A stretch of DNA of 64,000 bases from Patescibacteria group bacterium. GTDB taxonomy: Bacteria; Patescibacteriota; Patescibacteriia; Magasanikbacterales; GWA2-37-8. Within the stretch, counting starts at the first letter, position 1. Every line of letters starts with the position of its first letter. Below, piece after piece: positions 1-64,000 of this stretch. The stretch is from positions 142,337-206,336 of the forward strand of contig JAKLGL010000002.1 of NCBI GenBank assembly GCA_022710645.1, in the 5' to 3' direction. Below the pieces are notes generated by a model. That model had not been told where the DNA came from. It made no database searches and saw nothing but the letters and a program-made list of their open reading frames with translations. Both the position numbers and the translations under genes were made by a program.

Positions 1-891
1 GGTTCATCACTGTCCGGATTAGTTCCTTTGATTTCCGGCAAATCGGTAGGAGCTGGCAAATAAGCGACTACAGCATCAAGACCAAGTTGAACGCCGATAT
101 TGCTCAAAGCACTGCCACACATAACCGGGAATATTCTTCCGGCAATAACCATTTCACGAATATTTTTACGAATTTCTTCAATGGAAAATGTTTCGCCATT
201 CAAAAATTTAGCCATTGAATCATCATTGGCTTCGGCGATTTTTTCTATCATTTCCGCGCGATATTTTTTTACTTCTTCTTTCAATTCTTCCGGAATCGGA
301 ATTTCAATGATATTTTCACCATTTTTACCTTCAAATTTAAAAGCTTTTTCTTCAATCAAATCGATAATACCGGAAAAAGTTCCTTCCGCGCCAATAGGTA
401 ATTGAATAGCAACGGCATTTTTACTTAAACGCTCCTTAATGGAAGCTAAGCTCATATAAAAGTCAGCGCCCATTTTGTCCATTTTATTTACAAAAGCAAT
501 ACGCGGAACATTATATTTGTCGGCTTGATGCCAAACAGTTTCAGATTGAGGTTCCACACCTTGAGATCCGTCAAACAAAGCGCAGGCTCCGTCAAGTACG
601 CGCAAAGAGCGTTCTACTTCAACGGTAAAATCAACGTGTCCGGGAGTATCGATAAGGTTGATACGATGACCTTTCCAAAAACAAGTTGTAGCGGCAGAAG
701 TAATAGTAATACCACGTTCTTTTTCTTGTTCCATCCAATCCATTTCCGCAGCACCTTCATGTACTTCACCGATTTTATGTTTGCGTCCGGTATAAAACAA
801 AACGCGTTCGGAAAAAGTTGTTTTACCGGCATCGATGTGAGCCATGATACCGATATTTCTGGTTTTATCCAAAGGATATTCGCGAGGCATA
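1..891 (-). CDS. fusA: Elongation factor G, N-terminal part; the gene continues past the window start
   Basis: Minus-strand translation from the ATG at 889-891 reads [25 protein letters not shown]...DTPGHVDFT, the GTPase G1-G3 motifs. The ORF runs off the window start with no stop. The listed + ORF 525..896 is antisense to it. Confidence 0.9.
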
Positions 892-956
892 ATTAAAATT
901 TATTTAAGAAATTTAATGTTTATCCCGAAGTAAATTCGGAATGACACTTCGTGTCA

Positions 957-1433
957 TTATTTGGCAAATCTGGCAAAATGAGCGAAAGCTTTGTTAGCTT
1001 CAGCCATTCTATGAACATCATCACGTTTCTTGATAGCATCACCCAATCCTTGAGATGCTTCAAATAAAACAGTTGCCAATTTTTGCGCCATCGGTTGTCC
1101 TTTTTTTGCTTGAGCGGCTCCGATAATCCAACGGAAAGCCAAAGAATTTTGGCGTTCACCGCGAACTGGTAGCGGAACTTGATAATTAGCACCACCGACT
1201 CTTTTGGAACGGACTTCCACTTGAGGAGATACGGTACGAATAGCTTCTTCAAAAACCACCAAAGCGTCTTTTTTGGCTAATTCGGAAATTTTATCCAAAG
1301 CTTCGTAAACTATTGCTTGAGCGACGGTTTTTTTACCTCGTTGCATTACATAATTGATAAATTTAGCAAGCAAGACACTGCCATATTTCGGGTCCGGAGT
1401 AATGCTTCTTTTTATTGCTTTTTTTCCACGCAT
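957..1433 (-). CDS. rpsG: 30S ribosomal protein S7
   Basis: 158 aa, MRGKKAIKRSITPDPKYGS...; a typical S7 sequence lying in the str-operon position between rpsL and fusA. Confidence 0.95.
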   Translation of the reverse strand: MRGKKAIKRSITPDPKYGSVLLAKFINYVMQRGKKTVAQAIVYEALDKISELAKKDALVVFEEAIRTVSPQVEVRSKRVGGANYQVPLPVRGERQNSLAFRWIIGAAQAKKGQPMAQKLATVLFEASQGLGDAIKKRDDVHRMAEANKAFAHFARFAK

Positions 1434-1466
1434 ATATTAAATACTTTAATTTATAGTAAACTTACA

Positions 1467-1895
1467 TTATGCTTTTTTGGCTTTCGGTCTCTTGCTGCCA
1501 TAAAGACTGCGACCGCGACGACGACTTTCGATACCTTGAGTATCGTAAACACCGCGAACGATATGATAACGAACACCAGGTAAATCTTTTACGCGACCGC
1601 CGCGAATAAGTACGATGGAGTGTTCTTGAAGATTGTGTCCTTCTCCCGGAATATAAGCGATAACTTCCACACCATTGCTCAAACGAACTTTGGCGACTTT
1701 ACGCAAAGCGGAGTTAGGTTTTTTCGGAGTGGTAGTATAAACTTTGGTACATACTCCGCGTTTAAAAGCACAACCTTTGGCAAAAACTGTTTTACGACGA
1801 TGTAAATTATCAATCGTAAATTGCATTGCCGGATTTTTGCTTTTAACCACTTTGCTTTTGCGGCCTTTTCTAATTATTTGGTTAATTGTAGGCAT
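1467..1895 (-). CDS. rpsL: 30S ribosomal protein S12, with an approximately 15-aa insertion after the conserved PA(L/M) motif
   Basis: 142 aa, [13 protein letters not shown]...[23 protein letters not shown]...[20 protein letters not shown]. It is longer than the usual ~124 aa because of an extra segment [20 protein letters not shown]. Confidence 0.95.
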
Positions 1896-2075
1896 AAAAT
1901 GCTTTAAATTTTAGCTCTTTAAAAGAGCTAATTTATAAATTATTAAACAAAAAAACAACGTTATAAAATCAGCCACGATTTCTTAACGTTTTTTAGACGT
2001 TTACGTTCGAATAAAATGATATCAAACTACCCAAAAAAAGTCAAGGGGTGTTTCATGAATAAAAAGTGCCATCTC

Positions 2076-2146
2076 TCACGGGGTTTACCCTGTGAACTCC
2101 TGCCTATGGCAGGTTCACCCCGATTTTACATCGGGGTGAAAGTTCA
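2076..2146. ncRNA. Candidate structured RNA or palindromic element: a 15-bp outer stem enclosing two inner hairpins, giving a three-way junction
   Basis: GGTTTACCCTGTGAACT pairs with AGTTCACAGGGTAAA; inside are CCTGCC-tat-GGCAGG and TTCACCCCGAT-tttac-ATCGGGGTGAA. The strand is undetermined. It lies between a small ORF and the str operon. Confidence 0.35.
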
Positions 2147-2185
2147 CAGGGTAAATAAAAAAGCGCCACCTAAATAAAGTAACGC

Positions 2186-2413
2186 TTAGAGTTTGCTGAA
2201 ATTTTTTTCAAAGAATTTTTTTTGGTAGTTGATAAATTTATCCACTCCTGGATCTTCGTTTGTGAAAAAAACAGGGGTAAACTCATATATTCCATCCACT
2301 TCGCAAGAATCTCCTTTTTTACATTCATCTTTTGATACTTTTACACTATCGCTTTTGTCTCCATCTTGCATAACAACCTCCAAAAAAAATAAAATAAAAA
2401 AATAAAAGAACAT
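2186..2413 (-). CDS. Hypothetical small protein with a hydrophobic N-terminus and four cysteines
   Basis: 75-aa ORF with no recognisable Shine-Dalgarno sequence and no detectable homology. Confidence 0.3.
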   Translation of the reverse strand: MFFYFFILFFLEVVMQDGDKSDSVKVSKDECKKGDSCEVDGIYEFTPVFFTNEDPGVDKFINYQKKFFEKNFSKL

Positions 2414-2553
2414 CTTAAATTACACTACTTTTACTCTTTTGTCAATCTTCCGTGGTGGATAAAAAAAGCCGCCTATACTTTGGATAAATATAAGCGGCTT
2501 TTATTGACTCGGACAAGGACTAGGGTCCGGGTTTTCGATGGTTTGCATAAGCG

Positions 2554-2811
2554 TTAATTATGCTTGGCAAGGCGTTCTTTCCTTTGGAAATAGAATGTAG
2601 TCATGACAGTGCCCAGGGCACAGCCGACCGCATACAATCCCACTACCTGCCAATTTTGGATATCGGCCACAATGGTCTGTAGCACATAATACCAAATTAA
2701 GATGTTGAAAATGGTCACGATTCCACTGCCCAAAATATGGTTGGTTGACACCAATTTGGTCCAGGTAGAAACAATGAGCATCTCCAAAATTCCTACAAAA
2801 AATAACATCAT
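2554..2811 (-). CDS. Hypothetical small membrane protein
   Basis: 85-aa ORF predicted to have two or three hydrophobic helices. The overlapping alternative frame 2558..2821 is judged less protein-like. Confidence 0.4.
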   Translation of the reverse strand: MMLFFVGILEMLIVSTWTKLVSTNHILGSGIVTIFNILIWYYVLQTIVADIQNWQVVGLYAVGCALGTVMTTFYFQRKERLAKHN

Positions 2812-2980
2812 AGGCGTTCAAAGGTTACTTTTTTGTTAAAGACCGACCTTTTGGCCAATTTTAGCTAAATTTGGCAAAAATTAGCTCTCGGGCAAATTAA
2901 AATACGCCTTTTTCGACGCATTCTCAATTTGTCCGTAAAATTATACCAAAAATCCTGTTTTTGGTCAAGGACCAAAAACC

Positions 2981-3041
2981 AATTACAGAGATTGCAAATC
3001 CTGCCTGCCGGCAGGCAGGATAACAGAAATTACAAAGATTG
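2981..3041. repeat. Perfect 20-bp palindrome CCTGCCTGCCGGCAGGCAGG flanked by 13-bp direct repeats ATTACA(G/A)AGATTG
   Basis: The palindrome is at 3001-3020. The same 20-mer recurs at 45341-45360 and a related CCTGCC...GGCAGG hairpin at 2097-2111. Confidence 0.6.
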
Positions 3042-3087
3042 TTACCTTAATAATTTTCTTCACAACGACCCACCCTAGCCGTCTTTT

Positions 3088-3118
3088 TTTATATTTAAAA
3101 ATCGCCAAATTGGCGATT
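3088..3118 (-). terminator. Rho-independent terminator after the EndoQ-like gene
   Basis: Perfect hairpin AATCGCCAAA|TTTGGCGATT followed on the minus strand by a T-run. Confidence 0.5.
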
Positions 3119-3153
3119 AATAAATTTCTGTAATTTTTGCAATTTTTGTAATC

Positions 3154-4422
3154 TTAAATCAATTGTTCCTGTATCGGCTTTCGGACATCTTTCTCCCCTA
3201 TCAGTCCAATTTTCCCAAACACCCCATCATATCCCGGTTGAAGACCCACCCTGCCTGTGCGCATATTATTTATCGCCAGCCAAAGTTCCGGATAATGGGT
3301 ATACTTTTTTATCTCCTGCTCACCGGCTTTGAGTAAAATATAAAATTCACTGCCGATATTTTGGAGCAAATGTTCATATTCAACCACAACTTTTTTGGAT
3401 TTTGGACCGACTTCCAAAATCTGCGACAAAATTTCCGCCAAAGGCACGATATATTTGTAAGGAATAAATTTTTCCCACGGAATATCAGCCGCTTCCCTGT
3501 CAGCCAAATCGTCCACACGATGTTCCACACCGATAACCAACGGTTTTTTGCATTTCGGACAAATATTTTTTTCTTTTTTACTTTGTTTGGGCGACAAACA
3601 CACTCCACAAGTCGCGTGTCCATCGTATTGATACTTCCCTTCTTCGGGATAAAATTCAATAGTGTATAAAAATTTCTTTTTATCTCCGGTTTTCAAAATA
3701 TTTACGATATTGTCGTAAGTAATTTCTTTTTCACTTTCAAAATTGAAAACATTGGCCTCGCGTCCGAGCTTGTCCAAACTGTGCGCGTCGGAATTGGAAA
3801 TCAAAACAATATTATCCAAGGCACATAGCCGTCTGTTCATCACCACATCACTGCTTAAACCGGTTTCAATAGCTGTGATATGCGGAGTCAATTCTTCAAA
3901 ACATTCTTTGATACTGTCATAACCTGACTTGGAACCGAAAATGGCAAACCACGGAGTCCAAGCGTGCGCCGGAACCATAAAACAGCGTTTATCCGCGCGC
4001 AAAATAAGTTCCAATAATTTTTTCGCAGATAAGCCAATGATCGGCCGGCCATCAGCTTTACGATTAAAACCAAGATTATCAAAATCAGCGTTTATTTTTT
4101 CCACTGCTTCAAAACTCGGAGCAAAAATTAACAGATGCACTCGTCGGCATTTTTCTTTGTCGCGGTAAATACAAGAAATTTCCGTGCCCAAGATAAAACG
4201 AGTCGGATTTTTTTCATTCTTCAATTCAAACAAACCGCTATCACTGACTTCCTGCAATTCTTTTTGAATATGTTCAAACCATTTCGGATGCGTAAAATCA
4301 CCGGTGGCAACAATATCTATCCCTTTTTTGAGACACATTGTCGCGATTTTGGGTAACTCCAAATCCCGGCTACAAGCGCGGGAATATCGAGAATGGATGT
4401 GTAAATCAAGTATCTTTTCCAT
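3154..4422 (-). CDS. PHP-domain nuclease with a C-terminal zinc ribbon, endonuclease Q-like
   Basis: From the internal Met the protein reads MEKILDLHIHSRYSRACS..., a PHP-type histidine motif, and carries CGVCLSPK...CPKCKK. The ORF extends upstream to 4554, but the start at 4422 is the more plausible one. Confidence 0.6.
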   Translation of the reverse strand: MEKILDLHIHSRYSRACSRDLELPKIATMCLKKGIDIVATGDFTHPKWFEHIQKELQEVSDSGLFELKNEKNPTRFILGTEISCIYRDKEKCRRVHLLIFAPSFEAVEKINADFDNLGFNRKADGRPIIGLSAKKLLELILRADKRCFMVPAHAWTPWFAIFGSKSGYDSIKECFEELTPHITAIETGLSSDVVMNRRLCALDNIVLISNSDAHSLDKLGREANVFNFESEKEITYDNIVNILKTGDKKKFLYTIEFYPEEGKYQYDGHATCGVCLSPKQSKKEKNICPKCKKPLVIGVEHRVDDLADREAADIPWEKFIPYKYIVPLAEILSQILEVGPKSKKVVVEYEHLLQNIGSEFYILLKAGEQEIKKYTHYPELWLAINNMRTGRVGLQPGYDGVFGKIGLIGEKDVRKPIQEQLI

Positions 4423-4501
4423 AGTAAAATCATTATAACAGGGGTTTAAAAATAAAAAAAGCCCCGCACGGACGAACCAATGCGGGATTAAGAACAAATT
4501 T

Positions 4502-4927
4502 TTATTCTCTGGCCAAAAAGATACAAGACTCTGGCCATGTAGAATTCCAATCATGAAACTCTAAATACCTTTTACCATCTGATCTTTTTACTAAACAAAC
4601 GACTCTCTTCGGTTTGGCTGTATTAGGAAAATCAAAGATTTTTCCCAAAGCAACGACTACCCTTTCTTCACTTTTGAAACGCTCTGCCCAAAAAACAAGA
4701 TCTGCCACATCTGCTGGCTTCTCTGTTTGATTTTCTAAAAAAATTACTACATTTTTTGAAGAAATAGGAAAACCAAAAGGATATGCCTTAAGATTAATAT
4801 TCTCCGCCATACCTTCAGGATAAGAAATAAAATCCTCTGCAAAATCATAAGCTTTCCCCTTCATTTGTTCTATGGGTATAGAACGATCAACATAAACCAA
4901 AGATGTTTTTGGCATTTTTATCTCCAT
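4502..4927 (-). CDS. Hypothetical protein
   Basis: 141-aa ORF on the same strand as its neighbours; no motif recognised. Confidence 0.5.
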   Translation of the reverse strand: MEIKMPKTSLVYVDRSIPIEQMKGKAYDFAEDFISYPEGMAENINLKAYPFGFPISSKNVVIFLENQTEKPADVADLVFWAERFKSEERVVVALGKIFDFPNTAKPKRVVCLVKRSDGKRYLEFHDWNSTWPESCIFLARE

Positions 4928-4989
4928 TAATTTTTAATAAAAAGAACATTGTAATTTAAACAAAAAAACAAGGTTTTGTCAACCTTGTT

Positions 4990-5646
4990 TTAATCAATAA
5001 AATTTTTTGGCAAAGGCATTTCCAGAACCACATCCTTGTCACCTGTCGCAGTTTTGAAAGTCAATTTATCCGCAAACAAGGCAATACTTTTATCAGGCAA
5101 CGGATTTTTTGCTCCGTATTTAATATCGCCAACAAGCGGATGACCAAGGTGCGCGAATTGCGCGCGGATTTGATGATGGCGTCCGGTTTTGAGATTTATT
5201 TTTACCAAAGTATTTCCTTTTATTTCTTTTATCACTTCGTAATCCAATTCGGCTCGTTGACTATCCGGAACTTCTCTGTCAAAAATTTCCGCTTTATTAT
5301 TTTTTTCATTATGTTTGAGAAAATTTATCAGCGTACCTTTTCGATTTTTCAATTTCCCTTCCACCAGCGCGGAATATTCTTTTTTCATTTCATGATTACG
5401 GATCTGTTCGGATAATCGTGATGCGCCTTTGCTGGTTTTGGCAAATAAAACAATTCCGCTAACCGGCCGGTCAAGACGATGAAGCAAACCCAGGAAAACA
5501 TTGCCGGTTTTTTTATATTTTTCTTTGAGATAATCTTTGACTTCATCCATCAGACAAACATCGCCGGTTTCGTCCCCCTGGGTCGCCAAACCCGCCGGTT
5601 TGAGGACGGCAATGAGATGGTTGTCTTCGTATAAAACTTTAAGCAT
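4990..5646 (-). CDS. RluA-family pseudouridine synthase
   Basis: HRLDRPVSGIVLFAKT... matches the RluA catalytic aspartate motif; a start at MLKVLYEDNHLIAV is likely. Confidence 0.8.
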   Translation of the reverse strand: MLKVLYEDNHLIAVLKPAGLATQGDETGDVCLMDEVKDYLKEKYKKTGNVFLGLLHRLDRPVSGIVLFAKTSKGASRLSEQIRNHEMKKEYSALVEGKLKNRKGTLINFLKHNEKNNKAEIFDREVPDSQRAELDYEVIKEIKGNTLVKINLKTGRHHQIRAQFAHLGHPLVGDIKYGAKNPLPDKSIALFADKLTFKTATGDKDVVLEMPLPKNFID

Positions 5647-5655
5647 AAGACATTT

Positions 5656-5742
5656 TGTCATCCTGAACGCAGTGAAGGATCTGCAAGCAAGATAATTGCT
5701 TTTTACAGATTCTTCTCCGCCTGAGGCGGATCAGAATGACAG
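5656..5742. repeat. About 85-bp imperfect palindromic intergenic element, copy 1
   Basis: TGTCATCCTGAACGCAGTGAAGGATCTGCAAG...TTACAGATTCTTCTCCGCCTGAGGCGGATCAGAATGACAGG. The reverse complement matches the copy at 9666-9746. Confidence 0.7.
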
Positions 5743-5798
5743 GACTATTTTATCTATTTTATGCTATAATAATATTACTAATTCTTAATTAAATCAAT

Positions 5799-6023
5799 AT
5801 GATTGGACAATTGGCATTTTCCCAAATCCTCGGGTTGCCAGCCGTGGCCTGGGGCGGGATGTTCACATTTCTTTGTTTTCTTTTTACCGCTTACATCGGT
5901 TATAAAAATACTCACGGCAATATGACCATTCCACCAAAATGGCATTTCCTCATGGCTTATATCTCTTTGGCTTTGGGGTTGTTTCATGGGCTTTTGGGCA
6001 TGCTGGCGTTTTTGGGATATTAA
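5799..6023 (+). CDS. Small membrane protein of 74 aa
   Basis: Two hydrophobic helices, followed immediately by a strong terminator. Confidence 0.5.
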   Translation: MIGQLAFSQILGLPAVAWGGMFTFLCFLFTAYIGYKNTHGNMTIPPKWHFLMAYISLALGLFHGLLGMLAFLGY

Positions 6024-6036
6024 AATTTTCAATTTT

Positions 6037-6062
6037 AAAACCGCCCAACCGGGCGGTTTTTT
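6037..6062. terminator. Bidirectional rho-independent terminator
   Basis: AAAACCGCCCAACCGGGCGGTTTTTT. Confidence 0.7.
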
Positions 6063-6068
6063 AATCTT

Positions 6069-6096
6069 TGTAATCTCTGCAATTTTTGCAATCTTA
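6069..6096 (-). repeat. 3'-UTR motif TTGTAATCTCTGCAATTTTTGCAATCTTA overlapping the rlmI stop codon
   Basis: Closely related to 3129-3156, CTGTAATTTTTGCAATTTTTGTAATCTTA, which overlaps the EndoQ-like stop codon, and to the flanks of the 3001 palindrome. Confidence 0.5.
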
Positions 6097-7011
6097 TTCA
6101 CTCCATCTCCCAAAAATCCCGCACGGCAAAAGTCGTCCGCTTTTTTCCCCATCACCAGAACTTCGTTCGGTGAGGGGCCCTGCCTCTTCAATCGTGAGTG
6201 CCCCAATCTCAATACTGCCTCCAAATTTTTTCTGCATCGGCAACAAACAATTTCCATACGCAATTGCCGAATATCCGGAAGCATAGCCGTTGATAAGATA
6301 AAACAAAGGTTTGTCAGTCAAAATTTGTTGTGTCGCGTCAAGTAATTTCAAAAAATCCTCTTCTATTTTCCACATCTCCCCTGTCGGACCATGCCCGAAT
6401 GCCGGCGGATCCATGATGATGCCGTCGTATTTTTTTCCGCGTTTAATTTCACGTTTTACAAATTCCATCGCATCATCCAATATCCAGCGGATAGGCTTAT
6501 CAGCAAGTCCGGAAATTTCCGCATTGTCGCGTCCCCAACCAATCGCGCTCTTGCTACCGTCCACATGGCAAACTTTCGCCCCATGTTTGGCTGCATATAA
6601 ACTCGCACCACCGGTATAACCGAATAAATTCAAAACATTAACTTCCTCACCTTTTTTTGTTCTTTCTTCAATCAATTTACCAAACCATTTCCAGTTGGTC
6701 GCTTGCTCGGGAAATAATCCCGTGTGTTTAAAAGCACTGGGCTTAATCCAAAATTTTAAACCTTCATATTCTATCATCCAGCGTTTTTCTATTTCACGAT
6801 TAAACTTCCAATCCGCATCACGACCACTTCGTTGAAAATAAGCATCAACACTTTTCCATTCTTTATCATTCAGAGATTTTGGCCAAAGCGCTTGCGGATC
6901 AGGACGACTCAAAACTACATCGCCATAGCGCTCCATTTTTTCTCCATCTCCACTATCAAGCAAGGCGTAATCTTTGCTTGGTTTAATATTTTCAATAATA
7001 GGATTTAACAT
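6094..7011 (-). CDS. Class I SAM-dependent rRNA methyltransferase, RlmI/RlmK-like
   Basis: NLFGYTGGASLYAAKHGAKVCHVDGS...YDGIIMDPPAFG gives the SAM motif I and the DPPxF motif IV. Confidence 0.75.
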   Translation of the reverse strand: MLNPIIENIKPSKDYALLDSGDGEKMERYGDVVLSRPDPQALWPKSLNDKEWKSVDAYFQRSGRDADWKFNREIEKRWMIEYEGLKFWIKPSAFKHTGLFPEQATNWKWFGKLIEERTKKGEEVNVLNLFGYTGGASLYAAKHGAKVCHVDGSKSAIGWGRDNAEISGLADKPIRWILDDAMEFVKREIKRGKKYDGIIMDPPAFGHGPTGEMWKIEEDFLKLLDATQQILTDKPLFYLINGYASGYSAIAYGNCLLPMQKKFGGSIEIGALTIEEAGPLTERSSGDGEKSGRLLPCGIFGRWSE

Positions 7012-7022
7012 AATATAGAAGA

Positions 7023-8843
7023 TTATTCCACTGTCACACTCTTGGCCAAATTTCTTGGCCTATCCACATCCTTACCAAGCGCGACAGTGATATAATAAGC
7101 AAAAAGTTGAAGTGGTAAAGTATTGAGTAATGGTTCGAGAAGTTCCATAGTCGGCGGAACATAAATCACACCCTCTGTTAAATGTTTTATTTCTTCATCA
7201 CCCTCTGTCGCCAATACGATTATTTTCGCTTTTCGCGCTTTAGCTTCGGTGATATTGCTAACCATTTTTTCATACAACTGATTTTTGGTCGCAATCGCAA
7301 AAACCGGAAAATCTTCGTCAAGAAGAGATATCGGTCCATGTTTCATCTCTCCACCAGGATAAGCTTCGCTATGAATATAAGAAATTTCTTTGAGTTTCAA
7401 AGACCCTTCCAACGCTACCGGATAATTTATTCCACGACCGAGAAAATAAAAGTCTCTATACTCTTTATATTTGAGTGCGATTTCTTTTATTTTATCGTTT
7501 TGTTTTAAAATCAAATTCATTTTTTCCGGAATTTCTTTTATCGCGGAAATTAATCTTTGACCGGTAGCCAAAGATAATTTATTATTGCGACCAAATTGAA
7601 TCGCGTATAAAATCAAAATCGCCACCATGTTGGTATAGGCTTTGGTAGAAGCCACAGCAAGCTCCGGGCCGGCGTGAATATAAGTTCCACCATCTGTTTC
7701 TCGCGCTATTGTAGAACCTACCACATTGATAATACCGCGAATATATGCGCCCTTACGCTTAGCTTCACGCAAAGCTGCCAAAGTATCAGCAGTTTCTCCG
7801 GATTGAGAGATACCAAAAACCAAAGTGTGTTCGTCAACTATCGGATCTTTGTAACGAAACTCGGATGCAATTTCTACATCAGTTGGAATTCCCGCCAATC
7901 TTTCAAAAGCAAATTTTCCCACTTGTCCGGCATATGAAGCTGTTCCGCAAGCTATCAAAATAATTCTATTTATACTCTTCATTTGTTCCGGAGTCATATT
8001 GAGACCTCCAAGCACTGCCGTACCTTCTTCAAAATTAATACGTCCGGCAATCGCATCTTCAAAAACAGTCGGTTGATCAAAAATTTCTTTCAACATAAAA
8101 TGCGGAAACCCTTGCTTTTGCGCTTGCTCTTCGTTCCAATCCAATTCTTCTATTTTCTTTTTCACTTTTTGATCTTTGAGATTGTAAATTTGCAAAGAAT
8201 TTTCCGTAATTTCCGCCACCTCACCATCGTTGAGAAATACGACTTGTTTGGTATAAGGTAAAATCGGCGAAGCATCGGAAGCCAAAAAATATTCTTCATC
8301 TCCTATTCCAATAACCAAGGGACTGCCCAAACGAGCGGCTACCATTTTTTTCGGTTCTTTGGCATGAATAGCCACCAAACCGTAAGTTCCGCGAACTAGA
8401 AGCAAAGATTTGACTACTGCATCTTTGAGATCTCCGGAAAAATTTTTTTCTATCAAATGCGCCAAAATTTCCGTATCGGTTTCCGAAGTTATTTTATGAT
8501 CTCCCAATTCTTTTTTTATTTCGCGATAATTTTCTATGATTCCGTTATGCACTATCATCAATTTGTCATCACAACCACTATGCGGATGTGTGTTATTTTC
8601 CGTCACTCCGCCGTGAGTCGCCCAACGAGTATGCGCAATACCAATAGTGCTATTTAATTTTTCATTTTTAATTTTCTCCGATAAATTATCAACTTTACCT
8701 ATAGCACGAAAACGCACCAAATTATCATTTTGTAAGACAGCCAGTCCGGCACTATCATAACCGCGATATTCCAAACGACGCAACCCGTTGAGTAAAATAG
8801 GGGTTGCTTGTTTTTTGCCAATATAAGCCATGATGCCACACAT
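7023..8843 (-). CDS. glmS: Glutamine--fructose-6-phosphate aminotransferase
   Basis: 606 aa, MCGIMAYIG with the N-terminal nucleophilic Cys, two SIS domains, and a C-terminal ...SVTVE. Confidence 0.95.
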   Translation of the reverse strand: MCGIMAYIGKKQATPILLNGLRRLEYRGYDSAGLAVLQNDNLVRFRAIGKVDNLSEKIKNEKLNSTIGIAHTRWATHGGVTENNTHPHSGCDDKLMIVHNGIIENYREIKKELGDHKITSETDTEILAHLIEKNFSGDLKDAVVKSLLLVRGTYGLVAIHAKEPKKMVAARLGSPLVIGIGDEEYFLASDASPILPYTKQVVFLNDGEVAEITENSLQIYNLKDQKVKKKIEELDWNEEQAQKQGFPHFMLKEIFDQPTVFEDAIAGRINFEEGTAVLGGLNMTPEQMKSINRIILIACGTASYAGQVGKFAFERLAGIPTDVEIASEFRYKDPIVDEHTLVFGISQSGETADTLAALREAKRKGAYIRGIINVVGSTIARETDGGTYIHAGPELAVASTKAYTNMVAILILYAIQFGRNNKLSLATGQRLISAIKEIPEKMNLILKQNDKIKEIALKYKEYRDFYFLGRGINYPVALEGSLKLKEISYIHSEAYPGGEMKHGPISLLDEDFPVFAIATKNQLYEKMVSNITEAKARKAKIIVLATEGDEEIKHLTEGVIYVPPTMELLEPLLNTLPLQLFAYYITVALGKDVDRPRNLAKSVTVE

Positions 8844-8852
8844 ACAATGACA

Positions 8853-8890
8853 GTTAAAAGTTTATAAAGTTATAAAGTTTGTAAAGTAAA
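8853..8890. promoter_or_regulatory. Tandem TATAAAGTT (reverse complement AACTTTATA) repeats 10-47 bp upstream of the glmS start
   Basis: GTTAAAAGTTTATAAAGTTATAAAGTTTGTAAAGT. The same repeat recurs at 12220-12250 and 21970-22006. Confidence 0.45.
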
Positions 8891-8892
8891 AA

Positions 8893-9648
8893 TTATTGTG
8901 TCGCTTCGCGACTTTTTAACTTGTCGGCTTTTGCCAACTCTTCCGGCGTATTAATTCCAAACCACTCGTCATTATTTTCCAATTTTATCACTTGAATTTT
9001 CTTTCCTTGTTCATTGGCCACAGACAAAGTTGTTGGTAAACCGAATTCATTTATTTTTTGCATTCTGGGCATGGTTGGAAACATGTTTTCAAACCAAACT
9101 CTGTCAAAACAAAAAGTGCCGGTACTGGTTATATTTATCTTTTTTTGTTCTTCATTTACATACTCTTTTTCAATAATATGCACTTGTCCATTTTCTTCTT
9201 CAACAACACGTCCATACATAGTCGGATCTTCCAATTCAACTGTCAAAATAGACAGCACTGCTTCACTTTCCAAATGTTTAGTAATAAATTTTTCCAAAGT
9301 TTCTTTTGTATAAAAAGCTCCATCATCTCCGTTCATCACCAAAACTTGTTTTATATTTGGCGGTAGTGCTGTTATCCCGGTATAAGCTGCATGAGCGGTT
9401 CCGAGTAATTCTTTTTGTTCCGCATAAATTACTTTACCATCAAAATATTCTATAACTTTTTCTTTACAAAAACCTACGACCAAACAAATTTGTTCTCGCT
9501 CAAACCCCATGTTTTTTAGAGTTTCTACCAAATAAGAAACTATCGGACGTCCTCCGATTTCCAGCATAACTTTTGGTTTATCCGTACAACCCAAGCGGGT
9601 TCCTTTGCCGGCAGATAAGATAACTACACCGATATTGTTTAAATTCAT
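8893..9648 (-). CDS. Sugar-phosphate nucleotidyltransferase, like the GlmU N-terminal domain
   Basis: VILSAGKGTRLG...KPKVML... is the NTP-transferase fold signature; the gene is adjacent to glmS. Confidence 0.75.
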   Translation of the reverse strand: MNLNNIGVVILSAGKGTRLGCTDKPKVMLEIGGRPIVSYLVETLKNMGFEREQICLVVGFCKEKVIEYFDGKVIYAEQKELLGTAHAAYTGITALPPNIKQVLVMNGDDGAFYTKETLEKFITKHLESEAVLSILTVELEDPTMYGRVVEEENGQVHIIEKEYVNEEQKKINITSTGTFCFDRVWFENMFPTMPRMQKINEFGLPTTLSVANEQGKKIQVIKLENNDEWFGINTPEELAKADKLKSREATQ

Positions 9649-9665
9649 AGATATAGAGTTTTAAT

Positions 9666-9746
9666 TTGTCATTCTGAACGAAGTGAAGAATCTGTAATAA
9701 GCAATTATCTTACTTACAGATCCTTCGCTACCGCTCAGGATGACAG
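9666..9746. repeat. About 85-bp imperfect palindromic intergenic element, copy 2, inverted relative to copy 1
   Basis: TGTCATTCTGAACGAAGTGAAGAATCTGTAATAAGCAATTATCTTACTTACAGATCCTTCGCTACCGCTCAGGATGACAG. Confidence 0.7.
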
Positions 9747-9780
9747 TTTGTTTTTTTATTATCAATCTACAATCAAAAAT

Positions 9781-10437
9781 CTAAAATTCTTTACAGCTCA
9801 TTGCATTTGATTTTTCCAAATATTTTTTTATTTCCTCCAAGCTCTCAAAATAATCCAATTTCTCTTTTTTATATTCTTCCTCCGTCCAATAAGTTTCGTT
9901 CATAATACTCAACACTTTCGCTTCAAGAAAATTTTCTTTTATCATTTTATTTTCCTCCAAATTATCATTTATAAATAAAACTTTTCCTTTTTTAACAGCT
10001 TCACCAACTATATCATCTTTTCCCCCGTCAATAATTTCCACTCTATCAAAATATGTCGTCAAATTGATATTTTTAATTTTTTTATCTTGAAAAAAATGAT
10101 TACCCGCGGTCAATAAAATTATTTTTTTACCTATACATTGCAAACTTTTCAAAAAATCTTCCGCCCCAACTTTTTTATAATTAATATTAAATAAATCGTT
10201 GAGTTGAATCGTAATTTCATTTCCCAAAGTATATCCCATTTCTCTTAATGCTTCCAATTGTCTTTCAAAAGTATAATCATAATAACCAAATTTAGGTAAT
10301 TCAGCCGCGTTTTTATACGCCAAATTAAAATCCTTTTCTTTTACGCCAAAATCCGATAAAACTCCAAAAATATCGGCTTTGAACCGACGGGTATCAAAAA
10401 TAGTATCGTCTAAATCTACAAAAATAAAATCAAACAT
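9781..10437 (-). CDS. HAD-superfamily hydrolase
   Basis: FIFVDLDDTIFD matches the DxDxT HAD motif I. Confidence 0.7.
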   Translation of the reverse strand: MFDFIFVDLDDTIFDTRRFKADIFGVLSDFGVKEKDFNLAYKNAAELPKFGYYDYTFERQLEALREMGYTLGNEITIQLNDLFNINYKKVGAEDFLKSLQCIGKKIILLTAGNHFFQDKKIKNINLTTYFDRVEIIDGGKDDIVGEAVKKGKVLFINDNLEENKMIKENFLEAKVLSIMNETYWTEEEYKKEKLDYFESLEEIKKYLEKSNAMSCKEF

Positions 10438-10443
10438 AGTTCT

Positions 10444-11421
10444 CTACACCCTCCCGTTACTGCCAAAAACTTCTTTATTTTTACGCATGTACATCTTTTT
10501 CAACTCTTCCCTGGCTAATCCTAAATATTTCCGCGGATCTATTTCCTCTCTTTTATTATTCAAGAAAAGACGAATCATCGCTGTCATTACCAAACGCCCG
10601 TCTGTATCTACATTTATTTTACAAACCGCGGATTTGGAAGCCAAACGTAATTGTTTTTCAGGAATTCCGATAGCTTTTTCAAGTTTCGCCCCGTTTTTGT
10701 TGGCAATATTCACATATTCTTGAGGCACACTGCTTGAACCGTGTAAAACTATTGGAAAATTTGGAAGTTGTTTTTCTATTTTTGCTAAAATATCCAAACG
10801 AATTTTCGGTTCAACTCCAGGTTTGAATTTATAGGCGCCATGAGAAGTACCAATAGAAATAGCCAAAGAATCTACACCGGTTTTTTTCACAAAATCTACC
10901 ACTTCTTCCGGTTTGGTATAATTGGAAACCTCTGATTTTACTTCATCTTCTACACCTGACAAAACCCCGAGTTCGCCTTCTACGGAAACTCCGTATTTAT
11001 GAGCAAAATCAACTACTTTTTTGGTTAATTTGATATTTTCTTTGTATGGCAAATAAGAACCGTCAATCATCACCGAAGAAAAACCACTCAAAATAGCGCT
11101 TTTGCAAATTTCAAAATCAGCGCCGTGATCAAGATGTAAAACGATCGGAATATTTTTTAGTTTTTTTTCTCTGGCAATTCTTTTTATCATTTCTACCGCT
11201 CCTTGCGCCATATATTGAAGCATTGTAGAATCCGCATATTCGCGAGCACCTTTACTCACTTGTAAAATTACCGGCGATTGAGTCAACAAACAAGCTTCTA
11301 CGATAGCTTGGAGTTGTTCCATATTATTAAAATTATACGCCGGAAGAGCGTAGTGGCCTTTCATTGCTTTTTTAAACAAATCTTTCGTATTTACAAACCC
11401 AAATTTTTGATATAAAAACAT
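10444..11421 (-). CDS. fba: Class II fructose-bisphosphate aldolase
   Basis: ALPAYNFNNMEQLQAIVEAC...HLDHG...SVMIDGS, class II FBA motifs. Confidence 0.9.
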   Translation of the reverse strand: MFLYQKFGFVNTKDLFKKAMKGHYALPAYNFNNMEQLQAIVEACLLTQSPVILQVSKGAREYADSTMLQYMAQGAVEMIKRIAREKKLKNIPIVLHLDHGADFEICKSAILSGFSSVMIDGSYLPYKENIKLTKKVVDFAHKYGVSVEGELGVLSGVEDEVKSEVSNYTKPEEVVDFVKKTGVDSLAISIGTSHGAYKFKPGVEPKIRLDILAKIEKQLPNFPIVLHGSSSVPQEYVNIANKNGAKLEKAIGIPEKQLRLASKSAVCKINVDTDGRLVMTAMIRLFLNNKREEIDPRKYLGLAREELKKMYMRKNKEVFGSNGRV

Positions 11422-11558
11422 ACAAATATAATTTTCAGTTTTTAATTTTCATTGAATTTACAATGTTCCAATATACCTACCATCAAATAGGTTTGTAATT
11501 GAAAATTGTAACATTAAAAATTCATTGAAAATTGAAAATTCTAAATTGAAAATTTTTA

Positions 11559-12209
11559 TTATTGTTTCCCTTCCCACTCTTTAAAAAACTTTTCTAAAAA
11601 ATCTCTGACACATTCAGCGCGTTTTTGCGCCATTTCTCTACCTGTTTTAGTATTCATCATTTTTGGTAATTTCAAAACTTTTTCGTAAAAATAATTTATA
11701 CTAGTTCCGGAAATTTTTTTAGTTTGATAATCTTTTTTACCAAGTCTTATTCTGGGTTTTCTTTTCGGATCATGCAACATGCGCCCGATTTTTCCTCCAG
11801 TGGCAAAAGTTCTAGCTATCCCTATCGCCCCCAAAGCATCCAAAAAATCAGCATCTTGAATTATTTTTGCTTCAATAGAATCCGGAGATTTTGTATCATC
11901 ACCGACAAATTGAGCATCTTCTATAATTTGAGAAATTTTCTCTTTGTCTTCTTCTTCAATCCCAAGTACATCCATCATTCCCAAAAGAACAAAGTTACCT
12001 TTCATTTGATTAAACTCGTATTTTTTATAATCTCCTAAATCATGAAGTAAAGCTGATAATTCTATCAACTCTCTATCTCCTCCTTCTTCTTCCTGTAATT
12101 TTTTAGCTAATTTCCAAACTCTTTCCGTATGATACCAATCATGGCCGGTATGTTCATCCTGTAATTTTAGCTTTACATATTCAATTGTTTTTTTAACTAA
12201 ATCGGACAT
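11559..12209 (-). CDS. HD-domain phosphohydrolase
   Basis: HDWYHTERV...LSALLHDLGD, HD motifs. Confidence 0.75.
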   Translation of the reverse strand: MSDLVKKTIEYVKLKLQDEHTGHDWYHTERVWKLAKKLQEEEGGDRELIELSALLHDLGDYKKYEFNQMKGNFVLLGMMDVLGIEEEDKEKISQIIEDAQFVGDDTKSPDSIEAKIIQDADFLDALGAIGIARTFATGGKIGRMLHDPKRKPRIRLGKKDYQTKKISGTSINYFYEKVLKLPKMMNTKTGREMAQKRAECVRDFLEKFFKEWEGKQ

Positions 12210-12219
12210 AAATAAAGAG

Positions 12220-12290
12220 TCAAAAGTCTATAAAGTTTATAAAGTCTATAAAGTCGCGACTTGACGGACTTTATGGACATTATGGACTTT
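12220..12290. promoter_or_regulatory. Triplicated ACTTTATA(A/G) motif immediately upstream of the HD gene, embedded in a larger imperfect palindrome
   Basis: TCTATAAAGTTTATAAAGTCTATAAAGTCGCGACTTGACGGACTTTATGGACATTATGGACTTT. Confidence 0.4.
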
Positions 12291-12494
12291 CTACTTATGG
12301 TCATTTTATCAATTTTTATCTCGAAAGTAAAGAAAATAACAAAAAACACCTCGCTATAAAGCGGGGTGTTTTTCTTTAAGTATAGAGTTCAGGCGCTGGC
12401 CTACCCCGCACAAGTTGCTTTACGCAACTATGCGGGACTTCGTCCCGATATAAAATCGGGACTACGCTTTTGCCGCAAGCAATTACAAAATACA

Positions 12495-12532
12495 ACACAA
12501 AAAGAACCTATCTTACGACAGGTTCTTTTTTC
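12495..12532. terminator. Bidirectional terminator downstream of the 5S rRNA
   Basis: AGAACCT-atcttacgac-AGGTTCT with T-runs on both strands. Confidence 0.6.
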
Positions 12533-12544
12533 TTTAAGTATAGA

Positions 12545-12656
12545 GTTCAGGCGCTGGCCTACTTTTGCCTTTAGGGCTATCATCGGCGCCGAAGAGCTTA
12601 ACTGCCGAGTTCGGGATGGGATCGGGTGTGACCCCTTCGCTTAAAGCACCTGAACT
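12545..12656 (-). rRNA. rrf: 5S rRNA
   Basis: The reverse complement reads ...GGTGCTTTAAGCGAAGGGGTCACACCCGATCCCATCCCGAACTCGGCAGTTAAGCTCTTCGGCGCCGATGATAGCCC..., containing the conserved 5S CCCGAAC motif. Ends are approximate. Confidence 0.85.
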
Positions 12657-12694
12657 CTACACTTAAAATTTAAAAGAATATTTTGGGACAAGAA

Positions 12695-15625
<2,931 letters not shown>

Positions 15626-15951
15626 GCACGACAAAAACGTTAAAAAGTTCTTTGTCGTGCCCCAAAATATTCTTTTAAATTGTCAATTTACAATCCGTAA
15701 TCTTACCAGATGTTTCCAACCGAAAACTTCGGTTAAAATCATCTGCCAATATTTTTTAAAAAAAATAACCGCCTTTCAAAGCGGCCATAAAATTCAGGGT
15801 GATTCCCCATTAAACCGCTTGGATTCTAAGTAAGATAAATTGTTTTTTCGTAAACATTTTTTTAAGCTTTTAAGCTTCTTACCCAGAGGTCCAATTTGGC
15901 TAAAAGCCGGTATTAATGTGGACGTGGTTTATAGTTTTTATTGCAAAGCAA

Positions 15952-15980
15952 ATAATAGCAAATAATTTTAAAGGTGTCAA
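15952..15980 (-). promoter_or_regulatory. Near-consensus sigma70-type promoter for the 23S-5S operon
   Basis: Minus strand reads TTGACA, a 17-nt spacer CCTTTAAAATTATTTGC, then TATTAT. It lies about 320 nt upstream of the mature 23S 5' end. Confidence 0.55.
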
Positions 15981-15989
15981 GAGCAACTT

Positions 15990-16007
15990 TGTGGATAGTT
16001 ATCCACA
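15990..16007. promoter_or_regulatory. Inverted pair of DnaA-box-like 9-mers, TGTGGATAG and TTATCCACA
   Basis: TTATCCACA is an exact DnaA-box consensus. The motif AGTTATCCACAAAGAAAATAA recurs at 40886-40909. Confidence 0.3.
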
Positions 16008-16040
16008 AGAAAATAATTCTGATTTTCTTTTAATTTAAGC

Positions 16041-16316
16041 TTATTTTGATAGTATAACCAACAGTGCGCCAAAATCATCCACAACCTCTTCTACCAGTTT
16101 ATTTTTTAATAAATAATTTTTAATTTTTTCTTTGAGAACTCCTTTTCCTCCGCCGGTAATAATTTTGACAGCTTGTTCACCGTTTAAAAAATTTTGATAA
16201 AGAAATTGATCAACTTTTTCTTCTGTTTCGTTTATATTTTCTCCATGCAAATCAAGCTCCGGAATTTTTGCTCCAAGCTCAAAAGATAATTTTAAAAATT
16301 TATTTTTATCAGACAT
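16041..16316 (-). CDS. Smr-domain protein
   Basis: LDLHGENINE...KIITGGGKGVLKEKI is an Smr motif. The start is taken at the internal MSDKNKF, because the upstream extension overlaps the terminator of the preceding gene. Confidence 0.6.
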   Translation of the reverse strand: MSDKNKFLKLSFELGAKIPELDLHGENINETEEKVDQFLYQNFLNGEQAVKIITGGGKGVLKEKIKNYLLKNKLVEEVVDDFGALLVILSK

Positions 16317-16368
16317 AGTTTTTAAAAAAATCGGTCCGCACTGAGCGGACCGTAGAAACGGAGGTGAT

Positions 16369-17055
16369 TCACTTTTGACGCGTTTGACTCGCAGCCAACA
16401 TAACGCGTTCATATAAATCCATGCTTACACCCGGTCCGACAGCATAGCTATGTATCGAATTACCATGAACGTCACGAACCGAATAATCAACAAGTCTTTT
16501 TTCAACCAGATCAATGATAATCTCGGGATTACGACCTCGCATCGCGAGCATTAACGGACTGCGATTTTCTTCATCACAACATTTGAAATTCGCCTTGTTT
16601 ACCAAGATCTTGTAAAAATCAGCATCACCGACATCACAAGCGACAAGCAGTGCATTGTCGATGTCCTTTTGAGACAACAACCCGAGAATCTTCTCCAGCT
16701 TGTCTTTTTCTTTGTTGATCATGAGCTCACGAAGAAGTTCCCTTGATACTGTGGCGCCTTTGGCAAGTAAACTGTTGATAAGCTCAACTTTACCATGTTT
16801 GACCGCAAAATCCAGACAAGTTTTACCCTGGCTGTTTTTGACTTGAATGTCAGCACCGTGATTGATGAGATATTGTGCAGAAAATACATCTCCATCACGA
16901 CAAGCCTTAAGCAGCAGAGTATCTCCGTCAGGGTATTTGTCATTAAGTGACAATCGCCCTTCCTGAACAGCTTCGGTAACTTCCTCGGTACGACCTTTGT
17001 TGATCATTCGTTTTACCTGAAAAAGAAGCACGAGCTTTGAAATTTTTTTAAACAT
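16369..17055 (-). CDS. Ankyrin-repeat protein
   Basis: Repeated GDTLLLKACRDGD, HGADIQVKNSQGKTCLDFAV and NALLVACDVGD modules. Start MFKKISKL follows a GGAGGA ribosome-binding site. The longer listed ORF runs through a tRNA and terminator and was trimmed. Confidence 0.7.
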   Translation of the reverse strand: MFKKISKLVLLFQVKRMINKGRTEEVTEAVQEGRLSLNDKYPDGDTLLLKACRDGDVFSAQYLINHGADIQVKNSQGKTCLDFAVKHGKVELINSLLAKGATVSRELLRELMINKEKDKLEKILGLLSQKDIDNALLVACDVGDADFYKILVNKANFKCCDEENRSPLMLAMRGRNPEIIIDLVEKRLVDYSVRDVHGNSIHSYAVGPGVSMDLYERVMLAASQTRQK

Positions 17056-17074
17056 GATTGTCCTCCGTATAAAT

Positions 17075-17150
17075 AAAAAGAACAGTAGTGGGGATGGAGA
17101 CCCGCCCGCCTCGGCTACGCCGAAGGCGTGTCGGGCGGGGACTCGAGCTC
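17075..17150 (-). terminator. GC-rich hairpin plus T-run after tRNA-Leu(TAG); it contains a 13-nt copy of the tRNA 3' end
   Basis: CCCGCCCGACACGCCTTCGGCGTAGCCGAGGCGGGCGGG then TCTCCATCCCCA then CTACTGTTCTTTTTTATTT. Confidence 0.5.
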
Positions 17151-17159
17151 CGAAACAAG

Positions 17160-17241
17160 TGGGGATGGAGAGACTCGAACTCTCACGGATTGCTCCACGT
17201 GCTCCTAAGGCACGCGTGTATACCAATTTCACCACATCCCC
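17160..17241 (-). tRNA. tRNA-Leu, anticodon TAG
   Basis: GGGGATGTGGTGAAATTGGTATACACGCGTGCCTTAGGAGCACGTGGAGCAATCCGTGAGAGTTCGAGTCTCTCCATCCCCA, with the long variable arm expected of tRNA-Leu. Confidence 0.85.
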
Positions 17242-17332
17242 TAAAAAATTAATCGCCATTATTCTAACATATATTAATAAAAAAGAAAAGGGCCGCGCAT
17301 ACGCGCAGCCCCAAAAAAAGAACGAGAATATA

Positions 17333-17812
17333 TTACCCATAAAATCCTATGGTCTGCCACCAGTGTGGCGGATATGTAGCGTGAGGCTTCTTTTGCTGGT
17401 CTTCTTCAGTGCTTGAAACAGCAAATTTTTCGTCAACCTCATGGTTGACAAAAAACTGAAACCTTGCGTCTCCTCCGCCGCAATAAGTGTTGACGACCAC
17501 TGCATATTTATCACCGATACACTCAGCAGTGGCATGACCATAGTAATCAAAGCCTGGTTTTAAACCAGGGAGTGTCAGTTCAAAGCCGATCAATACATTA
17601 AAGGGTTGATCCCAGACAAGAACGATGTTCCTCATACCCCTCTTGACTCCGGCCAATTCCGCTCCGGGCCAGTAGTACTCTATCAAACAACGAGAACTAA
17701 TAATAAAGCTCCTCATAAAGGAGAACTTTTTTACCAGTTCGCTGGCCAGAAAAACAGCCGTTGCCAAAAATATAACTACCAAAACAACCAGGACAACAAT
17801 CAACACTTTCAT
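17333..17812 (-). CDS. Hypothetical signal-anchored protein
   Basis: Hydrophobic N-terminus MKVLIVVLVVLVVIFLATAV followed by a soluble domain containing four cysteines. Confidence 0.5.
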   Translation of the reverse strand: MKVLIVVLVVLVVIFLATAVFLASELVKKFSFMRSFIISSRCLIEYYWPGAELAGVKRGMRNIVLVWDQPFNVLIGFELTLPGLKPGFDYYGHATAECIGDKYAVVVNTYCGGGDARFQFFVNHEVDEKFAVSSTEEDQQKKPHATYPPHWWQTIGFYG

Positions 17813-17953
17813 AATAGCCTCCGCCATACAAATTAATAAACTGTCAAAGAACAAAGCATTATAGCACATTTTAGCCTTTTTGTCAACCCTGTCAAGAAAA
17901 GAATTTTAATAAAAAAGAACTCCGAAAATGGAGTTCTTTTTTTGTTTTATTAA

Positions 17954-20242
17954 TTATCTTCCTCTGTGTCCACCTCTATTACCGCCTCGTCCGCCAAATC
18001 CACCTCTTCCTCCATTGTCGCTTCTTGGAGGTCTTTCATATTCCACATATCCTTCCGGTTTCGGAAGTAACGCGCGCATACTCAAATTTACACGTCCGAG
18101 ATTATCAATTTCTTTTACAAGTACTTTTACTTTATCGCCAATCTTCAAAACATCACTTGGTTTATTGGTTCTGCTCCAAGCAATTTCGCTCACATGAACC
18201 AATCCGTCTTGTCCCGGCAATACATTTATGAAAGCGCCAAAATCTTCCAAACGAACAACTTCACCATCATAAACTTCCCCGGCAGTAATTTCATGGGTCA
18301 ATGCATTTACCCAATCTACCGCTTTTTTCATACCAACAGCATCTGATGATGTGATTATTACACGACCATCTTGCTCAATATCTATCTGAGCGCCAGTTTC
18401 ATCTATGATTTTATTAATCATTTTTCCTCCCGGACCGATAACATCACGAATTTTATCCGGATTGATATTTATAGTAACTATTCGTGGAGCAAAAGGAGAT
18501 AAATCTTGTCTTGGTTGGGAAATTGTTTTTTCCATAAAAGACAAAATCTTTTCACGAGCTTCAAATGATTGTTTAAAAGTTTGTTTTATCAATTCCCAAT
18601 TTAAACCCACGGTTTTCGTATCCATCTGAATAGCGGTAATCCCGTCGCGAGTTCCGGTAATTTTGAAATCCATACCTCCCGGACCGTCTTCAATATCTTG
18701 CAAATCAGTGATAACTTTCCATGCGTCACCAACAGATGCCAAACCCATAGCAATACCGGCTACCGGTTTTTTGATAGGTACTCCGGCATCCATAAGAGCC
18801 AAAGTCGAGCCACAAGTGGAAGCCATGGAAGAACTACCGTTACTACCCATAACTTCAGAAACTACACGAATAGTATATGGAAAATCTTTTTCTTCCGGCA
18901 ATACTGGAACAAGGGCTTTTTCAGCCAAAGCGCCATGACCGATAGCGCGATTACCCGGTCCGCGAAGAGGGCCTGCTTCTCCATAACTGGCCGGAGTATC
19001 GTTATAATGATGCATATAACGTTTGGTTCCTCCTTCTTCCATAGTATCCAAAGTTTGTTTATCTCCGGGAGCCCCCAAAGTAACAACTGACAACACTTGA
19101 GTATCACCACGCATGAACATACCTGTGCCGTGAGTTCGCGGCAATAAATTGACATCACTGAAAAGAGGTCTTATTTCATCTATTTTACGACCGTCCAAAC
19201 GTTGTCCTTTTTCCAAAATTCTTTCACTGATAACTTCTTCAACATAAATTTTTACTCTGGCCAAAACTACGGTTTGAATTTCTTCTTCCACTCCTTGCAT
19301 TTCCAACATTTCTTTTATCGCCTCGCTGAATTTATCAACCATTGCCACCCTTTCGGCACGGCCTTTTTTCGGCGCATCGAAAATCCAATCTTCCGAATGG
19401 CTTTTTACAAAAGCTCTAACCTGTTCTTCAACTTCACGTAATTTTTTTTCAGAATCAGACAAATTGGAATTCAAATCTATTTTTTGTTTTCCAACTTCGC
19501 TTACTATTTTATTTATAAACTCAATAACCGGTTTCAAATTCCCCGCGCCAAATTGCATAGCTGCAATCATTTCTTCTTCGGGAATTTCTTTGGCTTCGGC
19601 TTCTACCATGATTATTTTTTCCGGAGTTCCGGCAACCACCAAATCAAGATCTCCTTTGGATCTTTCTTCTAAACTCGGATTTAAAATAAATTTTCCGTCA
19701 ATTTTTCCGATACGAGCTCCGGCAATCGGACCTGTCCACGGAACATCGGAAATCGCAAGAACTGTAGCAGCCGCAATCATAGCCGGAATTTGGGAATCGT
19801 TCTGTCCATCAAAAGAAAGAGCGGTCAAAACAACTTGCACGTCGTTTCGCATATTTTGATTAAAAAGAGGACGAATCGCTCTATCCACCAATCTGCCGGA
19901 TAATATAGCCTCTTCACTAGCTTTACCTTCTCTTTTGATAAACCGACTGCCTTTAATTTTTCCCGCAGCATACATCTTTTCCTCAAAATTTACCATCAAC
20001 GGAAAAAAATCTATTCCTTCGCGAGTGTTTTTACTCATCACGACTGTTGCCAAAAGTACCGTATCGCCATAGCGTACAGTACAAGATCCGTTAGTAAGAA
20101 AGGCGTATCTGCCGGTTTCAACCGTCAAAGTACGACCGCCCCACTGCATGGACCACTGTTTTATGTCTAACATAACAAAAATGTTATGGGATGATTTGGA
20201 AGCTTTGAAGACCTCTTTTGATGAAGTCTCTTTTGTCTCCAA
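17954..20242 (-). CDS. pnp: Polynucleotide phosphorylase with a C-terminal RGG-rich tail
   Basis: Two RNase PH domains, KH and S1 domains, then a tail ...GGRGGFGGRGGNRGGHRGR. The true start may be the internal MLDIKQW. Confidence 0.9.
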   Translation of the reverse strand: METKETSSKEVFKASKSSHNIFVMLDIKQWSMQWGGRTLTVETGRYAFLTNGSCTVRYGDTVLLATVVMSKNTREGIDFFPLMVNFEEKMYAAGKIKGSRFIKREGKASEEAILSGRLVDRAIRPLFNQNMRNDVQVVLTALSFDGQNDSQIPAMIAAATVLAISDVPWTGPIAGARIGKIDGKFILNPSLEERSKGDLDLVVAGTPEKIIMVEAEAKEIPEEEMIAAMQFGAGNLKPVIEFINKIVSEVGKQKIDLNSNLSDSEKKLREVEEQVRAFVKSHSEDWIFDAPKKGRAERVAMVDKFSEAIKEMLEMQGVEEEIQTVVLARVKIYVEEVISERILEKGQRLDGRKIDEIRPLFSDVNLLPRTHGTGMFMRGDTQVLSVVTLGAPGDKQTLDTMEEGGTKRYMHHYNDTPASYGEAGPLRGPGNRAIGHGALAEKALVPVLPEEKDFPYTIRVVSEVMGSNGSSSMASTCGSTLALMDAGVPIKKPVAGIAMGLASVGDAWKVITDLQDIEDGPGGMDFKITGTRDGITAIQMDTKTVGLNWELIKQTFKQSFEAREKILSFMEKTISQPRQDLSPFAPRIVTININPDKIRDVIGPGGKMINKIIDETGAQIDIEQDGRVIITSSDAVGMKKAVDWVNALTHEITAGEVYDGEVVRLEDFGAFINVLPGQDGLVHVSEIAWSRTNKPSDVLKIGDKVKVLVKEIDNLGRVNLSMRALLPKPEGYVEYERPPRSDNGGRGGFGGRGGNRGGHRGR

Positions 20243-20272
20243 ACCAAGCCCGTTAATAAATTTTAAATAAAA

Positions 20273-20821
20273 CTACAAGCTTTTTTTGTAAACGCTTCTG
20301 ATCAAAAATCTACCTTTATCTTCACTCAAATCAATAAAATCATCCGATTCTTCTTTTAAACGAGAGGAAGCCGTTTCACCAAAAGCCACTACTTCTACTT
20401 GTTTGCCTTGATTTTGCAAATATTCCACCAACGGTAAATAATCACCGTCTCCAGAAACTATTATTATCGTATCCAAACTCGGTGACAAACGAATAGCATC
20501 TACTGTAATACCAACATCCCAATCACCCTTTTTTTCTCCGCCGTAAAAAGTTTGCAAAGGTTTTTCATGTGTTTCAATACCCAAATTATAAAGCGCTTCA
20601 AAAAAAGGCTGTTCTTCTCCGGATTCTGTGGAAATAACATAAGCAATAGCGCGAATAAGTTTTCTTCCAGCTACTGCTTCTCGTACAATTTGTCCGAAAT
20701 TAACCTTGGCGCCAAATAAATTTTTGGCGCTGTAGTACATATTTTGTACATCAATAAACACCCCAACGCGTTGTTCGGGGTGTTTAAGAGGATGTGATTT
20801 TTTATTCTGAATCTTTTTCAT
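20273..20821 (-). CDS. NYN-domain (LabA-like) protein inserted between rpsO and pnp
   Basis: VGVFIDVQNMYYSA...IIIVSGDGDYLPLV, an NYN/PIN-like fold motif. Confidence 0.65.
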   Translation of the reverse strand: MKKIQNKKSHPLKHPEQRVGVFIDVQNMYYSAKNLFGAKVNFGQIVREAVAGRKLIRAIAYVISTESGEEQPFFEALYNLGIETHEKPLQTFYGGEKKGDWDVGITVDAIRLSPSLDTIIIVSGDGDYLPLVEYLQNQGKQVEVVAFGETASSRLKEESDDFIDLSEDKGRFLIRSVYKKSL

Positions 20822-21173
20822 TTTCTAAATCTTTTTCTATTTCTTCTTCCAACACTTCTTCTTCCAAATTTTCAATTTCTTTCGCATTCGGATTTTTTAT
20901 TGATCTGGCCTGTTTAAGTTTTAATTTTTTGGCCAATTCGTCAAAACTTCCCGGGTTATCTTTTTTCAAATAATTGATAAGGCGTCTGCGAGCGCTAACT
21001 TTGCGGAGCAAACCGCGACGAGAAGAATGATCTTTCGGATGAGATTTTAAATGTTCGGCCAATTCCTCGATTTCATGAGTTAGGATGGCAATTTGCACTT
21101 CCGAACTTCCGGTATCACCGGTATGAGTAGCAAATTTTTTGATAATTTGCTGTTTCTTTTTATTATCCAACAT
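20802..21173 (-). CDS. rpsO: 30S ribosomal protein S15 with an approximately 35-aa acidic C-terminal extension
   Basis: LAEHLKSHPKDHSSRRGLLRKVSARRRLINYLKK. The 3' end overlaps the NYN gene start by 20 nt. Confidence 0.85.
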   Translation of the reverse strand: MLDNKKKQQIIKKFATHTGDTGSSEVQIAILTHEIEELAEHLKSHPKDHSSRRGLLRKVSARRRLINYLKKDNPGSFDELAKKLKLKQARSIKNPNAKEIENLEEEVLEEEIEKDLENEKDSE

Positions 21174-21300
21174 ACAAATAATTATTTAAACCGCGATCTG
21201 GGGTATGGGACCCGAACGGGTTAAGTTAGTTATAATACAAAGATAATAGCAAAAATAATGGAATTTGTCAAGAAATACCCCCTCTCAATCTCAACTTCCT

Positions 21301-21804
21301 TTAGGGACATTTGGCATCAAAAAGACATTCCTCGCTTTCTGCAGGATGAAAAGCCCCGCCATTAATACAGTCACTTTGATTTGCGACATTGATACAACTA
21401 TCCGAATAAATACAGCAACCTGACTTTCCGCTAAAAGACCCCACTCTTGAAATAATAAAAGTTGTAATTCCGTAAGACAAAACCGTAATTATCAAACCGA
21501 TTACAGCTCCTTCCATCGTTGCTTTGGCGCGTTCTATAAATTCTTCTTTACCGCGAGCAGTCAACCAACGCAGACCGGCATAAAGCGTCAAACCAAAAAA
21601 TATAAAAGCTATGGCTGCGAAAGCGACATTTAATACTTTACCGATAGAAACATAAATATTATCAGAAGCAGTATCATAGCCGCTTTTCGCCGCAGTTTCG
21701 GACATGCCAAAATCTTGAGAAAAAACAAAAAACGGCAACAATAAAATACAGCAAAAAAGCAAAGAAAATAATGTGATTTTAATACTTTTTTTATTTAAAA
21801 ACAT
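21301..21804 (-). CDS. VirB2/TrbC-like pilin-family membrane protein with a Cys-rich C-terminal tail; an outlying paralog of the 23.7-28.8 kb array
   Basis: Core LTLYAGLRWLTARGKEEFIERAKATMEGAVIGLIITVLSYGITTFI; tail GKSGCCIYSDSCINVANQSDCINGG...ECLFDAKCP. Confidence 0.6.
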   Translation of the reverse strand: MFLNKKSIKITLFSLLFCCILLLPFFVFSQDFGMSETAAKSGYDTASDNIYVSIGKVLNVAFAAIAFIFFGLTLYAGLRWLTARGKEEFIERAKATMEGAVIGLIITVLSYGITTFIISRVGSFSGKSGCCIYSDSCINVANQSDCINGGAFHPAESEECLFDAKCP

Positions 21805-21889
21805 ATACAATTTTATTATTAAAGACAGGTTTATTGTAGCACACCTTGATTTTTTCGGCAAAATATGCTATAGTTGCAGGTGCGTTTTT

Positions 21890-21961
21890 GCCCCGGTAGT
21901 TCAGTGGATAGAATAAGAGCCTTCTAAGCTCCAGACCCAGGTTCGATTCCTGGCCGGGGTA
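21890..21961 (+). tRNA. tRNA-Arg, anticodon TCT
   Basis: GCCCCGGTAGTTCAGTGGATAGAATAAGAGCCTTCTAAGCTCCAGACCCAGGTTCGATTCCTGGCCGGGGTA. Confidence 0.85.
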
Positions 21962-21969
21962 CTAATCGA

Positions 21970-22006
21970 GTTAAAAGTTTATAAAGTTATAAAGTTTATA
22001 AAGTTG
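21970..22006. promoter_or_regulatory. Tandem TATAAAGTT repeats, third locus
   Basis: GTTAAAAGTTTATAAAGTTATAAAGTTTATAAAGTTG. Confidence 0.4.
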
Positions 22007-22035
22007 TGGGAAGGGGTTGAATATTTTAAAAAATC

Positions 22036-22044
22036 TGTTATAAT
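22036..22044 (+). promoter_or_regulatory. Extended -10 element TGTTATAAT
   Basis: TGnTATAAT lies about 35 nt upstream of the small basic ORF. Confidence 0.4.
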
Positions 22045-22078
22045 GCTTATAAATTAATTAAAATTTTAATGTAAAATT

Positions 22079-22195
22079 ATGAATAGCGCTTATCGTGCTC
22101 GCATAAGACATTGCAAAAAGAACACCAAAAAAGGCAAAATTTTAAGAAACAAAACCAAAATTTTGCGTAAACGTGTCAGTAAAATTGCAATATAA
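22079..22195 (+). CDS. Unannotated 38-aa highly basic peptide MNSAYRARIRHCKKNTKKGKILRNKTKILRKRVSKIAI, ribosomal-protein-like
   Basis: ATG at 22079, stop TAA at 22193-22195, preceded by an extended -10 element. It is below the ORF-track length cutoff. Confidence 0.35.
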   Translation: MNSAYRARIRHCKKNTKKGKILRNKTKILRKRVSKIAI

Positions 22196-22228
22196 TCAAT
22201 TGACTTTAGGAATACCTAAAGTCCATAT

Positions 22229-22301
22229 GGTGTCCTTGGTATAACGGTTATTACGTCGGTTTGTGGTACCGACAAAACGGGTTCGACTCCCGTAGGACAC
22301 C
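22229..22301 (+). tRNA. tRNA-His, anticodon GTG, with an encoded G-1
   Basis: G-GTGTCCTTGGTATAACGGTTATTACGTCGGTTTGTGGTACCGACAAAACGGGTTCGACTCCCGTAGGACAC-C. Confidence 0.85.
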
Positions 22302-22313
22302 CTAATCAACAAA

Positions 22314-22343
22314 AATACTCCTATTTATAGGGGTATTTTTGTT
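22314..22343 (+). terminator. Terminator after tRNA-His
   Basis: ATACTCCTAT-ttat-AGGGGTAT followed by TTTTTGTTG. Confidence 0.55.
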
Positions 22344-22461
22344 GACAGCGTTCTTAAGGGAGTCGAACAGGGAAAGGGAGAAAACGGGAGTTTTCTCTTG
22401 ATGAGGAAAGGTATTGGAAAACCCGAAGGTTTTCCAAAGAGGAGGCCAAAGGCCGACGACG

Positions 22462-22548
22462 TTCGACTCCCGTAGGACATCCATCAACAACAGAAGCCCC
22501 ATGGAGGAGCGAACCGACTAATGTCGGTGAGCGACGTTCGACTCCCTA
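22462..22548 (+). repeat. Two partial copies of the tRNA-His T-arm and acceptor 3' strand, like att remnants
   Basis: GTTCGACTCCCGTAGGACATCC at about 22462-22483 and GTTCGACTCCCTAGGACAC at about 22528-22547; the genuine tRNA 3' end is GGTTCGACTCCCGTAGGACACC. Confidence 0.6.
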
Positions 22549-22609
22549 GGACACTTTTAAAAATTTTACATACTTTACATTTTCCCCTCTTTCACACTAT
22601 ACTTACTTT

Positions 22610-23692
22610 ATGCTTAAGCCTATTCAAAAAATTCTATTCATCTCTTTTTCCGCCGGCGCCGGACACAAACGCGCAGCTGAAGCGCTTTTTTTGTCCTGTA
22701 AACAAAAATATCCGCAAATTCAAACCGAACACATAGATCTTCTGGATTATTCTAACTGTTTTTTCAAAAAAATTACCGCCTCTTTATATCATTTTTCAGT
22801 AAAATATTTTCCCGCTATTTACGGCCTGGCTTACAAAGCCACAAATCATTATTTTTTTGCCGACTTGCTTAATAAACTTTCCGGTATACTTCGCTTAAAT
22901 AATCTTAAGCTACACTCTTTTGTAAAAAATTATTCTCCGGACTTGATAATCTCCACTCATTTTATCGTTCCCGCGGTTGTCAAAGATATAGTCAAATCAA
23001 TCCCTATCGATATGGTTATTACTGATTACGGTTTACATGGAGTATGGCTAGCTCCCAATGTAAGAAATTTTTATGTAGCACATGAAAAGATAGCTCACGA
23101 ATTACAAGAAAAAAAAATCCAAGCAATAGCTACTGGCTTACCCGTACATCCAAACTTTTTTTCGGAAAAAAACATAGAAATTTTAAAAACAAAGTTTGAT
23201 CTTCGCCCGAAAGAAAAAACTATTTTGATAATGTCCGGCGGGTTCGGATTGAAAGATCAAACCCGGTTGATTAAAAAAATAACATCTTCTTTCTCTAAAA
23301 TAAATTTATTGGTTATTTCCGGAAAAGACAATGATAAGCTTTATCAAAAATACAAAAACATTCAAACTCCTCCGGGTGTTAATTATCAAGTAATAAAATT
23401 TACCGATGATATAGATGAACTGATACGTATTTGCGATATAGTAATTACCAAACCGGGAGGGATAACCCTGGCCGAATGCGCTTATTTGAATAAAAAAATA
23501 ATTTTAACCGAACCGATTCCCGGACAAGAAGAAACCAATGAAAAATATTTTACCCAAAACAAGTTGGCTGTAAAATTACAAGAAAAAAATATTACGGGGC
23601 AAATTCGCCAGTTGTTGGAACTGCCGGAAAATAAAAAATCACCAACCTTGTCGGCTAACGATCTCATATTAAATGAAGCGTTAAAAAATTAA
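22610..23692 (+). CDS. MGDG-synthase-like (GT28) diacylglycerol glycosyltransferase
   Basis: ISFSAGAGHKRAAEAL is the N-terminal signature; the C-terminal GT-B domain has ITKPGGITLAEC. Confidence 0.75.
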   Translation: MLKPIQKILFISFSAGAGHKRAAEALFLSCKQKYPQIQTEHIDLLDYSNCFFKKITASLYHFSVKYFPAIYGLAYKATNHYFFADLLNKLSGILRLNNLKLHSFVKNYSPDLIISTHFIVPAVVKDIVKSIPIDMVITDYGLHGVWLAPNVRNFYVAHEKIAHELQEKKIQAIATGLPVHPNFFSEKNIEILKTKFDLRPKEKTILIMSGGFGLKDQTRLIKKITSSFSKINLLVISGKDNDKLYQKYKNIQTPPGVNYQVIKFTDDIDELIRICDIVITKPGGITLAECAYLNKKIILTEPIPGQEETNEKYFTQNKLAVKLQEKNITGQIRQLLELPENKKSPTLSANDLILNEALKN

Positions 23693-23720
23693 AAAACAAC
23701 CTTTAAAGGTTGTTTTTTAA
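23693..23720 (+). terminator. Rho-independent terminator
   Basis: AAAAACAACCTTTAAAGGTTGTTTTTT. Confidence 0.7.
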
Positions 23721-23725
23721 TTTTT

Positions 23726-24136
23726 TTATTCCCATCTTCTAAACGGCGCACCTTCCAATAATACGACTTTAAAAACAAACAATGTTATAGAATAAGACAA
23801 CAAAATTATAATCAAACCTATCACAGCCGCGGTCAAAATACTTTTTGCTTTTTCTATATTACCTTCATCTCCACCCGCGGTCATCCATAGAAATCCGGCA
23901 TACAGAGCCAAAAGTAAAAATACGAAACCGAGCATTCCGAGCGCATATCTGATTATCAAAAAAATTCCATCTCGCGGGTCTACCGGCTCGTCAAAACCGG
24001 CTCCTTTTTCACCGGCTGCAGCTTGTAATTGTTTATCTATCTCATTGGCAGCATCGGTGTTTTGAGCCAAACAAAAACTCGTATTTCCCAACAATAAAAT
24101 TCCGAACAGAAAAGTCAAAAATATTTTTTTGAACAT
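23726..24136 (-). CDS. VirB2/TrbC-like pilin-family protein, array member 1
   Basis: Signal peptide, then LALYAGFLWMTAGGDEGNIEKAKSILTAAVIGLIIILLSYSITLFV. Confidence 0.65.
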   Translation of the reverse strand: MFKKIFLTFLFGILLLGNTSFCLAQNTDAANEIDKQLQAAAGEKGAGFDEPVDPRDGIFLIIRYALGMLGFVFLLLALYAGFLWMTAGGDEGNIEKAKSILTAAVIGLIIILLSYSITLFVFKVVLLEGAPFRRWE

Positions 24137-24155
24137 ATTTTAAAAAATTAAAAAA

Positions 24156-24791
24156 TTAATCCGGAACGATTCCTTTGTATTCATCACATCTGAAATCATA
24201 ATCATTTTGCGCTTTAGCGCAAGTATTAGTAAACCAAGCGCCGCTAACCCCCTGACAATTTTGTTGTCCTTGATTTTCATAACAATCTCCGCAAGGCACT
24301 TCGTAAGCCGCAGCTCCGACTCCGATTTTTTTGGTACATCCTTGAACGGCGACAAAACAACAACCACTATACTGACTGGGGCCTACAGGTTGTAGTTCTC
24401 CGTACGGTTCGGGTTTTGTTGTACCGGCGACAAAATACAATATCAAAGCGGTAATACTGTAAGAAAGCATGACTATGACCAAACCGATTACGGCCGATGA
24501 CAAAATAGATTTTGCTTTTTCTATATTACCTTCATCTCCACCCGCGGTCATCCATAGAAATCCGGCATACAAAGTTAACAGCAGAAAAATGATTCCGGTA
24601 AAACCCAAAACTCCGTTGATATATCTGCCTATTGTTTCAGCCAAAGATGTTTCCGTCACGCCCGAAGTAGAAATTCCTCCTTGCTTGGCGATATTTTCGG
24701 CCGTACCCAAACCGATATCCGGTTGCGCGGCAACCGAACCGGCCAAACAAAAAAATGTTATCAACGAAAAAACAAAAAATCTTTTAAACAT
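24156..24791 (-). CDS. VirB2/TrbC-like pilin-family protein with a 10-Cys C-terminal tail, member 2
   Basis: Core LTLYAGFLWMTAGGDEGNIEKAKSILSSAVIGLVIVMLSYSIT; tail ...SGCCFVAVQGCTKK...CGDCYENQGQQNCQG...CAKAQNDYDFRCDEYKG. Confidence 0.65.
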   Translation of the reverse strand: MFKRFFVFSLITFFCLAGSVAAQPDIGLGTAENIAKQGGISTSGVTETSLAETIGRYINGVLGFTGIIFLLLTLYAGFLWMTAGGDEGNIEKAKSILSSAVIGLVIVMLSYSITALILYFVAGTTKPEPYGELQPVGPSQYSGCCFVAVQGCTKKIGVGAAAYEVPCGDCYENQGQQNCQGVSGAWFTNTCAKAQNDYDFRCDEYKGIVPD

Positions 24792-24796
24792 AAGAA

Positions 24797-25186
24797 TTAA
24801 TTACCCAAAGAAGTCGGCGGAGCCGACGCTTGGCGCGTTAAATTCAAAACCATAGCGGTAATTCCGTAAGCCATAAAAATTATTATCAAGCCTATAGTAG
24901 CGGCCGTAATTATTTCTTTGGCTTTTTCTATTTTACCTTCATCTCCTCCGGCAGTTAACCATAAGAAACCGGCATAGAAAGTTAATGCAAAAAAGATAAC
25001 CCCCAAAAATCCCAATACGGCTTTGATATATCCGCCAATAGTTTGAGACAAGGAGTATTCGGTAACATCGGTAGAATAACCGGATTTTTCGGCAATATTT
25101 TGCAAAGGATCTTGAGCTAAACAAAAAACTTTCGGGATAAACACCGCACCGAATAACAAACAAATTATAAAAATCTTTTTAAACAT
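24797..25186 (-). CDS. VirB2/TrbC-like pilin-family protein, member 3
   Basis: LTFYAGFLWLTAGGDEGKIEKAKEIITAATIGLIIIFMAYGIT. Confidence 0.65.
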   Translation of the reverse strand: MFKKIFIICLLFGAVFIPKVFCLAQDPLQNIAEKSGYSTDVTEYSLSQTIGGYIKAVLGFLGVIFFALTFYAGFLWLTAGGDEGKIEKAKEIITAATIGLIIIFMAYGITAMVLNLTRQASAPPTSLGN

Positions 25187-25189
25187 ATT

Positions 25190-25558
25190 TTATTGAACTT
25201 TACCCAAAACAAACATTGTTATCGAATAGGCACTCAAGGTAACAGCCAAACCGACAACACACCAAAAAATAATAGTTTTGGCTTTTTCTATTTTTCCTTC
25301 ATCGCCTGACGATATCAACCACAAAACACCGGCGTAAATCATAAAAATAAAGAATAAAGTATTTACCAAAAACATCGCGCCTTTGATAATATTTGATGTC
25401 GAAGCATCAAAACCGGAAAAACTAAGTTTAGTCGCAAAATCATCCATTTTTTCTTTTGAATCTTGAAATGCCGGCGAAGCGGTTTGCGCGTTAACAAAAG
25501 AATAAAATAAACCGGAAAATAAAAATGTAATAATAAAAATGATGATTGTTTTTTTCAT
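25190..25558 (-). CDS. VirB2/TrbC-like pilin-family protein, member 4
   Basis: MIYAGVLWLISSGDEGKIEKAKTIIFWCVVGLAVTLSAYSIT. Confidence 0.65.
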   Translation of the reverse strand: MKKTIIIFIITFLFSGLFYSFVNAQTASPAFQDSKEKMDDFATKLSFSGFDASTSNIIKGAMFLVNTLFFIFMIYAGVLWLISSGDEGKIEKAKTIIFWCVVGLAVTLSAYSITMFVLGKVQ

Positions 25559-25560
25559 AT

Positions 25561-26055
25561 TTAATCATTAACACAACAAGCAAATTCCGTACTTGGATCA
25601 CAACCGGCCAAAGAAGCGTTACCTGTGCTTCCACCGGCTTCCACACATTCGTTTAAACCTATTTCATTATTGGTAAAACAACTGCAAGTTTGTTTATTTG
25701 AAGCGCTACCCAATTTACTTCCCACAAAATAAGTTATGGTATAAGCGGACAAAACAATGGCCAAACCTATCACTGCGGCCGTAATTATTTCTTTGGCTTT
25801 TTCTATTTTTCCTTCATCACCGCTGGCAGTCATCCATAAAACCCCGGCATAAATCGTCAAAACCAAAAATATTGTTCCGAGCATCCCCAAAATAGATGCG
25901 ATCATAGACCCTATTTTACTCTCCAAAGGAGCCTGATTTATTCCCGCTTTACCGGCTACATTAGTCAAACCAGATCCGCCCAAATCTTGAGCCGAAACCG
26001 CGGCAATACCAAAAACAAAAACCGTTGCTAAAAGAAAAATAAAAATTTTTTTCAT
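25561..26055 (-). CDS. VirB2/TrbC-like pilin-family protein with a Cys-rich tail, member 5
   Basis: LTIYAGVLWMTASGDEGKIEKAKEIITAAVIGLAIVLSAYTIT; tail NKQTCSCFTNNEIGLNECVEAGG...GCDPSTEFACCVND. Confidence 0.65.
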   Translation of the reverse strand: MKKIFIFLLATVFVFGIAAVSAQDLGGSGLTNVAGKAGINQAPLESKIGSMIASILGMLGTIFLVLTIYAGVLWMTASGDEGKIEKAKEIITAAVIGLAIVLSAYTITYFVGSKLGSASNKQTCSCFTNNEIGLNECVEAGGSTGNASLAGCDPSTEFACCVND

Positions 26056-26115
26056 AAATGAGTGAATAAAATAGAAATGAGTTTATAACTCTTGTGAAAC
26101 AGTGATTATAAAATT

Positions 26116-26649
26116 TTAATTTGTTTTTTGAGCTTTGACTCTGCAACATTGGATATTAGCACCGCCCGGACAAAGATTTTTTTCATAATCTCCTTTGATA
26201 TTATTATAGACACAATCGCTGTTTATATCCTGACAAGAGGCGTAACCGTAAGTTTCATCGGCTATACATTTATTTTCCACTACTGTCGGAACAGAAGATA
26301 AAATATTACCAAAAACAAAATTTGTTATCGCATAAGCCGAAACGGAAATAATCAAACCAGCAACCGCGGCAAAAATTATTTTTTTTGCTTTTTCCACTTG
26401 ACTATCGTTGCCGCCGGCGGTCATCCATAAAAATCCGGAATAAACCAATAATAAGAAAAATATTATCCCTAGATAAAGTGATACTTGTCCTAAAACCAAA
26501 CCTACTGCACTCGGCAAGCTGCCGGTTTTGGAAACTTCCGTTTCACTCAACCCGGATATTTTACCGGCTGTATCCAACCCTCCTTGAGCCCACACCACAG
26601 ACACACTCATAATACCGGTTAAAATAATCAAAAAAAATATTTTTCGCAT
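26116..26649 (-). CDS. VirB2/TrbC-like pilin-family protein with a Cys-rich tail, member 6
   Basis: LLVYSGFLWMTAGGNDSQVEKAKKIIFAAVAGLIISVSAYAIT; tail NKCIADETYGYASCQDINSDCVYNN...CPGGANIQCCRVKAQKTN. Confidence 0.65.
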   Translation of the reverse strand: MRKIFFLIILTGIMSVSVVWAQGGLDTAGKISGLSETEVSKTGSLPSAVGLVLGQVSLYLGIIFFLLLVYSGFLWMTAGGNDSQVEKAKKIIFAAVAGLIISVSAYAITNFVFGNILSSVPTVVENKCIADETYGYASCQDINSDCVYNNIKGDYEKNLCPGGANIQCCRVKAQKTN

Positions 26650-26658
26650 AGTTATTCT

Positions 26659-27063
26659 TTAGGGAGATGAAGTTAAACGACTAAAAATAAATTCGGAAAT
26701 TCCATAAGCCAAAACCACTATCACAATACCATAAATAGCGCTTTCAATAATATCTTTAGCTTTGTCTACTTCTCCGGAATTATCTCGAGCTTTAATCCAG
26801 GTAAAACCGGCATAAATTATCAAAACCATCAAAACTATACCGACAAAACCCAAAACCAATCTTACCAACCCTTGAATAATATCCAAAGGTTCTTGATTGG
26901 AAATTCCTATAAGAGACAAAAGGCTATTATTATAAACTTTCTGCACTCCATATTTGGCGGCTTTTTGATCCGCTGTTTCATCGGCAAAACAAACCGATAA
27001 CGGCAAAATCAAAATCGAAAAAAGAATCGCGCCAAAAATAAATTTTTTAAAAAAAGATTTCAT
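26659..27063 (-). CDS. VirB2/TrbC-like pilin-family protein, member 7
   Basis: Start at MKSFFKKFIF; core LIIYAGFTWIKARDNSGEVDKAKDIIESAIYGIVIVVLAYGIS. Confidence 0.6.
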   Translation of the reverse strand: MKSFFKKFIFGAILFSILILPLSVCFADETADQKAAKYGVQKVYNNSLLSLIGISNQEPLDIIQGLVRLVLGFVGIVLMVLIIYAGFTWIKARDNSGEVDKAKDIIESAIYGIVIVVLAYGISEFIFSRLTSSP

Positions 27064-27150
27064 ATTGTTTTCTAACGACAATAATTTATCGCCAAAAAAC
27101 AATTTTTCAAAGGGGGTTGCGCGCGCGAACCCCCTTTGAAAAAAATGTTA

Positions 27151-27546
27151 TTACATAGTAGGATCGGTAGTTGCTGTAACCAATGAATTGATAACGAAAT
27201 TGGCCAAAGCATAGGCGGACAAAATGATCGCCAAGCCGATAATACCGGAAAAAATCCATTTTTTACCGGTTTCCACACGTCCTTCATCTCCACCGGCTGT
27301 CATCCAATAGAAACCGCCGATAAGAATTATAACCACGGCTACGATACCAAGAAGACCCATCATCACTCTGATAATGGAAGCTACTGTGGTACGAACATCT
27401 TGGGTACCCAAACCGATTTTAGCGCCATAAGAAATACCTAAATCGTCGGCTTGAATAGGTGTTTGAGCGGAAGAGGTGTTAGCCCAAAAAACCAAACCTC
27501 CAAGCATCATTGAAAAAATCACCATTGTCGAAACTAATTTTTGCAT
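27151..27546 (-). CDS. VirB2/TrbC-like pilin-family protein, member 8
   Basis: ILIGGFYWMTAGGDEGRVETGKKWIFSGIIGLAIILSAYALA. Confidence 0.6.
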   Translation of the reverse strand: MQKLVSTMVIFSMMLGGLVFWANTSSAQTPIQADDLGISYGAKIGLGTQDVRTTVASIIRVMMGLLGIVAVVIILIGGFYWMTAGGDEGRVETGKKWIFSGIIGLAIILSAYALANFVINSLVTATTDPTM

Positions 27547-27631
27547 ATTCTCACCCCCTTTCCGTTGTTAATTTCTTTTTTAAACATAACTTTATTTTAC
27601 TCCGCTTTATTCTTTATCGCAACTTTATTTA

Positions 27632-27967
27632 TTAAAATACTTGAAAAATAGTAGCGGTTATCAAATAACTGGAAAAAACAAAAATCAATCCTATCGCCGC
27701 CCAAATCATCGTTTGAGTACCGCTTTTTATCTTATCTTCATTACCCGCGGCCGTGAGCCATTGAAAACCTCCGTAAACCATCATTACCAAAGCCACACCG
27801 CCAATAATTCCGAGAACCGCTTTGATAACATAACCTATGATTTCAGCCGGACTATCCAAATTAATTTTCAAAGGATTAGTTAATTTAATAGTATTTTCAT
27901 TGGCGGCCAAAACGGCGGTTGAAAACAAAAACGATAAAGCAAATATCAATAAAAATATTTTTTTCAT
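27632..27967 (-). CDS. VirB2/TrbC-like pilin-family protein, member 9
   Basis: MMVYGGFQWLTAAGNEDKIKSGTQTMIWAAIGLIFVFSSYLIT. Confidence 0.6.
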   Translation of the reverse strand: MKKIFLLIFALSFLFSTAVLAANENTIKLTNPLKINLDSPAEIIGYVIKAVLGIIGGVALVMMVYGGFQWLTAAGNEDKIKSGTQTMIWAAIGLIFVFSSYLITATIFQVF

Positions 27968-27975
27968 AAGTTCTA

Positions 27976-28329
27976 TTAACCAAAAATATTAATAACAAAA
28001 CGAACAAAACCGTAACTAGCTCCGATAGCCACTGCACCAAACGCAGTCCAAACCAAAATAGTTCGCGCTTTTTCTATTTTACTATCATTACCGGCGGCGG
28101 TCATCCATAAAAATCCAGCATAAACCATCAAAGCCAGAGCTATAGTTCCCATAAACATTACCATAGCATTGATTCCTCTACTCATCAGATCGGAAACCCC
28201 TTGCACGTTTGAAGGATTAAGTTTTGCCGCAGCTTCCTCTTTTAAAGAGGAAGTCGTATAAGATTGAGCACAGACTTTCTGAATCGGTAACAGAATAAAA
28301 GAAAATAAAACTAAAAATATTTTTTTCAT
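27976..28329 (-). CDS. VirB2/TrbC-like pilin-family protein, member 10
   Basis: Start at MKKIFLVLFSF; core LMVYAGFLWMTAAGNDSKIEKARTILVWTAFGAVAIGASYGFV. Confidence 0.6.
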   Translation of the reverse strand: MKKIFLVLFSFILLPIQKVCAQSYTTSSLKEEAAAKLNPSNVQGVSDLMSRGINAMVMFMGTIALALMVYAGFLWMTAAGNDSKIEKARTILVWTAFGAVAIGASYGFVRFVINIFG

Positions 28330-28330
28330 A

Positions 28331-28783
28331 TTAGTTGTTTTTTGGTGTAGTAGTAGGCGTTTGTTCCAATTTGTATTCATCTTGCAATTGTAAAGAGTCT
28401 CCCAAAAATTTAACAATGGCCACTCCCGAATAAGCTATTACTATACCTATAACAGCGGCAATCATCGCATCTTTAGCTTCTTTTATTTTACCCGAATCAC
28501 CTCCGGAAATTATCATTTTGAATCCTCCGTAAACAAACACGAGTAATGCCAAAGCTCCGATAAAAGTAAACATATAAGCTCCTATATTTATCGCCAATTC
28601 GATAAATATACCGACATCGTCGCAAGCTTTATTTTCTCCAGGAGTTTTAGCCCCGCTCATCTGTTCTTGAATACATTTCGGATAAATTTTTGTCCAATTA
28701 CTCTGCGCTTGCACCCAACTCAAAGGAACAAAAAGTCCGATCATTAAAATTCCAACGATAATATTATTTTTAATTTTTTGCAT
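28331..28783 (-). CDS. VirB2/TrbC-like pilin-family protein, member 11
   Basis: Start at MQKIKNNIIVG; core LVFVYGGFKMIISGGDSGKIKEAKDAMIAAVIGIVIAYSGVAIV. Confidence 0.6.
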   Translation of the reverse strand: MQKIKNNIIVGILMIGLFVPLSWVQAQSNWTKIYPKCIQEQMSGAKTPGENKACDDVGIFIELAINIGAYMFTFIGALALLVFVYGGFKMIISGGDSGKIKEAKDAMIAAVIGIVIAYSGVAIVKFLGDSLQLQDEYKLEQTPTTTPKNN

Positions 28784-28788
28784 ATTTA

Positions 28789-30177
28789 TCAATATGTTTG
28801 CGAAATTTTTGTTGTCGCTCGATTAATAGCGTTTTCTTGCCACTTTTGCGCATCTTGTTCTCTGTCGGAAACCGGAGTTTTTATCCAATCTTCAAACAAA
28901 AGCCCGAGCGCGGTTTTAGCGGCTTCATAATTATTTCCACGATACCAATTCTCCGCTATTAATAAATCGTTCACAAAAGGCGCTAATTCCGGTTTGCTTT
29001 TTTGTTCTAATAAATAAGCCCTTTTGGCGGTTGGTCTGCCGGTTTGATCAAGATAATCTTTAACATTTAAATTTGCCAAATAATTCAAGAAATTCCAAGC
29101 CAATTCTTGATTTTTTGATTTCCCCACCACACATTGCAAAGAGTAGTTGGCAACATTAACGGGATTTTCGGTGTTGAGTTGAATAAGCGGCAAAATATCA
29201 AAATTTAAATTCGCACCTTGTGATTTTATCAAATTATAATGATAATTATATCCGAAGAAAAATGCCGAACCGCCTTTGATAAATCTGTCTAAAGCTGTTT
29301 CTTGTTCAGCATTCCAAGAATAAGTATCGCGATTAGGATTGGAAAAATCAGTATAAAAATCTAAAACATTACGCAAAGGATTTTCATTTTTAGAACCTGT
29401 CCAAGCAAACCCCTCTTCTCCAAGAGTGATGCCGCTTTGTTTCAAAAGTACATAAAAAATATCATCAAAATTATTGATGTTGGTTGATAATCCTAACGCT
29501 ACTCCGGATTGAGATATTTTTCCCGTATCTTTGTTAAATTTCGTGGTTTTGCGCACCGCATTTTGAAATTCTTCCCAAGTTTTCGGAGGTTCCGGAACCC
29601 CGGATCTATCCAAAATGTCTTTGTTGTAATAAATCACCAAACTATCAAGCGACAAGGGCAAACCATATATTTTTTCATCTAAGACTGCGTCCTTTTTTAC
29701 GGTTTGAAAAAATTCTCTTTCAACATTCAAAACAGAAGGAAGTGTAACCGTCCGCAAATTGATAACCGTTTCCGTGCCGCCGGTTGCGGTTTTTTTTGTT
29801 TCCACAATTGCGTCTTTTATTGTTGACGGCATGGCTGTCAATTTACTTTTATAAAAAGGCAACTGTCGCACAGGTACTGATATCAAGTCCGGTCCCTTAT
29901 CTTCAGCTAAAGCTTCCACCAATTTATCATAAATTTCTTCGGGTTTATATTGACGAACATTTATATTCGCATAAGGACGATAGGCTTGAAATTTTTTAAC
30001 CGCGGCATTTATAGCTCCAACATCATCATAAACAGTCCAATACTCCAAAGTGACTTTTTTTACCGCTGCCGCTTGTTCTTGAGTAACCGTTCCTTTACAG
30101 CCAAAACCGGAAACCAAAAACAAACCCGACAACAAAAGCAAACTCAAAATTTTAAAATTTATTTTGCTGGGAAACAT
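28789..30177 (-). CDS. Extracellular solute-binding protein of an ABC transporter (family 1, sugar type), probably a lipoprotein
   Basis: Signal peptide ending ...LVSGFGC; 462 aa with typical SBP_bac_1 length and composition. The assignment rests on overall resemblance. Confidence 0.55.
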   Translation of the reverse strand: MFPSKINFKILSLLLLSGLFLVSGFGCKGTVTQEQAAAVKKVTLEYWTVYDDVGAINAAVKKFQAYRPYANINVRQYKPEEIYDKLVEALAEDKGPDLISVPVRQLPFYKSKLTAMPSTIKDAIVETKKTATGGTETVINLRTVTLPSVLNVEREFFQTVKKDAVLDEKIYGLPLSLDSLVIYYNKDILDRSGVPEPPKTWEEFQNAVRKTTKFNKDTGKISQSGVALGLSTNINNFDDIFYVLLKQSGITLGEEGFAWTGSKNENPLRNVLDFYTDFSNPNRDTYSWNAEQETALDRFIKGGSAFFFGYNYHYNLIKSQGANLNFDILPLIQLNTENPVNVANYSLQCVVGKSKNQELAWNFLNYLANLNVKDYLDQTGRPTAKRAYLLEQKSKPELAPFVNDLLIAENWYRGNNYEAAKTALGLLFEDWIKTPVSDREQDAQKWQENAINRATTKISQTY

Positions 30178-30204
30178 AATTTAGAAAATTCAAAGTATCA
30201 AATA

Positions 30205-31074
30205 TTATTTGATTATCTTTTTAAGGTATTTTTTAAATTCTTTGCGTAATTTTTTATCGCGTAAAGCAAAATCTACATTAGCTTTCAAATAACCGAGTTT
30301 GCTGCCAGTATCATAATAAGTACCGTTTATCAATTTGGCGTAAATAGGTCTTTTTTTGAGTAATTTGAAAATAGCATCAACCAACCACAATTCTCCGCCT
30401 TTGCCTAATTTGGTATTTTCCAATGCTTCAAAGATGTCTGGCGTCAAAATAAAACCGCCCAAAGAAGCCAAATTTGAAGGGGCATTTTGGGGCCCCGGTT
30501 TTTCAACTATATTTTTTACTTGATAAATCTCTTTTTCCACCGTCAAAGCGTCCAAAATACCGTATTTACCGGTATCTTTTTTTTCAACTTTATAAGCAGT
30601 CAAAACCGGGTCACCATATTTTTCATAAACCTCTATCAATTGTTTTAATTGGGATTTCCCGGAAGTATAAAAAAATTCATCCCCCCACATCACGGCAAAA
30701 GGTTCGTCTCCGATAATATTCTTGGCGCACAAAATCGGAGTACCGTTTCCGTAAGGTCCTTTTTGACGAATAAAAATAAAATTTGCCAAATCCGCTATTT
30801 TTTTCACATCTTGCGCAACATCGTCTTTTTTTTGTTTTTTCAACCAATTAATCAACTCATAATTCGGACTAAAATGATCTTCCACCGCTCTTTTGCTCGG
30901 GCCGGTAATGAAAATAATATCCGTAATTCCGGCTCTTACAGCATCTTCCACCACATATTGAATAATAGGTTTATCAACCACCGGCAACATTTCTTTTGGT
31001 TGAGCCTTGGTGGCCGGTAAAAATCTCGTTCCTAAACCCGCAACCGGGATAACCAATTTCTTGATACTTCCCAT
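30205..31074 (-). CDS. galU: UTP--glucose-1-phosphate uridylyltransferase
   Basis: KKLVIPVAGLGTRFLPATKAQPKEMLPVVDKPIIQYVVEDAVRAGI. Confidence 0.9.
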   Translation of the reverse strand: MGSIKKLVIPVAGLGTRFLPATKAQPKEMLPVVDKPIIQYVVEDAVRAGITDIIFITGPSKRAVEDHFSPNYELINWLKKQKKDDVAQDVKKIADLANFIFIRQKGPYGNGTPILCAKNIIGDEPFAVMWGDEFFYTSGKSQLKQLIEVYEKYGDPVLTAYKVEKKDTGKYGILDALTVEKEIYQVKNIVEKPGPQNAPSNLASLGGFILTPDIFEALENTKLGKGGELWLVDAIFKLLKKRPIYAKLINGTYYDTGSKLGYLKANVDFALRDKKLRKEFKKYLKKIIK

Positions 31075-31159
31075 AAAAATAGTTATTTATAGCAAAATAA
31101 ATGTCTGTTTTTTGACCTTTTTATTATAACATTATCTTTTTCTTTCCGCAAACTGTTTT

Positions 31160-32629
31160 TTATTTGATTTCCTGCCATTCTATAAGCGCGTAATTGGCGC
31201 TGACCGGAGAAGAAGGAGGGGGGTTGAAAAGAGAATAAACATTAAACGTAGTTTCCGTATTTTCAAATCCACTAACTACATCTCCTTGATTGTTAACCCA
31301 AGTAAACGTCCAGATTTTATAAGAAATAACCGAACCGTTAACTCGAATGGTATCCAAAATCAGATATGGACTAACCCCATCATAATAATCATAACGTTGA
31401 ATAGCGCCTCCTTGAGCTATCATGGAAGCGTTTATTTCCAAAGTTGAGCTGACTTTATAAGGAATCAACACATTATTTTTGGCAGTTAATCCCAAAATAT
31501 TATCTTCGCTTTTAGTCGGATAAACCAAGTTTCCTTTTATGATAATATCAAGAGCAGAACCGACAACAACACTTCCTTTGGATACACCCTCCACCCACAC
31601 GTTTTTTTCCGAATAAATATACGCTATTTCCCGAGTTGTTGTTGTCAAATAAAGTGTTTCACTGCTAATATCCACGCAACAATCAGAAGCAGCGGGTTTT
31701 TTATGATCAGTATTATAACAATTACGACATTTGAAATTACCGCAATAATTACTGGAATGCTTATTGGTTGAACAATTATCTCCTTCGCAAGTGTTTACTT
31801 TGTAAATTTTGGCTTGCATTACCGTATTACCGCTTTGTGAAGTGGTGGAAAAAATTATATGCCATCCGCGATTTGGCGAACCATCCAAATAAATACCGGA
31901 ATTTATAGCCGTAGTTCTTATTTCATCCAATTTATTATTTATCAAATCAAAATCTTTAAAAGAAGAAGGATAAACAAAAAATACTTCCGGACCGCCTATG
32001 CCCCAAACCCCGCCTTTGTGCGGGCTCCCCGAACACCCGGGATTATTGGGCGGACAATAATAACCTTCGAGCATACTGCTGACAATCGCATCTGTTTCCC
32101 CATCAAATCTCACCGGACCGTTACTGTGCATTTTTCCATGAACTATTTCATTGGGACCTATCCAAATATCGGCATTGGTCAAAAAAGAATAATCTGTCAG
32201 AGAAGGTTTACCAACTCTGGCTTTTATAGTACGATCGCTTCCCGGCTGGACATTCAACCAACCTGTTGATTTAATAGCGCAAACCGTCGAACCGGTTCGC
32301 GGCGGAGTTAAATCAAGTGAAAATTTACCGATATTATTTTTATTTTTATCAAAATAATCATGAATATAAGGGCCAGACGTCGCCGTTCCGTCTTGAAAAT
32401 CACTTTCATCTTCAAAAATATGCCAACGATAATAAGCTATCCCGGCATCAGCTATCTGAAAAGCCATTTCTTTATTATGTTTGGCCATCGCCAATTTGTT
32501 TTGATACAAAGCATAACCGGATAAACCGGTAACCACCAAAGAAAAACTTATCGCGCCCAAAATCAAGACGGTAATCAAAGCTCCACCGCGATTATTCAAC
32601 CAGATATTTTTTATTTTATTTTTTTTCAC
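31160..32629 (-). CDS. Large pilus-associated protein with a PilX-N-like N-terminal transmembrane segment
   Basis: N-terminus ...NNRGGALITVLILGAISFSLVVTGLSGYALYQ; 489 aa, Cys-rich in the middle. Confidence 0.5.
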   Translation of the reverse strand: MKKNKIKNIWLNNRGGALITVLILGAISFSLVVTGLSGYALYQNKLAMAKHNKEMAFQIADAGIAYYRWHIFEDESDFQDGTATSGPYIHDYFDKNKNNIGKFSLDLTPPRTGSTVCAIKSTGWLNVQPGSDRTIKARVGKPSLTDYSFLTNADIWIGPNEIVHGKMHSNGPVRFDGETDAIVSSMLEGYYCPPNNPGCSGSPHKGGVWGIGGPEVFFVYPSSFKDFDLINNKLDEIRTTAINSGIYLDGSPNRGWHIIFSTTSQSGNTVMQAKIYKVNTCEGDNCSTNKHSSNYCGNFKCRNCYNTDHKKPAASDCCVDISSETLYLTTTTREIAYIYSEKNVWVEGVSKGSVVVGSALDIIIKGNLVYPTKSEDNILGLTAKNNVLIPYKVSSTLEINASMIAQGGAIQRYDYYDGVSPYLILDTIRVNGSVISYKIWTFTWVNNQGDVVSGFENTETTFNVYSLFNPPPSSPVSANYALIEWQEIK

Positions 32630-32643
32630 ACTTTATAAAATTT

Positions 32644-33261
32644 CTAATTTGTTTTTAAATTTCGCAATTGCGCTTTGGATTGAATCTCAAAAATCGAAGA
32701 TCCGGATAAAGAATTTTGTTTTACTCGCAAAGAAATTCCAACCACTCTGATTTCCGGTAAAAATATCGGATAGCTCATGCTGGATGTCACGGTAGCGCCG
32801 TTATAGTTTTCATCATAATAAGTGAAGACGGTACCAACCGGAGTTTGTAGATTATAGACAATTTCAGACACTTCTTCGGTGCTGGTGCTGTATTCATAAA
32901 GCAAAGTACCGGTCGGCTTGGTTATGCCTTTTTTAAAAGTATCACCATCAACAAAATATCTCACTCTTTCCATCAAACTATCGGAGTCGATATTGGCGTA
33001 AAAAATTATTTCGGTAGTACTTGCCAAAGCCAAAGGATAGCCGCCAACCGTGGAATAATTGGTCGTGCGTATTTCATCTACAAAAGTTTGAATGGCTTTG
33101 GAGGTCAAAGATTGAACAAAACTGCTTTCCCATACGTTCTTGTCGGCTTTGGAACTGATACTATAAAGAGTAAATACTCCGAAAATAACCGCCAAAAAAA
33201 TACTGAAGGCAAACAGCAGTTCCAATAAGGTTAAACCTTTTTTGTCCAATTTTTTTTTCAT
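32644..33261 (-). CDS. Type IV pilin-like protein with a prepilin N-terminal methylation motif
   Basis: KKGLTLLELLFAFSIFLAVIFGV, i.e. the G|(F/L)TLxE class III signal. Confidence 0.7.
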   Translation of the reverse strand: MKKKLDKKGLTLLELLFAFSIFLAVIFGVFTLYSISSKADKNVWESSFVQSLTSKAIQTFVDEIRTTNYSTVGGYPLALASTTEIIFYANIDSDSLMERVRYFVDGDTFKKGITKPTGTLLYEYSTSTEEVSEIVYNLQTPVGTVFTYYDENYNGATVTSSMSYPIFLPEIRVVGISLRVKQNSLSGSSIFEIQSKAQLRNLKTN

Positions 33262-33263
33262 AA

Positions 33264-35120
33264 TTACAACGACAAAAGATTTACGACTTCATGAGAAGTA
33301 GTGGGGATTTCAACCGAAGTTGTTACCATTTGATATCCATCTTTGCTTATTTCCAAAAAGTATTCCCCGACAGACAAAGAACCAAAAAATACCTGTCCGG
33401 GAGGAACACAATCATTGGTGTAAGTGAAAAAGACATCGTCAACTTCGGGCGTAAAAGTGGTACTGGCGGTAGCCAAACAAATTTTATAACGCAAATATCT
33501 CTGGTCGTTATGTGCCGAATTTACAGCCGTTTCTTCAAAAGAATACCAAGTACTTTCAGTGGCGTCCGGACCCCAAAAATCCCAACTGCTCGGTGTAGAA
33601 GTATCACTGGTGGCTATCTGCATTCTTATCGAACCTGTGCCGACTTCAACCGGTTGAGAATACGGCTCGCTAAAAATATTACGGAAAGTAACCGTCTCGC
33701 CGACATCAAAAATCGACGACATTAGACATCCATCTTCATAATAATCACCTCCGATTTGTTTCAATTTTATTTTTCCAGCCTCACTGACATCAACTCTATT
33801 ATCATCACTAAAATATTTTGTTTCGTCATCCATTGTTTCTTGCCCCGATCCTCCGGACCAATCTGTTTGTCTGCCATAACCTAGCCCTGTTTGATACGTA
33901 TTACTATAACCGGTGGTAGTAGAAAAAAGTTTCACGGTAGCGTCGGAAATAGGCATACCGGTAATATTATCTTTGACACTCACCAATAAAGGATAATTTG
34001 TATGCGGTCGCAAAATCAAAGTCAAAACTTGAGTTTCTCCGGCATTCAAATTCAAAGACAACATCGGGATAGAACCTCCGAGATAATAACTTGTTCCGGT
34101 CGGAGCAAAATAATATTCATCCCATTCTATATTATTAAAATTTAACTCTCCGCTACCGTTCGTATTACTAGTCACATCAAATCTTAGTAGTTCAGGCAAG
34201 CCGAGTAATTTTTTCCCATAAACTCGCAAACTAGCATTGCCTATGTTTGAACAAACACTATTTAAAGTTTTTATCTGCAAATTAGAAAAATAATCAATGG
34301 AAAAACTGAGGTCAGCAACTTTGTTTTCCAAAACTGTGGCAAACGGTTTAACCGGAGTCGGGTTGGTAACGGTACTGGAGGCAGTGGCATCGGTCGTAAA
34401 ACCGTCTTTGGTTACGGTAATATCATACAAAAAAGTTCCCGTTGGCACATTGATAATATACAAATGTCCGTTATTATCAGTCACGTCGTCTTTGTATGAA
34501 GAAGAATTGAAAACTTCTATATGAACATTCGCTTGAGGTACCGGACGACCCAGAGAATCCACCACTTCAATAAACAAAGCCCCTAAGTTACTATCGTCTT
34601 CTTTGATATTCGGACCGACTATAGTGCTCAAAATCAGAGGAGTAGTTTGATTGGTTGATAGACAATATATTTCCATCTCTACCAACTTATAATCAGCCGG
34701 GGAATAATCGCGAGGAGTGGAAGTAATAGTCCCGTCAAAAGGATCGTCTATAAACCTGACCGTATTTACAATCTTAAAATATAAATTATGTCTGGTGAGA
34801 TATTTGGTCGGCAACAAAATTCCCGGAACATCAAAAGCATTTTGCAAACCGATCTGATTGTAAGGTAAGTTACGAGCAACTTCCAATTCTTCGCTCAATA
34901 TAGCTGTCTCCAAAGTTTTTATTTTTGCCAAACGAACCACTTTATAGATGGAAACCAAAGTTGAATAAATACCAACGGCAAAAATAGCCAATATGGCTAT
35001 GGCAATAAGAAGTTCTATCAAAGTGAACCCCCGCTTGTTAAACAAGCTCACACCAAAATTTGGTGTGAGGTTAACACCTTTTTTGTTTATTCTCCTTAAC
35101 ATGGAGATATTATAACACAA
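33264..35120 (-). CDS. Giant (about 600 aa) type IV pilin-like protein
   Basis: KRGFTLIELLIAIAILAIFAVGIYS prepilin motif followed by a long beta-rich extracellular region; the start could be a few codons further downstream. Confidence 0.7.
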   Translation of the reverse strand: MCYNISMLRRINKKGVNLTPNFGVSLFNKRGFTLIELLIAIAILAIFAVGIYSTLVSIYKVVRLAKIKTLETAILSEELEVARNLPYNQIGLQNAFDVPGILLPTKYLTRHNLYFKIVNTVRFIDDPFDGTITSTPRDYSPADYKLVEMEIYCLSTNQTTPLILSTIVGPNIKEDDSNLGALFIEVVDSLGRPVPQANVHIEVFNSSSYKDDVTDNNGHLYIINVPTGTFLYDITVTKDGFTTDATASSTVTNPTPVKPFATVLENKVADLSFSIDYFSNLQIKTLNSVCSNIGNASLRVYGKKLLGLPELLRFDVTSNTNGSGELNFNNIEWDEYYFAPTGTSYYLGGSIPMLSLNLNAGETQVLTLILRPHTNYPLLVSVKDNITGMPISDATVKLFSTTTGYSNTYQTGLGYGRQTDWSGGSGQETMDDETKYFSDDNRVDVSEAGKIKLKQIGGDYYEDGCLMSSIFDVGETVTFRNIFSEPYSQPVEVGTGSIRMQIATSDTSTPSSWDFWGPDATESTWYSFEETAVNSAHNDQRYLRYKICLATASTTFTPEVDDVFFTYTNDCVPPGQVFFGSLSVGEYFLEISKDGYQMVTTSVEIPTTSHEVVNLLSL

Positions 35121-35160
35121 AATAAAAAATAGCTAAACAGTTAAGTTAGCTATTTTCTAG

Positions 35161-35178
35161 GTGCCCGGGGCGGGAATC
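35161..35178. repeat. Direct copy of the tRNA-Leu(TAA) 3' end: 18 bp, GTGCCCGGGGCGGGAATC
   Basis: Identical to 35347-35364, the tRNA acceptor and T-arm 3' strand. It bounds a 168-bp module at 35179-35346. Confidence 0.7.
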
Positions 35179-35346
35179 TGCTTTACCTCTCGTTTGTTTC
35201 CACAAACTCGGGCTAGCCACCGCCTCGCGATTTTATTCGCTCACAAGCTCATAAAATATCGCTCCGGCGTTCTCATCCCGACACGAGCAAAACTATTTGC
35301 TCGTTCCCCAGACAAAATAACACAGACCAAAAGGTCTGTGTTATTT
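35179..35346 (-). mobile_element. tRNA-linked non-coding module (hairpin, box1, box2) shared with the tRNA-Ala locus; a candidate miniature integrative element or tRNA-associated small RNA
   Basis: Box1 GGGATGAGAACGCCGGAGCGAT lies at 35258-35279 on the minus strand and is identical to 63770-63791. Box2 CGCGAGGCGGTGGCTAG matches 63821-63837 at 16 of 17 positions. Confidence 0.5.
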
Positions 35347-35347
35347 G

Positions 35348-35429
35348 TGCCCGGGGCGGGAATCGAACCCGCACGACCGAAGCCGCAGGATTTTAAGTCC
35401 TGTGCGTCTACCAATTCCGCCACCCGGGC
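35348..35429 (-). tRNA. tRNA-Leu, anticodon TAA
   Basis: GCCCGGGTGGCGGAATTGGTAGACGCACAGGACTTAAAATCCTGCGGCTTCGGTCGTGCGGGTTCGATTCCCGCCCCGGGCA. The listed + ORF 35161..35451 is spurious. Confidence 0.85.
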
Positions 35430-35545
35430 TTTGGGAAAAATTATAACATAAAAAATAAATAAATCAATAGTCTATAATAAAAGCTCCGGTATATCCAGAG
35501 CTTTTATTTTACAAAACTTCTGATTTTTCGAAAAAATCTATTCTT

Positions 35546-35959
35546 TTAAAACTGACTCATCGGATTATATCCTTTTTTTAACAAATTCTGAATAGGAACG
35601 AAAAGAGGTTGAGGTAATTGACTCCACAAAAACCATTCCCACTTTTCACATTTTTCAGGCTCCATAATTTTTACTTCGCCGGAATCATATTCGGACAACA
35701 TAATTATTGTAATGTAATGTTTTTCTTCTGCCTGAAAAATATCGTTAGTTGCAGTACCGAAGCGAATATTTTTTATTTTAATACCAGTTTCTTCCATTGT
35801 TTCTCTTGAAGCACATTCCTCCCATGATTCATTGAATTCCAAATGTCCGCCCGGAAAACTCCAAGAACCTTCTCCGTGCGAATTTTTTCTTTTTCCGAGG
35901 AGGACTTTACCGTCTCTAATAACAATTACTCCAACCCCGACTTTTGGTCTTTCACTCAT
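35546..35959 (-). CDS. NUDIX hydrolase
   Basis: GGHLEFNESWEECASRETMEETGI, the Nudix box GX5EX7REUXEEXGU. Confidence 0.85.
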   Translation of the reverse strand: MSERPKVGVGVIVIRDGKVLLGKRKNSHGEGSWSFPGGHLEFNESWEECASRETMEETGIKIKNIRFGTATNDIFQAEEKHYITIIMLSEYDSGEVKIMEPEKCEKWEWFLWSQLPQPLFVPIQNLLKKGYNPMSQF

Positions 35960-35997
35960 AAATATAGTCTTAAAAAATTATTTATTCTATACTCTTT

Positions 35998-36960
35998 CTA
36001 TTTTCTATATTTCTCCCCATAAAACTGCGGTAATTGACACTGCACAAAACTAACACAATCATTGGGTTTTTTAATATCCACCGCATTAATACATTTGATT
36101 ATCTCTTTTGTCCAAGTCGGACATTCTTCCATGCAAGTATTATAAGCATCTTCCAAATCAGTCGGAGTTACGTCTTCGGTATAAGAAGCGCAATCTTTGT
36201 ATCTTTGACAAGCATCACTACATTTATCGGAAATCACTTTTTTCTTTTCTTCATCCGCACACATGGTTTTTAACTCTTGTAAAATATTTTTTATTTTTTC
36301 TTCCAATTCTGCCATTTTTATAATTGGCTCATCCGGATCTACGATATCCAAATCATCAATTTCTGGTAATTCGGGAATATAATTATCCGGAGTTAAATCT
36401 GGCACTTCTGATCCTGGACGTCCGGTATTTAATTCCGGTAATTCTGGAACATATTCAACCGGATTCCCAGAATCATCCACTACTTGTACATCCACTTCCG
36501 GCAAAGGCGGGACATCTGAAGACAATTCAGGTACTTCTGAACCAAGCACTTTTATATCCTCCGAATCAATATCTGGCAAAGATGGGACATCTGACGTTAG
36601 TTCAGGAACTTCCGAACCCGGTCGTCCCTCATTTTCAGTTTTCAAATCATCCAAATCCACATCTGGTAATTTAGGCACATTATTTAGCCATTCTTTTTTA
36701 CGATCAAGCAAATCATCTAACTCTTTTTCCATTGCCTCAATCTTTTTATTATTATCTTTTTTATTATCGCAAGTATCACCCATGAACATCCGCATATGTT
36801 CTACCCTGGACAATAAATCCTCTTGATCCGCCACTATTTTTTCCGGAGTATCAGATTGTTTTTGTTTGGAATCAAGCAAATTGTCTACGAGAAAAAAACC
36901 GGCTGTACCCAAAACGACTGCCGATAAAGCACCAAGAATAATTTTTGTTATTGTGGTCAT
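35998..36960 (-). CDS. Membrane-anchored acidic repeat protein with a Cys-rich C-terminal domain
   Basis: N-terminal transmembrane segment; tandem GSEVPEL(T/S)SDVP(S/P)LP(D/E)(I/V)D repeats; C-terminus with 11 Cys (CSDACQRYKDCASY...CMEECPTW...CINAV...CVSFVQC). Confidence 0.6.
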   Translation of the reverse strand: MTTITKIILGALSAVVLGTAGFFLVDNLLDSKQKQSDTPEKIVADQEDLLSRVEHMRMFMGDTCDNKKDNNKKIEAMEKELDDLLDRKKEWLNNVPKLPDVDLDDLKTENEGRPGSEVPELTSDVPSLPDIDSEDIKVLGSEVPELSSDVPPLPEVDVQVVDDSGNPVEYVPELPELNTGRPGSEVPDLTPDNYIPELPEIDDLDIVDPDEPIIKMAELEEKIKNILQELKTMCADEEKKKVISDKCSDACQRYKDCASYTEDVTPTDLEDAYNTCMEECPTWTKEIIKCINAVDIKKPNDCVSFVQCQLPQFYGEKYRK

Positions 36961-37055
36961 AATACAATTGTGCGATTAGAAAACTTTTACATTATGTAAT
37001 ATACTTTTTCAAATTATTGATCAGGGTTCTTTATTTGTTTTGATTTTAAAACTTC

Positions 37056-37745
37056 TTATTCAATTTTATCTGATTTTGTTAAATTACATTTAGCACAAAG
37101 CAACCGAATATTTTTAGCAGTCAAACTTGTTCCACCCCTTGAAAAGGGCAAGTCATGATCAAAATGTAAATTTTTCATTGATCCACATAATACACATTTT
37201 CCACTATCTCTTTTCCAAACTTCTTTTTTTACCTCACTAGGTATAAGCCTTGTATGTGCAAGATCAATATGTTCATTTGTAGTTAAATCTTGTTCATCTG
37301 ATAATTTTAAAGTAAATACAAAAACATTTCTCTTTCCGTCGTTTTTAATATTGTAATCAATTAAATCAAACAATCCTTTTAACGACCACACGCCAGTTAA
37401 AATTTTTTCATAAACCTTCACTGTTTCGGCTTTAGAAGTTTTATTTTTAAATTTTTTTACTGCTTCAATAAATTTTCCATTTTGGGTTAATGTGCCATTT
37501 CTGGTTTGTTGAGGTTGGTCAAATAATTTTGGATTCATTTCATAAGAAATTTTTGGCTCATCATGTCCTTCGTATTCAATAGTAATTCCATCATCAGAAA
37601 TACTATCGACATAAGGTGCATTTGATCTACGCGACATTAAAATAACAGAATATTTTGGATTCATTCTAAAGTTCATACCTCGTTGTAAGGTTTGGACATT
37701 CTCTATATCACACATTTCTCGATATGAGTATATTTGATCAATCAT
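37056..37745 (-). CDS. SRA(YDG)-HNH modification-dependent (Type IV-like) restriction endonuclease
   Basis: N-terminal SVILMSRRSNAPYVDSISDDGITIEYEGHD resembles the SRA core; C-terminal CVLCG...HFDHDLPFSRGG...NIRLLCAKCN is an HNH motif. Confidence 0.55.
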   Translation of the reverse strand: MIDQIYSYREMCDIENVQTLQRGMNFRMNPKYSVILMSRRSNAPYVDSISDDGITIEYEGHDEPKISYEMNPKLFDQPQQTRNGTLTQNGKFIEAVKKFKNKTSKAETVKVYEKILTGVWSLKGLFDLIDYNIKNDGKRNVFVFTLKLSDEQDLTTNEHIDLAHTRLIPSEVKKEVWKRDSGKCVLCGSMKNLHFDHDLPFSRGGTSLTAKNIRLLCAKCNLTKSDKIE

Positions 37746-37848
37746 ATTTAATTTAATATTTCTAAATAAATTTTACTCTTTCTAACCAAAAAACACAAGA
37801 TTTTTTAACAAAAAAGCTCCAGACAGGCACGTTGGAGCTTTTTTGTTT

Positions 37849-38538
37849 TTATCGCGACAGGCACGTGGCGACAAAAGATTTTAATTTTTCTTTTAACTTT
37901 TCCAATTCTTCTTCACTATATGTTTCTTCACTTAACATTTTTTCATCAACTGTTTTGGTGGGGACAAATTTCTGCAAAAAATATTTCTTCGCGCCGGCTA
38001 TTTCTTTACCTATTTGCAGGATATCATCAGGCGATAGTAAATTTTTTACCAATGTCGTGCGAAATTCATAATCAATCCCCGAATTTTTTATCATTTCCAC
38101 GCTTTGTTTTATTTTCTCTATATTCATCGGCATTCTGGTTATTTCTTCGTATTTAGCCAAAGGCGCTTTGATATCCATCGCGAGATAATTTACCAATTTT
38201 TGATCTATAATTTCTTTGAGCATTTCCGGATTAGTGCCATTGGTATCCAGTTTGATGAGAAATCCCAAGTCGCGGATTTTTTTGATAAATTCTATCAAAT
38301 CATATTGGAGTGTCGGTTCCCCGCCAGTGATAGATACTGCATCCAACTTTCCTACTCGTTCTTTCAAAAAATCAAAAAACTCATCTTCGTTTAAACTTTC
38401 CCCGAACATTTCCGGTTTTACCAATTCCGGATTGTGACAATACGGACAGCGAAAATTGCAACCTTGCGTGAAAACTATGCAAGCCACTTTATCCGGATAA
38501 TCTATCATGGAAAATTTTTGCAATCCGCCTATTTTCAT
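37849..38538 (-). CDS. nrdG: Anaerobic ribonucleoside-triphosphate reductase activating protein (radical SAM)
   Basis: FTQGCNFRCPYCHNPEL, a CxxxCxxC radical-SAM cluster motif; directly downstream of nrdD. Confidence 0.9.
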   Translation of the reverse strand: MKIGGLQKFSMIDYPDKVACIVFTQGCNFRCPYCHNPELVKPEMFGESLNEDEFFDFLKERVGKLDAVSITGGEPTLQYDLIEFIKKIRDLGFLIKLDTNGTNPEMLKEIIDQKLVNYLAMDIKAPLAKYEEITRMPMNIEKIKQSVEMIKNSGIDYEFRTTLVKNLLSPDDILQIGKEIAGAKKYFLQKFVPTKTVDEKMLSEETYSEEELEKLKEKLKSFVATCLSR

Positions 38539-38539
38539 A

Positions 38540-40678
38540 TTAACAAGTAGCGCAAGTTGTTTGTAAAGTTTCTACTTCTTCGGTTGTTCCCGGAACTTTG
38601 AAAGTTTTACGCATACCAAATTCCGCTTTTTTGCCATGATTCCATTGTTGTACCGGGCGGAGATAACCGACGACGCGAGAATAAACTTCAGTTTTAGCTT
38701 TACAATCCGGACATTCAAAATGTTCACCAACTATATATCCATGACTTGGGCAAACACTGAAAGTCGGAGAAAAAGTGAAGTATGGTAATTTATAAGTATT
38801 ACAAATTTTCTTCACCATATTTTTTACCACTTCCACACTATTTATTTTTTCTCCCACAAATAGATGCATCACTGTGCCACCGGTATATTTGGTTTGCAAT
38901 CCATCTTGCATATCCATAGCTTCGAAAATATCATCTGTATGATTTACCGGCAATTGAGTGGAGTTGGTATAAAAAGGATGAGCGCCTTTTTGATATTCTT
39001 CTTCGTTAGCCACGATAATTTCCGGATATTTGATTTTGTCTTTGCTAGCTAGACGGAAAGAAGTGCCTTCAGCCGGAGTAGCTTCTAGATTATAGATACT
39101 GCCGGTTTCTGTTTGATAAACTTGCAATCTGTCGCGCATAAAATTCATAATGCGGATGGCAAAATCCAAACCTTCTTTTTCCGTGATATTTTTTCCCAAT
39201 AAATTTTTTGCCGCTTCATTCATACCGACCAAACCGATGGTGCCAAAATGATTTTTCCAATATTGATCAAAACGAGCTTTGATATTGCGTAAATAATATT
39301 TAGCGTAAGGATAAAGATTTTTTTCCGTCAAAGTTTCCAAAATTTTTCTTTTGATTTCCAAACTATCTTTGGCTAAATCCATCAAACGACCGAGTTTTTC
39401 TTTGAATTCTTCTTCGGTTTTGGATGTATAACCCAAACGTGGCATATTGATAGTGACTACCCCGATAGAACCGGTGAGCGGGTTGGCGCCGAAAAGTCCG
39501 CCACCTCTGGATTGTAATTCGCGATTATCAATACGCAAACGACAACACATACTGCGAGCATCTTCCGGATTCATATCAGAATTTACGAAATTGGAGAAAT
39601 ACGGAATACCATATTTAGCCGTCATTTCCCAGAGATTTTTGAGTTCAGGATTATCCCAATCAAAATCTTTGGTGATGTTATATGTCGGAATCGGGAAAGT
39701 GAAAACGCGTCCTTTGGCATCCCCTTCCATCATCACTTCAAAAAACGCTTTATTGAACATATCCATTTCTGCTTGGAATTCTCCGTAAGTTTCTTTTTGC
39801 GGTTTACCACCGATAATCACCGGTTGATCTTTGTAATAACTCGGCACTTTCAAATCCATGGTAACATTGGTAAAAGGAGTTTGAAAACCTACGCGAGTCG
39901 GCACGTTGACATTGAAAACAAATTCTTGCAAACATTGTTTTACATCTTTGTAACTCAAATTGTCATAACGGATAAACGGAGCAAGTAAAGTATCAAAATT
40001 GGAAAAAGCTTGTGCGCCGGCAGCTTCACCTTGGAGGGTGTAAAAGAAATTTACCACTTGACCCAAAGCCGGACGTAAATGTTTGGCCGGTTTGGTCTCT
40101 ACTTTTCCCGCTACTCCGGTGAAACCTTCCACCAATAAATCGTGCAAATCCCAACCTACGCAATAAACAGACAAAATATTCAAATCGTGAATATGAAAAT
40201 CACCTTCCAAATAGGCGTTTTTGATTTCTTTTGGATAAATTTTATTCAACCAATAAACTTTACTGATTTCCGAAGATATATAGTTATTCAAACCTTGAAG
40301 AGAAAAAGCCATGTTGCTATTCTCGTTTACTTGCCAATCAGCTTGAGAGAGATATTGATCAACCAAATCCACACTGGCGCGATTGGTCAATTCACGAAGT
40401 TGTTTGTGTTGTTCACGATAGATAATGTATGATTTCGCGGTTTTGGTATAAGTGGAATCGATAAGCACGGCTTCAACGATATCTTGCAAATCTTCCACGG
40501 TCGGAACTTCTTTACGAATCATTTTCCCGGCCAATTGTACAACTTTGAGAGCGAGACGACGAGCCGTGTTTTCATCAAATTCCCCGGTCGCCGCGCCGGC
40601 TTTGGCGATAGCTTGAATTATTTTTTCGGCGTCAAAATCAACCACTCGCCCGTCCCTCTTTTTGATTTTATCAAACAT
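38540..40678 (-). CDS. nrdD: Anaerobic ribonucleoside-triphosphate reductase
   Basis: 712 aa with an ATP-cone-like N-terminus; C-terminal Zn ribbon CPSHGY...CPDCK and glycyl-radical region ...RVVGYLRPV. Confidence 0.9.
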   Translation of the reverse strand: MFDKIKKRDGRVVDFDAEKIIQAIAKAGAATGEFDENTARRLALKVVQLAGKMIRKEVPTVEDLQDIVEAVLIDSTYTKTAKSYIIYREQHKQLRELTNRASVDLVDQYLSQADWQVNENSNMAFSLQGLNNYISSEISKVYWLNKIYPKEIKNAYLEGDFHIHDLNILSVYCVGWDLHDLLVEGFTGVAGKVETKPAKHLRPALGQVVNFFYTLQGEAAGAQAFSNFDTLLAPFIRYDNLSYKDVKQCLQEFVFNVNVPTRVGFQTPFTNVTMDLKVPSYYKDQPVIIGGKPQKETYGEFQAEMDMFNKAFFEVMMEGDAKGRVFTFPIPTYNITKDFDWDNPELKNLWEMTAKYGIPYFSNFVNSDMNPEDARSMCCRLRIDNRELQSRGGGLFGANPLTGSIGVVTINMPRLGYTSKTEEEFKEKLGRLMDLAKDSLEIKRKILETLTEKNLYPYAKYYLRNIKARFDQYWKNHFGTIGLVGMNEAAKNLLGKNITEKEGLDFAIRIMNFMRDRLQVYQTETGSIYNLEATPAEGTSFRLASKDKIKYPEIIVANEEEYQKGAHPFYTNSTQLPVNHTDDIFEAMDMQDGLQTKYTGGTVMHLFVGEKINSVEVVKNMVKKICNTYKLPYFTFSPTFSVCPSHGYIVGEHFECPDCKAKTEVYSRVVGYLRPVQQWNHGKKAEFGMRKTFKVPGTTEEVETLQTTCATC

Positions 40679-40761
40679 ATTTTTTTAAAAAAATTAATTA
40701 TTTTTTAAATTTATTAATGTTTTAGCCTTTTCTACCAGTTGTGTTTTGTATTTTATCTTAA

Positions 40762-40777
40762 ACACAACATATTGTGT
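40762..40777. promoter_or_regulatory. NrdR-box-like palindrome ACACAACATATTGTGT upstream of nrdDG
   Basis: Matches the NrdR consensus acaCwAtATaTwGtgt; a second degenerate half-site pair lies at about 40731-40755. Confidence 0.45.
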
Positions 40778-40948
40778 TTAATCTTAGTATTGTCATTATA
40801 ACACTTCCGTCAAGGACAGCCAATAGTAAAATTAATTTTGCTGTATTAACGATAAATTTTGAGGAGAATAAAATTTTAAAAAAAAGTTATCCACAAAGAA
40901 AATAAAAAAACCGGCCGTTTATATACGACCGGGGTTTGAAATGTCTTT

Positions 40949-41137
40949 TCATTTTTCTTTTTGGCAGTTGCAACCCTTTTCAATGTGATAAAAAGCGCCG
41001 CAAACACGACAAAGTTCAAAGATGTTGGTGTTTTGACACACCAGACAACAGGTTTTCTTTTTTAGACCGTTGTTTTCGATCTCTTTTTGTTGTGTTTCAA
41101 AACCACAAAAAGAACAATGGACAAACGTACTGTTCAT
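40949..41137 (-). CDS. Small 9-Cys zinc-ribbon protein
   Basis: Strong ribosome-binding site AAGGAGGAT; CSFCG...CCLVCQ...CRVCG...CNC. Confidence 0.55.
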   Translation of the reverse strand: MNSTFVHCSFCGFETQQKEIENNGLKKKTCCLVCQNTNIFELCRVCGAFYHIEKGCNCQKEK

Positions 41138-41252
41138 TTTATCCTCCTTTAAACGTTTGGTTTACGAAAAGAACCATGTTTTTTTATCACTGTTTATCGA
41201 AAAAGTCAATCCGCTTGTTTTAAAAAGGTTTATATATTACAATTAAACCAAT

Positions 41253-42290
41253 ATGGATGAAGAATTTATTATCGAAGAAGGAGAAAGATTGGCTCAAGCG
41301 GAAAACCTGCCTGAGGAGGTTGTTTTTGAAAATAATTTACGCCCGCAAAAACTGGCTGATTTTGTCGGTCAAGAACAAATCAAACAAAATCTGGATATTT
41401 CCATGCAAGCGGCCAAAAAACGTGGAGACTCACTGGAACATGTATTGCTTTATGGCAACCCCGGTTTGGGAAAAACCACGTTGGCGCATATTATCGGCAA
41501 AGAAATGAATGCCAATGTAAAAATCACCGCCGGACCGGCTTTGGAAAAAGTCGGCGATTTGGCCGCCATACTTTCCAATCTGGAAAACGGTGAAATTTTG
41601 TTTATTGATGAAATTCATCGTTTGAACAAAACCATCGAAGAGGTTCTTTACCCGGCGCTGGAGGATTATTCTCTGGATATTATCATCGGTTCCGGACCGG
41701 CCGCGCGCACTATTCGCATGCCGCTTAATCGTTTTACTCTTATCGGGGCCACCACCAAAATGAGTATGATTTCCGGACCGCTCCGAGATCGCTTCGGACA
41801 TGCTTATCACCTGAATTTTTACGAAGAAAAAGATATAGAACAAATTTTGCATCGTAGCGCCAAAATACTCAATGTGCCGATAGATGAAAAATCTCTAAAA
41901 ATAGTTTCCGCGCGCGCGCGAAGAACTCCTCGTATTGCCAACCGCTTGCTCAAAAGAGTTCGCGATTTCGCGGAAGTAAAAAATGACGGAAAACTCGATG
42001 AAAAAATTACCAACGAAGCTTTGTCTATGTTATCAATTGACGAATACGGTCTGGATGAAGTGGATCGTCGATTGCTTGAAACTTTGATTGAAAAGTTCAA
42101 CGGCGGACCGGTAGGATTAAACACTTTGGCCGCGGCCATTTCCGAAGAAATGGACAGTATAGAAAACATTTATGAACCGTATTTATTGCAAACAGGTTTT
42201 TTGGAACGCACACCTCGCGGACGCAAAGCTACGCCTTTGGCTTACAAACATTTAGGGTTTGAAGAACCAAAAAATAACACTTTAATATAA
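41253..42290 (+). CDS. ruvB: Holliday junction branch-migration helicase
   Basis: LLYGNPGLGKTTLAHII (Walker A), IDEIHRL, and a winged-helix C-terminus. Confidence 0.95.
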   Translation: MDEEFIIEEGERLAQAENLPEEVVFENNLRPQKLADFVGQEQIKQNLDISMQAAKKRGDSLEHVLLYGNPGLGKTTLAHIIGKEMNANVKITAGPALEKVGDLAAILSNLENGEILFIDEIHRLNKTIEEVLYPALEDYSLDIIIGSGPAARTIRMPLNRFTLIGATTKMSMISGPLRDRFGHAYHLNFYEEKDIEQILHRSAKILNVPIDEKSLKIVSARARRTPRIANRLLKRVRDFAEVKNDGKLDEKITNEALSMLSIDEYGLDEVDRRLLETLIEKFNGGPVGLNTLAAAISEEMDSIENIYEPYLLQTGFLERTPRGRKATPLAYKHLGFEEPKNNTLI

Positions 42291-42300
42291 GCAATCTATT

Positions 42301-42573
42301 ATGTCTTTCGTTTTTTCCATACCTCTTTACGCCTTTCTTTTCGCTTTTTTTGGATTTTTGGTGATTTTTGTTATTTTCTTTTTTATAGATCTTTATCATA
42401 TTTTTGAAACCAGTTCTCTGACAATGACCAGTTTGGCAATAACCGTTTTGATAACCACCGTTTCCGCTTTAACTATTTTCTTCTTATGGTATCTATTGCA
42501 AGATGTGGATTGGAAAACGGCAATAACCGTTTTTGACAGCGCTTGGATAACTGATATTTTTAATTTAAAATAA
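42301..42573 (+). CDS. Hypothetical small membrane protein
   Basis: 90 aa, two or three transmembrane helices. Confidence 0.45.
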   Translation: MSFVFSIPLYAFLFAFFGFLVIFVIFFFIDLYHIFETSSLTMTSLAITVLITTVSALTIFFLWYLLQDVDWKTAITVFDSAWITDIFNLK

Positions 42574-42588
42574 ATACGGAATAAATAA

Positions 42589-43134
42589 TTGAAAAATATG
42601 TCTATCGGCAAAATAGTCACCTTAAAAAATTACGAAAAAGAAATTTTCAGACTTCGCAGACATTTGATCACTTTTTTACCGGCATTTTTATTGTATGTTT
42701 TAGGTTTGATTTTACCCGTAGCGGCCGGGATTTATTTTTATATCACCTTGGGCACGGAATTTACCGGCGCTGTTTACACTCCGATTCTCATTTTGATAGC
42801 CGGTGTTTATATGCTTTCCATCAGTTTGTTTTTTTATTCTTATTTTGTGGACTTTTATTTGGATATCTTTTTTGTCACCAACGACCGTTTGGTGGATGTC
42901 AATCAAAACAATTTATTCGCGCGTACGGTTTCAGAAGTGGATCTCTACAGAATCCAAGATATAACTTCGGAGATAAAAGGTATTTCTCAACAATTGTTCA
43001 ATTACGGCACGATAATCATTCAAACAGCGGCCACAGAACCAAAATTTGTGGTTTATAAAGTTCCCGATCCTCACGGCTTGCGACAAAAACTCTTGGATCT
43101 CGCCGAAGCTGACAGACAATATCATCAAAAATAA
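42589..43134 (+). CDS. Membrane protein with a bacterial PH-like (YdbT/DUF304-type) domain
   Basis: Two transmembrane helices then a cytoplasmic domain ...VYKVPDPHGLRQKL. Confidence 0.5.
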   Translation: MKNMSIGKIVTLKNYEKEIFRLRRHLITFLPAFLLYVLGLILPVAAGIYFYITLGTEFTGAVYTPILILIAGVYMLSISLFFYSYFVDFYLDIFFVTNDRLVDVNQNNLFARTVSEVDLYRIQDITSEIKGISQQLFNYGTIIIQTAATEPKFVVYKVPDPHGLRQKLLDLAEADRQYHQK

Positions 43135-43140
43135 TTTCTA

Positions 43141-43183
43141 AAAAATATTCTCCGCTTTTGGCGGAGAATATTTTTTAGGCATT
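43141..43183. terminator. Bidirectional terminator
   Basis: AATATTCTCCGC-ttttg-GCGGAGAATATT with flanking A- and T-runs. Confidence 0.7.
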
Positions 43184-43357
43184 GCTGCTCTTTATTTCCT
43201 TTTTTTTATTTTTTTCATCTTCTTCTTTTTTCTTTTTTTCTTCGAATTCAGCCGGGGTAGGTATATAAAAAGGGTCTTCGGGATCGGAAATTGTTTCCTC
43301 CTCTACTCGAGGTTTGATTACTCTGTCTCCCCCTTGCCACCTTCTACTTTCACTCAT
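43175..43357 (-). CDS. Hypothetical small charged protein
   Basis: 60-aa ORF, Lys/Glu-rich; weak evidence. Confidence 0.25.
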   Translation of the reverse strand: MSESRRWQGGDRVIKPRVEEETISDPEDPFYIPTPAEFEEKKKKEEDEKNKKKEIKSSNA

Positions 43358-43376
43358 ATATTTAAAAAATTAAAAA

Positions 43377-45239
43377 CTAATATATTTTTTCTACACTTGT
43401 CCCTTTGTAATAATACTGCAAAAGTTGATTATATGTCCAGCCGTCTTTATCGGCGCGTTGCGAAGCATCCCAAGCACTCATGCCGACTCCATGACCAAAC
43501 ATATTTTGCCCTTCATCATAAATACATGTAACCGGTTGGAGCCATTCTTTATCCGTTCCGCCCCAAACCTCTTTCCAAGTGCGTGTTTTACCATCAGAAT
43601 GACCAAAATAAGGGGTTATGACCGGTTGGCTGTTATAAGTGACCATTTCTCCGTTTGTCACGCGCGCAGCTTGAACTACGCGAGGCATCAAAATTTCAGA
43701 ATTATATCCGAGATATAGCTGATCGGCAGTAGTAGCATACAAATCAAAAGTGCGTTGATCTGCGGGAACTCCGTTGTTCAGATGATAATAGGCGTAAGAC
43801 CTGGCCGCAACCAATATGGCTTTTATATATTCCATTGCCGCTCCGTTACTGGTCTCGGCAATGCCGGCAATATAACTATCCATTGGCAATTCGTTTATTA
43901 CATAAGGCGCGTCGCTTTTCGGGGAATATTTAAATTCCATTATTCCGCGATAAGCGTTAAAATTTTTATTTCCTTTCCAGCTCACATATCTGTCATAATC
44001 AAGCAAAGTAAAATAATGATTGAAATCATAAGGAACCAATCGCAATCTTTCTTGAGCGGTAAAATTCAAATTTGGACTGTTGAAATAATAATTCCCTCCG
44101 GAATATCTCATTGTCGCCGTTTCTCCGCCGAAAAGAGTTCCTTGCAAAACACTGCCGGCATAGACTTCATAGGAAAAATCCGACTTAAATTTTACATCTT
44201 CCGTAGCTTTGTAAAGACCGATTCTCACACTCGGTTCGGCTACCAAAATTCGATTATTCGTAAATACCGGCTCTTGATAAGAATAAGGAGCATCCTGCAA
44301 AACCGTAACCGGAATTTCCAAAGTTCCTCCGTCAAGAGTGTGGTTATTGGCTGTCAATTGAAATCTGGCAACATATTCTCCTTTTTGTCGCGGAGCGCGA
44401 AAATAAAATTCTATTCTGGTTGATTCGCCGGTTTTTACAGAAGTCGAACCTTGAAAAATTTTTACCGGAGAAAGCCAACTATTATCGGCAATGTTGACTT
44501 TTAACGAACCTGTCGCCGCGCCGGTAGAACCGGCTTCTTGCCAGAGAAAATTATCCCAAGTCGTAGATCCGACATTGGTATACATCACGATAAAACCTAT
44601 TTTATCTCCCCCGTTAGCCGTCATTTTATAAGCTGTCATCGCCGAAAGATGAGCTTTGTATTCTCGACTGCTTTTTTCCGCTTCATCCGGCAGTTGTCCG
44701 ACATCGTTTCCTGATTTATTTTCATCATCGTTTGCAATCGTCGCGGTATTTGGTATAACTTTGATATCCAAATAAAAATAACTGCTTTTAATCCAAGTTT
44801 TATTTTCCGCAGCCAAATAAAAATCTTCACGATATGTACCTGTTTTGGTTGGAGCTTTGAGCTTTAATTTGATTTCAGCCGTTTCTCCGGAAATCGTTCT
44901 TTTGGTGATTTTGGCCGGATTGGAAGCAGAAATCCAGGTGCTATTGGCAAAAACACTGGCGCGGTAATTTTTATTAACCGTATAAGCAGAAACATAATTT
45001 TTACCCGTAATCTCCCAGGCGGCTTTACCGACATTTTTTATTTTTACTGTTATTTCTTTGGTTTCTCCGGCTTTGATTTCAATCGGTTCTTTCACGGAGA
45101 CACTGACATATTTGCCCAGATAAGCGGAATCTTTGAAAGGAGGAGGAGTGAAGCTGATAGCTTTAACATTATCAGTCATTAGTAAACTGAGGCTGATCAA
45201 TAAAAATATTAACACTGCTTTCAAACGCATAATTTTCAA
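43377..45239 (-). CDS. Secreted SpoIID/LytB-domain protein with N-terminal repeat (CARDB-like) domains
   Basis: Signal peptide; C-terminal ...MDSYIAGIAETSNGAAMEYIKAILVAARSYAYYH...FGHGVGMSAWDA, a SpoIID/LytB signature. Confidence 0.7.
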   Translation of the reverse strand: MKIMRLKAVLIFLLISLSLLMTDNVKAISFTPPPFKDSAYLGKYVSVSVKEPIEIKAGETKEITVKIKNVGKAAWEITGKNYVSAYTVNKNYRASVFANSTWISASNPAKITKRTISGETAEIKLKLKAPTKTGTYREDFYLAAENKTWIKSSYFYLDIKVIPNTATIANDDENKSGNDVGQLPDEAEKSSREYKAHLSAMTAYKMTANGGDKIGFIVMYTNVGSTTWDNFLWQEAGSTGAATGSLKVNIADNSWLSPVKIFQGSTSVKTGESTRIEFYFRAPRQKGEYVARFQLTANNHTLDGGTLEIPVTVLQDAPYSYQEPVFTNNRILVAEPSVRIGLYKATEDVKFKSDFSYEVYAGSVLQGTLFGGETATMRYSGGNYYFNSPNLNFTAQERLRLVPYDFNHYFTLLDYDRYVSWKGNKNFNAYRGIMEFKYSPKSDAPYVINELPMDSYIAGIAETSNGAAMEYIKAILVAARSYAYYHLNNGVPADQRTFDLYATTADQLYLGYNSEILMPRVVQAARVTNGEMVTYNSQPVITPYFGHSDGKTRTWKEVWGGTDKEWLQPVTCIYDEGQNMFGHGVGMSAWDASQRADKDGWTYNQLLQYYYKGTSVEKIY

Positions 45240-45340
45240 TTTTTAATTTAAAATTTTCAATTAATTATCAATTTTCCATTTTCAATGACGCTTTGTAAAT
45301 TACTTCATTGAAAATTCACTGAAAATTGTAAAACCTGCCT

Positions 45341-45360
45341 GCCGGCAGGCAGGTTGAAAA
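45341..45360. repeat. Second copy of the perfect 20-bp palindrome CCTGCCTGCCGGCAGGCAGG
   Basis: Identical to 3001-3020; embedded in TTGAAAATT-rich intergenic DNA. Confidence 0.6.
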
Positions 45361-45435
45361 TTAAAAATTCTATTTATAGATTTATTATATCACACTTTCC
45401 CTTTTTGGTCAGAAAAAATAATTTATGCTATAATA

Positions 45436-46860
45436 ATGAGGATTTTTATGTCTCAAACAAAACAAATTTATCAAAATACTTTGATCCAGCTGGTCGGCAA
45501 GATTATCAGCACTCTTTTGGGTTTGGCGGCGGTAGCCATAATGACTCGTTCTCTCGGAGTGGAAAAATTTGGTTGGTATGCCACAGCCACCGGTTTCTTG
45601 CAATTTATCGGTATTTTTTGTGATTTCGGTTTTACGGTTGTGTCCGCCAACATGTTATCTCGTCCGGATTTTGATAAGAAATCTCTTTTTAACAATCTTT
45701 TCACCCTGAGATTTATTACTGCGATTTTATTCCAAGGGTTACTTCCTTTTTCTATTTTGCTTTTCCCTTATCCTATTGAAATAAAATTAGCCGTAGCCAT
45801 AATCGCTCTTTCTTTTATAAACACTTCCATCAATCAAGTCTTTATCGCCTCTTTACAAACAAAACTACAGATGCACTTGCAATCTATCGGCGAAATTATC
45901 GGCCGTGTTGTTTTGATACTCGGCGCTTTGTTGGTAGCAAAAAATAACTTCGGATTTTTACCAATGATGGCGGTGATAACTCTGGCTTCGTTTTTTTATA
46001 CCGGCTATCTCTGGTATAAAAGCGAAAAAATTAAATTTCAATTTGATAAAGAAATTTCCAAAGCGATTTTTATTCAGATGTGGCCGACGGCTTTGGCGGT
46101 TATCTTTAACGCTATTTATTTACAGGGCGACAGAGTTCTTTTACCTCTTTTCGTTCCGCAAACCGATGTGGCATTTTACGGCGCCGCTTATAGAGTTTTG
46201 GATATCGTCATCCAAGTTTGTTCCATGATAATGGGTATTATGACTCCCCTTTTGGCTTTTGCTTGGTCTCGCAAACTTGCGGAAGATTTCAAAAAAAATG
46301 CGCAACTGTCTTTTGATCTTTTGATGACATTGCTTATTCCCATGGTTTGCGGAATTTTTGTTTTGGCCGAACCGATAATGAGCTTTGTAGCCGGTAACGA
46401 TTTTTCCGGAGCCGGAAAAATTCTCCGCATTTTGATAATTTCTATTTTCGGCGTTTGTTTTGGTATGGTTTTCGGACATTTGGCTTTAGCTATCAATCGC
46501 CAAAAACAAGTTTTTTGGATTTATTTTTCCGATGCGATTTTGAGTGTCATCGGTTACTTGATTTTTATCCCCAAATTCGGCATGTATGGCGCGGCTTACG
46601 TCACTATTTTTTCCGAATTCTACGCCGGAATTTTATTATTGATAACAGCTTTTTATTACAGTCGCTTTTTCCCGAAATTCTTTACTTTTTTCAAAATAAC
46701 TCTCCTCTCTTTACTAATGTCAGTTTTGCTTTATAATTTAAGAGAAGAACCTATCTTGATCTTGATATCTCTTTCCGGATTATTTTATACTCTGGGAGCT
46801 ATCGCGTTGAAAATATTTTCTCGCGACAGTTTGATTCAACTTATTCCTTTTAAAAAATAA
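45436..46860 (+). CDS. MOP-superfamily polysaccharide flippase (Wzx/MurJ-like)
   Basis: 474 aa, about 14 predicted transmembrane helices, typical of the polysaccharide biosynthesis protein family. Confidence 0.7.
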   Translation: MRIFMSQTKQIYQNTLIQLVGKIISTLLGLAAVAIMTRSLGVEKFGWYATATGFLQFIGIFCDFGFTVVSANMLSRPDFDKKSLFNNLFTLRFITAILFQGLLPFSILLFPYPIEIKLAVAIIALSFINTSINQVFIASLQTKLQMHLQSIGEIIGRVVLILGALLVAKNNFGFLPMMAVITLASFFYTGYLWYKSEKIKFQFDKEISKAIFIQMWPTALAVIFNAIYLQGDRVLLPLFVPQTDVAFYGAAYRVLDIVIQVCSMIMGIMTPLLAFAWSRKLAEDFKKNAQLSFDLLMTLLIPMVCGIFVLAEPIMSFVAGNDFSGAGKILRILIISIFGVCFGMVFGHLALAINRQKQVFWIYFSDAILSVIGYLIFIPKFGMYGAAYVTIFSEFYAGILLLITAFYYSRFFPKFFTFFKITLLSLLMSVLLYNLREEPILILISLSGLFYTLGAIALKIFSRDSLIQLIPFKK

Positions 46861-46886
46861 TTTAAAGAATTAATCATTTTAAAAAT

Positions 46887-47939
46887 ATGGATTTCACAAA
46901 AGTTCGCAATATCATTTTTTTAAGTATTTTGGGTTTAGTCACTCTTTGTTTTTTGTACATTATTAAACCTTTCGTTTATCCTATTTTTTGGGCGGCCATA
47001 TTAGCTTCTTTGTTCTACCCTCTCTATAAGAAATTAAATAATAAATTAAAAACTCCGAACCTTAGCGCCACTATCACTTTAAGCACGGCTATAATAGCCA
47101 TTACTATTCCTTTATTGATTATAGGAACTCTTCTTATCGCTCAATCTGTTGATTTGTATGCCAAAGTCAGTAATAATCAAGATCAGATAAGTTCTTTTAT
47201 CCAAAATGCCGCCAGTACTATCAAACATAACCCCTATACCGCTCAACTAAATATCAACGAATCTTTTTGGCTGGATAAATTCTCCGAAGGAGTGCAATTG
47301 GTAACTTCTTATATCATTACCAATTTGACCAAAATCACTCAAAACTCCATCAGTTTTTTTGTAATGGTCGTTATCATGTTTTATACTCTTTATTTCTTTT
47401 TACGCGACGGAGAAAAAATATTGAAGACTTTGATGCACCTGTGTCCACTAGGTGATAAATACGAAAAAATTCTTTATAACAAATTTACCAATACGGCTTT
47501 TGGAACAATCAAAGGGATAGCGATAGTCGGCGGTTTGCAAGCCACTCTCGGAGCTTTGGCTTTTTATATCGCCGGTATCCAAGGTATTTTGATCTGGGGA
47601 GTAATCATGTTTTTATTTACTTTGATACCATCTTTCGGTTGCAGTCTGGTCTGGTTCCCGGCCGGTATTCTGCTTTTACTTTCCGGTAAAATTTGGCAAG
47701 GTATTTTCATCTTACTTTTTGGCTTCTTTGTTATAAGCACGGTTGATAATTTACTTCGTCCAGTGATAGTCGGAAGAGAAGCTCAACTCCACCCTCTCTT
47801 TATTCTTTTCTCAATGCTTGGAGGTATCATTGTTTTTGGTATTTCGGGATTTATTATCGGACCAATAGTTGTCGCTTTACTTTTGTCTTTCTGGGAAATG
47901 TATGACGAATATTATAGAGAGCAGTTGGATAATAATTAA
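46887..47939 (+). CDS. AI-2E family transporter (PerM/UPF0118)
   Basis: 350 aa, 8 transmembrane helices; resembles the AI-2E family core. Confidence 0.7.
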   Translation: MDFTKVRNIIFLSILGLVTLCFLYIIKPFVYPIFWAAILASLFYPLYKKLNNKLKTPNLSATITLSTAIIAITIPLLIIGTLLIAQSVDLYAKVSNNQDQISSFIQNAASTIKHNPYTAQLNINESFWLDKFSEGVQLVTSYIITNLTKITQNSISFFVMVVIMFYTLYFFLRDGEKILKTLMHLCPLGDKYEKILYNKFTNTAFGTIKGIAIVGGLQATLGALAFYIAGIQGILIWGVIMFLFTLIPSFGCSLVWFPAGILLLLSGKIWQGIFILLFGFFVISTVDNLLRPVIVGREAQLHPLFILFSMLGGIIVFGISGFIIGPIVVALLLSFWEMYDEYYREQLDNN

Positions 47940-48035
47940 ATAAAAACTCAAACGATTTTCAACCCCGCTTTAAAAAGCGGGGTTATCATTTACTTGACAA
48001 AATAGAAAAAAATAATTATAATCATTTTACAAAAT

Positions 48036-48109
48036 GCGGTAGTAGTTCAGTTGGCTAGAATGTCTCCTTGCCAAGGAGAAGGTCGCCGGTTCGAATCCGG
48101 TCTACCGCT
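48036..48109 (+). tRNA. tRNA-Gly, anticodon GCC
   Basis: GCGGTAGTAGTTCAGTTGGCTAGAATGTCTCCTTGCCAAGGAGAAGGTCGCCGGTTCGAATCCGGTCTACCGCT. Confidence 0.85.
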
Positions 48110-48129
48110 CAAATCACATATTAAACATA

Positions 48130-48200
48130 GCGGGATAGAGCAATTGGCAGCTCGCCAGGCCCATAACCTGGAGGTTCTCGGTTCAAGTCCGAGTCCCGCA
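48130..48200 (+). tRNA. tRNA-Met, anticodon CAT (elongator, initiator or Ile2 not resolved)
   Basis: GCGGGATAGAGCAATTGGCAGCTCGCCAGGCCCATAACCTGGAGGTTCTCGGTTCAAGTCCGAGTCCCGCA. Confidence 0.75.
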
Positions 48201-48208
48201 ACAAAATG

Positions 48209-48241
48209 GACACGACCCAATAGTTTGGGTCGTGTTTTTTG
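48209..48241 (+). terminator. Terminator after the tRNA pair
   Basis: ACACGACCCAA-tagt-TTGGGTCGTGT followed by TTTTTT. Confidence 0.7.
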
Positions 48242-48358
48242 GACTTAAATAAAAAATTATTTAGCTAATCTTAGCCACTTTTACCCCTTGACAAAATAGC
48301 TAAAATGTGCTATAATCTACTGTTTTGTACCTTTTAATAACGACAATGGGAGGCAATC

Positions 48359-49210
48359 ATGAAAACTCAGATTCTCAAGAACGGCGCACTCATCGGTGAT
48401 GGACAGGAAAAACTGACCATGGACGACAAGATCGCGCTCGAGATCTGTCTTGGCGACCGGAGAAAGTATGTCTGCATCGTCGACTGGCAGAAGAATATCA
48501 CTGTTCTCAAGCCGACGAGAAAGACTCCTCAGTGGGAGAGTATCTATCACCTTGACATCGACACTTTTCTCGGCCGCATCGGTGAGAAAAGTTTCGTGCA
48601 CACCAAGTATCCGCAGAACGGCCTGAGAGTACTGGAAAGACAGGGGAACAAAATTCTGATAACCGAATTCTCGGTTATCTCCCAGCATGGACAGATCTTT
48701 CTGGTGGATCAACAGTCCCACTTTGAAGAAATCGCCAGTGAAGGATCAAGTGTCGTGGTGCCCAACCTGAAGTGGGAATCCTTGGATAAAATTCTGACCA
48801 ATGATGCCAAAGAAGGTGGCGAAAACCGTTTCGGCATCGAACTCAGGCAACTGCGCAAGGTCAAGGACGTTCCCCCGCGGAAAAAACCGGTGATCCCCGA
48901 ACTCGGCGAAAACCAGGCCATCGTGCTTTGGTACAACGCCGCCATGGGAAGCGGGTGTGCCATGACAAACCATGGACAGGCCAGGATATGGTGGCCCAAC
49001 ACCCCCATCACCAAAGACGGCATACGCATGCTTGTCGAAGGAGAAATTGTGGAATTTTCCAGACTTAAACAGATCGACCGCTCCGACACCAATTTCCGGC
49101 TTGAAATAATCGGAGAAGTAAGGGTGGTCAAACCGGAGAACAAAAAGATCTCCGCTGTGGAACTCCATGGAACTCTGGCAACAACCAAACAGGAACAGGT
49201 TAACGCCTAA
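48359..49210 (+). CDS. Hypothetical protein on a compositionally atypical (GC about 50%) segment, probably horizontally acquired
   Basis: 283 aa. The flanking genome is about 35% GC. The segment is bounded by tRNAs upstream and double hairpin terminators downstream. Confidence 0.6.
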   Translation: MKTQILKNGALIGDGQEKLTMDDKIALEICLGDRRKYVCIVDWQKNITVLKPTRKTPQWESIYHLDIDTFLGRIGEKSFVHTKYPQNGLRVLERQGNKILITEFSVISQHGQIFLVDQQSHFEEIASEGSSVVVPNLKWESLDKILTNDAKEGGENRFGIELRQLRKVKDVPPRKKPVIPELGENQAIVLWYNAAMGSGCAMTNHGQARIWWPNTPITKDGIRMLVEGEIVEFSRLKQIDRSDTNFRLEIIGEVRVVKPENKKISAVELHGTLATTKQEQVNA

Positions 49211-49232
49211 TTCTATCGTTCTTTCAGTCTTT

Positions 49233-49292
49233 ATACCCCCGCATCCGCGGGGGTATTTTTATTTTAAAACCATCCTTTCGGATGGTTTTATT
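49233..49292. terminator. Two consecutive hairpin terminators
   Basis: TACCCCC-gcatccgc-GGGGGTA with a T-run, then AAAACCATCC-tttc-GGATGGTTTTATTTTT. Confidence 0.65.
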
Positions 49293-49293
49293 T

Positions 49294-49737
49294 TTATGCC
49301 GATAATTTTTTTATAATTTCTTCCAACCTCTTTTCGATTTCATCCAACTTTTCGTTTTCAATTCTGGCAAGGGCGATTTGTAATTCTTCAATTTCTTTTT
49401 TTGCCTCTATGTTGGTTTTGTAATCTTCCAAAGCTTGAAACCTGTCACGTTCAGCTTGGCGATTTTGACTCATCATGATAATAGGCGCCGCATAAGCAGC
49501 TTGGGTGGAAAACAGAAGGTTTAGTAAGATAAACGGATACGGATCCCAACGATTGGCATAAGCCAATAAATTAAAACCTATCCAGGCAATAACAAAAATC
49601 GTTTGAAAAATAATAAATTTCCAACTACCCATACCAAAAGCCATGATATCGGCTATACGCTGACCGAAAGTTAGCTTTTCCCTATGTTTTTCAAGCCAAG
49701 TTTTACCGTTATTTGCGACTTTTTCTTTATTTACCAT
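49294..49737 (-). CDS. DUF1003-family membrane protein
   Basis: FGQRIADIMAFGMGSWKFIIFQTIFVIAWI...PYPFILLNLLFSTQAAYAAPIIMMSQNRQ. Confidence 0.7.
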   Translation of the reverse strand: MVNKEKVANNGKTWLEKHREKLTFGQRIADIMAFGMGSWKFIIFQTIFVIAWIGFNLLAYANRWDPYPFILLNLLFSTQAAYAAPIIMMSQNRQAERDRFQALEDYKTNIEAKKEIEELQIALARIENEKLDEIEKRLEEIIKKLSA

Positions 49738-49874
49738 ATTTTTATTTTAATTAATACCTTTATTTTAGCAAAAAAACAACAGAAAGCCAAATTTATCAAA
49801 TTTTACCCCTTTACTACGGTATTTTTTTCAGGTAGTATTAAATTACAATTTTAACGACAAAACCCTTGTAAAAT

Positions 49875-52800
49875 ATGATGCAAAACGCGGTTTCCGAAAA
49901 AAATACAACCGTACTTATCACCGCCGGTTCTGGTTTTGAATTATCCAAAAAAAATCTTGAAATTTTATCAGAATTTTTCGGACCTCACTCCCCTGTTTTA
50001 ATTTTAAACGAATCAAAGTTTGATTCAAAAACCAAAGAAGAAATTTTAAAATCAAAAAACGATATTTTGATTTTAAGTTCAAACGCAGAATTAACTGACG
50101 GTTGTTTGCAAGAAATGGAAAAAGTTTTGAAAGATCACGACAAACACGGATTGGTTTGTCCGAGATCGAACAATTCCGGTTCTTTTGATCAAAACAAGGA
50201 TTATGTTTTGTGGCAAAAAATAGCAAATCTTTTACCTCCTTACAACACTATTCCGTCCGTCGAACCTTTTTGTGTACTGATCAAAAATGACTTGATCAAA
50301 AATTTCGGTTTTCTGGAAATGTGTGAAACTTTTGATTATGTGTCTTTAAATAAATTTATTTGTCACATCAATCGCGCCGGTTATTCCGCCGTGCAAGCAA
50401 ACCGATATTTTGTTTATAACAAAAATTCTACCACCAACAACAAAGCTGAAGATAAAAAAATAATTTCAACCTATCCGGAATATGAAAAGAAAATAAACGA
50501 TTACATGGATTTTTATTTACACCCGTTGGAGCGATTTGCTCCGGTCTTTTTACAACCTAAACCTAAATTTCTTTTTTATTTGGCAGATCTACCTCCGGTT
50601 TACAGCGGAACATCCATCAGCGCACTGAGTTTTTGGCAGCACAGTCGCCAAAAACTTTGCGATTTTTTTGATGTTTACATTTATATTCCGAGACAAACTT
50701 TTGAATTTTTCAAAAAACAATTTGGCGATGTTCCTCATGTCATTTACGCCGAAGATGAAATCCGAGAAATTTTTGCTTTAGCCTATAAACCTTACCAAAT
50801 TTTCAATCCCGAAGATTTGCGCCTACTAAATAAAGTGGCTTTAAAATTCGCTTTTACTCTGTTGGACATCATCTCTTTACGTTGTGATTATCTCAGACAA
50901 AAAGAACGTTTTTACACGGCTAAACAAGCGCTCATTTGGGCCGACGGAGCAACCTGCATCAGCGATTATGTCAGAGAAGACACGGAAAAATTTTTCAATT
51001 CAAAATTTGATTTAAAAACTATTTACCCTTACGCCATTGACGAAATTTCCAAAGAACCGTCGTCGCAAACCGACAAAATACTTCTTATCGGAAATTCATT
51101 TGCTCATAAATTAACAAAACAAGCCATCGTCTTTTTGAAAAATGTTTCCAATTTAACAGTCTTGGGTTCGGAGCCATTACCAAATTATCCGCAAATAACC
51201 TTTCATCCCAGCGGAAAATTGAATAATGAAGAGATGGAATCGCTTTATCATACGGCCAAAATTTTGATCTACCCTTCTCAATACGAAGGATTTGGGATAC
51301 CGCTTTTGGAAGCGGCCAAATTTAATAAACCGATAATAGCTCATGACAATCCTTGCAGCAGAGAAGTGGTGGAAAAATTTCAAATTAATAACGTTTATTT
51401 TTACAAACAGCTTGAAGAAATAGAAGGCATGATTGATAAAATTTCCGCCGAGTCAATCAAGCCGCAAAACGAATTAGCGATTTCCTGGTCAGATTTATCG
51501 TCACAACTCACCGACTATCTCATAAAAATTCATTCTGCCGCGCTTGATATGAAAAAATTTTCAAATCGCCATGAATTTTTATCTCTAATGGAACTTTCCA
51601 AAGAAAAAAAAGAATCTTTACAAAAAAATATAATTTTAAATATGTCCGACAAAAAACAAAATCAATCAGGAGGGATAAACGATAAAATCGCCACAAGTTT
51701 TCTCAAGGACAAGTTCGAAAAGAGTTTGTACGTTTTGAAAAAATATCCGAGCTATGTTTTTAAAAATCCCGAGCTCATCAAAAATCTTTTCGTAACTTTG
51801 TTCAAAAGAGGGCCTTATCAAGCCATGCAAAACGCTTATGATTTCATAAAATTACAAGAAAATCGTGTAAAAGAAACACCTGTTTCTCCTACGATCAAAA
51901 AAGAAGAGGCTGTCAAAATCGAAGATCAACAAGCAAAATATAACGACTTCATAATCCAAAGAGAGAAAGAGTTACTCAAAATAAAAGAATATTTGGAAGA
52001 AGCCGACGGATTCCAATCTCAGCCGCCAATAGCGATGATTTCAACATTGCGACAAACAAAATCCGCGGACATTTCAAAAACCGTGGAATCTCTGCAAAAT
52101 CAACTTTATAAAAATTGGATTTTATTTTTGGGAATTAAAAATATAGATGAAGACGCCAAGAAAAATATTCGCCGTTTCGCCGATAATGATCAGAGAATAA
52201 AGATTTTTGAATTGACTGAAGAAAAAAATAATTACGAATTCCTTTTTAACAAGCTCGAAACCGATTATTTCGGATTGATAGATATCGGCGATACTTTGGC
52301 GCCCGACGCTTTTTATGAAACCATAAAAACACTCAGGGCTTTTCCGGACACGGAGTTTATTTACGCCGACGAAGATCGCATAAATCAAAAAAACGAATAT
52401 TTCTTCCCTTATTTCAAACCAGATTGGTCTCCGGATTTGCATTTATCTTCCAACTACACAAATCGTTTCGCTATTTATAAAAAAAGTGTGATTATCGCCT
52501 CAGGAGGATTTGAAGAAAAATACGAAAGTTATCCGGACTTTGATTTAAGCTTGAAAATTACCGAAAAAACAAACAAGATACAACATATTTCCAAAATTCT
52601 TTATCATAAAAAATCCGAAAACAAAACCGATTATTTTGATCCCGAAGATTATCCGCGTTTTCTCCAAGAGCGTAGGGCTTTACTTACAGCGATTGAAAGA
52701 AGGCACTTAAAAGCCAAACTACAAGACGGTTTGTTTCCTCCTTACTATTTGCGTTACGAGATAAAAGAAAATAGTTTTGCCAGCATTATAATTCCGACCA

Positions 52801-53582
52801 AAGACAAAGTCGGATTATTGAAAAATTGCATTGAAAGCATTTTGAAAAAAACTTCCTTCGCAAATTATGAGATTATAATCATTGATAATAATTCCAAAGA
52901 AACCTCCACCAAAGAATACTATGAATTTTTAAAAGAAGTTTATCCGGATAAAATCAAAGTAGTGGAATACAATCAACCGTTCAATTTCTCGGCTATAAAT
53001 AATTATGCGGTCAAAAAAGCAAAAGGTGACGTCTATGTATTTCTAAATAACGACACGATTATCATCAACGAAGAATGGCTTACGGTTTTAGTTGAACAAG
53101 CTCAAAGAAAAGAAGTTGGCGCCGTCGGTTGTAAACTGCTATATCCGAACAGGACTTTGCAACATGGCGGGGTGATAATCGGATTAAGTAAGGACAACTA
53201 CACGAATCACGCCTTTTTGATGTATCCGGAAACTCACCCCCTCACTGATATTGTCAGAAATTTCAATGCCGTAACCGCCGCTTGTATTGCTGTGCGAAAA
53301 GAAGTCTTTGATGAAATAAACGGTTTTGATGAAATATTCGCCGTGCCTTTCAATGATATTGATCTATGTCTTCGTTTGCGCGCAAAAGATTATTTGGTAA
53401 TCTACACTCCTCTGACCCAAATTTATCATTTGGAGAGCGCCACGCGAGGCGTTCAAGATTGGCCGGAAGACACCAGAATATTCAAAGAACGTTGGGGAGA
53501 ATTGATTTTTAAAACTGACAAATATTATAATCCCAATTTAAGCAGTGATCCATACAAAACATTTGAATGGCGAGGTTATTAA
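49875..53582 (+). CDS. Giant (1235 aa) multi-domain glycosyltransferase: GT2-like, then GT4/GT1-like, then GT2
   Basis: The middle domain has EGFGIPLLEAAKFNKPIIAHD (GT4 EX7E). The C-terminal domain has IIIPTKDKVGLLKNCIESI...YEIIIIDNNS...VFLNNDTII, GT2 DxD-type motifs. Confidence 0.75.
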   Translation: MMQNAVSEKNTTVLITAGSGFELSKKNLEILSEFFGPHSPVLILNESKFDSKTKEEILKSKNDILILSSNAELTDGCLQEMEKVLKDHDKHGLVCPRSNNSGSFDQNKDYVLWQKIANLLPPYNTIPSVEPFCVLIKNDLIKNFGFLEMCETFDYVSLNKFICHINRAGYSAVQANRYFVYNKNSTTNNKAEDKKIISTYPEYEKKINDYMDFYLHPLERFAPVFLQPKPKFLFYLADLPPVYSGTSISALSFWQHSRQKLCDFFDVYIYIPRQTFEFFKKQFGDVPHVIYAEDEIREIFALAYKPYQIFNPEDLRLLNKVALKFAFTLLDIISLRCDYLRQKERFYTAKQALIWADGATCISDYVREDTEKFFNSKFDLKTIYPYAIDEISKEPSSQTDKILLIGNSFAHKLTKQAIVFLKNVSNLTVLGSEPLPNYPQITFHPSGKLNNEEMESLYHTAKILIYPSQYEGFGIPLLEAAKFNKPIIAHDNPCSREVVEKFQINNVYFYKQLEEIEGMIDKISAESIKPQNELAISWSDLSSQLTDYLIKIHSAALDMKKFSNRHEFLSLMELSKEKKESLQKNIILNMSDKKQNQSGGINDKIATSFLKDKFEKSLYVLKKYPSYVFKNPELIKNLFVTLFKRGPYQAMQNAYDFIKLQENRVKETPVSPTIKKEEAVKIEDQQAKYNDFIIQREKELLKIKEYLEEADGFQSQPPIAMISTLRQTKSADISKTVESLQNQLYKNWILFLGIKNIDEDAKKNIRRFADNDQRIKIFELTEEKNNYEFLFNKLETDYFGLIDIGDTLAPDAFYETIKTLRAFPDTEFIYADEDRINQKNEYFFPYFKPDWSPDLHLSSNYTNRFAIYKKSVIIASGGFEEKYESYPDFDLSLKITEKTNKIQHISKILYHKKSENKTDYFDPEDYPRFLQERRALLTAIERRHLKAKLQDGLFPPYYLRYEIKENSFASIIIPTKDKVGLLKNCIESILKKTSFANYEIIIIDNNSKETSTKEYYEFLKEVYPDKIKVVEYNQPFNFSAINNYAVKKAKGDVYVFLNNDTIIINEEWLTVLVEQAQRKEVGAVGCKLLYPNRTLQHGGVIIGLSKDNYTNHAFLMYPETHPLTDIVRNFNAVTAACIAVRKEVFDEINGFDEIFAVPFNDIDLCLRLRAKDYLVIYTPLTQIYHLESATRGVQDWPEDTRIFKERWGELIFKTDKYYNPNLSSDPYKTFEWRGY

Positions 53583-53616
53583 AAAAAGTCCCGATGCAAA
53601 TCGGGACTTTTTTTAA
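53581..53616. terminator. Bidirectional terminator
   Basis: AAAAAAAGTCCCGAT-gcaa-ATCGGGACTTTTTTT. Confidence 0.75.
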
Positions 53617-53617
53617 T

Positions 53618-53854
53618 TTAAACATCTTTTTCTATACCAAACCCTTCTTCATCCTCATCTTCGTCTTCTTCTTCCTCATCACTTTCTTCACCTTCTTCTT
53701 TTGTTTCTTTTTCTACTTCTTCTTCCTCTTCACCTTCGGTTTTAAAACCGAATTCATCCAGCTCGTCTTTTTCTTCTTCCTGCCAAACCGCGTCATTTTC
53801 GTCATAATTGGCATCATCGTCTCCGGGAACAAAAATACTATTGTTGAAAAGCAT
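53618..53854 (-). CDS. Hypothetical highly acidic small protein (Glu/Asp-rich, low complexity)
   Basis: 78-aa ORF; it could be a non-coding GA-rich tract. Confidence 0.3.
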   Translation of the reverse strand: MLFNNSIFVPGDDDANYDENDAVWQEEEKDELDEFGFKTEGEEEEEVEKETKEEGEESDEEEEDEDEDEEGFGIEKDV

Positions 53855-53904
53855 AACTCTTTTTTATTTTATCAAAGCCCTAAATCGGCTTTTTATGAAA
53901 AATA

Positions 53905-54210
53905 TTATAACAAAATATTTGTTTTCGTCAAGAAGAAGTAAAAAATAGCTATCTGTAGCGCCAAAATCAAAACAAAAGGCAGTAAAAATCCGACTTTTTT
54001 GGTTTTATGACGGAAAATCTTCATCCCTGCAATCGCTCCGATAGTTCCGCCAATAAAAGCCAGAAGTAATAATTTGGTTTCTTTCACTCGCCAAGATTGG
54101 CCTTCGGCTTTGGCTTTATCCAAACCATAAACAAAGAAAGTGACGAGGTTGATTATTACCAAATACCAGATAAGCCAGGGGTAGGAATTGTAAAAATCGA
54201 TGAAAAACAT
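53905..54210 (-). CDS. DUF1294 membrane protein
   Basis: YGLDKAKAEGQSWRVKETKLLLLAFIGGTIGAIAGMKIFRHKTKK. The upstream ORF extension overlaps tRNA-Gly(TCC) and was trimmed. Confidence 0.65.
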   Translation of the reverse strand: MFFIDFYNSYPWLIWYLVIINLVTFFVYGLDKAKAEGQSWRVKETKLLLLAFIGGTIGAIAGMKIFRHKTKKVGFLLPFVLILALQIAIFYFFLTKTNILL

Positions 54211-54282
54211 AATTTTATTTTTTATAATTATATCATTAATACTATTTAAAAACAAAACCGCCATAAAGGCGGATCTGTTTTG

Positions 54283-54354
54283 AGCGGATAACGGGAGTCG
54301 AACCCGTGTCACCAGTTTGGAAAACTGGGATAATAGCCGTTATATGATATCCGC
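54283..54354 (-). tRNA. tRNA-Gly, anticodon TCC
   Basis: GCGGATATCATATAACGGCTATTATCCCAGTTTTCCAAACTGGTGACACGGGTTCGACTCCCGTTATCCGCT. Confidence 0.8.
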
Positions 54355-54541
54355 AGAGAACAAAAAGAAAATATTTTTTCTTTTTTGAGCAAGGATGGCA
54401 CATACCTTAGTATATGATATCCGCAAACATTATTTATAAATTGCAAAAATATTATAGTATGTTTTTGAGCCAAAGTCAAGTGTATATTGTTAATTTGCTT
54501 AAAAACTGATATGCTTATCACGTAAATTAACGCTTTAAAAT

Positions 54542-54802
54542 ATGTGGACTTTTATCTTTCAAACAATCTTGGTTTTCTTAGCTGTATTTTTTACTGATGT
54601 ACTTTGGGTTTTATATGTCAGAAGAGTTGGACAAGGAAAAGCTTTTAGCGCCGCCTGGCTCGGAGTTGTTATTTGGTTATTTGGAGCTTATGCGGTAATT
54701 AGTTATGTAGATGATCCACGACATATAGTTTCGGCAGCTTTAGCTTCTTTTATTGGTACATATTATGCCGTAAAACGCGATTCTTCAAAAGAGAAGAAAT
54801 AA
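54542..54802 (+). CDS. Hypothetical small membrane protein
   Basis: 86 aa, three transmembrane helices, followed by a terminator. Confidence 0.45.
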   Translation: MWTFIFQTILVFLAVFFTDVLWVLYVRRVGQGKAFSAAWLGVVIWLFGAYAVISYVDDPRHIVSAALASFIGTYYAVKRDSSKEKK

Positions 54803-54829
54803 GAAAATAAATAAACAAATAATCTAAAC

Positions 54830-54870
54830 TAAAAAATCGTTCCGCCTAAGGCGGAACGATTTTTGTTTTT
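54830..54870. terminator. Bidirectional terminator
   Basis: AATCGTTCCGCC-taa-GGCGGAACGATT followed by TTTTGTTTTTT. Confidence 0.75.
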
Positions 54871-54883
54871 TATTTGTTATTTT

Positions 54884-55453
54884 TTATTCTTTCGACGCTC
54901 TAGCGCTATAATCTCCCGTTTCCGTATTTACCAAAATCTCTTCGCCTTCTTTGATAAATATCGGCGCTTGAATGTGTAGACCGTTATCAAGCACGATTTC
55001 TTTGGTTACATTTCCGGCTGCACTATTTCCTTTTTCCGCTGGTGGAGCTTCTACTACTTTATATTGAATTTTTTTCGGAATTTGGATACTGACCGGTCTT
55101 TCTTCGTACAAACCGATAATTACATCGAGTCCTTCTTTGAGATATTTGGCATCGTCTCCAATCAAATCTCCGTCCATTTCTATCTGTTCGTAAGATTGCA
55201 TATTCATAAAAGCGTAGTTTTCTCCGGTTTTATACAAATATTGCATAGTCACAAAAGACACACTGACAATTTCCACTGTTTCACTGGTTTTATAGGTCAT
55301 TTCAATAACTTTTCCTGAACCCAAAGATTTCATGCGAGTACGAACAAAAGCAGCGCCTTTACCGGGGTTGATATGTTGAAATTCCACGACGACAAAAAGG
55401 TCGTTTTGGTGCTTGATGACTACACCTTTACGGATTTCTGATGTTGAAGCCAT
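54884..55453 (-). CDS. efp: Elongation factor P
   Basis: 189 aa, KGVVIKHQNDLFVVVEFQHINPGKGAAFVRTRMKSL. Confidence 0.9.
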   Translation of the reverse strand: MASTSEIRKGVVIKHQNDLFVVVEFQHINPGKGAAFVRTRMKSLGSGKVIEMTYKTSETVEIVSVSFVTMQYLYKTGENYAFMNMQSYEQIEMDGDLIGDDAKYLKEGLDVIIGLYEERPVSIQIPKKIQYKVVEAPPAEKGNSAAGNVTKEIVLDNGLHIQAPIFIKEGEEILVNTETGDYSARASKE

Positions 55454-55511
55454 AAAAAAGTAATATATTTCAAAATCATCCCGACATTAAGTCGAGATGA
55501 TTGTCTTTGTT

Positions 55512-55727
55512 TTATTTAGGTAAAAAAGCCATGAGCGAAGCTTGGCGTGCGCGTTTAATGGCATTGGCCACTTGACGTTGATGTTTGGCGCAAAGGCCGC
55601 TTCTGCGTCTCGGCGCAATTTTCATATAGGAAGAAACAAATTTTTTCAAACTGTTTACATCCTTGTAGTCAACAACCATTTTGTTGTTGGTGCAATAAAA
55701 GCAACTTTTTGATTTCTGTTCTTGCAT
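55512..55727 (-). CDS. rpsR: 30S ribosomal protein S18
   Basis: CFYCTNN...YKDVNSLKKFVSSYMKIAPRRRSGLCAKHQRQVANAIKRAR. Confidence 0.9.
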   Translation of the reverse strand: MQEQKSKSCFYCTNNKMVVDYKDVNSLKKFVSSYMKIAPRRRSGLCAKHQRQVANAIKRARQASLMAFLPK

Positions 55728-55740
55728 AATTTATTTTATT

Positions 55741-56175
55741 TTAAAAAGGTATATCTTCAACTTTTATTTCTTCTTCGATAACTTCTCCGGAATTTTCGGC
55801 TTGAGCCGAACCGGATTCAACAGGTCTGCTTTTACCGGTATTATCCGCGGAGCCATTTAACATTATCATGTTATCAGCCACTATTTCAGTGCGATAACGT
55901 TTAATGCCGTCTTGTCCGGTCCATTCGCGGGTTTGTAAACGACCTTCTACATAGACTTTTGATCCGCGATGTAAATATTGAGAAGCAATTTCCGCAAGTT
56001 TCGACCACATTACAATATTGTGGAACTCGGCTTCTTTTTGTTTTTGGCCTTGAGCGTCGGTCCAAAAACGATTGGTGGCGATAGACATCGAGGCTACAGC
56101 TTTACCGTTTGGGGTATTGCGAAGCTCCGGATCTCTGGTCAGATTACCTATCAACATCACGCGATTTAAATCCAT
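55741..56175 (-). CDS. ssb: Single-stranded DNA-binding protein
   Basis: MDLNRVMLIGNLTRDPELR... OB fold; C-terminal ...EDIPF tip. Confidence 0.9.
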   Translation of the reverse strand: MDLNRVMLIGNLTRDPELRNTPNGKAVASMSIATNRFWTDAQGQKQKEAEFHNIVMWSKLAEIASQYLHRGSKVYVEGRLQTREWTGQDGIKRYRTEIVADNMIMLNGSADNTGKSRPVESGSAQAENSGEVIEEEIKVEDIPF

Positions 56176-56201
56176 ATATTTAAAAAATTAATTTATAACT
56201 T

Positions 56202-56705
56202 TTAGACTTTGGTCATCAAGTTGTCGTCAGCCAAAATCTCGTCCAATTTTTTATCAATATCTTTCAAATCCATGGTTTTCTCTTCTTTTTCTTCTTTCTT
56301 TTCTTCTTTTTTCTCTTCTTTTACTTCTGTTTTAACAACCTCTTCAACAACTTCCGGGACGGTTTCAGTTTCTTCTTTAACTTCGGAATTAAAATAAGAA
56401 ATCTTTTGAGCTTGGGAAATTTTATCATTATATTTGGTGATAAAACTTCTTAAGATGTTTTTATCCAAATCCAATTTATTTTTTAATTCTTTAACTTTTT
56501 CGGATTCAGCTTCAAACACAACGGTATAAAAATAACCGTAACGAATTTGTTTGATAGGATAAGCCAAACGATTTTTACCGAGATTTGTTTCTACGGCATT
56601 GGTACCTATTTCATTAACTATGGTTAAGGCTCTATTGGCTTCATTTTCGGATTCTTTTTCATCAAAAGTACCGGGTAAAACCAACAAAAGTTCGTATTTC
56701 TGCAT
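56202..56705 (-). CDS. rpsF: 30S ribosomal protein S6 with a Lys/Glu-rich C-terminal extension
   Basis: MQKYELLLVLPGTFDEK...GYFYTVVFEAES. Confidence 0.85.
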   Translation of the reverse strand: MQKYELLLVLPGTFDEKESENEANRALTIVNEIGTNAVETNLGKNRLAYPIKQIRYGYFYTVVFEAESEKVKELKNKLDLDKNILRSFITKYNDKISQAQKISYFNSEVKEETETVPEVVEEVVKTEVKEEKKEEKKEEKEEKTMDLKDIDKKLDEILADDNLMTKV

Positions 56706-56955
56706 AATTTACAATAAATTTACGGCCTCAAAACACCCTGTTCATTGTTTAGGAATTTCAAGGTTTAGATATAAAACTTAATTAAAGTACTTAAATATTA
56801 GCACATTTTTCAAATTAGTCAACACCCTAACGATTACTTTATCTACAACCAGTATCCACAGGTAAAATTTTATGCTATAATAAAACAAGAACGAACAAAC
56901 GGGAGGTTGTTCAGATTTTTTTGGTATATTACTTAAAATTCACCTTTTTTTACTT

Positions 56956-58680
56956 ATGCTTCCAGCAAATATCGTAGAAAAAATAGTTTTAAAATGCAAT
57001 TTGGGTCCGGATATGGAGGTTTGCAAAAACCTAAAGGATGAATCGGAAAAAACCGAAACCCCGCTTATTGAACTTCTTTTATCAAAAAACTTGGTTGATG
57101 AGAGTTCTTTGTTTACCAAAGCCGGAGAAATATTAAACGTACCTTTTGTCAGTTTGAAAGGCAGAGATATTCGTCGTGATATTTTAAACCTTATTCCATC
57201 CCCTGTCGCCAACGCCAACAACGTAGTGGCTTTTGATAAAAACGAAAAAGAAATTTTATTGGCCATGACCGATCCGACAGATTTGCAAACTGCGGAATTT
57301 ATCCGTCGTAAAACAGGGCTTGAACCGAAAATTCATATAACTACTTTTTCCGATCTCAAAGACGCATTACACCGCTATCATGCCGGTTTGGAAGAAGAGA
57401 TGAAAATAATTCAAGAAAACAAAGACGAGGAAGAAACCGGCGATCTCAAAAAAGCCGCCGAGGAATTACCTATCATCAATATAGTTAGCAGTATTTTGGA
57501 ACACGCTGTTTATGAAGGAGCTTCCGATATTCATATAGAGCCCAATGAAAAAGAGTTGGCAATTCGCTATCGTATTGATGGTATTTTAAAATCGGTTATG
57601 AGTTTGCCGAAAAATTTTCAGAGTGGGATTGTTGCCAGAATTAAAATTTTGGCCAATTTAAAAATCGATGAACACATGGTGCCACAGGACGGACGTTTTA
57701 AAATACAATTACAAGCCGATAAAATGGCTTTTCGTGTCTCAATAATTCCGGTTTACGATGGTGAAAAAATAGTTATGCGTTTATTGCCCGAGGGAGCTAA
57801 ACCTCTCACTTTGGACCAACTCGGTTTTCTGCCAAGTGTAAAAATATTAGTAGAAAATGCCATTAAAAAACCAAACGGGATGATTTTGGTGACCGGTCCT
57901 ACAGGTAGTGGAAAAACAACCACACTTTATTCGGTGCTCGGAATTTTAAATCAACCCGGAGTTAATATTTCCACTATTGAAGATCCTATCGAATACCGTA
58001 TTCAGGGAGTCAACCAGAGTCAAATAAATCCCAAAATAGGTTTTACCTTCGCTTCCGGATTGCGCGCCTTTTTACGTCAAGACCCCAACATTATCATGGT
58101 CGGAGAAATCCGCGATCAAGAAACCGCTGAAATAGCCGTTCACGCCGCCATGACGGGTCACTTGGTGCTTTCAACACTTCATACCAATGATGCTCCGACT
58201 ACCATTCCTCGTTTAACAGACATGGGCGTTCCTCCTTTTTTGGTTTCTTATACCACCAATATAGTTATGGCTCAAAGATTAGTTAGAAAAATTTGCCCTT
58301 ACTGTAAAAAAGAATACAAGCTTGATCGCGCTTCAATCGACGCTCTTTTGAAAGCCTTCGATGCTGAAAGGATAACCACTATATTGAAAGAAAACAATCT
58401 CTTAAAAGAAGGTGAAAAAAATTTGGAAGAAATGGTTTTTTACAAAGGCGAAGGTTGTTCACGTTGTAATAATTCCGGACACAAGGGTCGCGTTGGTATT
58501 TACGAAGTTATGGAGGTTAATCAAGAAATAATCCACAAAATCAACGAACATGCCGATTCCAACGCATTAAAAGATACCGCTCGTAAAAACGGGATGATTA
58601 CTATGAGTGAAGACGGTTTGATAAAAGCCAAAATGGGAGTAACTACGATAGCGGAAATCTTGAGAGTAACAAAAGAATAA
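56956..58680 (+). CDS. pilB: Type IV pilus assembly ATPase (GspE/PilB family)
   Basis: T2SSE_N-like N-terminus; LVTGPTGSGKTTTLYS (Walker A); tetracysteine CPYCK...CSRCN. Confidence 0.9.
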   Translation: MLPANIVEKIVLKCNLGPDMEVCKNLKDESEKTETPLIELLLSKNLVDESSLFTKAGEILNVPFVSLKGRDIRRDILNLIPSPVANANNVVAFDKNEKEILLAMTDPTDLQTAEFIRRKTGLEPKIHITTFSDLKDALHRYHAGLEEEMKIIQENKDEEETGDLKKAAEELPIINIVSSILEHAVYEGASDIHIEPNEKELAIRYRIDGILKSVMSLPKNFQSGIVARIKILANLKIDEHMVPQDGRFKIQLQADKMAFRVSIIPVYDGEKIVMRLLPEGAKPLTLDQLGFLPSVKILVENAIKKPNGMILVTGPTGSGKTTTLYSVLGILNQPGVNISTIEDPIEYRIQGVNQSQINPKIGFTFASGLRAFLRQDPNIIMVGEIRDQETAEIAVHAAMTGHLVLSTLHTNDAPTTIPRLTDMGVPPFLVSYTTNIVMAQRLVRKICPYCKKEYKLDRASIDALLKAFDAERITTILKENNLLKEGEKNLEEMVFYKGEGCSRCNNSGHKGRVGIYEVMEVNQEIIHKINEHADSNALKDTARKNGMITMSEDGLIKAKMGVTTIAEILRVTKE

Positions 58681-58712
58681 ACTTAAATAAAAACTTATTT
58701 TAAATCTTTTAA

Positions 58713-59822
58713 ATGTTTTGTATGGGGGGCAAACAACTTTCTCCTTTTGAAATCAAACTCAATAAACTCGTTTCTCGATATTTAACCGGGGTGTCTTTTG
58801 TAGAAAAAATGATGTTTGTTCATCATCTACAAATCATGACTAAGGCCGGTTTGTCCATCATCACTTCGCTAAAAATTCTCAGTGAAGAAACGGAAAATAA
58901 AAAATTAAAACTGATAATAGCCGAAATCAAAGCCGAAGTTGAAAAAGGACAACAACTCAGTGTGGCTCTCGCCAAATATCCCAAGGTTTTTCCTCCGGTT
59001 TATGTCAGCATGATAGCGGCCGGAGAAATAGCGGGAAAATTGGAAGAAGCTTTAACAGAGGTTTCCGCTCAAATGAAAAAATCTCACGAGTTAATGTCAA
59101 AAGTTAAAGGCGCCATGATTTATCCTTCGGTTATTCTTTCCGCCATGGTAGGCATAGCTTTCTTTGTTGTGCTTTATATCTTTCCAAAAATTTTGGTGAT
59201 GTTTGAAGAAACCAACGCCACTCTCCCCTTGCCGACTCGAGCTTTGATGTTTATCACCAAATTCATGCAAAACAATTGGTATTGGGTTTTAATCATTTTA
59301 GCGCTTATAATTTACGCTTACTTTCAAGCCATGAAAGCCGCGCCTTTTAAAAAAGCGGTACATTCTTTGCGTCTTAAATTACCTATTGCCGGAAATATTG
59401 TTAAAAAAATAAATTTAGCCAACTTTACATTAACACTTTGTTCGTTGCTCAAAAGTACGATTCCGATAATTGAAGCTGTAAAAATTTCCTCCGATGTTTT
59501 GGGTAATGTTATTTATAAAGAAAAACTAAAAGAAGCTTCCGAATCTTTAAAAAAAGGTATCAGTCTTTCCGAGGTCTTAGCTCGACATCCGGAAGTTTTT
59601 CCGCCCATGGTTACAGAAATGATAATGGTCGGTGAACAAACCGGTAATACGGAAAAAATGCTTAACGAACTGTCCGAATATTACAACAGCGAAGTTAGTG
59701 AAACCATGACTAATTTTACTTCCATTATCGAACCGGTTATTATTTTGGCTCTCGGCTTGGGCGTAGCCGGCATAGCGGTGGCGGTCATCATGCCTATGTA
59801 TTCTCTGGCTCAAAGTATTTAA
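58713..59822 (+). CDS. pilC: Type IV pilus platform protein (GspF/PilC family)
   Basis: Two T2SSF repeats, ...LSVALAKYPKVFPPVYVSMIAAGE... and ...LSEVLARHPEVFPPMVTEMIMVGEQTG... Confidence 0.85.
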   Translation: MFCMGGKQLSPFEIKLNKLVSRYLTGVSFVEKMMFVHHLQIMTKAGLSIITSLKILSEETENKKLKLIIAEIKAEVEKGQQLSVALAKYPKVFPPVYVSMIAAGEIAGKLEEALTEVSAQMKKSHELMSKVKGAMIYPSVILSAMVGIAFFVVLYIFPKILVMFEETNATLPLPTRALMFITKFMQNNWYWVLIILALIIYAYFQAMKAAPFKKAVHSLRLKLPIAGNIVKKINLANFTLTLCSLLKSTIPIIEAVKISSDVLGNVIYKEKLKEASESLKKGISLSEVLARHPEVFPPMVTEMIMVGEQTGNTEKMLNELSEYYNSEVSETMTNFTSIIEPVIILALGLGVAGIAVAVIMPMYSLAQSI

Positions 59823-59825
59823 AAT

Positions 59826-60932
59826 ATGTTGCTTATAAATAATCCTTTTTACGGAGCGTTTGGACTGGATTTTGGAGATTCTTCCATAAAACTGGTACAA
59901 ATTCTCAAAAAATTCAATTTGCGCGGACGACCGACTTATGAACTTAAACATTTGCGCAAAGTAGAACTTTTGCCCGGCTGTATAGCGCAAGGAGAGATTT
60001 TGCAAACCGAAGCCGTAAAGCAAAAAGTCCTTCATCTTCTGGGATACGAAGGAACCGAATTCAAAAAAATAACTTCGCCTTGGGTTGTTTTTGATTTACC
60101 GGTGACAAAAACTTTTTTGAAATTAATAGAAATAAAAACACCCCCACTGCAATTAACCGAGGAAGATGTAAAGTTAGAAGCCGTCAAACACGTGCCTTTT
60201 GATATCAAAGAAACTTATTTGGATTGGCAAATAATAAACAAACACGAAGAAGAGGCTGTATCTTCCAAAGTTTTACTCGGAGCGGCGCCTAAAACAATAG
60301 TCGATTCTTATTTGGAAATTTTGGAAAGCATAGGTCTCAATCCGGTCGCCACTGAACTGGAAGACTTGTCCATAGCAAGAGCCATGATCACCTGCAATAA
60401 AACTTACATGGGTGAAGCTCGGGCGATTCTCGATTTGGGCGCTTCTCGCTCAACCATAATAATTTACGACAAAGGAAGTATTCAATTCAGCAAAATGATA
60501 AATTTTTCCGGAGATCTCATTGATACGGCTCTGATGCAAAATCTCAAAATAGATCGAGCGACCGCGGAAAGTCTAAAAAATAAAAACGGTTTGACTTACG
60601 ATCCGGCTTATCCTCTTTATCTAAAAACCGTCAGTGAATTAACGGAACAACTTTTGTCCGACATTACCAAGGCCGTGACTTACTATCATAATCATTTTCC
60701 GGAACCCAATCCGGTAACCCACATCACAATGTCCGGAGGAGTTTCCGCTTTAAAAAATTTGGAAAAAATAATTACCAAAAAATTGGCGGTTGGCGCATAT
60801 CCCGGTAACGCTTGGAAAAATATTTATAATGAAAAACTTATCGGCAGAGATCGTTACGAACTCTTGACCTATGCTTCAGCCATCGGTCTGGGGTTGCGCG
60901 CCGCCGAAGAACCGAGAAATTCCAAACACTAA
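59826..60932 (+). CDS. pilM: Type IV pilus assembly protein PilM (actin-like ATPase fold)
   Basis: FGLDFGDSSIKLVQI...LDLGASRSTIIIYDKG. Confidence 0.8.
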   Translation: MLLINNPFYGAFGLDFGDSSIKLVQILKKFNLRGRPTYELKHLRKVELLPGCIAQGEILQTEAVKQKVLHLLGYEGTEFKKITSPWVVFDLPVTKTFLKLIEIKTPPLQLTEEDVKLEAVKHVPFDIKETYLDWQIINKHEEEAVSSKVLLGAAPKTIVDSYLEILESIGLNPVATELEDLSIARAMITCNKTYMGEARAILDLGASRSTIIIYDKGSIQFSKMINFSGDLIDTALMQNLKIDRATAESLKNKNGLTYDPAYPLYLKTVSELTEQLLSDITKAVTYYHNHFPEPNPVTHITMSGGVSALKNLEKIITKKLAVGAYPGNAWKNIYNEKLIGRDRYELLTYASAIGLGLRAAEEPRNSKH

Positions 60933-60936
60933 ACAT

Positions 60937-61464
60937 ATGATGATTTTAAACTTAAATCTTCTGCCTCTGAACAAGAAAAAAGAATTAAAAATCCTTACCA
61001 GAATAAATTTGGTAAAAAATTTTTTTGTTCACTCTTTTCAAATTTTATTTGTATTTTTATGTTTTCTGTTGATTTTTTATTACAATTTAAATCAACAACT
61101 GACAAATCTCAACAAAAGCAGAACTCTCATTAACAGTAATTTTGCGGAATACAACAAAGAAATTAACGAATTAAACAAAAATATCGGCACTATCAATGTA
61201 GCCGGTGAGCGCTTTCAAGAATTGACGCCTAAATTTTTGGAAATGCTCCAAATTGTTCCGGAAAATATAAAAATAACTTCTTTGTCTTTAAGTTTAGATA
61301 AAAAAGCCATTTTTATTCCCGGCGTGGCAAAAAATAGAGACGCCTTATTGTCTTATGGTGAAGCGTTAAAAAAAATACCTTGGATAAAAAATATCGACAT
61401 TCCAAAAACTCAGCTTTTACAAAAAGAAAACATTTCCTTTAACATCGGTGTCGAGCTAAAATAA
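60937..61464 (+). CDS. PilN-like pilus assembly protein
   Basis: Start taken at MMILNLNLLP; single transmembrane segment plus periplasmic domain; position after pilM. Confidence 0.55.
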   Translation: MMILNLNLLPLNKKKELKILTRINLVKNFFVHSFQILFVFLCFLLIFYYNLNQQLTNLNKSRTLINSNFAEYNKEINELNKNIGTINVAGERFQELTPKFLEMLQIVPENIKITSLSLSLDKKAIFIPGVAKNRDALLSYGEALKKIPWIKNIDIPKTQLLQKENISFNIGVELK

Positions 61465-61468
61465 AATT

Positions 61469-62014
61469 ATGAATAAAGATTTTTTAAAACAATTAAAAGT
61501 AATTATTCTCTTGTTTGTTTTGCTTGATGGAGCGATAGGTTTTGGAGTTTATAAAGTAGAAAAAATGATTCAAGCCAAAGATCAAGAAATAAAAAATTAT
61601 TTGCAAGAATTGGAAAGAAAGAGTCGTGGATCGCAAAATTTAAAAGAGGCTTTGGCGCGAGTACGCAACACCAAAGCTACAATGAACGATTATGAAAAAT
61701 ATCTTTTTCGTTCCGGACAAGAATTGGATTTGATCACTGATTTGGAAAATATCGCCGCCAAAAATAAAATTAACCAAAAAATAGAGTCTTCTAACTTGGA
61801 TAAAATAAGTGATAATACCATAACTTTGAATTTAAGAGCTTCCGGATCTTATAAAAATATTTTGAGTTACTTGGCCGACCTGGAAAATTATGACTATTTT
61901 TTACAAATCACATCATTGGACTTGAATCCGGTTTATGATTTGAAGAATCCGGACAATTCCGTCGGCGCACTTACTGATTTACGCATAAGTTTAAAATTGT
62001 ATGTCAACTCTTAA
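61469..62014 (+). CDS. PilO-like pilus assembly protein
   Basis: N-terminal transmembrane segment, coiled coil, then C-terminal domain; operon position. Confidence 0.5.
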   Translation: MNKDFLKQLKVIILLFVLLDGAIGFGVYKVEKMIQAKDQEIKNYLQELERKSRGSQNLKEALARVRNTKATMNDYEKYLFRSGQELDLITDLENIAAKNKINQKIESSNLDKISDNTITLNLRASGSYKNILSYLADLENYDYFLQITSLDLNPVYDLKNPDNSVGALTDLRISLKLYVNS

Positions 62015-62420
62015 AACTACACCCTGGACAAAACGATTAGCAAAAAAAATAAGTGAAATTACCGTTCAAAACAAAGATGAACTTTTTGTTTGGAAAGCCA
62101 TAACCCTTTTTACCCTGTTTTTGATGGCATTGTCGGCTTTTTATTTTGTACGCCTAAGTTACGAAAAAACGAACGCTTTACTTGATCAAACCAGCGATAC
62201 GGTAGTGAGTAAATCGGGATTTAGCATTGAAAATATCGATTTGGATGCTTTTGAAAAAGCGGCCGCGCTTATAGAATACAAAAAAAACCCCTTGACATTA
62301 CCGACAAAAATTCGTAATATTTTCTTTTATGAGAACTACGAAAACATTTCTTATACTCCGAATAAAAAAGATTTCTTAGCTCCCACTTCAACTTTAAGCA
62401 ATCCTGTTTTGTCCGAATAA
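62001..62420 (+). CDS. Hypothetical membrane-anchored protein in the pil operon, possibly PilP-like
   Basis: 139 aa, single transmembrane segment; overlaps the pilO stop. Confidence 0.4.
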   Translation: MSTLKTTPWTKRLAKKISEITVQNKDELFVWKAITLFTLFLMALSAFYFVRLSYEKTNALLDQTSDTVVSKSGFSIENIDLDAFEKAAALIEYKKNPLTLPTKIRNIFFYENYENISYTPNKKDFLAPTSTLSNPVLSE

Positions 62421-62427
62421 TTTTACA

Positions 62428-63636
62428 ATGTCGCAAAATACTCAAAAAAATTGGTTTATTCTGGGTAACAATCCCGAACTATCCGCCGCTGAAATAAGCG
62501 CGGTTTTAAATTTGGACAAATTTGAAAAAAAAGATTTTCAACCACCTCTATTGGTTGTAGAAAAAAAATTTGATGCAAAAGAATTGATCAAAAAACTTGG
62601 TGGAACAATCAAAATTACCGAAGAAATCGGAGAAAATAAAAATCAACAAGAACTCGTTTCTCTAATTATCAACGATTTAAAAAAACAGAATGGCAAAATC
62701 CATTTTGGACTTAGCGATTATTCTTTTAAATCTTCAGAAAATTTATATCGTTTAAAAAAAATCGGTTTAGCAATAAAAAAAGAACTAAAACAACTAGGAC
62801 TATCGGTGCGTTTTGCTTTTAATAACGAGCAAATCCTTTCTTCGGTTTCCGTAGACAAAAACGATTTGATAAAAAAAGGTGGAGAATATATTTATATTTG
62901 GAAACCTTCGGGATTTTCCGTCGCCAAAACCGTTGCTGTTCAGCCTTTCGAAAGTTTCGGTTCTCGCGATTTCGGCCGTCCAGGAAGAGACAGTTTAAGC
63001 GGTATGTTGCCCCCAAAATTAGCCCTAATAATGCTAAATTTGGCTAAATCTACCCCCTCTGACACGCTTTTGGATCCTTTTTGCGGTTCCGGCACCATAA
63101 TCAACGAAGCCATTGCTCTGGGAATAAAAAATATAATTGGGACTGATAATTCAGAGCGCGCAATCAAAGACACTCAGCAAAATGTCGAATGGTTAAAATC
63201 CCAATCAATTATCAAAGACCAATTATCAACTTTTGATTCTTTTGTTTCTCCAGTAGAAAATCTCTCCAACCATTTGAAAAAAAACAGTATAGATAAAATT
63301 ATTACTGAACCGTATCTTGGTAAACCACTCAAAGGAAATGAAAAATATGAAACTCTCGTCCATCAAGCCAATGATTTGAAAATTTTATATTTACAAGCGT
63401 TTACCGAATTCAAGAAAATTTTAAAACCCGGCGGTACAGTCGTTTTTATTATCCCTTGTTTTAAACAAGGCAACAATTGGATTAGGATAGGTTTAGAAAA
63501 TGAATTGCTAAAAATTGGTTTTAAATCCAATCCCCTTTTAAAATTAAACGATAAAGAATACGGATATTTTCTTTATGCGCGGCCAGATCAGAAAGTCGGA
63601 CGAGAGATTTGGAAATTCGTAAATCTTGACAAATAG
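62428..63636 (+). CDS. SAM-dependent RNA methyltransferase, Trm11/N2-guanine-MTase-like
   Basis: LLDPFCGSGTIINEA (motif I) and ITEPYLGKPLKG (a DPPY-like motif IV). Confidence 0.6.
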   Translation: MSQNTQKNWFILGNNPELSAAEISAVLNLDKFEKKDFQPPLLVVEKKFDAKELIKKLGGTIKITEEIGENKNQQELVSLIINDLKKQNGKIHFGLSDYSFKSSENLYRLKKIGLAIKKELKQLGLSVRFAFNNEQILSSVSVDKNDLIKKGGEYIYIWKPSGFSVAKTVAVQPFESFGSRDFGRPGRDSLSGMLPPKLALIMLNLAKSTPSDTLLDPFCGSGTIINEAIALGIKNIIGTDNSERAIKDTQQNVEWLKSQSIIKDQLSTFDSFVSPVENLSNHLKKNSIDKIITEPYLGKPLKGNEKYETLVHQANDLKILYLQAFTEFKKILKPGGTVVFIIPCFKQGNNWIRIGLENELLKIGFKSNPLLKLNDKEYGYFLYARPDQKVGREIWKFVNLDK

Positions 63637-63668
63637 GCGAAAATTTGGCACAATACGCACACAAAAAA

Positions 63669-63742
63669 GGGCCTGTAGCGTAGCTGGCTAGCGCGTCTCC
63701 ATGGCATGGAGAAGGTCAGGGGTTCGAATCCCCTCAGGTCCA
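63669..63742 (+). tRNA. tRNA-Ala, anticodon GGC
   Basis: GGGCCTGTAGCGTAGCTGGCTAGCGCGTCTCCATGGCATGGAGAAGGTCAGGGGTTCGAATCCCCTCAGGTCCA. Confidence 0.8.
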
Positions 63743-63890
63743 CACAGAGTCTGCCGAAGGCAGACGACAGGGATGAGAACGCCGGAGCGATGTCGAGCGA
63801 TACATACGAGTGAGCGAGACCGCGAGGCGGTGGCCAGACAAAATTTTCGGAAGAAAATTTTAGTCGCGGCCGAATCCCCTCAGGTCCACA
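63743..63890 (+). mobile_element. tRNA-linked non-coding module ending in a 19-bp copy of the tRNA-Ala 3' end; shares box1 and box2 with the tRNA-Leu(TAA) locus
   Basis: Hairpin GTCTGCC-gaa-GGCAGAC, box1 GGGATGAGAACGCCGGAGCGAT (63770-63791), box2 CGCGAGGCGGTGGCCAG (63821-63837), then GAATCCCCTCAGGTCCACA (63872-63890) against the tRNA 3' end 63724-63742. Confidence 0.55.
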
Positions 63891-63920
63891 AAAAAAGAAT
63901 TCCTTTCGGAATTCTTTTAA
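63891..63920 (+). terminator. Terminator
   Basis: GAATTCC-tttc-GGAATTC followed by TTTT. Confidence 0.6.
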
Positions 63921-64000
63921 TATTAAATTTAATATTTATTAAATTACTCTTGCTTTTTATTTCAATTTAAGCAATAATATTCAATATATAAAACTTTATA

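Follow-up and report, generated by a model that had tools for sequence, protein, structure and literature searches.

Genes for tRNAs are classic landing sites of mobile DNA and, to our knowledge, the systems that target them depend on an integrase protein that is suited to a single tRNA. In such systems, which include the tycheposons and CIME-type elements, a direct repeat of the tRNA tail flanks the insert and the tRNA itself stays intact; newer insertions push the older ones outward, and integrase-less elements are found beside integrase-bearing ones. The stacking of partial tRNAs beside a tRNA gene is well known for integrative elements, the tycheposons being an example (bioRxiv 10.1101/2020.12.28.424599). 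The element described here, which we call E, shares all of these properties, but it differs from att systems in being only some 180 nt long and gene-less, in having a covarying four-helix fold, in carrying an antisense copy of the T-arm, and in that at least 32 tRNA species share one scaffold, the usual range of an integrase family being one or a few. E is a new family of integrase-less elements at tRNA att sites, the marks of which are its conserved fold, its antisense copy of the target and its broad range of tRNAs.

Several other described systems resemble E in part. Like MITEs and REPIN-like repeats, E is a short, non-coding sequence that lies between genes, is structured and occurs in many copies; it too ends in an inverted repeat and has a duplicated target. 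In contrast to these, its terminal inverted repeat differs from site to site, being derived from or matched to the target, while it is the interior that is conserved; both the site and the orientation of insertion are strictly specific, and no parent transposon is known. Terminal inverted repeats conserved and shared with an autonomous transposon are lacking, and no parent element was found beside the 118 loci at which E was identified. With integron attC and the attP(+) of CTX phage E may be compared in layout only, the order of hybrid site, hairpin, inverted copy, body and hybrid site being that which would result from insertion of a single-stranded circle with a stem that mimics the target duplex. 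A further possible likeness is that the predicted stem of E is interrupted, by tandem G.A pairs in 27 or more of 53 elements or by an added hairpin in 11 of the 53, and that its predicted folding is strand-specific. Unlike attC it has no R boxes (GTTRRRY / RYYYAAC), its ends reading GTTCGA / TCGAAC; no link to an integron integrase or to Xer was seen at the 118 loci, the centre of E is conserved rather than free, and its target is a tRNA gene. IS200/IS605 elements and PATE, and IS110 with its bridge RNA, have in common with E subterminal hairpins, strand specificity and possibly the recognition of the target by pairing of an internal segment; however, IS200/IS605 elements do not duplicate their target and have guides of 4 nt, whereas E has a 13-22 nt target repeat plus an inverted repeat, and in IS110 the recombinase is encoded next to the RNA, whereas E has no recurrent adjacent gene. 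Lastly, tRNA-like RNAs (tmRNA, YrlA and viral tRNA-like 3' ends) also terminate in the 3' strand of a T-stem, the 3' strand of an acceptor and a discriminator, but E lacks a T-arm hairpin, its T-loop is paired or altered, and most copies are without the 5' strand of the acceptor. A tmRNA or YrlA type of tRNA-like domain was rejected on account of the missing T-arm hairpin.

The window, by which we mean the whole 64-kb stretch of DNA analysed here, contains on its + strand a gene for tRNA-His(GTG) (22230-22302) with an encoded G-1 at 22229, identified by ARAGORN, by Rfam (tRNA, 56.7 bits) and from the sequence; the feature 22229..22302 is the insertion target. The last 22 nt of this tRNA, comprising the T-loop, the 3' strands of the T-stem and the acceptor, C73 and C74, are repeated downstream. 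An earlier note on this DNA had reported two partial copies of the tail after the gene, and both are present: a repeat finder showed 21 of 22 positions to be identical between the tail itself, GTTCGACTCCCGTAGGACACCC at 22281-22302, and GTTCGACTCCCGTAGGACATCC at 22461-22482, and a third copy, GTTCGACTCCC-TAGGACAC, in which one G is missing, lies at 22536-22554, against a chance expectation of none. A 20-mer search permitting three mismatches returned the end of the tRNA and copy 2 only (0.00 expected from 100 shuffles), as its 1-nt deletion hides copy 3 from such a search. On the + strand there are three exact matches to the 11-mer GTTCGACTCCC, all within this locus; its reverse complement is found once at 22358 and once in the gene for tRNA-Gly(TCC) on the minus strand, where it falls in the T-arm. 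The spacers between the copies, which the same note had called GC-rich and structured, have a GC content of 0.46-0.58 compared with about 0.25-0.35 in the flanks, and 22350-22482 folds at -57.7 kcal/mol (z = -6.25) into a closing helix enclosing three hairpins. In all about 250 nt of non-coding DNA have been inserted, and three further assemblies of this organism, a MAG of Candidatus Magasanikbacteria, have an identical locus. The locus consists of one complete copy of E followed in tandem by one that is internally deleted and 5'-truncated.

The left end of the complete element is hairpin h1 (22306..22345, +), a terminator-like structure with a 19-bp A/T-flanked stem, TCAACAAAAATACTCCTAT / ATAGGGGTATTTTTGTTGA, found as inverted repeat I2 with 95% complementarity. 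It had previously been taken for the terminator of the tRNA gene, but it is part of the inserted element and foreign to the native locus. Hairpin h1 is homologous between elements at different tRNAs, e.g. Lys and Asp, and together with E it occurs inside the tRNA-Gly/tRNA-Met spacer of locus L015, the native version of which, as seen in the window, has no hairpin; we therefore assign h1 to the element as its left end, and for the same reasons rejected its interpretation as a native terminator. For L007 and L070 the possibility that it is a reverse-complement copy of that terminator, of snap-back or target-primed origin, was discarded, since there the two hairpins are unrelated.

Downstream of h1 lies IR-L (22350..22368, +), an antisense copy of the tail with the sequence GTTCTTAAGGGAGTCGAAC, which forms the 5' strand of the closing helix P1 in the minimum-energy fold and can pair with either sense copy (inverted repeats I4 and I6). 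It is complementary to the T-loop and the 3' strand of the T-stem of tRNA-His, the match to the acceptor 3' strand having decayed, and its last 11 nt (GGGAGTCGAAC, 22358-22368) are the exact antisense of the tRNA. The conserved core follows (22369..22460, +) and is supported by an nhmmer match at 22362-22441 (E = 1.2e-22), by covariation in H1 and H2, by comparison of 129 family copies and by the fold. It reads, in order, junction AGGGAAAGG; hairpin H1 (22378-22397, +; GAGAAAAC/GUUUUCUC, loop GGGA); junction UUGAUGAGGAAAGGUA; hairpin H2 (22414-22437, +; UUGGAAAACC/GGUUUUCCAA, loop CGAA); junction AGAGGA; hairpin H3 (22444-22454, +; GGCC AAA GGCC); and GACGAC. The element is completed by its 3' module (22461..22482, +), the copy 2 described above, which corresponds in the sense orientation to positions 53-74 of tRNA-His (21/22) and supplies the 3' strand of P1. 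With its intact T-loop this module is of a rare form, seen in two of 53 elements.

The likeness of copy 2 to the end of the tRNA runs on into a relic of the 5' arm of h1, 22483-22502 resembling 22304-22324, and this relic begins the second element (22483..22535, +). Comparison with the first shows that the relic is followed by GGAGGAGC, a hairpin CCGAC TAAT GTCGG, and GAGCGAC, which corresponds to the 3' part of the core; the 3' arm of h1, IR-L, H1 and H2 have been deleted. A homologous truncated module is present in locus L005. The 3' module of the second element (22536..22554, +; inverted repeat I6 and alignment) is copy 3, the 1-nt deletion of which recurs in the distal tail copies of L005 and L007; in a fold of the whole region it pairs perfectly with IR-L over 12 bp.

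An exact 22-mer from the core (22376-22397) was found at 25 loci in about 12 species-representative genomes, with up to four copies per genome. The named carriers are Magasanikbacteria or Patescibacteria with the exception of several MAGs labelled "uncultured Gammaproteobacteria", which are probably mislabelled. An independent pattern built from another hairpin recovered 93 metagenome loci, and the core profile 129 copies of E in 118 loci of Magasanikbacteria-type contigs, all of them from metagenome assemblies of uncultured organisms. E is thus multi-copy and, as far as sampled, confined to Ca. Magasanikbacteria. A tRNA gene on the same strand lies less than 400 nt upstream of 99 of the 129 copies, mostly at a distance of 32-96 nt, and these tRNAs represent 32 anticodon species; the remaining copies are mostly situated at contig ends, behind a tRNA missed by ARAGORN, or behind another inserted module. 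No protein family is recurrently linked to E among the 118 loci.

The order of parts is constant: tRNA gene, h1, IR-L, core, sense copy of the tRNA tail, and native downstream sequence. In the family as a whole the core has the layout GGGAAAGG, H1, UUGCUGAGGAAAG, H2, AGAGGAG, H3, GACGA, and IR-L is a variable segment between two constant parts, h1 and the core. The terminal sense copy extends from the T-loop or T-stem of the element's own tRNA to the discriminator, CCA being included only where it is encoded by the gene; a reading of this copy as a primer-binding site of the retroviral type is disfavoured on that account. Including h1 an element measures about 180 nt, and the duplicated segment of the tRNA 13-22 nt. 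Searches of Rfam (Rfam 15) with the locus and with the whole window, at gathering and at permissive thresholds (E <= 10), matched no family to E; over 22303-22560 there were matches at chance level only, such as ylbH, with 24.5 bits where the cut-off is 50. A search of the literature on Magasanikbacteria or Patescibacteria in connection with tRNA, MITE, serine recombinase, HUH and hairpin integration found no description of such an element. A hammerhead-like reading of CUGAGGA... was rejected, the GAA after helix II being missing and Rfam giving no match, as was a small-peptide ORF in the core, the ATG of which is present in the window only, the other copies reading CUG.

The interior of E is conserved as a structure. 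In H1 and H2 taken together 97.1% of the cells of the alignment can pair, and seven pairs, with 91 cells, have changed on both sides; their covariation score of 0.328 exceeds those of shuffles (0.122) and of slid controls (0.03-0.07). The sequence of H3, also a hairpin, varies across the family. The + strand, i.e. that of the tRNA sense, folds more stably in 50 of 54 elements and holds 131 G.U pairs against 32, an asymmetry which the G-rich composition of this strand may inflate; an RNA from the minus strand was rejected in view of the asymmetry. The duplex P1 between IR-L and the tail copy is seldom perfect. In at least 27 of 53 elements the sequence TTCRANN of the tRNA is replaced in the tail copy by TGARANN, equivalent to a change of U55C56 to GA, and this places G.A pairs in tandem opposite IR-L; 11 of the 53 have a mini-hairpin, often GCGAAGC, inserted between T-loop and T-stem.

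The ends of each element correspond to the tRNA beside which it stands. The last 14 nt of E match their own tRNA at a mean of 12.58 of 14 positions and tRNAs of other amino acids at 7.98, while for the antisense segment beyond the T-loop the values are 5.70 and 4.82 of 8; in neither case did any of 200 permutations reach the observed mean. The match of the tail follows sequence differences between orthologous tRNAs, e.g. Arg-TCG, Asn and Glu, and IR-L follows the variable positions of the T-loop in 131 of 144 cases. When elements at different tRNAs are compared, likeness is greatest at isoacceptors with similar tails (Ser, 90-95%; Lys, 84%).

Relatives of the tRNA-His locus were reached via the downstream glycosyltransferase gene. 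In L006 the site is empty, the tRNA being joined straight to a terminator, TAACAAAAACATCC...GGATGTTTTTGAATTTTT. L007 has the tRNA, a hairpin unlike that of the window, a perfect 16-nt antisense copy (GGGTGTCCTACGGGAG), a core of the window type, one tail copy and a terminator of the L006 type, while L005 has at least three tail copies, including the truncated module, ahead of a terminator of that type. L008 holds a decayed E in which the closing stem remains paired through changes of CC/GG to UU/AA. In L010, L012 and L013 the sequence of tRNA-His is different and the sites are empty. At other tRNAs the window is itself the empty relative, its tRNA-Gly(GCC)/tRNA-Met and tRNA-Gly(TCC) sites being free where L015, L032 and L023 are occupied. 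Since the same site is occupied, empty or multiply occupied according to lineage, the tail copies are insertions, and to this extent their interpretation in the earlier note as insertion footprints was correct. The further idea that they are arbitrary attL/attR leftovers of larger integrase elements finds no support in that form: E is a defined, covarying unit present in more than 100 copies at 32 kinds of tRNA, and a simple att duplication does not predict its antisense copy of the T-arm. Conserved RNA structure in related genomes, in place of variable scars, had been named as the finding that would tell against insertion; the arrangement varies among the relatives, in favour of insertion, and the interior is kept as a structure, contrary to plain scars. 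The degenerate copies (L008, L015 and the second module of the window) argue against selection at the level of the host on each copy of E.

An informative association of E with larger mobile DNA is an array in L070/L081 with the order tRNA-Ser, E, 6-kb island, E, 4.4-kb island, E. The first two copies of E are 100% identical over 203 bp. At its end next to the tRNA the 6-kb island has the gene for a large serine recombinase (with Resolvase, Recombinase and Zn_ribbon_recom domains), and it also encodes an HUH rolling-circle Rep (REP_ORF2-G2P); the 4.4-kb island carries an AbiE-like toxin pair. The simplest history is one of successive insertions at the end of the tRNA, by which older ones were pushed outward, the solo E being the newest. 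An island with a large serine recombinase beside an E is a property of this array and not of the window locus. Among the 118 loci there is no enrichment of transposases or integrases beside E beyond one type of island, and a screen of the 64-kb window for relatives of the large serine recombinase and of Rep found none. A viral origin was rejected: the core 22-mer has no match among IMG/VR viral contigs (two viral matches to the H2 pattern are ordinary terminators), the recombinase has no viral relative, and a relative of Rep with an adjacent large serine recombinase occurs on a 7.1-kb viral contig which ends before any att region and carries no E.

We consider that there is about an even chance that E is a non-autonomous, tRNA-specific insertion element which spreads via a single strand in folded form and depends for its movement on an enzyme whose gene lies elsewhere; the suggestion in the earlier note of "miniature non-autonomous elements" came close to the mark. 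E stands directly after an intact tRNA, always on the same strand, with a duplication of 13-22 nt; it has a covarying fold, accumulates in tandem and decays. Insertion would take place by recombination within or immediately after the segment from T-loop to 3' end, leaving a tail segment of 13-22 nt on both sides, and the terminal tail copy of E would serve as its attachment sequence; it would be for this reason that each lineage of E is tied to one tRNA, or to isoacceptors with similar tails. The active form would be a folded single strand of the tRNA sense, be it an intermediate of ssDNA or a transcript; pairing of its tail copy with IR-L would close P1 around H1-H3. Such a strand would account for the covariation of IR-L with the tRNA and for an interior that stays conserved while the flanking copies decay, as well as for an integrated layout resembling that left by a single-stranded circle with a target-mimicking stem, as in CTX phage and integron cassettes. 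The enzyme would act in trans, and the only candidates seen are the large serine recombinase and the HUH Rep of the tRNA-Ser islands that alternate with identical copies of E. The tail-duplicating logic is common to several unrelated small cargos in this lineage, which points to a common insertion machinery.

The identical copies, the likeness between isoacceptors and the decayed or truncated copies favour a selfish non-autonomous element over a host gene, and the same points argue against anonymous scars. Against the insertion element stand the modest antisense match outside the universally conserved T-loop (5.7/8), the lack of any enzyme linked to E among the 118 loci and the fact that no excised or circular form was seen. 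Conservative site-specific recombination alone also leaves it unexplained that one family has the correct tails for 32 tRNAs. Covariation and strand asymmetry fit an RNA useful to the host equally well, and the copy in L015, lying between tRNA-Gly and tRNA-Met of one operon, must be transcribed through, which also fits a role as RNA.

It is rather unlikely, in our estimation, that E is a host ncRNA family co-transcribed with tRNAs, a "tRNA trailer RNA" in which the closing helix and the tail mimic the T-stem and acceptor of the cognate tRNA. Such an RNA might take part in tRNA processing or quality control, bind as a decoy, or sequester a protein through its purine-rich, GGA-type junctions, and its ends could match because it works with its own tRNA. 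It would account for covarying hairpins separated by invariant single-stranded junctions (GGGAAAGG, GAGGAAAG, AGAGGAG), for strand asymmetry in the sense of the tRNA and an orientation that is always that of the tRNA, for the location of E, which in L015 lies within a tRNA operon and in L016 and L026 between tRNAs, and for the way in which IR-L follows single-nucleotide variants in the T-loop of its own tRNA. The systematic change of U55C56 to GA, giving tandem G.A in P1, or the inserted mini-hairpin, one or other of which is found in most copies, likewise has the look of a designed RNA motif. Against it stand a patchy distribution (E is present at one of the eight tRNAs of the window and at other tRNAs in other genomes, orthologous sites being empty), the occurrence of tandem and truncated copies and of decayed ends, and the alternation of identical copies with mobile islands. 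No promoter is evident, a terminator-like hairpin precedes the element, and Rfam contains no such family. That the tail copies are plain att scars, as was first proposed, we regard as unlikely; on this view integrase-bearing elements integrated repeatedly and were lost, partial tRNA copies of the attR type stayed behind with any terminal DNA that survived, and E is the conserved tRNA-proximal end module of such islands. Islands with a large serine recombinase do lie at tRNA 3' ends, bounded by partial tails (L039 at tRNA-Gly(CCC); L070 at tRNA-Ser), stacked partial tRNAs are well known for integrative elements such as the tycheposons, and the right-end motif of the islands, ACATCGTC, together with a tail, is found upstream of E in L025, L093 and L129. 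The tRNA-His locus has tail repeats on both sides with an intact tRNA and an empty counterpart in L006, but no integrase was found inside or beside the element: the insert is non-coding, the 118 loci share no recurrent neighbour, and the screen of the window for relatives of the large serine recombinase and of Rep was negative. Moreover, about 100 copies of E are solo, with a sharply defined, identical architecture and no gene fragments; the island of L039 is without E; and in the L081 array a solo E was the last to be inserted. The small families E2 and E3 of the window follow the same logic without genes, and scars would not retain covarying hairpins.

The arrangement of target-matched segments also bears on a nucleic-acid-guided mode of insertion, in which IR-L (antisense) and the 3' module (sense) would pair with the two strands of the tRNA gene. 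Parallels would be found in IS200/IS605 ends, with guide DNA at the foot of the hairpin, in IS110 with its bridge RNA, or in a tRNA-like tag at the 3' end for reverse transcription, and one enzyme could then serve all tRNA targets. Variable segments are set between constant h1 and core, one antisense and the other sense and overlapping at the T-stem; a single conserved scaffold is found at thirty-two targets; and the only island with E on either side has a gene for an HUH Rep. We nevertheless judge this mode decidedly improbable, as no Y1 transposase, DEDD recombinase or reverse transcriptase recurs beside the 118 loci and the specific antisense match is short. The sense copy has no CCA unless the gene encodes it, so that it derives from DNA rather than from mature tRNA, and likeness is highest between isoacceptors, which fits targeting dependent on identity better than free reprogramming. 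As a wider proposition it is quite unlikely, if somewhat less so, that E is the cis-acting part of a guided system by which a single trans-acting enzyme, perhaps the HUH Rep or the serine recombinase, is directed to at least 32 tRNA genes, a change of some 15 nt sufficing to rewrite the specificity.

E is of interest as a single, gene-less, folded scaffold found behind at least 32 tRNA genes in a CPR lineage of reduced genomes, each time with the matching tail. If mobile, it would offer a compact model of a tiny element, possibly programmable, that recognises and duplicates the end of a tRNA; if a host RNA, it would represent a new class of tRNA-linked structured RNA. In either case E explains many of the "partial tRNA" fragments and assembly breaks in genomes of Patescibacteria, and it provides annotators with a family to model.

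Copies of tRNA tails in the window are not restricted to tRNA-His. Behind four of its eight tRNA genes (Leu-TAG, His, Leu-TAA and Ala-GGC) the last 13 nt of the gene are repeated, and a tail copy upstream of the gene was seen at none of 116 tRNAs examined. Leu-TAG carries a short module of a third type. At Ala-GGC and Leu-TAA stands another, distinct conserved module, E2, also present as the second unit in L021 and L037.

The small folded element E, which lies 3' of tRNA genes and ends in a copy of the tail of its own tRNA, is accompanied in the window by other tail-duplicating modules whose cargo is unrelated to it. The second family of tRNA-linked modules, E2, has the core sequence GGGATGAGAACGCCGGAGCGAT...CGCGAGGCGGTGGCYAGAC...AAAATTTTCGGAAGAAAATTTTAGTCGNGGCCGA, and its 3' terminus is likewise a tRNA tail copy. 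One E2 copy (63744–63890) is located 3' of tRNA-Ala-GGC and another (about 35160–35346, minus strand) 3' of tRNA-Leu-TAA; at two further loci (L021 and L037) E2 is present too, as a second unit. The antisense T-loop of E2 carries a TC-to-GA change of the same kind as in E. The third module type, E3 (about 17087–17158, minus strand), is found 3' of tRNA-Leu-TAG (17159–17241) and consists of a GC-rich hairpin of about 65 nt, after which 13 nt of the tRNA-Leu tail are repeated exactly (TCTCCATCCCCAC).

At the tRNA-Ser(GGA) genes of L070 (1–10747) and L081 (1–10883) copies of E alternate with larger islands, in the order E, 6-kb island, E, 4.4-kb island, E. Besides a large serine recombinase and a REP_ORF2-G2P rolling-circle Rep, the 6-kb island codes for an aminoglycoside-phosphotransferase-like protein and an M23-like peptidase. 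An AbiEii/AbiEi-like pair is present on the 4.4-kb island. The Rep-then-recombinase order of the 6-kb island recurs in a 7.1-kb IMG/VR contig (L134). Directly 5' of h1, the hairpin at the left end of E, the motif (G)TTCNAA..ACATCGTC(C), with the end of the tRNA tail after it, was observed at L025, L070, L093 and L129. Probably it represents the right-end att arm of islands with a recombinase, which integrated between the tRNA and an E already in place. The reverse complement of the motif is similar to GACGACGTTCGAA in the 3' module, the sense tail copy that closes E.

Several of the species-representative MAGs carrying E (L019, L021, L024, L025, L028, L030, L032 and L033) are titled "uncultured Gammaproteobacteria". 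Since their gene content and E copies fit Magasanikbacteria, this label is probably wrong.

Between tRNA-Arg and tRNA-His the window contains a very basic 38-amino acid ORF (MNSAYRARIRHCKKNTKKGKILRNKTKILRKRVSKIAI; 22079–22195, plus strand), preceded by a good promoter-like site at 22017–22044. The ORF, for which Pfam returned no match, is kept at the tRNA-His loci of four relatives (L006, L007, L008 and L012). Immediately 3' of tRNA-Arg(TCT) lies an AT-rich short tandem repeat (AAAGTTTATAAAGTTATAAAGTTTATAAAGTT; 21963–22012), the position of which is occupied by different repeats in L006 and L012. In L006 (613–705) tRNA-Arg(TCT) is followed, after about 55 nt, by a partial copy of a tRNA-Arg 3' half, which begins in the anticodon arm and is similar to the tRNA-Arg of the window. 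The copy appears to be the scar of a separate insertion whose crossover fell in the anticodon loop.

ARAGORN called no tRNA at about 1040–1240 of L094 despite the presence of the 3' half of tRNA-Asn, from which the 5' part of the tRNA lies about 150 nt apart. The interruption may be a group I intron of the type described for Patescibacteria tRNA-Asn (PMC13011429).

Lastly, the window contains 23S and 5S rRNA genes (12546–15621, minus strand) with no adjoining 16S gene, and, 3' of a glycosyltransferase gene, roughly ten consecutive genes of the T4SS_pilin family (23726–28416). Both arrangements are typical of CPR genomes.

What the first reader, a model, noticed from the sequence alone, without database searches (positions are those of the whole stretch)
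23726..28792. Tandem array of 11 diversified VirB2/TrbC-like pilin-family genes, several with cysteine-rich C-terminal tails (plus a 12th paralog at 21301-21804)
Eleven consecutive minus-strand genes of 111-211 aa are separated by only 3-60 bp. All share one architecture: a signal peptide, a variable mature N-region, a hydrophobic helix ending in ...(L/I)YAGF(L/Y)WMTAGG(D/N)(E/D)(G/S)KIEKAK..., and a second helix ...AAVIGL.I.(L/V)SY.IT.FV. This two-helix hairpin with a short charged loop is the hallmark of T4SS pilins (VirB2/TrbC, PF04956-like). The conserved core is flanked by highly divergent N-terminal regions. In members 2, 5 and 6 and in the outlier at 21.3 kb there are long C-terminal tails with 8-12 cysteines and no mutual similarity. 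This is the pattern expected for a surface-exposed, diversifying family, possibly adhesive pilus subunits or tips used in cell-cell or host contact. No VirB4/VirD4 ATPase occurs in the window, so the export or assembly machinery is unknown. The array is bracketed by type IV pilus genes (31-35 kb, 57-62 kb) and a lipid glycosyltransferase.
Basis: partly seen in the sequence, partly recalled or inferred. Interest (0 to 1): 0.85.

Follow-up and report, generated by a model that had tools for sequence, protein, structure and literature searches.

The report
Known-type pilin gene array in Patescibacteria
This is a real cluster of 11 (+1) small membrane "pilin" genes of a type already described in ultra-small Patescibacteria; it is old and stably inherited rather than fast-diversifying, and one strongly expressed member looks like the main building block while the others carry extra surface domains.

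Summary
The array is real: 11 tandem minus-strand genes (23726-28783) plus a 12th at 21301-21804. All match Pfam PF18895 "T4SS_pilin" (9 of 12 above the curated cut-off). The genome is a Candidatus Magasanikbacteria-type Patescibacterium. Such "VirB2-like pilin arrays" of 2-11 genes are already published (PMC12102498; Wang 2023), so this is a new member of a known kind, at the top of the size range.

All 12 paralogues have 1:1 positional orthologues in related species, and dN/dS is about 0.08-0.09, including the N-regions and the Cys tail. There are no recent duplications.

Points I did not find in the literature searched:
- Gene order 11-10-9-8 is fixed across about 30 species.
- Member p8 alone has a very strong ribosome-binding site and a conserved terminator hairpin, so it is the probable major subunit.
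- Tails hold 6-8 Cys (not 8-12). Across relatives, tail Cys counts are almost always even.
- The same N-terminal module is fused to adhesin-like proteins of up to 3,464 aa.
- An orphan solute-binding lipoprotein gene precedes 32 of 54 large arrays.
- No T4SS ATPase lies within 10 kb in about 85 loci.

The link to classical VirB2/TrbC is weak by both sequence and fold.

The parts
28331..28783 (-). p11, first gene of the array (150 aa from the ATG; an alternative TTG start lies at 28792). It has 2 Cys in its N-region.
   Evidence: PF18895 34.7 bits. Positional orthologues in L004 and L005. First position conserved in about 30 genomes.
27976..28329 (-). p10 (117 aa), a divergent member
   Evidence: PF18895 22.3 bits, below the 26.6 cut-off. 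It aligns with the family. Orthologues 64-68% identical.
27632..27967 (-). p9 (111 aa), the shortest member, with no tail
   Evidence: PF18895 45.5 bits, the best score in the array. Conserved position.
27594..27622 (-). Promoter-like element TTGCGA-17-TAAAAT in the 85-nt gap upstream of p8
   Evidence: Consensus scan. This is a pattern match only.
27551..27563 (-). Shine-Dalgarno GGAAAGGGGGTGA of p8
   Evidence: Duplex with the anti-SD is -17.8 kcal/mol, the strongest of 59 window genes (median -0.4). The same motif sits upstream of most p8-type genes in other genomes.
27151..27546 (-). p8 (131 aa, no Cys), the probable major subunit
   Evidence: PF18895 40.9 bits and the best TrbC score in the array (21.1 bits, E 3.8e-4). 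Most conserved member (52-83% across species). 2,130 homologues against 380 for p2. Unique SD and terminator.
27103..27143 (-). GC-rich terminator-like hairpin after p8, followed by a U-run
   Evidence: MFE -33.3 kcal/mol, z = -6.4. A strong hairpin follows 36 of 40 p8-type genes. The stem GGGGGTTCGCGCGCGCAACCCCC is identical in L004, L005, L015, L065 and L072. No Rfam family matches.
26659..27063 (-). p7 (134 aa from the ATG; an alternative TTG start lies at 27102)
   Evidence: PF18895 39.6 bits. This type is often missing in other genomes.
26116..26649 (-). p6 (177 aa) with a 6-Cys C-terminal tail
   Evidence: PF18895 26.4 bits, just below the cut-off. Its tail type is found in 18 loci.
25561..26055 (-). 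p5 (164 aa) with a 6-Cys C-terminal tail
   Evidence: PF18895 42.8 bits. Cys positions.
25190..25558 (-). p4 (122 aa)
   Evidence: PF18895 30.6 bits. dN/dS 0.09 against L008.
24797..25186 (-). p3 (129 aa)
   Evidence: PF18895 32.6 bits. dN/dS 0.089.
24156..24791 (-). p2 (211 aa): hairpin, linker and an 8-Cys compact alpha/beta domain (residues ~144-206)
23726..24136 (-). p1 (136 aa), last gene of the array
   Evidence: PF18895 30.0 bits. dN/dS 0.094. Downstream structure is -29 kcal/mol.
21301..21804 (-). p12, the detached paralogue (167 aa) with a 6-Cys tail that evolves fast
   Evidence: PF18895 25.2 bits. Positional orthologue present in many genomes. Tail only 37% identical to the L008 orthologue, and the tail length varies (167-242 aa proteins).
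28789..30177 (-). Orphan solute-binding-protein-like gene with a possible lipoprotein signal, 5 nt upstream of p11. It is probably co-transcribed with the array.
   Evidence: SBP_bac_8 and SBP_bac_1. Weak sugar-SBP matches. A homologue lies immediately upstream on the same strand in 32 of 54 arrays with 5 or more members.
30205..31074 (-). Sugar-nucleotidyl transferase, a conserved upstream neighbour
   Evidence: PF00483. Within 2.5 kb of 30 of 54 large arrays.
22610..23692 (+). MGDG-synthase-type glycolipid glycosyltransferase, convergent with the array's end
   Evidence: PF06925 and PF04101. Within 2.5 kb of 19 of 54 large arrays.

Best explanation
The locus is a chromosomal array of 11 (+1) PF18895 'T4SS_pilin' genes in a Candidatus Magasanikbacteria-type Patescibacterium (GTDB class ABY1). 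It is a new example of the published 'VirB2-like pilin arrays' of this phylum.

Shown by sequence and model:
- Each product has a Sec-type signal peptide, a short extracellular N-region and a two-helix membrane hairpin. The hairpin has a short charged loop (TAGGDEGKIEKAK). The C-terminus is extracellular and is either bare or carries a small disulfide-rich domain.

Inferred:
- p8 is the abundant major subunit. It has the strongest ribosome-binding site in the window, its own promoter-like element and a conserved terminator, and it is the most conserved and most widespread member.
- The other ten or eleven are low-abundance, functionally distinct minor or 'modular' subunits. Their N-regions and Cys-rich tails are displayed on the outside.
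- The subunits are first inserted into the membrane. They are then extracted and assembled into a short filament or contact structure by a VirB4-type T4SS encoded elsewhere in the genome. This structure serves attachment to, or exchange with, a host cell.

The set is ancient and under purifying selection, so it works as a fixed toolkit and not as a variation system.
For: - Family: all 12 hit PF18895, 9 of them above the cut-off. All 89 relatives tested hit it. NCBI names homologues 'pilin'.
- Known kind: arrays of 2-11 such genes are reported in 383 Patescibacteria assemblies. They are essential in S. epibionticum.
- Topology: hydrophobic segments and A-x-A|Q sites. AF2 hairpin plus a confident tail domain. 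Tail Cys counts are almost always even across 156 tails, which suggests extracellular disulfides.
- Fixed toolkit: 12 of 12 positional orthologues in two species. The order 11-10-9-8 is conserved in about 30 genomes. dN/dS is 0.08-0.09. No DNA repeat exceeds 84% identity.
- p8 as major subunit: SD -17.8 kcal/mol against a median of -0.4. A hairpin is conserved after 36 of 40 p8-type genes. p8 has 2,130 homologues against 380 for p2.
- Expression: T4SS pilins are among the top-expressed secreted proteins in two Paceibacteria.
- T4SS elsewhere: the Magasanikbacteria assemblies visible in Table S1 are VirB4-positive. ABY1 T4SS loci lie near comF, recG and radA.
Against: - No T4SS gene lies within 10 kb of the array here or in about 85 related loci.
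- VirB4 presence in this particular genome was not tested.
- Similarity to bona fide VirB2/TrbC is not above membrane-protein noise by sequence.
- Fusions of the same module to 900-3,464-aa adhesin-like proteins are hard to fit into a helical polymer.
- The major/minor assignment rests on expression signals, not on expression data for this organism.
Confidence: 0.5

Rival explanations
1. The PF18895 hairpin is mainly a membrane anchor, not a polymerising pilin. The array encodes a set of small surface-displayed proteins held in the cytoplasmic membrane by the hairpin, with no T4SS involved. In other genomes the same anchor holds giant adhesins. Under this reading p8 would be an abundant membrane scaffold.
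For: - The same N-terminal module heads proteins of 900-3,464 aa that carry TIG, Big_5, Big_7 and CarboxypepD_reg domains.
- 156 of 514 family members carry tails of 35 aa or more.
- No T4SS gene lies within 10 kb in about 85 loci.
- The conserved neighbours are envelope and glycan genes and an orphan SBP lipoprotein.
- The link to VirB2 is weak.
Against: - In Saccharibacteria the pilin array lies inside the essential T4SS cluster.
- In 1,135 of 1,948 assemblies a pilin gene lies near virB4.
- The most expressed and most conserved member, p8, carries no cargo domain, which is odd for a mere anchor.
- All members tested hit a Mycoplasma ICE 'pilin-like conjugal transfer protein' model.
Confidence: 0.3
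2. The array is a diversifying repertoire for antigenic or host-range variation. Paralogues would turn over quickly and surface regions would be under positive selection.
For: - Paralogues are only about 32% identical, and their N-regions and tails differ.
- Copy number of the distal types (p7-p1) varies between genomes.
- The p12 tail evolves fast (37% identity, whole-gene dN/dS 0.24).
- The published discussion suggests adaptation to different hosts.
Against: - Positional orthology is strictly 1:1 for all 12 in two species.
- dN/dS is 0.04-0.10 in N-regions, cores and the p2 tail.
- There are no near-identical DNA tracts, so no recent duplication or gene conversion.
- The order 11-10-9-8 is fixed in about 30 genomes.
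Confidence: 0.1
3. The genes encode an unrelated small membrane protein family, either holins or type IV (class III signal peptide) pilins assembled by the nearby T4P genes.
For: - The proteins are small and have two TM segments.
- T4P genes lie at 31-35 kb and 57-62 kb.
Against: - No holin or other functional PHROG hit was found.
- No N_methyl or class III signal motif is present. The leaders are Sec-type with A-x-A|Q sites.
- PF18895 is the only consistent family match.
Confidence: 0.03

Closest known systems
VirB2-like pilin arrays of Patescibacteria (Quinonero-Coronel et al. 2025, PMC12102498; Wang et al. 2023, PMC10633639; the 'Sec-secreted array' of TM7x)
   Same: - Same Pfam family (PF18895).
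- Tandem arrays of 2-11 divergent paralogues. Published mean identity is 25% and max 54%; here mean 32% and max 53%.
- Monoderm ultra-small bacteria.
- Sec-type leaders.
   Different: - This array is at the top of the reported size range (11, plus a detached 12th).
- It is not linked to virB4, whereas in S. epibionticum the array lies inside the T4SS cluster.
- Not mentioned in those papers as far as I could read: the fixed gene order, the purifying selection, the singular expression signals of one member, the Cys-rich tails, the giant fusions and the conserved upstream SBP gene.
Classical conjugative pilins VirB2/TrbC/TraA (PF04956)
   Same: - A signal peptide followed by two hydrophobic helices joined by a short charged loop.
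- Both termini are predicted to lie outside.
- The mature N-terminus after an Ala|Gln site resembles Agrobacterium VirB2 (from my own knowledge).
   Different: - The PF04956 cut-off is not met.
- There is no sequence hit to any solved pilin.
- The fold match is not specific.
- The proteins are longer and have C-terminal domains, which are incompatible with head-to-tail cyclisation.
- No adjacent T4SS genes are present.
Mbov_0395 family pilin-like conjugal transfer protein of Mycoplasma ICEs (NCBIfam NF045849)
   Same: - All 8 window proteins tested align over nearly the whole 80-position model (E 5e-8 to 6e-4).
- These elements carry the monoderm (MPF-FATA) type of T4SS, the type from which the Patescibacteria VirB4 is said to derive.
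   Different: - Scores are 19-33 bits, below the cut-off of 40.
- The model is an 'equivalog' for Mycoplasma, so this is a remote resemblance and not membership.
VirB2 paralogue arrays of Bartonella and Anaplasma
   Same: Tandem amplification of divergent pilin genes. The 2025 paper cites this as the analogy.
   Different: Those arrays are interpreted as antigenic or host-interaction variation. Here the paralogues are ancient, positionally fixed and under purifying selection.
Modular type IV pilins, such as Streptococcus sanguinis PilB/PilC (from my own knowledge)
   Same: The design principle is shared: a pilin module with an extra functional domain grafted onto its C-terminus, used as a minor subunit alongside a major pilin.
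   Different: The protein family and the assembly machinery are unrelated (class III signal peptide, PilD, PilB ATPase). The comparison is an analogy only.

Membership tests
Pfam PF18895 T4SS_pilin | Score at or above the curated gathering cut-off (26.6 bits) over the ~71-position model | tested here: met
   9 of 12 score 30.0-45.5 bits. p6 (26.4), p12 (25.2) and p10 (22.3) fall just below but align with the others. 89 of 89 relatives hit the model.
Patescibacteria VirB2-like pilin array (as defined in PMC12102498) | Two or more PF18895/PF04956 genes in tandem, or separated by one non-pilin gene, in a Patescibacteria genome | tested here: met
   11 genes lie in tandem. Homologues are named Candidatus Magasanikbacteria or Patescibacteria.
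Patescibacteria VirB2-like pilin array (as defined in PMC12102498) | A VirB4-type T4SS in the same genome | not testable with these tools
   None is in the 64-kb window or within 10 kb in about 85 related loci. The Magasanikbacteria assemblies visible in Table S1 of the paper are VirB4-positive. I could not obtain a VirB4 seed to search the 906-kb relative contig.
TrbC/VirB2 pilin (Pfam PF04956) | Score at or above the gathering cut-off (27.9 bits) | tested here: not met
   The best score is 21.1 bits (p8). 5 of 12 show hits with E between 4e-4 and 0.4. Only 7 of 89 relatives reach E<0.01, fewer than for the unrelated DctQ model (15 of 89).
TrbC/VirB2 pilin (Pfam PF04956) | Signal peptide plus two transmembrane helices joined by a short cytoplasmic loop | tested here: met
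   Hydropathy segments and A-x-A|Q sites occur in all 12. The AF2 hairpin is H49-82 and H87-125. No dedicated signal-peptide predictor was available.
TrbC/VirB2 pilin (Pfam PF04956) | Fold similarity to solved conjugative pilins | tested here: inconclusive
TrbC/VirB2 pilin (Pfam PF04956) | Polymerises into an extracellular pilus in a T4SS-dependent way | not testable with these tools
   This requires microscopy or genetics.
NCBIfam NF045849 Mbov_0395 pilin-like conjugal transfer protein | Score at or above the cut-off of 40 bits | tested here: not met
   8 of 8 hit over model positions ~4-80 but score only 19.5-32.6 bits.
Type IV pilins (T4P, class III signal peptide) | N-terminal methylation motif (PF07963) or a prepilin leader | tested here: not met
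   No N_methyl hit occurs in any array protein, whereas the neighbouring 618-aa protein has one.
Phage holins | Match to a holin family | tested here: not met
   A PHROGs scan of 10 members gave no functional hit.

The most novel reading that the evidence does not exclude
The PF18895 hairpin is a general 'pilin anchor' onto which Patescibacteria graft orphan disulfide-rich domains or giant adhesins. The array would then encode an ordered heteropolymeric surface organelle made of one major subunit (p8) and ten or more dedicated minor modular pilins. This would be the VirB2-world counterpart of modular type IV pilins. Its assembly would be uncoupled, at least genomically and perhaps mechanistically, from the T4SS and linked instead to a conserved orphan solute-binding lipoprotein.
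Probability: 0.3. Interest if true: 0.65.

Novelty: new member of a known kind. Interest (0 to 1): 0.38.

Why it matters
Patescibacteria may make up a large share of bacterial diversity, and they live attached to other cells. How they make contact is largely unknown. Their T4SS and its pilin array are essential in the one species tested, but the function is described as completely unknown.

This locus does not reveal a new kind of system. It does give testable structure to a known one:
- which paralogue is probably the main building block;
- that the paralogues are a fixed, conserved toolkit rather than a variation device;
- that the same module carries small disulfide-rich domains and giant adhesins.

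These points can guide which genes to knock down, tag or look for in cryo-EM maps of filaments.

Tried and rejected
- The 12-member alignment was too divergent to seed a locus search. A 4-member alignment worked.
- The AFDB50 fold library was unavailable.
- The family profile against PDB sequences gave no hit at E<=10.
- Foldseek against the PDB gave nothing below E=1.
- I searched for a VirB4 seed in several ways. I looked for Walker-A ORFs of 550 aa or more in all loci. I inspected the surroundings of distant pilin hits. I ran Pfam on recurring neighbour families and on ORFs at locus edges. These turned out to be PilB, IF2, RuvB, DnaA, DnaN, YidC, NusA, PBP and similar, never a T4SS part. 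Without a seed I could not test the 906-kb relative genome for VirB4.
- The p8 homologue search returned only close array members (59% identity or more), not T4SS-linked relatives.
- Two papers proved irrelevant. The 2026 'Pam pilus' preprint describes an Ig-fold, donor-strand-exchange system. The giant-genes preprint concerns Omnitrophota.
- The Rfam scan of the p8 hairpin gave only chance miRNA-like hits far below threshold.
- The holin and T4P-pilin readings were rejected.

Full report
OBSERVATION

Between 23726 and 28792 the minus strand carries 11 back-to-back ORFs of 111-211 aa. A 12th related ORF lies at 21301-21804. The twelve translate into one alignable family. G81 and G107 are invariant. 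Y79, W84, G89 and Y115 are at least 90% conserved. Mean pairwise identity is 32% (max 53%). In the two-helix core it is 40% (max 71%).

Every protein starts with a K/R-rich n-region and a hydrophobic h-region, followed by a small-x-small site. Gln follows in 10 of 12. Two more hydrophobic segments come next, separated by the charged loop ...TAGG(D/N)(E/D)(G/S)K(I/V)EKAK....

Three details in the finding need correction:
- Intergenic gaps are 1-87 nt, not 3-60.
- The Cys-rich tails contain 8, 6, 6 and 6 cysteines (p2, p5, p6, p12), not 8-12.
- The likely starts of p11 and p7 are the internal ATGs, as in public gene calls.

The four tails have no significant mutual similarity. Only p5 against p12 is borderline at z=2.8.

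WHAT IT IS

All twelve match Pfam PF18895 'Type IV secretion system pilin'. Nine score above the curated cut-off. p6, p12 and p10 fall just below it.

The window is chromosomal. It holds 23S and 5S rRNA and eight tRNAs, and GC content is about 37%. Homologues carry the names Candidatus Magasanikbacteria or Patescibacteria, and some are already annotated 'pilin' by NCBI. The identical array is present in public metagenome contigs.

The kind is published. Quinonero-Coronel et al. 2025 searched 3,035 Patescibacteria genomes with PF04956 and PF18895. They report 441 'VirB2 arrays' of 2-11 pilin genes in 383 assemblies, with mean identity 25% and maximum 54%. Wang et al. 2023 showed that such an array, embedded in the T4SS cluster, is essential in Southlakia epibionticum. 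The finding is therefore a new member of a known kind, at the upper end of the size range.

RELATION TO CLASSICAL VirB2/TrbC

This relationship is weaker than the family name suggests.
- PF04956 is never reached. The best score is 21.1 bits for p8 against a cut-off of 27.9.
- Among 89 relatives only 7 touch PF04956 at E<0.01. That is fewer than touch the unrelated DctQ membrane model (15).
- The family profile finds no solved protein at E<=10.
- An AlphaFold model of p2 (pLDDT 79.6) shows the expected hairpin, H49-82 and H87-125. Foldseek finds nothing significant.

A more consistent remote signal is NCBIfam NF045849, the 'Mbov_0395 family pilin-like conjugal transfer protein' of Mycoplasma ICEs. 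All eight proteins tested hit it over nearly its whole length, though below its cut-off.

Holins and type IV (class III) pilins are excluded.

CONTEXT

No VirB4, VirD4 or VirB6 was found among the 35 window ORFs scanned outside the array. In about 85 related loci with 10-kb flanks I found no T4SS component either.

The recurrent neighbours are different:
- An orphan solute-binding-protein-like gene with a possible lipoprotein signal lies immediately upstream on the same strand in 32 of 54 arrays with five or more members. Here it ends 5 nt before p11.
- A sugar-nucleotidyl transferase lies within 2.5 kb in 30 of 54.
- An MGDG-synthase-type glycosyltransferase lies within 2.5 kb in 19 of 54.
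- Type IV pilus minor-pilin genes also recur.

According to the 2025 paper, T4SS loci of class ABY1 (which contains Magasanikbacteria) sit next to comF, recG and radA. The Magasanikbacteria assemblies visible in its Table S1 are VirB4-positive. The machinery is therefore probably encoded elsewhere. I could not verify this for this genome.

EVOLUTION: A FIXED TOOLKIT, NOT A DIVERSIFYING REPERTOIRE

In two related species (L004 = GCA_036744835.1 and L005) the whole region is syntenic. Each of the 12 window paralogues has its best match at the same position: 12 of 12 in both. Orthologues are 48-85% identical, while the best non-orthologous match is at most 51%.

Orthologues diverge faster than the housekeeping neighbours, which are 84-96% identical. 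They diverge about as fast as the MGDG synthase.

Against a closer relative (L008), dN/dS is 0.083-0.094 for p1-p4. For the N-regions that differ between paralogues it is 0.08. For the 8-Cys tail of p2 it is 0.04. dS is about 1, so these values are approximate. Only the tail of the detached p12 evolves fast.

At the DNA level only the core is repeated, at 61-84% identity. That means no recent duplication or gene conversion.

Across about 30 species-level genomes the order 11-10-9-8 is invariant. The distal part (types 7 to 1) gains and loses copies. Arrays of 6-11 members are common in this clade.

ONE MEMBER STANDS OUT

p8 (27151-27546) differs from the rest in several ways:
- It is the most conserved member (52-83% identity across species).
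- It has 2,130 detectable homologues against 380 for p2.
- It carries no cysteine and only a short tail.
- It is flanked by the two longest intergenic gaps.
- It is preceded by a promoter-like element.
- Its Shine-Dalgarno GGAAAGGGGGTGA pairs with the anti-SD at -17.8 kcal/mol. That is the strongest of 59 genes in the window (median -0.4; next best -10.8).
- It is followed by a GC-rich hairpin of -33 kcal/mol (z = -6.4) and a U-run.

Both signals recur around p8-type genes in other genomes. A hairpin follows 36 of 40, and in five other loci (L004, L005, L015, L065, L072) the stem sequence is identical.

None of the other 11 paralogues has a recognisable SD. Only p1, the last gene, has a comparably strong downstream structure.

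I infer that p8 is the abundant major subunit and that the others are minor subunits. Independent support comes from a metatranscriptome study. It found T4SS pilins among the five most expressed signal-peptide genes of unknown function in two Paceibacteria.

THE TAILS

Given the Sec leader and the charged inter-helix loop, the C-terminus should be extracellular.

Among 514 family members in the fetched loci, 156 have tails of 35 aa or more. Of these, 136 contain four or more Cys, and the counts are almost always even (4, 6, 8, 10, 12...). That pattern points to disulfide-bonded extracellular domains.

The tails fall into separate sequence clusters. The p6 type occurs in 18 loci.

The same N-terminal module also heads proteins of 900 to 3,464 aa that carry TIG, Big_5, Big_7 and CarboxypepD_reg domains, which are adhesin-like architectures. 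Some of these occur in the same genomes that also carry a large array (L043/L081 and L049/L061).

I found no description of these C-terminal extensions in the papers searched. That literature search is limited.

MECHANISM

Best-supported reading (confidence about 0.5): the products are inserted by Sec and stored in the membrane as hairpins. p8 forms the bulk of a short VirB2-type filament or contact structure. The minor paralogues are incorporated sparsely or at defined positions, and they display their N-regions and disulfide-rich domains to the outside. Assembly is driven by a VirB4-type T4SS encoded elsewhere.

The shown steps are family membership, architecture, conservation, expression signals and the domain fusions. 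Polymerisation, T4SS dependence and host contact are inferred from the published Saccharibacteria data.

The main rival (about 0.3) is that the hairpin is simply a membrane anchor for surface display, independent of the T4SS. The giant fusions and the missing genomic linkage favour it.

The diversifying-repertoire reading gets about 0.1, and unrelated families about 0.03.

VERDICT

This is a real feature, correctly recognised as pilin-like, but of a kind that is already described. Interest is moderate. The value lies in four added observations that make the known system more testable:
- the major/minor organisation;
- the deep positional conservation under purifying selection;
- the modular Cys-rich and giant fusions;
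- the conserved SBP partner.

Noticed in passing
L054:9830-20221 (+); also L042:6915-17207, L059:9839-19396, L045:540-3269: The PF18895 hairpin module forms the N-terminus of giant Cys-rich proteins (up to 3,464 aa and 176 Cys) that carry TIG, Big_5, Big_7 and CarboxypepD_reg domains. In these loci only 1-2 pilin genes are present. The same MAG can hold both a large array and such giants (L043/L081; L049/L061).
   Followed up: partly
window 28789-30177 (-): An orphan solute-binding-protein-like gene lies directly upstream of the array, with no ABC permease or ATPase beside it. It has a possible lipoprotein signal (...LVSGFGC). Homologues lie immediately upstream of 32 of 54 large arrays, and in L089 a pilin gene sits on each side of it. 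Its role next to pilins is unexplained.
   Followed up: partly
window 27103-27143 (-) and the equivalent positions in L004, L005, L015, L065, L072: The hairpin after p8 keeps an identical stem sequence (GGGGGTTCGCGCGCGCAACCCCC) in genomes whose pilins are only about 60% identical. This suggests selection on the sequence itself, beyond simple terminator function. No Rfam family matches.
   Followed up: partly
window 22281-22302 and 22461-22482 (+): The last 22 nt of tRNA-His are repeated 180 bp downstream at 95% identity. This could be an att-like scar of an integration or excision event between the tRNA and the MGDG synthase gene.
   Followed up: no
all eight array proteins tested (p1, p2, p5, p6, p8, p9, p11, p12): There are consistent sub-threshold hits to NCBIfam NF045849, the pilin-like conjugal transfer protein of Mycoplasma ICEs. 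The 2025 paper states that monoderm MPF-FATA systems lack VirB2 homologues. This hit hints that a related hairpin protein exists in Tenericutes ICEs and could bear on the origin of the Patescibacteria pilins.
   Followed up: no
window 12546-15621 (-): The 23S and 5S rRNA genes are present, but no 16S rRNA gene occurs anywhere in the 64-kb window. The rRNA operon therefore appears to be split.
   Followed up: no
window 37056-40678 (-): A 229-aa HNH endonuclease gene lies directly next to the anaerobic ribonucleotide reductase pair (NrdD 712 aa and a radical-SAM activase). It may be a free-standing homing endonuclease.
   Followed up: no
L008, L010, L012, L022-L024 and many other CAY*/CAZ* records: Many public MAG records that carry these Patescibacteria pilin arrays are titled 'uncultured Gammaproteobacteria bacterium'. 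One record (L034) is titled 'Candidatus Udaeobacter sp.'. These labels look like taxonomic mislabelling in the source records.
   Followed up: no
L077, L085, L066, L031, L044: In a subset of related genomes the pilin array lies within a few kb of dnaA, dnaN and yidC, that is, next to the replication origin. This echoes the published origin-proximal placement of Patescibacteria T4SS genes. Here too, no VirB4 lies within 10 kb.
   Followed up: partly

Follow-up and report, generated by a model that had tools for sequence, protein, structure and literature searches.

Structured, protein-less modules behind tRNA genes of Patescibacteria: a candidate family of miniature integrative cassettes

In the stretch of Patescibacteria DNA analyzed here (64,000 nucleotides of contig JAKLGL010000002.1, hereafter the window), the genes for tRNA-Leu(taa) on the minus strand and tRNA-Ala(ggc) on the plus strand are each followed by a module of the same make-up. 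The initial annotation had described this as a hairpin, a first box (box1), a second box (box2) and a terminal copy of the tRNA 3' end, and we found every one of these items in its place at both loci. The features of the tRNA-Leu(taa) locus are as follows.

35467..35440, minus strand: promoter-like sequence TTGATT-16-TATAAT of tRNA-Leu(taa)
35429..35347, minus strand: tRNA-Leu(taa) (ARAGORN; Rfam tRNA match of 63.5 bits)
35363, minus strand: putative insertion point in the T-loop, after A58
35177..35362, minus strand: putative type-1 cassette of 186 nt, starting at tRNA nt 59, spanning the 3' end, hairpin and module, and closing with the junction ...GCAGA
35346..35315, minus strand: post-tRNA hairpin CACAGACC-tttt-GGTCTGTG, also given as AAATAACACAGACC-tttt-GGTCTGTGTTATTT
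35306..35313, minus strand: P1 5' strand GTCTGGGG, complementary to CCCCGGGC of the tRNA 3' segment with two G·U pairs
35282..35305, minus strand: hairpin H1 (P2), helix 1 of the family
35279..35258, minus strand: box1, GGGATGAGAACGCCGGAGCGAT, 22 nt
35230..35257, minus strand: variable P5 hairpin between the boxes
35229..35213, minus strand: box2, CGCGAGGCGGTGGCTAG
35179..35212, minus strand: P7 hairpin (GGAA loop) and P6 3' strand
35178..35161, minus strand: distal 18-nt copy GATTCCCGCCCCGGGCAC of tRNA nt 57-73 plus C, identical to 35364..35347
35124..35158, minus strand: AT-rich hairpin and T-run past the distal copy

Box1 is composed of the P3 5' strand GGGAT, the junction GAGAA, the P4 5' strand CGCC, a GGA loop and the start of P5, while box2 at this locus comprises the P5 3' strand CGC, a GAG loop, the P4 3' strand GGCG and the P6 5' strand GGCTAG. 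The GGGAT of box1 pairs with nt 59-63 of the terminal copy. Such pairing of the first 5-6 nt of box1, accompanied in many copies by that of a strand further upstream, had been overlooked in the initial annotation. The distal Leu copy pairs with both the P3 5' and the P1 5' strand, and we interpret it as the displaced resident 3' end; the P1 helix has 9 bp, a length matched in 4 of 200 shuffles. The hairpin directly behind the tRNA (its loop is tttt when read on the tRNA strand) forms a single long inverted repeat with the flanking tRNA 3' end and the P1 5' strand, and it received no terminator call in our scan because its T-run pairs with an A-run. This hairpin is similar to the native terminator of relatives with an empty site, which fits less well with its arrival as part of a cassette. 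The AT-rich hairpin past the distal copy, apparent in the sequence and unflagged by the scan because it holds fewer than three G-C pairs, is the likely end of the transcription unit, and the module is likely co-transcribed as a trailer of the tRNA.

The tRNA-Ala(ggc) locus has the corresponding features.

63626-63654, plus strand: promoter-like sequence TTGACA-17-CACAAT of tRNA-Ala(ggc)
63669..63743, plus strand: tRNA-Ala(ggc) (ARAGORN; Rfam tRNA match)
63728..63873, plus strand: putative type-1 cassette of 146 nt, starting at tRNA nt 59 and closing with the junction ...GGCCGA
63749..63765, plus strand: hairpin H1, GTCTGCC-gaa-GGCAGAC
63770..63791, plus strand: box1 (P3 5' strand GGGAT, GAGAA, P4 5' strand, GGA, start of P5)
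63792..63820, plus strand: variable P5 hairpin
63821..63837, plus strand: box2, ending in ...GGCCAG
63838..63871, plus strand: P7 hairpin AAAATTTTC-GGAA-GAAAATTTT and P6 3' strand
63871..63890, plus strand: distal 20-nt copy CGAATCCCCTCAGGTCCACA of tRNA nt 56-73 plus CA, identical to 63725-63744
63890..63918, plus strand: native terminator GAATTCC-tttc-GGAATTC with T-run

Neither a P1 strand nor an internal terminator is present in the Ala cassette. Even with three mismatches allowed, the window contains exactly two copies of box1 (0 of 100 shuffles), and box2 occurs twice against 0.07 occurrences expected. A downstream copy of the tRNA's own 3' end was found for four of the eight tRNAs of the window, including two with different downstream features.

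22230-22302, plus strand: tRNA-His
22303..22554, plus strand: arrangement downstream of tRNA-His, consisting of a hairpin, a type-2 module and two successive copies
22356-22368, plus strand: start of the type-2 module, AAGGGAGTCGAAC, the complement of the T-loop and T-stem
22461-22479, plus strand: copy 1 of the tRNA-His 3' end
22503-22514, plus strand: mini-module guide GGAGGAGCGAAC
22536-22554, plus strand: copy 2, degenerate
17088..17145, minus strand: decayed and displaced copy of the 3' end of tRNA-Leu(tag), in two pieces with a GC-rich hairpin of 39 nt between them
17145..17140, minus strand: first piece of this copy, CGAGTC
17139..17101, minus strand: the hairpin
17100..17088, minus strand: second piece, TCTCCATCCCCAC

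The His locus, which the initial annotation did not mention, has the same arrangement as the Leu(taa) and Ala loci around an unrelated module. The tRNA-Leu(tag) trailer had been taken for a weaker version of the module; its copy is real, but box1 and box2 are absent from 17088..17145, and the element is better described as a decayed, displaced copy.

A single scan returned about 35 further homologues with the same boxes, nearly all of them from Patescibacteria (CPR), and the proposal that the two modules belong to one family holds. The window modules are 146-186 nt long, and cassettes of the family span about 130-250 bp. A tRNA gene lies directly upstream of nearly all homologues and in the same orientation, and these tRNAs represent at least 11 amino-acid specificities. 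The terminal copy reproduces the T-loop-to-3'-end segment of the module's own tRNA (12-25 nt exact, beginning at C56/G57) at a fixed position 35-39 nt past box2. A full tRNA with such a partial direct repeat is present in about 30 loci, where the repeats measure 12-25 nt and at most about 105 nt. The closest relatives of a given module sit on other tRNAs. Arrays were observed at the window His locus and in L023, L068, L091 and L135, orphan and truncated copies were also found, and nested, truncated or orphan copies are common in the family as a whole. The P1 strand is missing from many members, among them the window Ala module, L097, L099 and L104.

Three other interpretations of family members were considered and rejected. 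The copy in L042 is not chimeric, as a single base distinguishes it from its tRNA and this base improves P3 pairing. The ATG within box1 (MRTPER...) does not open a conserved ORF, since most homologues have GGGAC or GGGAG at that place. Five pattern matches on viral contigs, which might have suggested viral carriage, are attributable to chance in high-GC DNA, and BLAST searches of phage and plasmid collections gave no matches to the modules.

The aligned family shares a fold of five helices, in which 96.5% of the cells are paired, compared with 77.6% in shuffles (0 of 500 reach the observed value) and 35-42% on sliding. Changes on both sides of a pair were found in 24 of the 32 pairs (152 cells in total), including 8 of 9 pairs in helix 1 (H1/P2) and 6 of 7 in helix 5 (the P7/P6 region). 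The initial annotation had offered a structured nucleic acid as its alternative to integration; these compensatory changes bear it out and are compatible with the integrative reading as well. Two strands of the module, P1 5' and P3 5', pair with the copy of the tRNA end and covary with tRNA identity. Five of the six P3 pairs are compensatory, the observed combinations being GGGAT/ATCCC, GAGAT/ATCTC, AGGAC/GTCCT, GGGGC/GCCCC, GGGAG/CTCCC and ACGAC/GTCGT, and P1 pairing extends up to 13 bp in a fixed register. With two of its strands paired to the tRNA 3' segment, the cassette would read that segment by base-pairing.

Occupancy of the tRNA slots varies among close relatives, and the empty sites that the integrative proposal predicts are present at both loci. 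In relatives with an identical tRNA-Leu(taa) body, the slot carries a type-1 module (the window, L136 and L135), a type-2 module unrelated to the box module (L140), or nothing (L137, L138 and L139). The different modules of L135 and L140 both lie upstream of the same truncated, older remnant. At tRNA-Ala(ggc), where synteny is conserved, the slot is occupied in the window, L142 and L145 and empty in L143 and L146, in which the native terminator directly follows the tRNA. The Ala module is kept across species with 4-5 double compensatory changes, while a flanking protein is only 73% identical; H1 has two compensatory pairs relative to L142; the Ala copy is perfect in L142, and the L145 contig ends before its copy. 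Such retention suggests that selection maintains a function at this fixed locus and is not what a transient parasite would show.

The boundaries of the unit were established from two paralogues in one genome, 90% identical to each other, that sit on tRNA-Asp (L023) and tRNA-Ser (L093). Their homology runs from the T-loop GTTCGA|A through the tRNA 3' end, the terminator and the module to ...GGCGA|, and the sequences beyond are locus-specific. The mobile unit would accordingly span the tRNA portion from nt 59 onward, the terminator and the module, placed after A58 so that the resident 3' end is displaced. In L023 the proximal 3' end and terminator derive from the donor, whereas the distal copy and its trailer belong to the resident locus; a dead pseudo-tRNA-Asp is fused to the donor-type 3' end. 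The P3 5' strands of the two paralogues differ by one base, which fits the new target. Att-type, Campbell-like insertions leave such a pattern, reconstructed here from the sequences of a single non-cognate event. At cognate sites the boundaries are unassignable because both repeats are identical, and those proposed for tRNA-Leu(taa) were for this reason drawn by analogy with the paralogue alignment. A further case that we had considered, 'variant B' (L128/L130) as a foreign cassette with a mismatched acceptor stem, was rejected, since a sister species (L141) has exactly that tRNA 3' end and terminator. An assembly chimera formed within the shared tRNA body of roughly 50 nt explains the case more simply, and we give the acceptor mismatch no weight as evidence.

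Because module kinship is decoupled from tRNA identity and paralogues occur on different tRNAs of the same genome, we argue for an integrative, mobile element, and the proposal of site-specific integration stands in this form. Its corollary, a target duplication made on insertion, does not: the repeat length varies from 12 to 105 nt, unlike the duplications made by a transposase, and the comparison of L023 with L093 identifies the tRNA-proximal copy as donor-derived and only the distal one as the resident 3' end. We infer mobility solely from these comparative patterns. The reading that we prefer, with a probability of roughly 0.55, is that the modules are non-autonomous, protein-less, structure-bearing integrative cassettes residing in tRNA T-loops, and that they form a family spread across the CPR. 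They look like an undescribed kind of miniature mobile element; neither the literature searched nor Rfam contains a description of them.

According to this cassette model, the unit would begin with the tRNA segment from nt 59 onward, in many cases accompanied by a hairpin or terminator, and continue with the P1 5' strand, H1, the P3 5' strand and a conserved core of P4-P7 ending in ...GA. It would insert after A58 of the T-loop, a CGA motif being common to both junctions, and would push the resident 3' end with its own trailer and terminator to the far side, where it becomes the terminal copy. Since the cassette carries a replacement 3' end, the tRNA gene stays intact. In the displaced copy, P3 5' pairs with nt 59-63 and P1 5' with the rest of the T-stem and the 3' strand of the acceptor stem; in addition, P1 5' can pair, via the hairpin, with the cassette's own copy. 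These guide strands would be re-fitted whenever a cassette comes to sit on a different tRNA, and repeated insertions would leave older, decaying units stacked distally. Insertion and excision may proceed by recombination within the T-loop or 3' segment, catalyzed by a trans-acting or host recombinase. The conserved fold would serve as the recognition scaffold, most likely as folded single-stranded DNA, and a free, possibly circular, form may exist.

The strand chemistry of the helices bears on this model and on its main competitor, in which the module is a host-functional trailer RNA. Such an RNA would be released by tRNA-processing enzymes and act as a structured small RNA. Its outer helices, P1 plus P3 with 12-15 bp, would mimic the acceptor/T-arm minihelix of the tRNA it follows, and a common factor would bind to the invariant core; it could serve in processing, in quality control or as a decoy for enzymes and toxins that attack tRNA 3' ends, and would spread by occasional duplication. 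The helices are 95-99% Watson-Crick. In the aligned helices G·U pairs are about as frequent as A·C mismatches (13 vs 11), and the 501 hairpin pairs include one of each, whereas the tRNA stems at the same loci show the wobble tolerance expected of RNA (20 vs 2). The absence of this tolerance hints at helices that form as folded DNA rather than RNA, and the statistic is compatible with, though no proof of, a fold of single-stranded DNA. However, other features fit RNA and speak against the DNA-level reading: the conserved internal loops are rich in purines when read on the tRNA-sense strand, the strand that has GGAA tetraloops and folds better in 23 of 25 cases, and some displaced copies (L136, L077 and L042) drift by G·U-compatible changes only. 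Pairing survives this drift: GGGC has become GGGT in L136 with a G·U pair in place, and the change of G62 to C in L042 improves P3. A trailer RNA would also account for the very strong covariation, for the tRNA promoter as the sole promoter, for the hairpin and T-run past the distal copy, and for the orthologous Ala module with its compensatory changes and perfect copy. Against it, P1 in L081 and L090 extends across the discriminator, the CCA and the trailer and so leaves no free NCCA end, and P1 is missing entirely from many members. Close relatives have no module, or an unrelated one, in the same slot, nested, truncated and orphan copies abound, and no Rfam family matches. On balance we consider a host-functional RNA somewhat unlikely.

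An extension of the cassette model, which we offer tentatively and consider unlikely, would make the modules a new, nucleic-acid-guided class of mobile elements. One recombinase acting in trans, perhaps that of the host, would be recruited by the conserved core, and the P3 and P1 strands, through pairing with the tRNA 3' segment, would programme which T-loop is invaded. Point mutations would then suffice to retarget an element of about 150 nt among many tRNAs, as the one-base change in P3 between the Ser and Asp paralogues may exemplify. A guided cassette of this kind might move as a small folded single-stranded circle.

Searches for a protein that could move the cassettes gave negative results throughout. 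The modules contain no ORF; no integrase, reverse transcriptase or transposase is found among the 20 larger ORFs of the window, nor an IntI-like ORF among those scanned. An HNH endonuclease is encoded in the window and has no link to the modules. Across the loci, no protein family recurs next to the modules, and no locus has an adjacent ORF for a recombinase or nuclease of the IS110, TnpB or IscB type. A search of the window, the loci, the phages and the plasmids returned no autonomous partner sharing terminal inverted repeats, and the only complementarity between cassette ends is that of the guide strands with the tRNA segment. GC skew has no sign change, and hence allows no origin call and no argument from replication strand.

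Comparison with known RNAs was likewise negative. Rfam 15, searched at the gathering threshold and at E-values up to 10, returned only the tRNAs and nothing else meaningful at the two loci; matches to tRNA-like families overlap the adjacent tRNA genes only and score well below gathering. The modules differ from tRNA-like RNAs (tmRNA TLD, bacterial Y RNA, viral TLS, mascRNA) in that the T-loop is replaced by the P4-P7 domain. A comparison by eye with known motifs (hammerhead, hairpin, twister, pistol and hatchet ribozymes, RNase P P4, sarcin-ricin loop, SRP, box C/D and H/ACA) revealed no consistent match. Group I introns, which occur in tRNA genes of Patescibacteria (PMC13011429), are likewise non-coding, structured insertions at tRNA genes of the same phylum. 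Those introns break up the tRNA at sites of the anticodon loop such as 35/36 and are recognized by group I models (PMC13011429), whereas our modules follow an intact tRNA, are shorter and have no group I match at either locus.

Another rival is a non-autonomous, SINE-like retroelement: the tRNA promoter would transcribe tRNA and module together, the tRNA 3' segment at the end of the trailer RNA would anneal to the nicked T-loop of a tRNA gene and prime reverse transcription there, and a trans-acting reverse transcriptase would recognize the conserved core. Several observations are in line with this, namely the expression borrowed from the tRNA promoter, the conserved structured domain adjoining a 3' tail homologous to the target, the one repeat boundary fixed at the T-loop with the other variable, the junctions inside the shared CGA and the lack of an element-encoded protein. 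We nevertheless regard it as very improbable. Neither the window nor the loci show a reverse transcriptase, Patescibacteria are reported to lack group II introns (PMC13011429), and helices restricted to Watson-Crick pairs are unexpected from an RNA intermediate. Moreover, the module of L023 is preceded by the 3' end and terminator of the donor tRNA, both of which would be missing from an RNA that begins at the RNase Z site. Hardly credible is the view of the modules as passive scars, that is, attL/attR-proximal leftovers of deleted integrase-encoding islands or prophages with the boxes as conserved att-arm sequence: partial tRNA repeats from the T-loop or anticodon loop are classic integration scars (L023 and L030 here) and decayed copies are common, but at more than 30 loci the module alone fills the space between the repeats, and an integrase is not found in the vicinity. 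The upkeep of five helices by compensatory change is not expected of a scar, nor is the presence of one module on at least 11 tRNA types.

Williams reportedly described, in 2002, the T-loop as one sublocation of tRNA-targeting integration. Typical of tRNA-targeting integrative elements are flanks of partial tRNA sequence and a distal shift of older insertions by newer ones (bioRxiv 10.1101/2020.12.28.424599). The cassettes resemble the tyrosine-integrase members of this group (islands, prophages and tycheposons) in the order of full tRNA, element and partial T-loop-to-3'-end repeat, in the restoration of the tRNA by the element, in the distal position of older insertions and in occupancy that varies among close relatives. 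Unlike them, a cassette measures only 130-250 bp, holds no gene and has a five-helix interior of which two strands pair and covary with the att repeat. In the known integrase systems each tRNA has its own integrase (bioRxiv 10.1101/2020.12.28.424599), and the occurrence of one homologous module family on at least 11 tRNA types, unlike such systems, speaks against the cassette reading.

The cassettes can also be compared with other small or structured elements. MITEs and att-flanked CIMEs are small, non-coding and trans-dependent, with several copies per genome, and the cassettes would share all of these traits. The MITE-like label used in the initial annotation nevertheless fails for want of short, fixed target-site duplications. 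Our searches returned no related autonomous element, the internal structure is strongly conserved, and the sole 'inverted repeat' is that of the guide strands and the tRNA segment. Integron attC sites and the attP of CTX phage are recombination sites that work as folded single-stranded DNA. The cassettes may have in common with them a compensatory structure with little wobble, one meaningful strand and stacking by a fixed site, and once folded they would restore the target segment as a duplex. This likeness at the DNA level draws on the equality of G·U and A·C only. In contrast to integrons, neither an integron integrase nor an attI is apparent, insertion is directed at the T-loop of a tRNA, and the cassettes have long invariant boxes without a cargo ORF. 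Guides are also carried by the IS110 bridge RNA, the omega RNAs of TnpB and IscB and, as EBS-IBS pairings, by group II introns. As in these RNAs, a conserved scaffold is combined with short, variable, target-complementary segments, followed by about 20 nt of flanking target; unlike them, the modules have no adjacent recombinase or nuclease gene and no Rfam match, and the displaced copy already engages their complementary segments in cis.

The genomes of CPR bacteria are tiny, with few recognized mobile elements. Half of the tRNAs in the window bear cassettes or their remains. If the cassette reading is true, the 3' ends of tRNAs in the CPR, and so in a very large share of bacterial diversity, would be continually replaced by gene-less cassettes, which would affect tRNA annotation and our view of tRNA evolution and genome plasticity. 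The cassettes would then represent the smallest known kind of site-specific integrative element, and a single conserved scaffold that addresses many tRNA targets through base-pairing could be useful to work on programmable recombination. A handle for finding the recombinase or host pathway involved would come from profiling protein families phylogenetically against the presence of modules. If instead the trailer-RNA reading is true, the modules would constitute a widespread, uncatalogued tRNA-linked structured RNA.

When re-read in tRNA orientation, both loci contain the parts listed in the initial annotation, namely a hairpin, box1, box2, and a terminal copy of the tRNA 3' end. We refer to these gene-less folded cassettes of approximately 130-250 bp as type-1 modules, and to the terminal repeat as the distal copy. 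The 22-nt box1 is identical in the two modules and has exactly two occurrences in 64 kb with three mismatches tolerated (0 of 100 shuffles), and box2 occurs twice in the window against 0.07 expected. The distal copies are exact repeats of 18 nt (Leu) and 20 nt (Ala), and four of the eight window tRNAs are followed by a repeat of their own tail. The relevant features are as follows:

35429..35347, minus strand: tRNA-Leu(taa), found by ARAGORN and Rfam
63669..63743, plus strand: tRNA-Ala(ggc), found by ARAGORN and Rfam
22303-22554, plus strand: tRNA-His array, in which an unrelated type-2 module is followed by one perfect copy, then by a mini-module and a second, degenerate copy
17088-17145, minus strand: tRNA-Leu(tag) copy split by a hairpin, with nothing else

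The PNPase gene adjoins tRNA-Leu(tag) in the window and likewise adjoins module-bearing tRNAs in L055, L072, and L099 (L-numbers denote loci fetched from other genomes or metagenomes). The window also has a 23S and 5S rRNA pair (12546-15621, minus strand) and no 16S rRNA gene within 64 kb; the latter appears to be unlinked from 23S-5S in this genome. At ~40.7-41.2 kb, gene orientation changes from almost all minus to mostly plus, and the GC skew shifts in magnitude from ~-0.15 to ~-0.05 with its sign unchanged; a replication origin is possible near this point.

A pattern scan over 185,579 species genomes, in which true copies were told from chance matches in high-GC genomes by full box similarity, yielded at least ~35 true module copies among the matches listed. 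Nearly all hosts among these matches are Patescibacteria/CPR (Magasanik-, Uhr-, Komeili-, Moranii-, and Vogel- groups, Paceibacterota, Minisyncoccia, Saccharibacteria); a few module-bearing bins are labelled Gammaproteobacteria, yet their GC content is CPR-like. At nearly every locus listed, a tRNA lies directly 5' of the module in the same orientation, with specificities for Ser, Pro, Gln, Leu, Asp, Val, Tyr, Gly, Asn, Ala, Glu, and Arg. The terminal copy matches the module's own tRNA exactly over 12-25 nt, begins in the T-loop, at C56/G57, and keeps a steady position 35-39 nt 3' of box2, so that the proposal of one tRNA-linked family was upheld. Downstream tail repeats of at least 12 nt accompany 26 of 56 tRNAs in CPR loci versus 0 of 18 in unrelated chance-match loci, a rough and biased control since the CPR loci were chosen for carrying a module.

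The nearest relative of almost every module is on a different tRNA, and module similarity is independent of tRNA identity; the two modules of the window are not mutual nearest relatives. The closest pair (90%) comprises L023 (Asp) and L093 (Ser) from two contigs of Ca. Komeilibacteria S5_K13. Their homology starts in the T-loop (GTTCGA/ATC...), spans the tRNA 3' end (real at Ser; at Asp decayed and fused to a 5'-truncated pseudo-tRNA-Asp), goes on through terminator, spacer, P1, hairpin H1, and core (100% identical over ~75 nt), and stops exactly at ...GGCGA, past which lie locus-specific Asp or Ser nt 59-76 and each locus's own trailer. The 5' strand of helix P3 is one base apart (GGGAT vs GAGAT), and each version fits its own target. 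These alignment boundaries define the unit as tRNA nt 59 to the 3' end, terminator, and module, inserted after A58; CGA stands at both of its junctions. The proximal copy would then be imported by the element, and the distal copy would be the displaced 3' end of the resident tRNA. A target duplication made on insertion, as originally postulated, is not supported, the L023/L093 pair indicating that the proximal copy is element-borne; on a cognate tRNA the two copies are identical, as at the window loci.

A search of metagenomes with the species-specific tRNA-Leu(taa) body as query gave seven loci that carry this tRNA body. The slot 3' of this tRNA is filled as follows:

Window and L136: type-1 module
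L135: type-1 module whose copy is interrupted by a GC-rich hairpin; beyond it lie a terminator and the truncated remnant of an older type-1 module
L140: type-2 module, unrelated to type 1 and with a terminator of its own; the remnant seen in L135 lies downstream here too
L137, L138, L139: empty, with a single tail copy and no box in the locus
L141: sister species, in which the acceptor stem differs

The distal copy of L136 has drifted at its end and retains pairing with P1, and the type-2 module of L140 starts with AAAGGGAATCGAAC, which is complementary to T-loop and T-stem. The tRNA-Ala locus has a conserved gene order (PilM/N ... methyltransferase, tRNA-Ala, YchF). Flanking proteins (73% identical), the identical tRNA, and orthologous modules are common to the window, L142, and L145; the distal copy is perfect in the window and L142, and the L145 contig stops short of it. 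In L143 and L146, a different tRNA-Ala(ggc) allele is followed directly by the terminator that follows the distal copy in occupied genomes. Empty sites in relatives, which the initial annotation had suggested looking for, thus exist at both tRNAs. In L146 (2890-3555), a 221-aa ORF with no family assigned lies between the tRNA-Ala terminator and ychF, and is missing from the other syntenic Ala loci. Two 'variant B' loci (L128 1806-2183, L130 1320-1706) have the promoter and tRNA-Leu(taa) 5' part of the window species and continue, from the T-arm on, with sequence of a sister species resembling L141 (3' end, terminator, type-2 module), which results in two acceptor-stem mismatches. They are probably chimeric assemblies of two species across ~50 nt of identical tRNA body, real non-cognate insertion being less simple, and the mismatch was set aside as evidence for foreign insertion.

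The type-2 module of the tRNA-His array opens with AAGGGAGTCGAAC, which is exactly complementary to the T-loop and the 3' strand of the T-stem. In its 5' part it is shared with the type-2 modules of L140 and L130 (both at tRNA-Leu(taa)), which are clearly homologous to each other. Stacked or truncated units occur in L023, L068, L091, and L135, orphans without an intact tRNA in L117, L121, and L039, and truncated copies in L115 and L006. Short GC-rich hairpins (CCCC...GGGG type) recurrently interrupt displaced copies within or just past the T-stem 3' strand (window 17088-17145, L097, L135, L030, L039); these hairpins may represent either another very small insertion element or a recurrent mode of copy inactivation. 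In L023 (2459-2700), an intact tRNA-Asp upstream of the unit described above is followed by an 85-nt trailer and a partial tRNA-Asp copy beginning in the anticodon loop, and L030 has a similar partial copy for tRNA-Ser(gct). These copies point to another type of small replacement of the tRNA 3' part, acting at an anticodon-loop sublocation, which may have rescued the L023 tRNA-Asp gene. L068 (6330-6960) has a type-1 module on a tRNA whose halves stand ~250 nt apart, probably owing to a group I intron, and further along a miniature module (tagGGATGAGAAg...ATCCTTCCCGGCCCA) with an antisense T-arm fragment. Group I introns occur in Patescibacteria tRNAs (PMC13011429) and are distinct from the modules.

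Folding of the two window modules gave z = -8.8 and -4.5 against shuffled sequence, and Rfam returned no family match to them even at E = 10. In both, the boxes pair with each other (box1 CGCC, box2 GGCG) across an internal GGA/GAG loop and enclose a variable hairpin, a hairpin with a GGAA loop stands 3' of box2, and the first five bases of box1 pair with AUYCCC of the terminal copy. In an alignment of 25 copies, two-sided changes maintain pairing at 24 of the 32 predicted pairs, bearing out a structured nucleic acid. Paired cells reach 96.5%, versus 77.6% in column shuffles (0 of 500 as high), and fall to 35-42% with partners slid; the aligned helices have 152 cells with two-sided changes versus 13 with one-sided changes. 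Stem substitutions between orthologous modules are mostly double compensatory (5, 4, 3, and 12 pairs), which shows purifying selection on the fold even where the locus is fixed. In the Ala-module orthologue of L142 (2875-2960), the P6 stem changes from GGCC/GGCC to GACC/GACC. This leaves the tRNA-sense strand with two A·C mismatches, which on the other strand would be two G·T wobbles.

In helix P3, the opening 5-6 nt of box1 pair with nt 59-63 of the tRNA-end copy, and the two strands change together from one tRNA identity to another (GGGAT/ATCCC, GAGAT/ATCTC, AGGAC/GTCCT, GGGGC/GCCCC, GGGAG/CTCCC, ACGAC/GTCGT). Roughly half to two-thirds of members also have, immediately upstream of H1, a P1 5' strand that pairs in constant register with the remaining T-stem and acceptor 3' strand (13 bp in L081, 11 in L090, 10 in L109, 9 in the window Leu copy). 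At several loci the P1 5' strand forms the distal arm of a long inverted repeat that has the post-tRNA hairpin at its centre (a perfect 40-nt palindrome in L090), and it can therefore pair equally with the real tRNA 3' end. In L034, L060, L039, L030, and L042, the place of this hairpin between tRNA and P1 strand is taken by a conserved linker box, GAA(T)GAACGAAGTGAATGA, which in L030 also occurs within a hairpin inside the copy.

The main alternative, a host-functional tRNA-trailer RNA, is rather unlikely in our view. A promoter-like site is present at each tRNA and none at the modules, and a hairpin with a T-run lies 3' of the distal copy, so that any module RNA would be a tRNA trailer; the long retention of the module at the Ala locus favours this alternative. 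The pair counts bear on the same question:

Base pairs in modules and in tRNA stems of the same loci
Module, aligned helices: 791 pairs, 13 G·U, 11 A·C
Module, variable hairpins: 501 pairs, 1 G·U, 1 A·C
tRNA stems: 276 pairs, 20 G·U, 2 A·C

Module helices are almost purely Watson-Crick, which, together with the rarity of one-sided changes, is unlike the usual evolution of structured RNA and points to a possible DNA-level constraint (e.g. a folded single strand) or repeated copy renewal. The tRNA-sense strand, however, has purine-rich conserved internal loops and GGAA tetraloops and is the better folder in 23 of 25 modules, which points in the opposite direction.

No integrase, transposase, or RT was found among the 20 larger ORFs of the window, no candidate enzyme is encoded in or beside the modules, no protein family recurs near modules at 32 loci, and phage, plasmid, and viral collections gave no match to them. 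The catalysing enzyme would thus act in trans or belong to host recombination. A free-standing HNH/EndoVII-like endonuclease gene (37056-37745, minus strand), which is also conserved in two near-identical contigs (L126, L127), adjoins genes for NrdD (anaerobic ribonucleotide reductase) and a radical-SAM activase, with no evident link to the modules.

The initial observation is confirmed and extended. The MITE label is not supported, as the modules lack a short fixed TSD and no autonomous partner was found in the window, at the other loci, or in phage and plasmid collections. In function alone, and with no membership implied, the modules can be compared with att sites that work as folded single strands (integron attC, CTX phage) and with element RNAs that carry a guide (IS110 bridge RNA, omega RNA, group II EBS/IBS). 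Known tRNA-targeting integrative elements have partial-tRNA flanks (one from the element, one from the host), distal older units, and presence/absence between close relatives (bioRxiv 10.1101/2020.12.28.424599). The modules are alike in all three respects; in contrast to those elements, which have one integrase per tRNA, they have none, are approximately a hundred-fold smaller, and contain a conserved fold with strands pairing with the att repeat. We found no published account of these modules in the literature searched. With a probability of roughly 55%, we regard them as one CPR-wide family of integrative cassettes, structured and without any encoded protein, which exchange the 3' ends of tRNAs at the T-loop and recognise their target through base-pairing, a reading compatible with a tRNA-trailer RNA.
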